Positions 1-25,827 of a DNA stretch of 25,827 nt are shown here, piece after piece. The notes beneath the pieces were generated by a model. That model was not told the origin of the DNA. It worked only from the letters and a program-made list of their open reading frames with translations, and ran no database searches. The DNA lies in NCBI GenBank assembly GCA_027117675.1, contig JAJAYM010000095.1:1-25827 (forward strand). The letters run 5' to 3'. The position numbers were made by a program, and so were the translations under genes. The DNA is from Actinomycetes bacterium (GTDB lineage: Bacteria > Actinomycetota > Actinomycetes > JAHEKZ01). The first letter of the stretch is position 1; each line of letters starts with the position of its first letter.

Positions 1-2279
1 CGGATCATCACCTCGTGGTTACCGCGACGCGAGCCGTAGGAGTTGAAATCTCGCACCGACACCCCTTGGTCCGTGAGGTACCGACCCGCAGGACTATCGG
101 CCTTGATGGCGCCAGCCGGTGAGATGTGGTCAGTCGTCACCGAGTCGCCGAGCAGGGCCAACACCCTCGCACCCGCGACGTCGGTGACGGGTGTCAGTTC
201 GCGCAGCATGCCGTCGAAGTACGGAGGCTTGCGTACGTAGGTGGACGCCGGCTCCCAGGCGAACGTGTCACCGGTCGGAGTCGGCAGTCCCCTCCAATGA
301 TCGTCACCGACGAAGACGTCGGCGTACTCGCGAATGAACGTCTCACTCGCGATCGCCGCATCGATGACTTCCTGGATGCGCGCCCCGGACGGCCACAGGT
401 CACGGAGAAAGACGGGTTGACCGCTGGGATCGGTGCCCAACGGCTCTGAGGTGATGTCGATGTCCATCGTGCCGGCGAGGGCGTACGCCACCACGAGCGG
501 CGGTGACGCCAGGTAGTTCATCTTGACATCAGGGTTGATGCGTCCCTCGAAGTTGCGGTTGCCCGAAAGCACGGAGGTCACCGCAAGGTCGTGCTGGTTC
601 ACCGCAGCCGATACTTCCGGGATCAGCGGCCCGGAGTTGCCGATACACGTGGTGCAGCCGTAACCGACGAGGTTGAAACCGAGCTTGTCGAGATAAGGCG
701 TAAGCCCAGCGCGGTCGTAGTAATCCATCACCACCTTGGACCCAGGAGCCAGCGTCGTCTCGACCCATGGCTTGCGCTGAAGTCCGCGCTCGACCGCGGC
801 TTTGGCGACGAGCGCGGCCGCAATCATCACCGAAGGATTCGAAGTGTTGGTACACGAGGTAATTGCGGCAATCGCGACCGCTCCGTGATCCAGCTCGAAG
901 CGAGTGCCGTCGTCAAGCGTGACATCGACGGGGCGTCGCGGACGTCGGGTCGACAGAGCCGTCTCGGCCCGGTGCTCACTACCGTTCGGGGCCAGTGCCG
1001 GAACGTCCGACGCCGGGAACGACTCGGCCAACGACTCGTCAACCGCGGTGATCACCGAGCCCTGCTCGTCATGCGAAACGAAGTCGTTCACCGCTGCGCG
1101 GAATGCCCGCTTGGCGTCCGAGAGGGCGATCCGGTCCTGCGGACGCTTCGGACCCGCAATCGACGGCACGACGGTGCCGAGATCGAGCTCGAGGTACTCG
1201 GAGTAGGACGCCTCAACGGCACCGTCGGCCGCGGGATCATGCCAGAGGCCCTGGGCTCTGGCGTAGGCCTCGACAAGTGCCACCTGCTGCTCAGATCGAC
1301 CCGTGAACTGCAGATACCGGATCGTCTCGGAATCGATGGGGAAGACGGCGATCGTCGAGCCATACTCAGGGCTCATGTTGCCGATGGTGGCGCGGTTGGC
1401 GAGCGGCACCTCAGCCACCCCGGGGCCGTAGAACTCGACAAACTTGCCAACAACACCGTGTGCACGCAGTTGCTCGGTGATGGTGAGCACTAGGTCAGTT
1501 GCCGTGACGCCGTCGCCCGTCTTGCCATGCAACTTGAAGCCAACAACGCGCGGAATCAGCATCGACACGGGCTGCCCGAGCATGGCCGCTTCTGCTTCGA
1601 TACCGCCAACGCCCCAACCAACGACGCCGAGTCCGTTGACCATCGTGGTGTGCGAGTCGGTACCGACGACGGTGTCGGGGTAGGCGCGTCCGTTGCGGAC
1701 CATGACGACGCGCGCCAAGTGTTCGATGTTGACTTGGTGAACGATTCCGGTTCCCGGCGGCACGACCTTGAACTCGTCGAACGCGCTCTGTCCCCAACGC
1801 AGGAATTGGTAACGCTCACGATTGCGCTCGTACTCCAGCTCGACGTTGCGGGCGAACGCGTCAGAGCGTCCGAAGACGTCCGCGATCACCGAGTGGTCGA
1901 TAACGAGTTCGGCGGGAGCCAGCGGGTTGATCAGCGCAGGGTCGCCACCAAGGTCGCGAACCGCTTCGCGCATCGTTGCAAGGTCGACGACTGCCGGGAC
2001 TCCGGTGAAGTCCTGCATGATGACCCGGCCCGGCGTGAACTGAATCTCGGTGCTGGGCTCCCCAGCGGCGTCCCACGAGCCGACCGATCGGATCTGCTCA
2101 GCAGTGACGTTGACGCCGTCCTCGGTACGCAGCAGGTTCTCCAGCAGCACTTTGAGGCTGAACGGTAAGCGTTCGGCGCCGGGCACTGCGCCGACCTGGA
2201 ATATCTCGTAAGACTCATCGCCGACCCGCAGGGTGCTGCGCGTTCGGAGACTGTCGGGATGGCTGCGCGGCGACGGCAC
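1..2279 (-). CDS. acnA: Aconitate hydratase AcnA, 3' end cut off by the window edge
   Basis: Missing from the ORF track, consistent with having no stop in the window. Manual translation gives ...[13 protein letters not shown]...[74 protein letters not shown] and [11 protein letters not shown] (aconitase [4Fe-4S] Cys motifs). GTG at 2279 follows GAGGAG; an in-frame ATG at 2294 is an alternative start. Confidence 0.95.
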
Positions 2280-2307
2280 CGGGGGGCTCCTCATCGTGCG
2301 GGCGAGA

Positions 2308-2335
2308 GATCGTGCAGGACGGATCCTGCCCGATC
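2308..2335 (-). other. Stem-loop between the methyltransferase stop and the aconitase RBS
   Basis: Minus strand GATCG-g-GCAGGA-tccg-TCCTGC-a-CGATC: 11 bp with one mismatch, no U-tract. Confidence 0.45.
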
Positions 2336-2339
2336 CGAT

Positions 2340-2359
2340 TTATCTTGACATCAAGATAA
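2340..2359. promoter_or_regulatory. Perfect inverted repeat TTATCTTGA-CA-TCAAGATAA, probable MarR-family (UrtR/TamR-type) operator for aconitase
   Basis: 9-bp arms and a 2-nt spacer read directly. AT-rich in a GC-rich context, about 60 nt upstream of the acnA start. The core matches the recalled TATCT-N8-AGATA UrtR consensus. Confidence 0.7.
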
Positions 2360-3562
2360 CACGAAGAGCGCGACTGTCTCCACGTGATGCGTCATCGGAA
2401 AGAGGTCGAAGGACCTCAGCGCTTCGAGTCGGTAGCCGAACTCCGCGAAGTACGCCGCATCTCGTCCCAGGGCAGCCGGATCACAAGCGACGTAGACAAC
2501 AGCGCGTGGCCGCCAGGCAGCGACCCGCTGAACCACAGCACGCTTAGCCCCCACCCGCGGAGGGTCGAGCACCACCACATCAGGCCGCAGCGTGGCCTCA
2601 GAAACCACGAATCGCTCAACGGCGACCGGGTGCACCCGCGCCAGTGGCAGGTCAGCCAGGTTCACCTCGGCGTCAGCGGCCGCTGAACGGTGCGCCTCGA
2701 CCGCGTCGACCCGGCCACCCGTGCGACTCCCCCAGACACCGGCAAAGAGCCCAACGCCTGCATAGAGGTCAACCAGGTGCTCGCCGGGCTTTGGCTGCGC
2801 CAGGTCCATGACGGCATCGACGAGGGCGTCCGCTGCCCGCGGATGGACCTGCCAGAAGCCGCCAGAGGAAACCCGCCAGGACCGACCGGCGGCCGCGTGC
2901 TCCAGCCACTTGCGACCTCGGGCTCGCCCCACCTGAACAGCCCGGTCGTCAGACTCCGGAGACACCGAGACTGATACTTCGTCGACACCGGGCCATTGCG
3001 TGGTCGTTACCTCGGTAACGTCGACAAGTGGGTGGGCGATCACGCAGTCGTCAATCGCTATCACGTCGTGAGAGCGGTGCCGCACCAGTCCAGCCCGCCC
3101 GTCGTCGTCGACGGCGAAACGCACCCGTGTCCGCCAACCGAGCCCCGGCCGCGCCGGGTCGAGGTCAGGGACGCTCTGAACCTCGCCAGTCCAAGCGACG
3201 TCGTCCCAGGCAACCTTGCCGAGCCTGGTCAGCTGCTCTCGAACGACGTGTGCCTTCAGGCGCCGTTGCTCTTCGATGGTGATGTGCTGGAAGTCACACC
3301 CCCCACAACTACCGGCGAACCGACAGGGCGGCTCGACACGCTGCGTTGATGGATCGACGACGTCGACGACCTCGGCACGGAGGTAGCGCCCCTTGGGGCC
3401 CTCTTCAGTGACGCGCACCTGCACCTGCTCACCGGGGATGACATGGCGGACGAAGAGCACCCGGCCCTCGTACCTGGCGACACAGTGCCCACCGTGGGCC
3501 ACCGACCCGACCGTGACGGTGACCACGTCGCCAACCTGCAGAGCCGCCGGCTCCACGGTCAC
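2351..3562 (-). CDS. TRAM-domain class I SAM-dependent RNA (uracil-5)-methyltransferase, RlmD/TrmA family
   Basis: N-terminal TRAM (VAHGGHCVAR), CRFAGSCGGC Fe-S motif, FWQVH, DLYAGVGLF, LDPPR, YVACDP and DLFPMTHHVE. Start reassigned to GTG 3562, which overlaps the upstream TAG (TAGTG) and follows GGAG. Confidence 0.9.
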   Translation of the reverse strand: MTVEPAALQVGDVVTVTVGSVAHGGHCVARYEGRVLFVRHVIPGEQVQVRVTEEGPKGRYLRAEVVDVVDPSTQRVEPPCRFAGSCGGCDFQHITIEEQRRLKAHVVREQLTRLGKVAWDDVAWTGEVQSVPDLDPARPGLGWRTRVRFAVDDDGRAGLVRHRSHDVIAIDDCVIAHPLVDVTEVTTTQWPGVDEVSVSVSPESDDRAVQVGRARGRKWLEHAAAGRSWRVSSGGFWQVHPRAADALVDAVMDLAQPKPGEHLVDLYAGVGLFAGVWGSRTGGRVDAVEAHRSAAADAEVNLADLPLARVHPVAVERFVVSEATLRPDVVVLDPPRVGAKRAVVQRVAAWRPRAVVYVACDPAALGRDAAYFAEFGYRLEALRSFDLFPMTHHVETVALFVLS

Positions 3563-5577
3563 TAGTCCATCTCCTTGGCCACCGCGCGCTCCGCTTCCTC
3601 TGCTGTTGGTTCGCCTCGTCTGGCCGACCCGGCACCGAAGGTCTCCGGTCGGTCGGCGGCGAGCAGAGACGAACGCAACTGGTACGGAACCGAAACCACG
3701 ACGACTCCCGGGGTGAAACGCAGGCGAGTCTTGAGGCGCAGTGCGCTCTGGTTGTGCAAGAGCGCCTCCCACCAGCGACCGACAACATATTCCGGCACGT
3801 AGACCTCGACGATGTCGCGAGGGCTGTCTTGTCGTTTGGCCTTGACGTAATCGACAACCGGACGGGTGATCTCGCGGTAGGGCGAGTCGAGCACTCGCAG
3901 CGGTACTGCAATGTTGCGCTCATCCCACTCGGCGAGTAGTGCCTCCGACTCCACGGGATCGACGCTGACCGTGACCGCCTCAAGAGTGGCCGGACGCGAG
4001 GCTCGGGCGTACGCCAAGGCACGCAGTGCAGGTTTGTGGAGCTTGGACACCAGCACCACGGCGTGGATGCGCGCTGGTAACAACTCTGATGATGCATCGG
4101 CCTTTAGCTCGTCGGCGACGTTCGTATAGTGCTTGGCGATGGCCTTCATCAGCACGAACAGCACGACCATGGCGATGATCGCCAGATACGCTCCGCGGGT
4201 GAACTTCGTCAACAGGACGACAATCAGCACGGTCCCCGTCAGCAGAAGCCCCACGAAGTTCACCGCGCGCGAGCGAAGCATCCGCCGCCGTATGACGGGG
4301 TCAGGCTCAACCGCCAGGAACCGGTTCCAGTGCTTGACCATGCCGGTCTGGCTCATCGTGAAAGAGACAAAGACACCAACGATGTAAAGATGAATCAGCT
4401 TGGACACGTTGGCATCGAAGACGATGACCAGCGCGATCGCCGCCGCAGCCAGGGCAAGGATTCCGTTGCTGAAGGCCAACCGGTCGCCACGGGTGTGTAA
4501 CTGGCGCGGTAGGTAACCATCGCGGGCCAAAATCGAACCGAGCACCGGAAATCCGTTGAAGGCCGTGTTGGCTGCCAGCACGAGAATCAGGGCAGTCGCA
4601 GATGACACGATGAGCGCGAGAACCGGTGCGTTGCTGAAGACCGCGTTCGCGACTTGCGCAATCACTGTCTTCTGGGTCGCACCATCCGGCATCCCGACAA
4701 GGTCAGCGTTGCTCTCGGCCACCCGGACGTTCGTCTTTAACGCGAGCCAGGTGATCGAGGCGAACATGGTCATCGAGATGACCCCGAGCAGCAGCAAGGT
4801 TGTGGCGGCGTTCTTCGACTTTGGCTTTCTGAACGCCGGCACGCCGTTGCTGATCGCTTCAACCCCGGTCAGCGCCGTGGTTCCCGAAGTGAACGCCCTG
4901 GCCACAAGATACACGAGGGCAAGCCCGGTAAAGGAGCCCTCGGCGACCACCTTCCAGTCGGCGCTCTCAGCCTGCAAGTCGGCACCGGACACCAATCGAA
5001 CGACCGCCCACCCCACCATCAGAAAGATCGATGCCATGAAGAAGTAAGTGGGAATCGCAAACGCCGTTCCTGACTCGCGCACACCCCGCAGGTTCAAAAA
5101 GGTAACAATGCCGATCAGGACGACCGCCATCACCACCCGGTGTTCGTCGACGGCCACGAATGCCGACGCTATCATCACAACAGCCGCCGCGATCCACACT
5201 GCCACGGTCATCACGTAGTCCACCAGCAGGGCGCTGGCAACGACGACACCGGAATTCGGCCCGAGGTTGGCACTGACGTTCTCGTAGTCACCACCGCCCG
5301 AGGGGTAGGCATGCACGTTCTGCCGATATGACGCCACGACGACGAAAAAGACCACGACCACGGCTGCCGCCACCCAGGGTGCGAAGTGGATGTAGGCAAG
5401 ACCTCCCAAGGACAGAACGAGCAGGATCTCCTGGGTCGCATAGGCGTTGGACGAGAGCGCGTCGCTGGCAAAGACAGGTAGCGCGATCCGCTTAGGGAGG
5501 AGCGTCTCGCTCAGCTTGGCGCTCGACTGCGGACGCCCGACAAGTGCGCGCTTGAAGACGGACGTCAGGGAAGCCAC
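3562..5577 (-). CDS. APC-superfamily permease, KimA/YdaO-like (probable K+/H+ symporter) with a C-terminal cytoplasmic domain
   Basis: About 12 hydrophobic segments. Motifs FASDALSSNAYA, LLVDYVMTVAV, ALTGVEAISNG, LIHLYIVGVF and C-terminal SPYRE...WWEALLHNQ. Start set at GTG 5577. Confidence 0.85.
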   Translation of the reverse strand: MASLTSVFKRALVGRPQSSAKLSETLLPKRIALPVFASDALSSNAYATQEILLVLSLGGLAYIHFAPWVAAAVVVVFFVVVASYRQNVHAYPSGGGDYENVSANLGPNSGVVVASALLVDYVMTVAVWIAAAVVMIASAFVAVDEHRVVMAVVLIGIVTFLNLRGVRESGTAFAIPTYFFMASIFLMVGWAVVRLVSGADLQAESADWKVVAEGSFTGLALVYLVARAFTSGTTALTGVEAISNGVPAFRKPKSKNAATTLLLLGVISMTMFASITWLALKTNVRVAESNADLVGMPDGATQKTVIAQVANAVFSNAPVLALIVSSATALILVLAANTAFNGFPVLGSILARDGYLPRQLHTRGDRLAFSNGILALAAAAIALVIVFDANVSKLIHLYIVGVFVSFTMSQTGMVKHWNRFLAVEPDPVIRRRMLRSRAVNFVGLLLTGTVLIVVLLTKFTRGAYLAIIAMVVLFVLMKAIAKHYTNVADELKADASSELLPARIHAVVLVSKLHKPALRALAYARASRPATLEAVTVSVDPVESEALLAEWDERNIAVPLRVLDSPYREITRPVVDYVKAKRQDSPRDIVEVYVPEYVVGRWWEALLHNQSALRLKTRLRFTPGVVVVSVPYQLRSSLLAADRPETFGAGSARRGEPTAEEAERAVAKEMD

Positions 5578-5585
5578 GGGCGCCG

Positions 5586-5626
5586 AGCCTACGCCTTGGC
5601 GATGCAAGTGTCGGTACCGCTACCGT
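5586..5626. promoter_or_regulatory. Back-to-back divergent -10 elements (TAGGCT on minus, TACCGT on plus)
   Basis: TACCGT 5621-5626 lies 6 nt before GTG 5633, with TTGGCG 18 nt further upstream. TAGGCT 5591-5586 lies 8 nt before GTG 5577. Neither gene has an SD sequence. Confidence 0.55.
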
Positions 5627-5632
5627 GGGCCT

Positions 5633-6295
5633 GTGCATGTAGTGATCATGGGCTGCGGGCGAGTGGGCTCGATGTTGGCGATCGAGCTCGACGGAACCGG
5701 GCACGATGTCGTCGTCGTCGACCAAGATCCGGCCGCCTTCCGGCGGTTGGGCGCTGCGTTCGGCGGCTCGGCGGTCACCGGCGTCGGGTTCGACCGGGAC
5801 ACACTCCTTGAGGCGGGAGTCGAGCGCACCGACGCCTTTGTCGCAGTCAGCAGCGGCGACAACTCCAACATCGTGGCCGCGCGGGTCGCTCGAGAGAACT
5901 TCGGAGTCGGGACCGTGGTGGCCCGCATCTACGACCCCAGGCGGGCCGAGATATACCAACGGCTCGGCATCCCAACAGTTGCCACCGTTCGTTGGACAGC
6001 CGATCGGGTGCTCCGCCGCCTTCTGCCCGGCGGTGTCCACGAGGACTATCGAGACCCCAGCGGGGCCGTGAGCATGGCTGAACTACCCGTTGCACCGACC
6101 TGGATCGGCCAGACATACACCAGGATCGAGCAGGAATGCGGCATCAAGATCGGCTACATCACTCGGGTCGGTGAAGGCCAGCTGACCACCGCGAGCACTG
6201 TGATCCAGGAGGGCGACATCGTGCATGCCCTATTGGCGAGCACCGATGCCGATCGGGCAGCGGCAGCAGTAACAAAACCTCCGGAAGGACTCTAG
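5633..6295 (+). CDS. trkA: TrkA-family potassium uptake regulatory (RCK) protein, CeoB-like
   Basis: VHVVIMGCGRVG Rossmann motif, SGDNSNIVAAR, ARIYDPRRAEIY and a C-terminal TrkA_C region. Start reassigned to GTG 5633. Confidence 0.9.
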   Translation: MHVVIMGCGRVGSMLAIELDGTGHDVVVVDQDPAAFRRLGAAFGGSAVTGVGFDRDTLLEAGVERTDAFVAVSSGDNSNIVAARVARENFGVGTVVARIYDPRRAEIYQRLGIPTVATVRWTADRVLRRLLPGGVHEDYRDPSGAVSMAELPVAPTWIGQTYTRIEQECGIKIGYITRVGEGQLTTASTVIQEGDIVHALLASTDADRAAAAVTKPPEGL

Positions 6296-6299
6296 AGGA

Positions 6300-6965
6300 A
6301 TGCGCGTCGCTATTGCGGGAGCCGGCAAGGTCGGCCGCTCCATCGCCGGTGAACTACTCGGTCACGGGCACGATGTCCTCCTGATCGACCCGGACGTCAC
6401 GACCTATCGCACCGACCTCGCCGAGGCCACCTGGCTGCAGGCGGACGCGTGTGAGATCTCCTCGCTCGACGAGGCCAACCTGCACACCTGTCAGGTGACC
6501 ATCGCGGCGACCGGTGACGACAAGGTCAACCTGGTGATCTCGTTGCTCGCCAAGACCGAGTACGGCGTCCCACGCGTCGTCGCCCGAGTGAACCACCCCA
6601 AGAACGAGTGGCTGTTCAACGAGGGGTGGGGGGTGGACGTCGCCGTCTCGACGCCGCGGCTGCTCTCGGCCCTAGTCGAAGAGGCGGTCAGTGTCGGCGA
6701 CGTCGTGCGGCTCATGGAGTTCGAGCAGGGTGATGCCAATCTCGTCGAGCTCACGCTGCCCGACGACTCCCCGGTTGTGGGCTCGCGGGTTGGCGACATC
6801 ACCTTGCCTCCGGACACAACGCTGGTGACCATCGTTCGCGATCGGAGAGTCATCACACCCAGCCCTGATGATCCACTCGAATCCGGTGACGAACTGCTTT
6901 TTGTCACCTCGGACGCGTCAGAAGACGCCGTTCAGCAGACGTTCAGCCCTCATCCGCGCCGTTAG
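6300..6965 (+). CDS. trkA: TrkA-family potassium uptake regulatory (RCK) protein, CeoC-like
   Basis: MRVAIAGAGKVG, ATGDDKVNLV, WGVDVAVSTPRLL and TrkA_C. GAGG precedes the ATG. Confidence 0.9.
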   Translation: MRVAIAGAGKVGRSIAGELLGHGHDVLLIDPDVTTYRTDLAEATWLQADACEISSLDEANLHTCQVTIAATGDDKVNLVISLLAKTEYGVPRVVARVNHPKNEWLFNEGWGVDVAVSTPRLLSALVEEAVSVGDVVRLMEFEQGDANLVELTLPDDSPVVGSRVGDITLPPDTTLVTIVRDRRVITPSPDDPLESGDELLFVTSDASEDAVQQTFSPHPRR

Positions 6966-7671
6966 ATTCACCACCGACGTCCTCGCGAGGGACGGGGTGG
7001 GCCGGCGGCGCCTTCCGAATCATCCAGTAGGCCAGTGCTGCGGCGCTCAGGTAGAGCGGCAATCCCATCGCGAATCGAGCGATACCGAGCCAGAGAACGT
7101 CGTCCTGCCAGTACAGGTACCCCTGCACCACTAGCCGGATGGCAAACAGACCGGCAAAGACCCACGTCATGCGCCGGTAGACGGCGAAGCGCTCGGGGTG
7201 CTTCCGCCAGGTCATCCCCTCGCCCAGGAGCGGCCCAAGCACCACGCCCACGAGCGGCCACCGGAATGCGATCGACACCAAGCAGGCCAGCAGGTAAGCC
7301 CCGTTCGTGAGCAACCCGGTCACAAAGTAGTTGCGCGCCTCGCCGGTACGCGACGCGATGAAGGAGGCGATAGCAACACCGGCGAATCCCGCGAGTGCCT
7401 GAGTCAGCGGCTGCCTACGGATCAGCCGCCACATGGTCAGCAATGCCGCCACCACCAGCGCCGCGATGAGCGCGGGCTGCAGCTCTTGCCCACCGAGGGT
7501 GTACACGCCGACGAAGACCAGGCTCGGCAACCCCCTGTCGAGCAGCCCACGTCGCCCACCAATGGCGGCGGCGATGTCGACACCCGCAATCGTGCTGCCA
7601 GCCGGAGCGATCGGCGCGACGTTGTCGTCGGCACCATCGGCATCAGGCGCTGGGGCGGTCGGCTCCGTCAC
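6943..7671 (-). CDS. DUF3159-family integral membrane protein
   Basis: Hydrophobic helices, RTGEARNYF, SIAFRWPLVG and LGIARFAMGLP. Sits in its usual position after trkA-trkA. GTGA overlap with the upstream gene. Confidence 0.8.
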   Translation of the reverse strand: MTEPTAPAPDADGADDNVAPIAPAGSTIAGVDIAAAIGGRRGLLDRGLPSLVFVGVYTLGGQELQPALIAALVVAALLTMWRLIRRQPLTQALAGFAGVAIASFIASRTGEARNYFVTGLLTNGAYLLACLVSIAFRWPLVGVVLGPLLGEGMTWRKHPERFAVYRRMTWVFAGLFAIRLVVQGYLYWQDDVLWLGIARFAMGLPLYLSAAALAYWMIRKAPPAHPVPREDVGGESNGADEG

Positions 7672-8075
7672 GCTGCGGCCGGAAGCAGGTCGTACGTCGG
7701 GTTGTACATGACCAGTGTCGAGCCGCGACGAGTTACTCGGCCGGAGACGATCAGCGCGCGGCCCGGGGTGATTCCCCGGATGACCCGACGGCCGAGGAAG
7801 ATGAGCGTCAACGCGTCACTGCCGTCGTAGAGGTCGACCTCGAGAGCCGGCACCTGCGCACGACACCGCAAGGTGATCGAGCGAACGGTCCCCCCTACCC
7901 GGACGCGAACTGCGATCGGCGCACTCGCGATCGATGTCGTCTGAAGAGCGGTGAACCGGGTGCGCAGCTCATCGGCCTCGATCGCTTTGGCGCTCGGAGC
8001 CATCCGCTCAGCGAGTCGCTGCCACCACGTGGTGCCGGGACCTGAAGACGACTTATCGGTGGTCACAACGGACAA
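7668..8075 (-). CDS. OB-fold nucleic-acid-binding domain protein (RecG-wedge-like)
   Basis: LYDGSDALTLIFLGRRVIRGITPGR...MYNPTYDL. Start uncertain: TTG 8075 or GTG 8066. Confidence 0.8.
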   Translation of the reverse strand: MSVVTTDKSSSGPGTTWWQRLAERMAPSAKAIEADELRTRFTALQTTSIASAPIAVRVRVGGTVRSITLRCRAQVPALEVDLYDGSDALTLIFLGRRVIRGITPGRALIVSGRVTRRGSTLVMYNPTYDLLPAAA

Positions 8076-8077
8076 GG

Positions 8078-8734
8078 TTACTCGGCGACAAGTGATGGGT
8101 CGGTCGGCAAGGTGAGGGGCAGCTGATCGCGCGGCGCCGCAGCATGGCTACCGCGTTCGACCGTCACCCCCGCAAAGATCTCCTCAACGGCACCGGCGCC
8201 GGCGCGGTCCGTTGCTCCCGTCCCGGTGATGACACCCCGAAGAAACCATCGATCACCATCGATTCCGATGAAGCGCACCGGTTGACGGCTCGTGACCCCC
8301 GACTCATCGGAGACTGCGACCTCCGCTTGAAGTTCTCGACCAAACGGGCCATCGACCTCACGCGCTTTGCCCTGGCCGCCGCGAATCCCCTCGGCGATTT
8401 CTTGACGCACCTCGTCCCACAGGTTCTCCGACTTCGGGGCCGCGAAGGCCTGGAGCTGCAGCATCGTTTCGTCCACCATCACCGCGACGCCAACGACCTG
8501 CTTCTGATCATCGAGTTCAGCGCGAACCTGCATGCCGTCCACGGCGGGAACTCGCAGCGCACCGAAGTTCAGCGTCGGTGGACCATCCACGTCCTCTCCC
8601 GAGTTCTGTTGATCCGGGTCGGCGTCTACCGAACCATCGTTGGCGTCATCGTTGTCCGGATCGAACCGCTCACTGATTGCTGCCTGGAATGCCTGCTCTT
8701 CTGGGGTTGCCGACCTTTTACGTAAGAGCGACAT
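8078..8734 (-). CDS. DUF3710-family protein
   Basis: LQLQAFAAPKS..LWDEVR, DGPFGREL, RFIGIDGDRWFLRGV and AAPRDQLPL. Start reassigned to ATG 8734, after GGAGG. Confidence 0.85.
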   Translation of the reverse strand: MSLLRKRSATPEEQAFQAAISERFDPDNDDANDGSVDADPDQQNSGEDVDGPPTLNFGALRVPAVDGMQVRAELDDQKQVVGVAVMVDETMLQLQAFAAPKSENLWDEVRQEIAEGIRGGQGKAREVDGPFGRELQAEVAVSDESGVTSRQPVRFIGIDGDRWFLRGVITGTGATDRAGAGAVEEIFAGVTVERGSHAAAPRDQLPLTLPTDPSLVAE

Positions 8735-8788
8735 GAGAACCGCCTCCACATACTGCGCTGCTGGCTCGGTTGCTGATCACTGGGTTCT

Positions 8789-9301
8789 TCATGACTCGGC
8801 CTGTTTGGTGGTGCCCGGCACTGAACGACCCGTCGACACTGAACGACCCGTCGACCCGAATCCACCGCTCGCGCGTGCTGACCCAGGGAGCCTGTCGACT
8901 TCGTGCCAGGCCACGCGCTCCACACGCTGTATAAGCAGCTGGGCTATCCGATCCCCTCGATGCACGACGACGGCCTGCGACGGATCCAAGTTCACGAGAG
9001 CTACCTTGATCTCGCCGCGGTAGCCTGCGTCGACAGTGCCTGGAGCATTGGCCACCGTCAGGCCCTCACGAACGGCTAGCCCGCTGCGCGGGTGGATGAA
9101 GGCTGCGAAGCCATCCGGTAACGCGATGCCCACACCGGTCGGTACGAGAACCCGTTGTGCGGGTGCGATCTCGACGTCGATCGTCGAGAGCAGGTCGAGC
9201 CCAGCGTCGCCCGGATGTGCATAGGTCGGTAGCGGCAGGTCGGCGTCGAGCCGAACGATCAGGGCGTCGACCGGGCCGCCGTCTGGTACTGATGCACTCA
9301 A
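8789..9301 (-). CDS. dut: dUTP diphosphatase
   Basis: dUTPase motifs [30 protein letters not shown] and [13 protein letters not shown] start overlaps the upstream TGA. Confidence 0.95.
8819..8854. repeat. Exact 18-bp tandem duplication (CACTGAACGACCCGTCGA x2) in the dut 3' end
   Basis: Read directly; encodes [12 protein letters not shown]. Confidence 0.9.
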
Positions 9302-9900
9302 GGGTTCACCTCGAACGCATGCAGTACTTCGGCCTCATCGTGGCTAGCCACGAAACTGTCGATGTCGGAAGCCCGACCGTGCTCGCGGAAATGTTCGAGG
9401 GGCACCGACACAAAGACCGAGCGTGCCTGCACCGCCAACGGACCCTGTCCCCCGCCGGCCATTGCCAGGTGCCCCACGGCGCGTGAGTAGACCTTTCGAC
9501 CGGCGACCGCGTAGCACTCGGCGTCGACGAGCAGTGTCGACCCGACCGGCACCGGCTGCCGGTAGTCAGTTTCGAGATGGACAGTGACTACGGGCACCCT
9601 GAGCAGCCAGGTGACGGCGCCGAGCGCCTCATCGAAGGCCGCGGCCAGCAAGCCTCCATGCGCGAGGCCCGGAGCTCCCTGGTGGTGCTCAGTGACCTGA
9701 AGCTCAGCGTGAATAGTGCAGCCTGCACCAGCGGTGAGGGCCAGGTGAAGCCCCGTCGGATGGTCCGGCCCACAGCCAAAACACTGCCGGTAATGGCTGC
9801 CCAGCGACGTGCCTGGCGGTGGGGCATCGGCATGGCGCACCGGTGGTACGGCGCGGCCCGGCGGCTCGATGGGACGCCGGCGCACTGGCTGCTCGGTCAC
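9298..9900 (-). CDS. PaaI-family (hotdog-fold) thioesterase
   Basis: [34 protein letters not shown] and GRKVYS. Confidence 0.85.
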
Positions 9901-9950
9901 GGTCGGACCCTACCCGCGCATCGACCCCTCATCACTGCCACCCTGGGTGC

Positions 9951-10412
9951 GTGCTGACCTCCGATGCCGTCACCTTCCGCGAGCGACTCACCGTTCCGTG
10001 GTGGTTCTGGGGACTTGCCCTCTTCTGGGCACTGACCCTGGCGGTCGCCTACGGGTACGCCATCTCCAGCCCCGTGGGTGTCGTGGTTGGGGTCGCCGCG
10101 TTCGGCCTGGCGGGTCTGGGCTTGGGGCGAGTTGCCGCTGCCGTGACGGTTTCTGCGTCCGGGCTGACTGCCGGTCGGGCCAGGCTGCCGTGGACCGCCA
10201 TCGGTGCCGTGGAGGTACTGGACTCTGCGGCGGCGCGGCGGCAGCGCGGGACAGGGGCGGACTCGCGCGCCTTCGTACTGCTCCGAGGCTGGATTTCCTC
10301 CGCGGTGACGGTCGCGATTGTCGATCATGGCGACCCGACGCCCTACTGGTACGTATCGAGCCGCGCACCCGAGGCTCTGGCGGCAGCGCTGCGCGAGCAT
10401 CGACCGACGTGA
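9951..10412 (+). CDS. DUF3093-family membrane protein
   Basis: FRERLTVPWW, two hydrophobic helices, AFVLLRGWI and DPTPYWYVSSRAP. Start reassigned to GTG 9951 (CACCCT 6 nt upstream). Confidence 0.85.
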   Translation: MLTSDAVTFRERLTVPWWFWGLALFWALTLAVAYGYAISSPVGVVVGVAAFGLAGLGLGRVAAAVTVSASGLTAGRARLPWTAIGAVEVLDSAAARRQRGTGADSRAFVLLRGWISSAVTVAIVDHGDPTPYWYVSSRAPEALAAALREHRPT

Positions 10413-10452
10413 CAGGATCGGCAGTGAGCATCGTCGGTCGAGGAGGAACGTG

Positions 10453-10698
10453 ATGGGCACGTCTGAAGATTCTGCTGGTCCACCGCAGGTGGTCGTCACG
10501 CTGGCCGCCCTAGCTGCTGGGCTGATTGCGCAAAAACTCATCACCGCCGGTTGGCGGTTCGTCCGGGGCACTGACCCAGGCTCCGACGACGACAACTCGC
10601 TGCCGGAGATCTTGGTCTTCGCCGCCGTCAGTGCTGCAACGGTTGCCGTTGCGAAGAACTGGGCGACGCACCGCGCGCAGGGGGCCACGCGGGCCTAG
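10453..10698 (+). CDS. Small membrane protein, DUF4235-like
   Basis: AGGAGG lies 6 nt before ATG 10453. Pattern AAGLIAQKLITAGWRFVRGTDP...EILVFAAVSA. Confidence 0.75.
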   Translation: MGTSEDSAGPPQVVVTLAALAAGLIAQKLITAGWRFVRGTDPGSDDDNSLPEILVFAAVSAATVAVAKNWATHRAQGATRA

Positions 10699-10708
10699 CG
10701 TCGACGCG

Positions 10709-11005
10709 TCAGCTGCAGTCTCTGCAGACCGGCTTGCCGCTCACCTTCTTGGCGAACTGGCTGCGGTGGTGAACCAGGAAGCAGCGCGAGCAGGTGAACT
10801 CATCCTCCTGTTTGGGGACCACCCGGACGGTGAGCTCTTCACCGGACAGGTCAGCACCGGGCAGCTCGTGCGACTCCGCCAGCTCGGTCTCGTCAACATC
10901 GACGGTCGAGGAGGCAAGATCAGCACGACGAGCCTTCAGCTCTTCGAGGCTGTCCTCGGAGAGCTCGTCGTCGGTCTTGCGGGGGGTGTCGTAATCGGTT
11001 GCCAT
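10709..11005 (-). CDS. DUF4193-family protein (acidic, with a C-terminal CxxC/CxxC probable metal site)
   Basis: MATDYDTPRK...LPGADLSGEELTVRVVPKQEDEFTCSRCFLVHHRSQ...CRDC. Start reassigned to ATG 11005. Confidence 0.9.
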   Translation of the reverse strand: MATDYDTPRKTDDELSEDSLEELKARRADLASSTVDVDETELAESHELPGADLSGEELTVRVVPKQEDEFTCSRCFLVHHRSQFAKKVSGKPVCRDCS

Positions 11006-11216
11006 GGGTTCAGGACCCCTCCTTCGAGGATCCGCTACTCCTATCGGTTCCGGTCGCTGCCGGTATAACACAACAGACGGGTGATTTCTGCCCGCCCACG
11101 GCCCCATCTGAGGGGCTCGGGGGGAGATTGTGCCCTAGCCTGCCCCTGCGCGTCGCGTCGACTCTTTTCTCGGCGCGTCCAAACGTTGAATTCTTGTCGA
11201 CCAAAGGGGAACGACC

Positions 11217-11735
11217 ATGGCCGTCTACGCCCTGGGCGAACGGATACCTACCCTTGCCCCGGACGCCTTCGTGCATCCTGAAGCCGTCGTGATCGGGGCC
11301 GTGACCCTCGGTTCTGAGGCCACCGTCTGGCCAGGGGCTGTCCTGCGAGGTGACTACGGAGTGATCACCGTGGGTGCCCGGACCTCGGTGCAGGACGGCG
11401 CTGTGATCCACGCCACAGCTGAGCTCGCCACCGTGATTGGTAGTGACTGTGTGATCGGTCACCTCGCTCACCTGGAGGGATGCGTCGTCGAAGATGGCTG
11501 CCTGATCGGCTCCGGCTCCATCGTCTTGCACCGGGCCACCGTGCGCGCTGGGGCGCTCATTGGCGCCGGTGCGGTCGTCTCCGGTGGCACCGACGTTCCG
11601 GCCAGGGCGATGGCGCTGGGGGTGCCCGCGAAGGTGCGCCCTGACGCCGTGGCCGCAGGCGCCTTCGCCGAAAGTGTGGCGTTGTACGTCGCCAACGGCC
11701 GCAGGTACCGGGCTGAGCTTCGTCGCATCGATTGA
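11217..11735 (+). CDS. Gamma-carbonic-anhydrase-family (YrdA/PaaY-like) hexapeptide-repeat protein
   Basis: AVLRGD, VQDGAVIH, IGHLAHLEGC (three His ligands) and left-handed beta-helix repeats. Confidence 0.9.
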   Translation: MAVYALGERIPTLAPDAFVHPEAVVIGAVTLGSEATVWPGAVLRGDYGVITVGARTSVQDGAVIHATAELATVIGSDCVIGHLAHLEGCVVEDGCLIGSGSIVLHRATVRAGALIGAGAVVSGGTDVPARAMALGVPAKVRPDAVAAGAFAESVALYVANGRRYRAELRRID

Positions 11736-11795
11736 GTCGGAGCACCCGCGGCCAGTTGCGTGCCCGATCCGGTGGGGTGGGGCGCCCATCGTGAC

Positions 11796-11921
11796 CCACC
11801 CCGTCCACTTGCACGCTGACAGGTAGCCATCCAGCCCTGGAACGACCATGCGAACAGGAAACCCATGTTCGATGGGGAGCGGGTCGCCGCCCACCTCGTT
11901 GGAGACGCACGTCAACGTGAT
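11796..11921 (-). pseudogene. Internally deleted remnant of a sulfite-oxidase-family molybdopterin oxidoreductase
   Basis: Translates ITLTCVSNEVGGD|PLPIEHGFPVRMVVPGLDGYLSACKW. These are two family motifs that are normally separated by several tens of residues. Confidence 0.8.
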
Positions 11922-12007
11922 AGCGCTTCCTCGGGCCGGTTCCGGTGCCATGCCAGGTATTCGCCGCCGGCCGGCAGATGGATTGGTCGTACAAGGTGTG
12001 TAACACC

Positions 12008-12817
12008 TCACACCTTGGCATCGACCTCGGCCAGCAGCGCCTCGAACTCAGCTGTCAGACCTGGGCCGCTGGCCACGACTGAGCCGCCTGCGCGCTCAGC
12101 GACCACTGCCCCGGCCTCCCTGGCAATTAGCCCGCCAGCAGCGAGGTCCCACGGCTGGAGACCGCGCTCGAAATAGCCATCGACTCGACCAGCCCCGACA
12201 GCACACAAGTCGACGGAGGCGGCCCCGGTACGCCTGATGTCCCGGACGCGACCGACCATGCGTCCGAGCACCAGCCCCTGCCGAACGCGAGTGGCCGCGT
12301 CGTAGGCGAATCCGGTCGCGATCAGTGCCTGCGCCAGCTCCGAACATTCCGATACCGCCAACCGCCGGTGGGTGCCGCCCTCGTCAACCCACGAACCGGC
12401 CCCCCTGGCTGCCGTGAAGAGCGTTGACGTCGTTGGCACCATTACAGCGCCGGCCACCACGTCGCCGCGCCAAACCGCAGCAATACTGACGGCCCATCCC
12501 GGTAGGTCGTAAAGAAAGTTCACCGTGCCGTCAATCGGGTCGACTACCCACTCGAGGTCTTGGCCAGAGCGGGCTCCGGTGCCGGGGTGGCGTCCGCTCT
12601 CCTCGCCCCACCAGGCCGCCTCAGGGTAGGCAGCCAACAGCTGGCGCCGAATCATCGCCTCAGCCTCGCGGTCGGCAACAGTCACCACGTCGGTGGGTCC
12701 AGATTTGGTGTCCGATTCCACCGAACGGTGATCACGGCGCCACTGCAGCAGGTACGCGCCCACATCGCTGGCAGTTGTCGCCGCGAGAGCGGCCAGCGCG
12801 TTTACGTCCGGAATCAC
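12008..12817 (-). CDS. suhB: Inositol monophosphatase family protein SuhB
   Basis: TVADREAE, GEE, WVVDPIDGTVNF, RRTGAASVDLC and LQPWDLAAG. Start reassigned to GTG 12817 (GTGA overlap with hemH). Confidence 0.9.
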   Translation of the reverse strand: MIPDVNALAALAATTASDVGAYLLQWRRDHRSVESDTKSGPTDVVTVADREAEAMIRRQLLAAYPEAAWWGEESGRHPGTGARSGQDLEWVVDPIDGTVNFLYDLPGWAVSIAAVWRGDVVAGAVMVPTTSTLFTAARGAGSWVDEGGTHRRLAVSECSELAQALIATGFAYDAATRVRQGLVLGRMVGRVRDIRRTGAASVDLCAVGAGRVDGYFERGLQPWDLAAGGLIAREAGAVVAERAGGSVVASGPGLTAEFEALLAEVDAKV

Positions 12818-13926
12818 GGCACCGAATCCGAATCGCCAGCGACGGCAGGGATCGGCACACGCGGATTGGGACAACAGCCCGACGCGCAGCGATTCGGACT
12901 GGCCCCGAGGTCGCCCAGCCGCGCCCGCCCCTCGACCGGAACTGCGTCGAGACGCTCTCTGATCAGTTCGCCGACCATGGCCACCATGCGGGGGTCGACT
13001 CCGGGAGTAGCGACCCGAACCATGGGTAAGCCCACCTCGGCCGCGGTGGCCCTGGCCTGGGTGTCAAGATCCCAGAGCACCTCCATATGGTCGGAGACGA
13101 AGCCGATCGGCACCACGACGGCGGCGGTACACCCGTCCCGTGCCAGGTCGCGAAGATGAGTGTCGATATCCGGCTCAAGCCACGGAATGTGGGGAGCCCC
13201 ACTGCGCGACTGGTAGACGAGGTCCCACGGCAGATCAATGCCGGTGGCTGCGGCGACTTGTGCGGAGACAAAGCCAGCCACCCAGCGGTGTTGTTGGACG
13301 TACGCGCCGCCTGGCAGTCCGGTTGCCGGCCCACTGCCGTCGGCCATCGACTGAGGGATCGAATGGGTGGTGAACACCAGTCGGGCAGCTGATCGGTCAC
13401 TCTCGCTTAACCCACGCACCGCGTCCGATGTCGCGTCGACGAAGGGGCCGACGAAGCCGGAATGGTTGAAGTAGGGCCCGAGACGCTCAACCACCGGGAC
13501 ACCCTCCCCCACGTCCGTGAGGGCAGCCGCAATGTTCTCCCGGTACTGGCGGCAACCGCTGTACGACGAATAGGCGGAGGTGAAAAAGGCCAACGCGCAT
13601 CGCTTCCCATCCGCCCGCATCGTGCGAAGCGTGTCGACAAGGAAGGGGTCCCAGTTGCGGTTGCCCCAGTAGACCGGGAGGTGGATTCCGTGGGCCGGCA
13701 GTTCGGCACGCAACGCTGCTAGAAACTGCCGGTTCTGCCCATTGATCGGGCTGACACCATCGAAATGGAAGTAGTGCTGGCCGACTTCGTACAGCCTCTC
13801 ATCGGGGATGTCGCGTCCGCGCGTGACGTTCTTCAGAAACGGCAGCACGTCGTCAGAACCCTCGGGCCCTCCGAATGAAACGAGAAGCACTGCGTCAAAC
13901 GGGTCCTTTGGAAAGCCGTTAGCCAT
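12814..13926 (-). CDS. hemH: Ferrochelatase (actinobacterial coproporphyrin ferrochelatase) with a Cys-rich C-terminus
   Basis: SFGGPE, YWGNRNWDP, SYSGCRQYRE, FTTHSIP, YQSRSG..WLEPD, GFVSDHMEVLWDLD and C-terminal CASGCC. Start ATG 13926, after AAAGGA. Confidence 0.93.
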   Translation of the reverse strand: MANGFPKDPFDAVLLVSFGGPEGSDDVLPFLKNVTRGRDIPDERLYEVGQHYFHFDGVSPINGQNRQFLAALRAELPAHGIHLPVYWGNRNWDPFLVDTLRTMRADGKRCALAFFTSAYSSYSGCRQYRENIAAALTDVGEGVPVVERLGPYFNHSGFVGPFVDATSDAVRGLSESDRSAARLVFTTHSIPQSMADGSGPATGLPGGAYVQQHRWVAGFVSAQVAAATGIDLPWDLVYQSRSGAPHIPWLEPDIDTHLRDLARDGCTAAVVVPIGFVSDHMEVLWDLDTQARATAAEVGLPMVRVATPGVDPRMVAMVGELIRERLDAVPVEGRARLGDLGASPNRCASGCCPNPRVPIPAVAGDSDSVP

Positions 13927-14019
13927 GCACAGCATCCTTTCAGCAATCCCCCAGAAGCGCCGGACCAGTGCTCAGGGGCGATGGCCGATCGAGCGACACA
14001 TCCCAGATAGCGTGACCCG

Positions 14020-15243
14020 ATGGCCAGTCCCTACGTCCAGCTGTTGCGGACGCCGCACGCGTGGCCGTTCTCTCTGGCTGGCTTCTTCGCTCGCCTACCC
14101 CTCGCGATGGGGGGCTTGGCGCTGCTGCTGCTCATGGTCGAGATCACCGATTCGTACTTTCTAGCCGGCGCCGTGAACGCCACCTACATCCTGGTTGGAT
14201 CGTTCGCAGCCCCCGCCATCGCGATGTTGATCGACCGCTACGGGCAGCGCCACGTGATCGGACCACAGATCACCATTCATGTCATTGGGGTGACGGCTCT
14301 GCTCGTGCTCGCTGCCACCGACGCGCCGCTTTGGACCTTCTTCATCGCCGCTGCCGTCGCTGGCGCCGCACTGCCGGTCGTGGGAGCAGCCGTGCGTGCG
14401 CGCTGGTCCTATCTGTTGGTTGATTCACCGTAGTTGCGCAGCGCCTACTCGTGGGAGTCGGTGGTTGACGAGTTCGTCTTCATCGTTGGACCCCCGCTGG
14501 CAGCCGGGGTCGCGGCCACGATTGGCCCACCGGCTGCTCTCGCGCTGACCGCCGTAATCGGTGCGAGCGGTACCGCAGCGTTGCTCGCTCAGACGTCAAC
14601 CGAGCCCGCCCCGCGTCCAGAGACTCGGCTCGGTGGGCGTTTGGCCATCACCTACCCCGGCATGCCAGCGGTGGTCCTGGTGATGGCGATGCTCGGTGTC
14701 GTGTTCGCCGGCGTCGAGGTCACGGTCATCGCCACGGCCCGTGAAGGGGGATCGGTGGCGGCGGCCGGGGTAGTCCTGGCGCTCTGGTCGGTGAGCTCGA
14801 TGCTCTCTGGGCTCTTCATCGGCGGCACGCAACGGCTCCCCGGACTCCCCGTCCAGCTCCTCGGAGGTGCCGCAGCGACGATGCTCCTGCTCACGCCGCT
14901 GTTGTTCGTTCACTCCTTGGTCGGCATCAGTGCCGTGCTCTTCTTCGCCGGCGCCGGCGTCTCCCCGGCCTTGATCGCTGGATTCGCTCTGGCGGCTCGC
15001 TTGGTACCAGCCCCGGCCCTCACCCAAGCGCTGACGTGGACGTCGACAGCGATCGGCGTTGGCTTCGCGTTCGGGGCACCAGCCAGTGGGTGGCTGGTCG
15101 ACGAGATTTCGATCAACGCCGGGTTCTGGGTGGCCATCACAGCTGCCGTGGTGGCCACCGTCGCAGCCCTCGGGGGGCTGCGCAGCATGGCCCATCGGTT
15201 GGGCGATCCCGGGGAGAGCACCGACTCGGTCCGAGGGGTGTGA
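14020..15243 (+). pseudogene. MFS transporter interrupted by an in-frame TAG at 14431-14433
   Basis: The two ORFs abut in the same frame and read as one continuous MFS: ...AAVRARWSYLLVDSP*LRSAYSWESVVDEFVFIVGP... Motif A (MLIDRYGQR) is in the first part. Confidence 0.8.
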
Positions 15244-15256
15244 CATTCTTGCCGCC

Positions 15257-16075
15257 ATGGCAGACCTTCGACTGGTGGGCGTCACCGATGACGGTGCTCG
15301 ACTGATCCTCGAGCGGGCAGACGGCGGCCAAGAGCATGTGGCGGTCGACGAGCGGCTGCGGTCCTTGCTGCGCCGGCCAACAGCTCAGGCGACGCAGACT
15401 CAGCTCGACCTGGAGAGCCGGCTCAGCCCCCGTGAAATTCAAGCAAGGATCAGAAGTGGGCAGAGCCCCGATGAGGTCGCCATCGAGGCAGGGATCTCGG
15501 TCGAGCGAGTGGAACGGTTCGCCGGACCGATCCAGCACGAGCGCGAGTACATCGCTCAAGAGGCAGCCAAGGTCAGTGTTCGCCGCGATGATCACGGCGC
15601 TGTGATGCTGCTGGGCGAACTCGTCGGACAGCGCCTTGAGCAGCGCGGGGTTCCCCGCGACGGGATGCACTGGGACGCCTGGCGCCGCGACGACGGCGGC
15701 TGGGAGGTTCGGCTCGATTATCTGGCCGCAGGTAAAGAACGGTCGGCTGAGTGGGTTTACGACCCGGCACGTCGCACCATGACTGCTGACGACGACGAAG
15801 CCCGTTGGCTCCGTGAGGAGGAGCCAACCGCCGCGGTGACCCCCCTGCGATCAGTGCGCGCTGTCGACGATGCAGCAAAGAACGCAGAACCGGAGCCGCC
15901 CGAAGAAGCAGTCGCCGAGACCGAACCGATAGTGAAGTCAGGGACCCAGGAGGCCATCGACGTCTTGCTGCGCGGACGCGAGACCGTGCCGGACGCACCA
16001 CCGACCAAGCGGAAGAAGAAGGCTTCAGTACCCAGCTGGGATGAGATCCTTTTTGGATCTCGGAAGCCGGAGTAG
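15257..16075 (+). CDS. sepH: Septation protein SepH (DUF3071)
   Basis: MADLRLVG, LSPREIQARIRSG..PDEVA HTH, VERFAGPIQHERE, WDAWRRDDG.W and C-terminal SVPSWDEILFG. Start reassigned to ATG 15257. Confidence 0.9.
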   Translation: MADLRLVGVTDDGARLILERADGGQEHVAVDERLRSLLRRPTAQATQTQLDLESRLSPREIQARIRSGQSPDEVAIEAGISVERVERFAGPIQHEREYIAQEAAKVSVRRDDHGAVMLLGELVGQRLEQRGVPRDGMHWDAWRRDDGGWEVRLDYLAAGKERSAEWVYDPARRTMTADDDEARWLREEEPTAAVTPLRSVRAVDDAAKNAEPEPPEEAVAETEPIVKSGTQEAIDVLLRGRETVPDAPPTKRKKKASVPSWDEILFGSRKPE

Positions 16076-16097
16076 ACCCGCCTCGTTCTCGTTCGGT

Positions 16098-16691
16098 TCA
16101 GCGACTGGTCGCGTGCGACAGCGATCGCGCGAATGCGACCGCCTGCTCAACGCCGTCGATTCCGTCGGCCGCAACCGATACCCGGACCGAAAAATCGTCA
16201 ACGGTTGAGCTGCCGGTGTATCCATGGTCGGCCTCACACTCAGGGTCACCACAACTTGCCGGTTCGAGGTCAAGGCGACTGATGGCACCCCATCCCACGG
16301 TGATCACCACCTCACGCGGCAGCGCGCCGGGGTCGTAACCAGCCGGGTTGTCAACAGCATGACTAACAACCACCGAAGTGAGCCGGTCGATACGCACCGC
16401 TTCGGTACTGGTCGCTGCATGCGGTGGGCCGGTCAGCTCGTCGGCCGGGTAGTCGTCAGTGTGGCCGATCACCAGACGCGTCGGCGTCAGGAGGACCACC
16501 GTCAGGTGACGGCGCAACTCGTCGCGGTCGAAGGTGGCCTCATGGTGCACCAGGAACGACACGAGTTGCTCGCCAGCGGCCGCCAGTTCCAGCGAGTGCA
16601 GCACGACGTTGGGGTAGTAGCCGCAGCGCTCCACAGCCGTACGCAACTCGCTTTGCTGCTGCCCCTGCGTGGTGACGGGTAAGTCGGTCAT
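16098..16691 (-). CDS. DUF5998-family protein
   Basis: ERCGYYP, FLVHHEATFDRDELRRHL, GWGAISRLDLEPASCGDPECEADHGYTG and RVSVAADG. Start reassigned to ATG 16691. Confidence 0.85.
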   Translation of the reverse strand: MTDLPVTTQGQQQSELRTAVERCGYYPNVVLHSLELAAAGEQLVSFLVHHEATFDRDELRRHLTVVLLTPTRLVIGHTDDYPADELTGPPHAATSTEAVRIDRLTSVVVSHAVDNPAGYDPGALPREVVITVGWGAISRLDLEPASCGDPECEADHGYTGSSTVDDFSVRVSVAADGIDGVEQAVAFARSLSHATSR

Positions 16692-16732
16692 GCTACCCAT
16701 TGTGGCACCGCCCACCGACGACTCTCCCTGGG

Positions 16733-19420
16733 TCAGCCAAGAAGCCGCCGAGCCGGCAGATCGGTCCGACTCTGGGGGTGCCTCAGGGTGATCGCTGCGC
16801 CCAGGACCGCCAGGCCCTGCTCAGATGCCACGACCGGGCGAAGCACTAAGCGAGCCACCTCCGGCAAATCGTCGGCCAGCCGGGCTAGCCGGGCCACGAG
16901 GTCGCCGAGCAGTTCGCGATCGATCGCATGGCCGGAGCCGCCACGCCGCAATAGCCGAGCCGCCCTGGGTCGGTCGAGCAGCTCCTGAATGTCGTGGGCC
17001 GATAGCGGTGGAACAGCGTAGGCGTGGTCCCCCATCACGTCATAGGCAACTCCACTCAGCCCGAAGGTCACCACGGGACCGAAGAGCGGGTCCTCAGCAG
17101 TTTCGACGACCAGGGAAACCCCAGGATTCGCCTGCCGCTGCACGACCAGTCGGTCGTACTCGAGCGGCTCAAGATCAGCCAGGCGAGCAGCGAACTGGTA
17201 CCGAAGATCCCCCTCGTCGACGATGTCGAAGTAGACGCCCCCCAAGTCGCTGCGTAGTCGCAGGTAGGCATCGACCGTCTTGAGTACGACGGGGTAACCC
17301 AGTTCGGCCGCAGCGCTGGCCGCCTCGTCCGCCGTCCGGGCGGTGCGATGGGGCCACAGCCGCACGCCGTAGTGCTCCAGAAGTGCGGCGGCCGCGGAAG
17401 CGTCGAGGGTCCGTTGCTCGTGCATTCCGGCCAGCAACATGTTCACCATCACCCGAGCAGCTTCGACGTCGATCCCCTCCGGGACGACGGGAGTGTCGCT
17501 GGCGTGTTGACGCCACACGACGTGTTGGTGGACGGCCGCGAGCGCCCGCACTGCGTCCTCGACGGCCGGGTAGGTGGGAACCGCGCCCACCTCGAGCGGG
17601 CCCGGCGCGCGGCCATCGAGCAGCCTGTGGGCACCTTCGACGGCAAACATCACTGCCAGGATCGGAGTGTTCGCACGGGCCGCTACTCGGCGGACTGCCG
17701 CAGCCGCGCGGGCTCCGGTGTCATGCAGGCCGGGGACGTACATGGCCAAGATCGCGTCGACCGCCGGGTCGTCCGCGGCCGCAGCCAGTGCACGCTCGAA
17801 CTCCTCAGGCGTCGAGCGCTGATCGAAGACGACCGGCGGATCGACCCATTGCAGGCCGGCTCCAGCCACAGCGTCTGCCGCCATCAAGGTCATCGCATCG
17901 GAGTTGCCCATCGCCAGAACGCGATTGCCCTTGGGCATGGGCTGGGTGACCAGCAACTGCGCTACGTCGTACATCTGCGCAATGGTCTCGGTCCTGATCA
18001 CCCCGGACTGCGAGAACATCTGCTCAATAGCCTCGGGGCGCATTTGCGTGCTGCGAACCGCATGGCCCAGGGGCGCACCCTGCGTGGAACGGCCGGCTTT
18101 GACGCAGACGATGGGTTTGCGGGCTCCGAGCCGCCTCGCAATTCGGCTGAACTTGCGGGGGTTACCGATCGACTCGAGGTAGAGCATCACGACCTCGGTC
18201 GCGTCGTCGTCTTCCCAGTACTGAAGCAAGTCATTCCCGCTGATGGCGGCAGGGTTTCCGGCCGACACGAAGGTCGAAATTCCCAAGTCGCGTCGGCTTG
18301 CCGCCTCGAGCAGTGCGGCTCCCGGCGCACCCGACTGCGCAAAGAACCCGATCGGGCCGCAGGCAGGAACGTGCGGCGACAGCGAGGCGTTCAGCCGAAC
18401 GCCCTCATCGGTGTTGATGAAGCCGAGCGCGTTCGGTCCAAGGACCCGCAGACCGCAGGCCCGCGCCATACGCATCAACGACTGCTGGGCCGCCCACCCT
18501 TTCTGGCCGCTCTCACCGAAACCGGATGAGACAACAACCAGGTTGTGTACCCCGGCGACGGCGGCGTCGTGAACGATATCGGCAACGGTGGATGCAGGCG
18601 TAGCGACGATGGCGAGGTCGATGGGCGAGGGCGCCTCCGACAGCGTCGGATAACAGGGCAGGCCGGCCGCCTCGTCGCCGGCATTGGGGTTGATGGCCAC
18701 GACCGGCCCAGTGAAGCCGCCATCGACCACATGCCTGGCGACCGCGTACCCGATCGACATCGGGTTTCTACTCGCGCCAACTATGGCGACCGAGCGAGGT
18801 CTGACGAGCCGCGCCACCGAGTTTGCTTCGGCGCGTTGTTCGCGTGCGTGGGTAACGGCTAGCGACGACGCGGTGGGCGTGATGTCGAACGACAACGCGG
18901 CAAACCCGTCCTCGCGAGCAGTAGCGGCCGTGTAGCCGGCATGCTGGAAAACCTCAATCATCCGCGTGTTCTCCGGCAAGACCTCGGCGACGAACCGGCG
19001 CACCCCACGTTCGCGGGCTGCCTGGGCAATGTGTTCAAGAAAGATCGTGCCGAGCCCGCGCCCCTGGTGCTCGTCCTCAATGACGAAGGCGACCTCGGCT
19101 TCGTCATCGGACACCCGGTCATAGCGCACGACGCCGATGATCGCGTCGCCGATCGTGGCCACCAGCGCTCCACGGCCGTCGTAGTCGACGTGGGTGAACC
19201 GCTCGACGTCTCGATCAGAGAGCCTCGGGTAGGGGGCGAAGAAGCGGTAGTAGACCGTCCGCTCCGAAAGCCTTGAGTGGAACGCGATCAGTCCGGCAGC
19301 ATCGTCAGGCCGAATCGGCCGCAGGTGGCAGGTGCCACCGTCGCGCAGGACGACGTCGGCCTCCCACGCACTGGGGTAGGCCGAGGGCAGACCAGGCTCC
19401 ACGTCGGAGATCACAGCCAC
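16733..19420 (-). CDS. GNAT + NDP-forming acyl-CoA-synthetase-like multidomain protein (PatA-type protein lysine acetyltransferase)
   Basis: N-terminal GNAT ([16 protein letters not shown]), CoA-binding and ligase-like domains ([24 protein letters not shown]) and a C-terminal ATP-grasp-like region ([18 protein letters not shown]). Confidence 0.88.
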
Positions 19421-19533
19421 CCACCCACGCTACTGCTCGTCCACGGTCCCAGCGGGTCGGCGCGGCGTCAGAGGGTGGCTCAGGAGAGACTGGCCGGGTC
19501 CGCCCCGCGCATCCCACTGGAGCCCCGTCCCGC

Positions 19534-21975
19534 ATGGCCCGTCGCAAGTCCACTCCGGCCGCATCCGAGCCTGTCCGCGAAACGATCGTCGACGTCGACG
19601 TCGCTGATGAGATGCAGGGCAGCTTCCTCGAGTATGCCTACTCGGTGATCTACTCCCGAGCGCTGCCCGACGCGCGCGATGGGCTCAAGCCGGTACATCG
19701 CCGCATCCTCTACCAGATGGACGACATGGGGCTACGCCCCGACCGCGGCCACGTGAAGTCGGCGCGCGTGGTGGGCGAGGTGATGGGAAAGCTGCACCCA
19801 CACGGTGACGGTGCAATCTACGATGCCTTGGTCCGTATGGCGCAGCCCTTCTCGATGCGGTTGCCGCTGGTCGACGGCCACGGCAACTTCGGCAGTCTCG
19901 ACTCCGGGCCGGCGGCCATGCGCTACACCGAGTGCCGTCTGGGTGCTGCAGCATTGCTCATGACGGGGTCGATCGGCGAGGACGTCGTCGACTTCACCCC
20001 GAACTACGACGGCCAACTCACCGAGCCGCAGGTGCTCCGGGCCGCGTACCCGAACCTGCTGGTCAATGGCGCCACTGGCATCGCGGTCGGCATGGCCACG
20101 AACATGGCTCCCCACAACCTGGTTGAGGTCATCTCCGCAGCTCGCCACCTGTTGGCACACCCAAAGTCCGACCTCGACACCATGATGCGCTTCATCCCCG
20201 GTCCCGACCTTCCAACGGGGGGCAGCATCGTCGGCCTCAACGGCATTCGCGACGCATACGCGACGGGCAAAGGTTCCTTCCGCGTCAGATCAACGACTCG
20301 GATCGAGAACGTCACCCCACGCCGCAAGGGCATCGTGGTCACCGAGCTGCCAATGGGCGTTGGGCCGGAGAAGGTGGTCGAAAAGATCTCGGACCTGGTC
20401 CGCAACAAGAAGTTGCAGGGCATCAGCGGCCTCGTCGACCTCACCGACCACGAGCAAGGGCTCCGGCTGGTCGTCGAAATAAAGAACGGCTTCAACCCTG
20501 ACGCCATACTCGACGAGCTCTACCGACTCACTCCGATGGAAGACTCGTTCGGCATCAACAACGTCGCTCTCGTCGACGGCCAACCGCGGACGCTCGGGCT
20601 GCTCGAGCTGCTCCACGTATACCTCGAGCACCGAATCGACATCGTCCGGAGGCGATGCGAGTTTCGTCGCCGCAAGGCCTCCGAGCGCCGGCACCTGGTC
20701 GATGGCCTGCTCATTGCCATCGTCGACATCGACGAGGTCATCGCCGTGATCCGCGGTTCCGACGACGCCGCGCAAGCCAAGGAGCGTTTGATCGGCGTAT
20801 TCGACCTGAGCGATGTCCAGGTGACGTACATCCTGGACATGCCATTGCGCCGCCTCACCAAGTTCAGTCGGATTGAGCTCGAGACCGAACGCGAGCAGTT
20901 GGTGGCGACCATCGACGAGCTCACAACGATCCTCGACGACGAGAAGATCCTGAGAAGGCTGGTGTCCTCAGAGCTCGCGGAGGTCGCGAAGCAGTTCGGG
21001 ACCCCTCGCCGCACTGTTCTGCTCGAGTCGGCCGGCCAGCCAAGCAGCGCCGCCACACCCCTTGAGGTCAGCGACGACCCCTGCCGAGTGCTGATGTCGG
21101 CTACCGGACTGCTCGCCAGGACCGTCGACGAAGCGCCGCTCGAACCAGTCAGTAAGCGCGCCAAACACGACGTCGTCGTGGGCGACGTCGTCACGACGGC
21201 ACGCGGTGATGTCGGTCTCCTCACGTCCGCGGGCGAGGTCGTCCGACTGTCGGTCCTCGACCTGCCCACCCTGCCTAACACTGCCGCCGGACCGACTCTC
21301 TCCGGTGGAGCGCCGGTTCGTGAGTTCGTCGACCTGGCTCGCGGTGAGCGGCCGCTGGGGCTGGTGCCCCTCGACGGCCCGGCGACCATCGCGCTGGGCA
21401 CCCGACTAGGCACCGTGAAAAGGGTCACCATAGAGCCGTTGGCCAACAAGGCGAGGTGGGACCTCATCAGCCTCAAGGACGGAGACGAGGTGATCGGCGC
21501 AGCCGCCGCTACCGACACTGACGATGTCGTGTTCGTGACCTCAGACGGACAGCTGCTTCGCTTCGGCGCGTCAGCGGTCCGTCCCCAAGGCCGGACCGCC
21601 GGCGGCATGTCCGGCGTCCGGCTAGGTGCCGACGCAGAGGTGGTCTTCTTCGGCACCGTCTCAGACACTGTAGGAGCTGCCGTGGTCACCGTCGCTGGTA
21701 GTTCAGCTGCGCTCCCCGGCACCGAGGGCGGCAGCGTCAAGGTCACAGACTTCGGCGAGTACCCCGCCAAGGGCCGAGGGACCGGCGGGGTGCGGTGCCA
21801 CCGGTTCCTCAAGGGTGTGGACACGTTGATCCTCGCGTGGGTAGGACCGGCCGCCCCGATCGCCTGCGCCGCCGCCGGCGTCCCGATCGAGCTTCCACCA
21901 GCCGTGGGGCGACGCGACGGTAGCGGCGAGCCCGCCGGCCAACCGATCGCCGCAGTGGGTTCGAGCCGCGGGTGA
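19534..21975 (+). CDS. parC: Type II topoisomerase subunit A, actinobacterial topoisomerase IV (ParC) type
   Basis: [29 protein letters not shown] (catalytic Tyr), [18 protein letters not shown] and a beta-pinwheel CTD with no recognisable GyrA-box. Start reassigned to ATG 19534. Confidence 0.9.
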
Positions 21976-22844
21976 CGCTCACCTGTTCGGCCAACGGCCG
22001 TGCCATCGGCGAACCCCTCGCCGGCACCGCCCCGCACGCCCGACTCTGGGTCCTGCTCGAGCAGCCGGGGCCGTGGGGCCGCGCTGCACCCCTCGAGAGC
22101 CGCCTGCCCACCCAAGTAGGACAAGCGCTCACCGAGCTCACTGAGTCGCGTCCGGTTCGCCTGGGGCTGATCAGGGCCGTCGGTACACACGCCGATGGCC
22201 AGGCCACTGCTCGCACTTTGTTGGTCGCCCGCACAGATGCTGACCACTCGTGGCTTGCGGCTCGGTCGATTACCGATGTCGAGGCCCTACCGGGTGAGCT
22301 CGACATCGCCGCACTCCTGACGTCCGACGGCGTTCCAGGCGCTCTCCCTGGTGAGCCGCTGCCGACGCCGGTCAGCGCCACGCTGGTATGCACGAACGCC
22401 AAGCGCGACCAGTGCTGCGCAATGCTCGGTCGCCCTTTGGCGGCTTCGATGGCCGCAGACGCCGAACTCGATACCCAGGTGTGGGAGACCTCTCACACCG
22501 GTGGCCACCGCTTCGCACCCACCTTCGCCTCGCTGCCAGACGGGTACCTCTTCGGGGGTCCGAACGCCGCCTCCCGCAGCCTGGACGCCTGCCGCGGCCG
22601 GTCCGCTCTGCCTCCGGCGGCCCAGGTTGCCGAGCTCGCGGTGTTACGCGAACGTGGCGCGCGGCGACCGCGTGCGCTCAGCGTTGCGCGCTCTAGTGAC
22701 GACGGCTACCTCGTACGCGACGGCGCCGCAGTTTTCACTGTGCGGGTGACCGCCACGCCAGGACCTGACCGCCCCGAGAGCTGCGGCAAACAGCCGGTGC
22801 CCTCGTCGTGGTTCAGCACAACCGTAACCCCCAGCAACGTGTGA
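21972..22844 (+). CDS. Sucrase-ferredoxin (Apd1/Aim32-like thioredoxin-fold [2Fe-2S]) protein
   Basis: [20 protein letters not shown] (C-x8-C), [13 protein letters not shown] (HxGGH) and ESCGK. GTGA overlap with parC. Confidence 0.88.
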
Positions 22845-22889
22845 ATTGGCGGTAGCCATAACGACCGCTGCCTGCCACAGTGTTGGCTC

Positions 22890-23127
22890 TCGACCCCCTC
22901 ATCGGTCACGCGCACCGCGGACGCGTGACCGACCAGCCGATCATTGTCGAACGCCACGACGTGGACGCCACCGAGTCAGGTTGCCAGTCATCTTCGGTGA
23001 AGTCGCCGGGGAATGACTGCCACAGAAGGGCGCGCAACGCGGCTCGCACGGCGTCCGACAACTCGTCGGATGCCATCAACCGCAGCTCCACGTCACCAGT
23101 CGCCACGCGTTCGGCGTCTCTTGTCAC
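22890..23127 (-). pseudogene. Frameshifted, truncated remnant of an aminoglycoside 2'-N-acetyltransferase-like (AAC(2')-I) GNAT
   Basis: Frame 1 gives LRLMASDELSDAVRAALRALLWQSFPGDFTEDDWQ. After a 1-nt shift near 22976-22980 it gives LGGVHVVAFDNDRLVGHASAV. Together these match the recalled GDF.xDDWxHxLGGxH...HAxVV family signature. Confidence 0.7.
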
Positions 23128-23271
23128 ATGGCCAGCATGCCGCACTCACAAACGCGGGGTGTTCTCCGATTCCTGTGCGCCAGGAGGGCCGAGTGGCTCT
23201 GACTTCGTCTCTCGTCCGCTCGGGGCGCCAGGTGCAGCATCACGTGGCGGTCGGGCTACGAACCAAGCTGC

Positions 23272-25827
23272 TCACATCTGGCGCGTCAAGCTGACCTCAC
23301 CTGTGAGGTTTGGTGCCTGGCGCGGCTCCACCCCCTGGATTCCAGTGATGCGCTGCAGCGTGCCGGTCTCAAGATCGATGGCACACAGCGTGAGCCACTC
23401 GTTCTTGACCAAGTCGTTCACAGACTTGTGTTTGGCCAGCACTCGCTCGATAGCACAGGGCTCAGCGGCCACCACAGCAAGCAGTCGCAGCGGCTCGTGC
23501 ACCAGCTTTCCGTGGTAGCGCACCGACTGCTCGGACAGGCCAGTCAGCAAGTCACCGGACGCTCCGGCAAGCACACCGAGACCGCCGACTGGATTGTGAG
23601 CGGTCTTACTACCTGACCCGAGGTTTTGTGGGTCTGCTGCTGAGAAGAAATACTGGGCATTGATCCATTGGGCCACCACGAGTGGAGCAGTCAGGATCGT
23701 CTCGAGCGCCACCCCGGCGGCGTCGTTTCTCGCCTCGTAGTCGTGCAAGAAGGCACGGCCGTTCAGATCCATTCCCCGGGTCAGCCGGCGCGGCGCCGCG
23801 ATGAACATGGCGTTACCGACCAGCCCGTACTCATGCCGAACAGTGGCCCAGTCGCCTGACAAGCGGCGGGCTGTCGAGACGGCTCGTTCCTGGGTGCCTT
23901 TGACCAACGGAAGGGCCGCCGCACGTTCGGCAGTGGTGAGGTATCCGGCGCGTCGCAGGTCTAGGACCAGTCGGTGCAGATCCACCTTGCACTGGGCAGG
24001 TAGCTGCGGGTCACCGACAAACCTGACCTCGTCAGTTGCCGTGTCATGTTCTGCAGCCACGAAGGTGGTGTCTTTGGGAATCACGAGTCCACGTTCAGCC
24101 AGCTGAGCTCGGACGCCGGGGTCGTTCAGCGTTGATGCCGCGAGCCATGCGTTCAGCCCACCCCGTTGCCCTCCGCAGGCACCACAGTCGAACGCCGACT
24201 CGGTCGGATTGTTGGCCGACGTGCTGCCGTGTGCTGTCAAGACCACAAGAGGGGCGGTCATCGGGCCATGCAGGCCCGTCATCTGTACCAGGGCAGCAGC
24301 CGCATCGACGTCATGGGCAGGTTTCGGGCTCAATGCGATCGACCCTGCCTGTGGTGCTTTCGCGAACCACCCAGGAGACGCGGTGCGCGCCGTCGCTGTG
24401 AGACCACGCAGCGCGCCGATCTCGACGGCCGCAAACCCCCCGCCCACGCTGTTTAGGGCAGTGCTCAGTGCTGAGTTCAGCAGCTCGCGTACCGTCGCGG
24501 CCCGCCGATGAGCGACATCGATGGTGATGGTCGGCGAGAGCAACACCGGGTGGTGCATCGTCGTCGACGACCGACCCAGGCTCTGCACAGCGAATCCGAA
24601 GAAACCAGCAAAGCCGACGGTCCGGTATCGGCCCTCAGCTTCGAGGTGTCGGCGCATCGGTTCGCTGCGCGGATCGATGCAAAAGACCAGGTCGGCATCG
24701 GACCGGATCTGTGGCGCCGGATCGCCTTCCCGCGCCCGCCCCGCTAGTTCAGCAAGCACCGGAACCCGCTGCGCACTCTCGGCGGCGGACAGTGCCGCCA
24801 GCGCCGGCGCGCCGACAACCGCAAGCGTCGCTCTCCCAGCAAGCGGGCGATCTGCCACACGTAGTGCCAGCCTGGTCGCCACCCGGACAGCCATCAGATC
24901 AACGAGGGCCTCAACAGCAAGAGCCGCCTCAACAGTGCCACGGCGTCCAAGAAACCCGGACCAGCCAGGAAGCCTCAGCAGTTGTTGCCGGAGCCATACC
25001 TCGCAGGCGTCCACCGGCTCACCGGATTCCTTCACCCCGGCCACCACCACGTCCAACGCATCGGCCGGCAACATCTCCAGCCACGTTCGTGCTGGTGCCG
25101 TGAAGACCCGGTCATGCACCGCAACGGTTCGGAACCACTGCCAGAGGGACGCCGATCGCCTCGGGGCCGGCCAGGGCGCATCGCCTGTGTCGGTCCACGA
25201 GCTGAGCCAGCCGGCCACGACGTCATCCACCTGGCCGAGCGGTTCAGCAGGACGCGCCGGAAGACCGGGCAACGTGGCCCAGCCGCGTCCGGCCGCAACG
25301 CTCGTCACCGCCTCCCCGAAGGGACGGTTGATGAAACCAAGAAGCGGATTCGAGGCGATAAATCCTTGCCACGTCCACGAGGGTGGGATCGACTCTGCCG
25401 CAAGCCGCAGCTGCTGGCGCACGATGGCGCGATCCTCGACGAGGGCGGCGACCACAGGCGTCCAGGCCGGGTCTGGGGTGTGCCGACGACGCAGCCGCAC
25501 GGCTGAGTGGGGATGTGCCCAGCGATGCAGCCGGACCCACAACTGCTCAGGTTGCCGGTAGGTCAGCCAGGCAAAAGCCAAGGAAGTCACGAGCATGGCT
25601 GCCGCGACCGCCCAAGGCAGCACGCCCTGGGTCGTGTTGGAAAGCCTCAGGTAGCCACCAAGGGCGTGCACGCCGCCCGCTACCGCACCGACGACAGCAA
25701 CAGCGATCGCCGCTGCGATCACCTGAGTACGTACCCGCGCACTGAAGGAGAGCAGCCCACATCCCGCGGCACTGAACGCCACCACGAGCGTGACAGAGGT
25801 GACCGGTTGCGACCAAGCCCCCACCAC
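23272..25827 (-). CDS. dabA: DabA (DUF2309) inorganic-carbon transporter subunit, in frame with an N-terminal multi-TM segment (probable DabB-DabA fusion); 5' end cut off by the window edge
   Basis: IPPSWTWQGFIASNPLLGF N-terminal motif, FCIDPRSEPMRRHLE, GFAGFFG, AHGSTSANNP...DCGACGG, AEHDTATD, DWATVRHEYGL, RAFLHDY and WINAQYFFS. The frame is open to position 25827. Confidence 0.88.
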   Translation of the reverse strand: MVGAWSQPVTSVTLVVAFSAAGCGLLSFSARVRTQVIAAAIAVAVVGAVAGGVHALGGYLRLSNTTQGVLPWAVAAAMLVTSLAFAWLTYRQPEQLWVRLHRWAHPHSAVRLRRRHTPDPAWTPVVAALVEDRAIVRQQLRLAAESIPPSWTWQGFIASNPLLGFINRPFGEAVTSVAAGRGWATLPGLPARPAEPLGQVDDVVAGWLSSWTDTGDAPWPAPRRSASLWQWFRTVAVHDRVFTAPARTWLEMLPADALDVVVAGVKESGEPVDACEVWLRQQLLRLPGWSGFLGRRGTVEAALAVEALVDLMAVRVATRLALRVADRPLAGRATLAVVGAPALAALSAAESAQRVPVLAELAGRAREGDPAPQIRSDADLVFCIDPRSEPMRRHLEAEGRYRTVGFAGFFGFAVQSLGRSSTTMHHPVLLSPTITIDVAHRRAATVRELLNSALSTALNSVGGGFAAVEIGALRGLTATARTASPGWFAKAPQAGSIALSPKPAHDVDAAAALVQMTGLHGPMTAPLVVLTAHGSTSANNPTESAFDCGACGGQRGGLNAWLAASTLNDPGVRAQLAERGLVIPKDTTFVAAEHDTATDEVRFVGDPQLPAQCKVDLHRLVLDLRRAGYLTTAERAAALPLVKGTQERAVSTARRLSGDWATVRHEYGLVGNAMFIAAPRRLTRGMDLNGRAFLHDYEARNDAAGVALETILTAPLVVAQWINAQYFFSAADPQNLGSGSKTAHNPVGGLGVLAGASGDLLTGLSEQSVRYHGKLVHEPLRLLAVVAAEPCAIERVLAKHKSVNDLVKNEWLTLCAIDLETGTLQRITGIQGVEPRQAPNLTGEVSLTRQM

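What the first reader, a model, noticed from the sequence alone, without database searches (positions are those of the whole stretch)
23272..25827. Probable single-chain DabB-DabA inorganic-carbon pump in an actinobacterium
Seen: the DabA N-terminal motif (IPPSWTW...ASNPLLGF) starts only at about codon 137 of an open frame. Codons 1-90 (25558-25827) encode about three hydrophobic helices ending ...WLTYRQPEQLWVRL, followed by a basic/Pro-rich linker. There is no stop in between and the frame runs off the window. Known: DAB pumps are normally a two-gene PF00361 (NuoL-like DabB) + PF10070 (DabA) operon that couples a beta-CA-like Zn site to a cation gradient; fusions are a minority. Inference: the membrane segment is the DabB C-terminus, so this is a natural fusion. 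It sits in a core-chromosome context with no Rubisco or carboxysome genes in view, which suggests bicarbonate supply for anaplerosis or lipid synthesis.
Basis: partly seen in the sequence, partly recalled or inferred. Interest (0 to 1): 0.75.

Follow-up and report, generated by a model that had tools for sequence, protein, structure and literature searches.

The report
Natural fused DabB-DabA CO2 pump gene
The open frame at the window's end is the back two thirds of one roughly 1204-codon gene that joins the membrane channel (DabB) and the carbonic-anhydrase-like subunit (DabA) of a DAB CO2-to-bicarbonate pump; the fusion is real and intact, but it is already described and common in actinobacteria, so this is an ordinary new member.

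Summary
The window is a whole contig of a 74%-complete MAG. A second contig (C352) starts with the window's last 46 bases. Joining the two gives one frame of about 1204 codons: a PF00361 DabB module, a linker and a PF10070 DabA module. An independent public contig from another metagenome spans the junction without gaps at 98% identity. Intact homologues of 1205-1222 aa (45-73% identical) are colinear across it.

The zinc ligands, the Asp-Arg dyad, the "finger" glutamate and the NuoL-type proton-path residues are all conserved.

Natural DabB-DabA fusions are already in the literature: Acidimicrobium ferrooxidans in Desmarais 2018, Fan 2019 and the "CM" entry of a 2025 study. Lo et al. 2026 built the same B-to-A fusion to solve PDB 9rd0. 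Among the 80 best genome loci, 10 are fused, all from Actinomycetota. This scan has reported fused DabBA genes in at least five other genomes.

This copy belongs to a compact clade (DabB about 445 aa, no PF00662 hit). No Rubisco was found in this MAG or in 12 genus-mates, so the host is probably a heterotroph. The gene lies between parC and parE, head-to-head with a beta-carbonic anhydrase unlike the one in genus-mates. That pairing recurs in relatives and is the only mildly new point.

Verdict: new member of a known kind, low interest.

The parts
23272..25827 (-). 3' 851 codons plus stop of the fused dabBA gene. The 5' 353 codons lie on contig C352 (locus L003:47-1105, minus strand).
25558..25827 (-). 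Last three transmembrane helices of the DabB module (window-frame residues 1-90; joined residues 354-443; TM13-15 by the model's helix count).
   Evidence: hydropathy; AF2 model of the orthologue (helices 358-375, 382-410, 420-441)
25390..25557 (-). Linker. It starts with a conserved amphipathic stretch (L-W-x-R-L-H-R-W-A-x-P). A variable basic/Pro-rich segment follows, whose length changes only by whole codons between relatives.
   Evidence: model pLDDT dips to 65 here
23272..25389 (-). DabA module (PF10070), from the IPPSWTW motif to the stop codon.
   Evidence: E 3e-176; DabA2 9rd0_A, E 8e-92
24664..24684 (-). F-C-I-D-P-R-S motif: zinc ligand Cys383 and the Asp385-Arg387 dyad (window-frame numbering; joined residues 736, 738, 740). 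These equal DabA2 C351, D353, R355.
   Evidence: residue roles from 10.64898/2026.03.13.711513
24184..24231 (-). Zinc ligands His533 and Cys548 (H-G-S-T-S ... D-C-G-A-C-G-G), equal to DabA2 H524 and C539.
24415..24432 (-). A-A-V-E-I-G, holding Glu469 in the membrane-inserting 'finger' hairpin. It is the likely equivalent of DabA2 Glu444.
   Evidence: at least 90% conserved column in the 61-sequence alignment; my own register against the DabA2 string; helices 805-817 and 822-842 in the model
21972..22844 (+). Suc_Fer-like gene, the conserved downstream neighbour of the locus.
19273..21975 (+). ParC/GyrA-like topoisomerase subunit, the core-chromosome flank. The ParE-like partner lies on C352.

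Best explanation
The frame is the C-terminal 851 residues of a single polypeptide of about 1204 residues.

Shown:
- An N-terminal NuoL-like DabB module of about 15 transmembrane helices is joined, through a cytoplasmic linker of about 45-55 residues, to a DabA module. DabA is a pseudo-dimeric beta-carbonic-anhydrase-like zinc domain.
- The domain order, the open frame and the catalytic residues are all in place.

Inferred from the H. neapolitanus DAB2 structure and genetics:
- CO2 that diffuses into the cell is hydrated at the buried Cys2-His zinc site.
- The reaction is made one-way by cation (most likely proton) flow through the DabB channel.
- The coupling runs through the DabA finger hairpin and its conserved glutamate, so bicarbonate accumulates in the cytoplasm.

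Inferred from genome content:
- No Rubisco was found in the host or its genus. The pump therefore most likely supplies bicarbonate to carboxylases (acyl-CoA carboxylase, carbamoyl-phosphate synthase) when CO2 is scarce. It is probably not part of a carbon-concentrating mechanism.
For: Fusion is real:
- Unique 46-nt overlap between C95 and C352.
- Stop-to-stop frame of 1270 codons with an ATG start giving 1204 aa.
- Independent Logan contig L120 aligns ungapped at 98.1% over joined positions 25502-28934, with the same MNELV start.
- The same-genus orthologue on one contig (G009, L014; 73% identical protein) is fused.
- Contigs of 4 runs in 3 studies show no indels across the linker.

Identity:
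- PF10070 at E 3e-176 and PF00361 at E 2e-26.
- The best solved relatives are DabA2 and DabB2 of PDB 9rd0.

Intactness:
- C383, D385, R387, S388, H533 and C548 are invariant in the clade and across 61 homologues.
- The finger Glu is at least 90% conserved.
- DabB residues H220, K270, H299, H303 and K307 are invariant in 78 DabBs.
- Third codon positions differ most in all three regions, and linker indels are whole codons.
- The AF2 model of the orthologue has pLDDT 91 and pTM 0.92. Its N-terminal part matches NuoL chains.

Physiology:
- No Rubisco in the MAG or in 12 genus-mates.
- Bicarbonate-using carboxylases are present.

Precedent:
- An engineered B-to-A fusion complements carbonic-anhydrase-deficient E. 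coli (10.64898/2026.03.13.711513).
Against: - No functional or expression data exist for this gene.
- The Lys235 position of DabB2 (NuoL Lys229) is Arg here. It is Arg in all 16 fused forms examined and in 15 of 62 separate DabBs. The effect on ion conduction is unknown.
- The coupling ion is not determined. MpsAB was argued to use Na+ (cited).
- A conventional beta-CA is encoded head-to-head. It would tend to dissipate any bicarbonate disequilibrium if made at the same time.
- The MAG is only 74% complete, so the missing Rubisco, PEPC and PYC are 'not found', not 'absent'.
Confidence: 0.82

Rival explanations
1. Same fused protein, but sodium-coupled. It would work mainly as a cation-translocating or membrane-potential system in the MpsAB sense, with bicarbonate supply as a secondary effect.
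For: MpsAB homologues were first described as a membrane-potential/Na+ system and rescued a Na+-transporter mutant (discussed; PMC6689103). The Lys-to-Arg change at the TM7 lysine position shows that the channel differs from DabB2.
Against: DAB2 needs no sodium and does not rescue the nhaAB mutant. All other proton-path residues are invariant. The Arg variant is also common in ordinary two-gene DABs.
Confidence: 0.12
2. The gene is transcribed as one frame but yields two polypeptides. This could happen by internal initiation at in-frame GTG codons or by proteolysis in the variable linker, so that the working complex is the usual heterodimer.
For: The middle of the linker is poorly conserved, varies in length and has low model confidence. 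In-frame GTG codons lie near 25420-25470.
Against: No stop codon separates the modules in any of the 16 fused genes examined. The sequence just after the last helix (LHRW..P) and the start of DabA are conserved in frame. The engineered direct fusion is active as one chain.
Confidence: 0.08
3. The fusion is an assembly or binning artefact: a chimeric join of two contigs, or a collapsed frameshift.
For: The gene is split over two contigs of a fragmented MAG (375 contigs).
Against: The overlap is unique in the assembly. An independent assembly from another study spans the junction without gaps. Orthologous fused genes lie on single contigs. No indels appear in 4 runs.
Confidence: 0.02
4. It is the inorganic-carbon pump of an autotrophic carbon-concentrating mechanism, with Rubisco or carboxysome genes lying in the unassembled 26% of the genome.
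For: DABs were discovered as CCM components (10.1101/476713). The MAG is 74% complete.
Against: No PF00016 match in the MAG or in any of 12 genus-mates, seven of them at least 90% complete. The locus sits between housekeeping genes.
Confidence: 0.03

Closest known systems
Halothiobacillus neapolitanus DAB2 (DabB2 + DabA2; PDB 9rd0/9rd8/9rd9; Desmarais et al. preprint 10.1101/476713; Lo et al. 10.64898/2026.03.13.711513)
   Same: - Best solved relatives of both modules.
- Same zinc ligands, Asp-Arg dyad and finger Glu.
- Same His/Lys proton-path residues, and a non-acidic residue at the NuoL Glu144 position.
- The cryo-EM construct was a B-to-A fusion in the same order.
   Different: - DAB2 is naturally two genes in a chemolithoautotroph with carboxysomes.
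- DabB2 has 551 aa against about 445 here.
- Lys235 is Arg here.
- About 35% identity in the DabA module.
- The natural linker here is about 45-55 aa, whereas the engineered fusion is a direct join.
Acidimicrobium ferrooxidans single-subunit 'CM' DAC / fused mpsA-mpsB (PMC6689103; PMC11934965 Table 1, citing Schmid et al. 2021)
   Same: A natural single gene with the membrane module followed by the cytoplasmic module, in an actinobacterial phylum member.
   Different: - The published gene is 4149 bp (about 1382 aa), which is the long form. This one is about 1204 aa, in a separate well-supported compact clade, with no PF00662 hit.
- That host is an iron-oxidising acidophile. This host is an uncultured heterotroph-like actinomycete seen in glacier, biofilm and microbial-mat metagenomes.
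- The A. ferrooxidans sequence itself was not compared here.
Staphylococcus aureus MpsAB
   Same: PF00361 + PF10070 system in a non-autotroph. It substitutes for carbonic anhydrase for growth in air (PMC6689103), which is the physiological role proposed here.
   Different: Two genes. Argued to be Na+-linked. This genome also keeps a beta-CA right next to the pump.
Long-form fused DabBA of Actinomycetota (Micromonospora, Humibacillus, Terracoccus; also genus-mates G006-G008, 1421-1422 aa frames)
   Same: Same fused order. All fused forms fall on one side of a branch in the DabA tree once a truncated row is removed (support only 20, so not shown).
   Different: About 130-220 residues longer. One (G007) is followed by a P-II gene. 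They sit at other loci.

Membership tests
DAB / DAC / MpsAB inorganic-carbon pump | DabA (PF10070/DUF2309) domain above the Pfam gathering score | tested here: met
   588.5 bits against a cut-off of 25; DabA2 9rd0_A at E 8e-92
DAB / DAC / MpsAB inorganic-carbon pump | Beta-CA-like zinc site: Cys, His and Cys ligands plus the Asp-Arg dyad (DabA2 C351, H524, C539, D353, R355) | tested here: met
   C383, H533, C548, D385 and R387 aligned; invariant; codons located
DAB / DAC / MpsAB inorganic-carbon pump | PF00361 NuoL-like partner that is DabB-like rather than a complex I or Mrp subunit | tested here: met
   PF00361 at E 2e-26. The best PDB hit is DabB2 at E 9e-32, against 1e-22 for the best ND5. 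No nuo or mrp genes lie beside it.
DAB / DAC / MpsAB inorganic-carbon pump | Conserved proton-path residues of DabB (His260, the TM10 Lys, His339, His343, Lys347, Asp185, Lys235 of DabB2) | tested here: inconclusive
   H220, K270, H299, H303, K307 and D146 are conserved, but the Lys235 position is Arg195. Arg is also found in 15 of 62 two-gene DabBs, so this probably lies within family variation.
DAB / DAC / MpsAB inorganic-carbon pump | DabA finger hairpin with the conserved Glu (DabA2 E444) | tested here: met
   The Glu in F-A-A-V-E is at least 90% conserved over 61 sequences. Two helices are modelled at 805-842 in the orthologue. The register against DabA2 was set by eye, because HMMER's own alignment is shifted by 4 residues.
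DAB / DAC / MpsAB inorganic-carbon pump | Energy-dependent Ci uptake, or rescue of carbonic-anhydrase-free E. coli in air | not testable with these tools
   Requires expression and growth or 14C-uptake assays.
Natural single-chain (CM-type) DabB-DabA fusion | One uninterrupted frame, DabB N-terminal and DabA C-terminal | tested here: met
Natural single-chain (CM-type) DabB-DabA fusion | Long-form architecture (about 1340-1420 aa, some with PF00662) as in the published A. ferrooxidans gene | tested here: not met
   About 1204 aa; only PF00361 is hit; separate compact clade with 100* support. It is a compact variant of the fused kind.
Autotrophic CO2-concentrating mechanism component | Rubisco (and carboxysome) in the same genome | tested here: not met
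   No PF00016 in the 74%-complete MAG or in 12 genus-mates. This means 'not found', not proven absence.

The most novel reading that the evidence does not exclude
The compact fused DAB and the head-to-head beta-carbonic anhydrase form a co-inherited inorganic-carbon module, with a MarR-type regulator between or beside them in some relatives.

Observations behind this reading:
- The pair recurs in five lineages (G000, L120, G009, L121, L122), whose DabBA proteins fall to 53% identity with the window's. In one lineage it has a different flank (TerC instead of ParE).
- The beta-CA of DabBA-carrying species is only 53-57% identical to the beta-CA at the same locus in 11 genus-mates that lack the pump. 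The flanking ParE is 86-95% identical.

If the two genes really work together, this would be an undescribed two-tier bicarbonate-supply system in heterotrophs of cold, CO2-poor habitats. One option is an equilibrating CA for normal CO2 and an energised one-way CA for scarcity, under one control region.
Probability: 0.25. Interest if true: 0.45.

Novelty: new member of a known kind. Interest (0 to 1): 0.2.

Why it matters
The finding has little discovery value. Single-chain DabB-DabA pumps are published, have been tested heterologously, and were used as the design template for the first DAB structure.

It has some practical use:
- It shows that a gene cut by a contig end can be completed from a second contig and checked against independent assemblies.
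- It adds a compact (about 1204 aa) natural fusion from a cold-habitat heterotroph. Such short one-gene pumps are convenient parts for engineering bicarbonate supply.
- The recurrent pairing with a conventional beta-CA is a small testable lead on how heterotrophs combine the two ways of making bicarbonate.

Tried and rejected
- **Foldseek against PDB.** It returned only NuoL/ND5 chains for the N-terminal third. The library copy did not return 9rd0, so no structural superposition on DAB2 was possible. The link to DAB2 rests on sequence.
- **Expression.** No RNA holder was listed for the stretch, so nothing can be said about expression.
- **Read laying.** It could only be run on the window side. 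It showed contigs running past the window's end but not what follows. That gap was closed through contig L120.
- **Remnants in genus-mates.** I looked for DabBA remnants at the parC-parE locus of genus-mates that lack the gene and found none. The AhpC-like gene that lies there in relatives was not found anywhere in G000.
- **Beta-CA next to more distant compact fusions.** None was found within the flanks of L019-L023 or L124, so the pairing is confined to the nearer subclade.
- **Other carboxylases.** PEP carboxylase and pyruvate carboxylase were not found in the 74%-complete MAG. No conclusion is drawn.
- **Number of fusion events.** The apparent second change on the tree came from a row cut by a contig end (L092). 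Without it, all fused rows sit together with support of only 20. One origin is neither shown nor rejected.
- **Organism name.** The family was not named.
- **Codon comparison.** My first run used a start coordinate two bases off and is void. One search replaces it.
Full report
**What is in the window.** The minus strand from 23272 to 25827 carries an 851-codon frame that reaches the last base of the window. The window is an entire contig, C95 of a 375-contig MAG that is 74% complete. The frame scores 588 bits on PF10070 DabA. IPPSWTW starts at codon 147 rather than 137, the hydrophobic part ends with WLTYRQPEQLWVRL at codons 87-100, and codons 91-136 are rich in Arg, His and Pro.

**Completing the gene.** Contig C352 begins with exactly the last 46 bases of the window, and no other contig shares them. 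In the joined sequence the frame stays open for 1270 codons. An ATG conserved in the orthologue (MNELV...) gives about 1204 residues. The 353 upstream residues hit PF00361. Their best solved relative is DabB2 of PDB 9rd0 at E 9e-32, ahead of every NuoL/ND5 chain.

Three independent lines support the join:
- Full-length database proteins of 1205-1222 aa, 45-73% identical, align colinearly across the junction.
- A same-genus genome (G009) has the orthologue on one contig in a 1295-codon open frame.
- A Logan contig from a biofilm metagenome in a different study (L120, 3433 nt) aligns without gaps at 98.1% to joined positions 25502-28934, straight across the junction. Its gene call starts at the same MNELV.

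Contigs from four runs in three studies cover the linker at 25420-25560 with no insertions or deletions.

**Is it intact?** The zinc ligands and the Asp-Arg dyad (C383, D385, R387, H533, C548 in window-frame numbering; add 353 for the joined protein) align to DabA2 C351, D353, R355, H524 and C539. They are invariant in the clade and across 61 homologues. A glutamate in F-A-A-V-E (E469) sits in a column conserved at 90% or more. It corresponds, in my register, to the finger Glu444 that Lo et al. found essential.

In the DabB module the NuoL-type residues H220, K270, H299, H303 and K307 are invariant in 78 DabBs. The NuoL Glu144 position is Val, as in DabB2 where it is Ile. The Lys235 position is Arg. 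Arg is found in all 16 fused forms but also in 15 of 62 two-gene DabBs.

Against three relatives, differences concentrate at third codon positions in the DabB, linker and DabA regions alike, and linker indels are whole codons. An AlphaFold2 model of the 73%-identical orthologue is confident (pLDDT 91, pTM 0.92). It has about 15 membrane helices, a short amphipathic helix, a low-confidence linker and then the DabA fold. The membrane part matches NuoL chains.

**How it most likely works.** The mechanism is inferred by homology to DAB2. CO2 entering by diffusion is hydrated at the buried zinc site of the cytoplasmic DabA module. Cation flow, probably of protons, through the DabB half-channels and the inserted DabA finger makes the reaction one-way, so bicarbonate accumulates. 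The basic linker after the last helix fits a cytoplasmic location. None of this was measured here.

**Physiological setting.** No Rubisco was found in this MAG or in 12 genus-mates, seven of them at least 90% complete. The MAG holds one DabA and one beta-CA. It also holds acyl-CoA carboxyltransferase, biotin carboxylase and CarB. PEPC and PYC were not found. The surroundings are housekeeping genes: aconitase, trkA, dut, ferrochelatase, DUF5998, parC-like and parE-like. Public runs that hold the sequence are glacier, biofilm and microbial-mat metagenomes.

**Comparison with what is known.**
- The Desmarais et al. preprint already used an apparent DabA:DabB fusion in Acidimicrobium ferrooxidans to argue topology.
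- Fan et al. 2019 state that mpsA and mpsB are a single fused gene there.
- A 2025 study lists that 4149-bp 'CM' fusion among Ci uptake candidates, citing Schmid et al. 2021.
- Lo et al. 2026 fused DabB2 to DabA2 'mirroring' the natural system. They showed the fusion complements CA-deficient E. coli and solved its structure.

In the 80 best loci from species-representative genomes, 10 are fused. All 10 are Actinomycetota, and every other complete locus has dabB immediately upstream of dabA. In the window's own family every DabA match lies in a frame of more than 1290 codons. Earlier reports of this scan reached the same verdict for fused genes in other genomes.

**What is particular here.**
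1. The gene belongs to a compact clade of about 1204-1222 aa, with 100* support. Its DabB module is about 445 aa against 551 for DabB2, and it has no PF00662 hit. Genus-mates G006-G008 carry a different, long fused form (1421-1422-codon frames) elsewhere. With a contig-truncated row removed, all fused forms group together, but with negligible support.
2. The gene lies between parC/Suc_Fer and parE, head-to-head with a full-length Rv1284-type beta-CA. The four genus-mates whose loci were fetched have the same locus without dabBA. All 11 genus-mates without the window-type pump that hold a beta-CA carry one only 53-57% identical to the window's, although their beta-CAs are 76-97% identical to one another and ParE is 86-95% identical.
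3. The dabBA/beta-CA pair recurs in G009 and in the metagenomic contigs L120, L121 and L122, where DabBA falls to 53% identity with the window's. L121 has a MarR-like gene between the two and a TerC flank instead of ParE. L125 has MarR beside dabBA at the AhpC/Suc_Fer/parC side, but its contig ends before any beta-CA.
4. More distant compact fusions lack the beta-CA neighbour. Whether this reflects a functional module, a locus replacement by recombination, or shared ancestry with loss is open.

**Verdict.** The gene is an intact, compact member of the known single-chain DAB family. The beta-CA pairing is a modest side lead.

Noticed in passing
L003:1224-1763 (+), contig C352, about 100 bp upstream of and divergent from the dabBA start: A full-length Rv1284-type beta-carbonic anhydrase with intact C-x-D-x-R and H-x-x-C motifs. 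It is only 53-57% identical to the beta-CA at the same locus in 11 genus-mates, whose copies are 76-97% identical to one another. The pairing with a compact fused dabBA recurs in G009, L120, L121 and L122.
   Followed up: partly
L121:3376-3768 (+) and L125:165-521 (-): A MarR-like gene lies between or beside dabBA and the beta-CA in two metagenomic relatives. No such gene is present in the roughly 100-bp intergenic region of G000. It is a possible regulator of the pair.
   Followed up: no
L003:1760-2032 (-), also L014:805-1077 and L121:4452-4724: A conserved 90-aa hydrophobic protein with no Pfam match always lies just downstream of the beta-CA. This holds in genomes with and without dabBA, and also where the flank is TerC instead of ParE.
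   Followed up: partly
G004:C3:23389-24281 (L012, L013): One genus-mate has only two short DabA-like fragments, in open frames of 436 and 123 codons (E 6e-26 and 2e-12). They are possibly a decayed copy.
   Followed up: no
L015:6584-6931 (-), G007: The long-form fused dabBA of a genus-mate is followed directly by a P-II family gene (PF00543).
   Followed up: no
joined residue 195 (on C352): The TM7 lysine of NuoL and DabB2 (K229/K235) is arginine in all 16 fused DabBs examined. In two-gene DabBs it varies: K 32, R 15, Q 15.
   Followed up: partly
window 11217-11735 (+): A hexapeptide-repeat (gamma-CA-like, PF00132) protein lies in the same window. It could be a third carbonic-anhydrase-type gene near the locus. 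Activity residues were not checked.
   Followed up: no
window 22845-23271: The AhpC/redoxin gene that sits between Suc_Fer and dabBA (or the beta-CA) in G009, L125 and the genus-mates is missing here. Only a 79-codon ORF without a family match (22906-23145, minus strand) occupies the gap.
   Followed up: partly
Pfam hits were confirmed here and nothing more was done.
   Followed up: no
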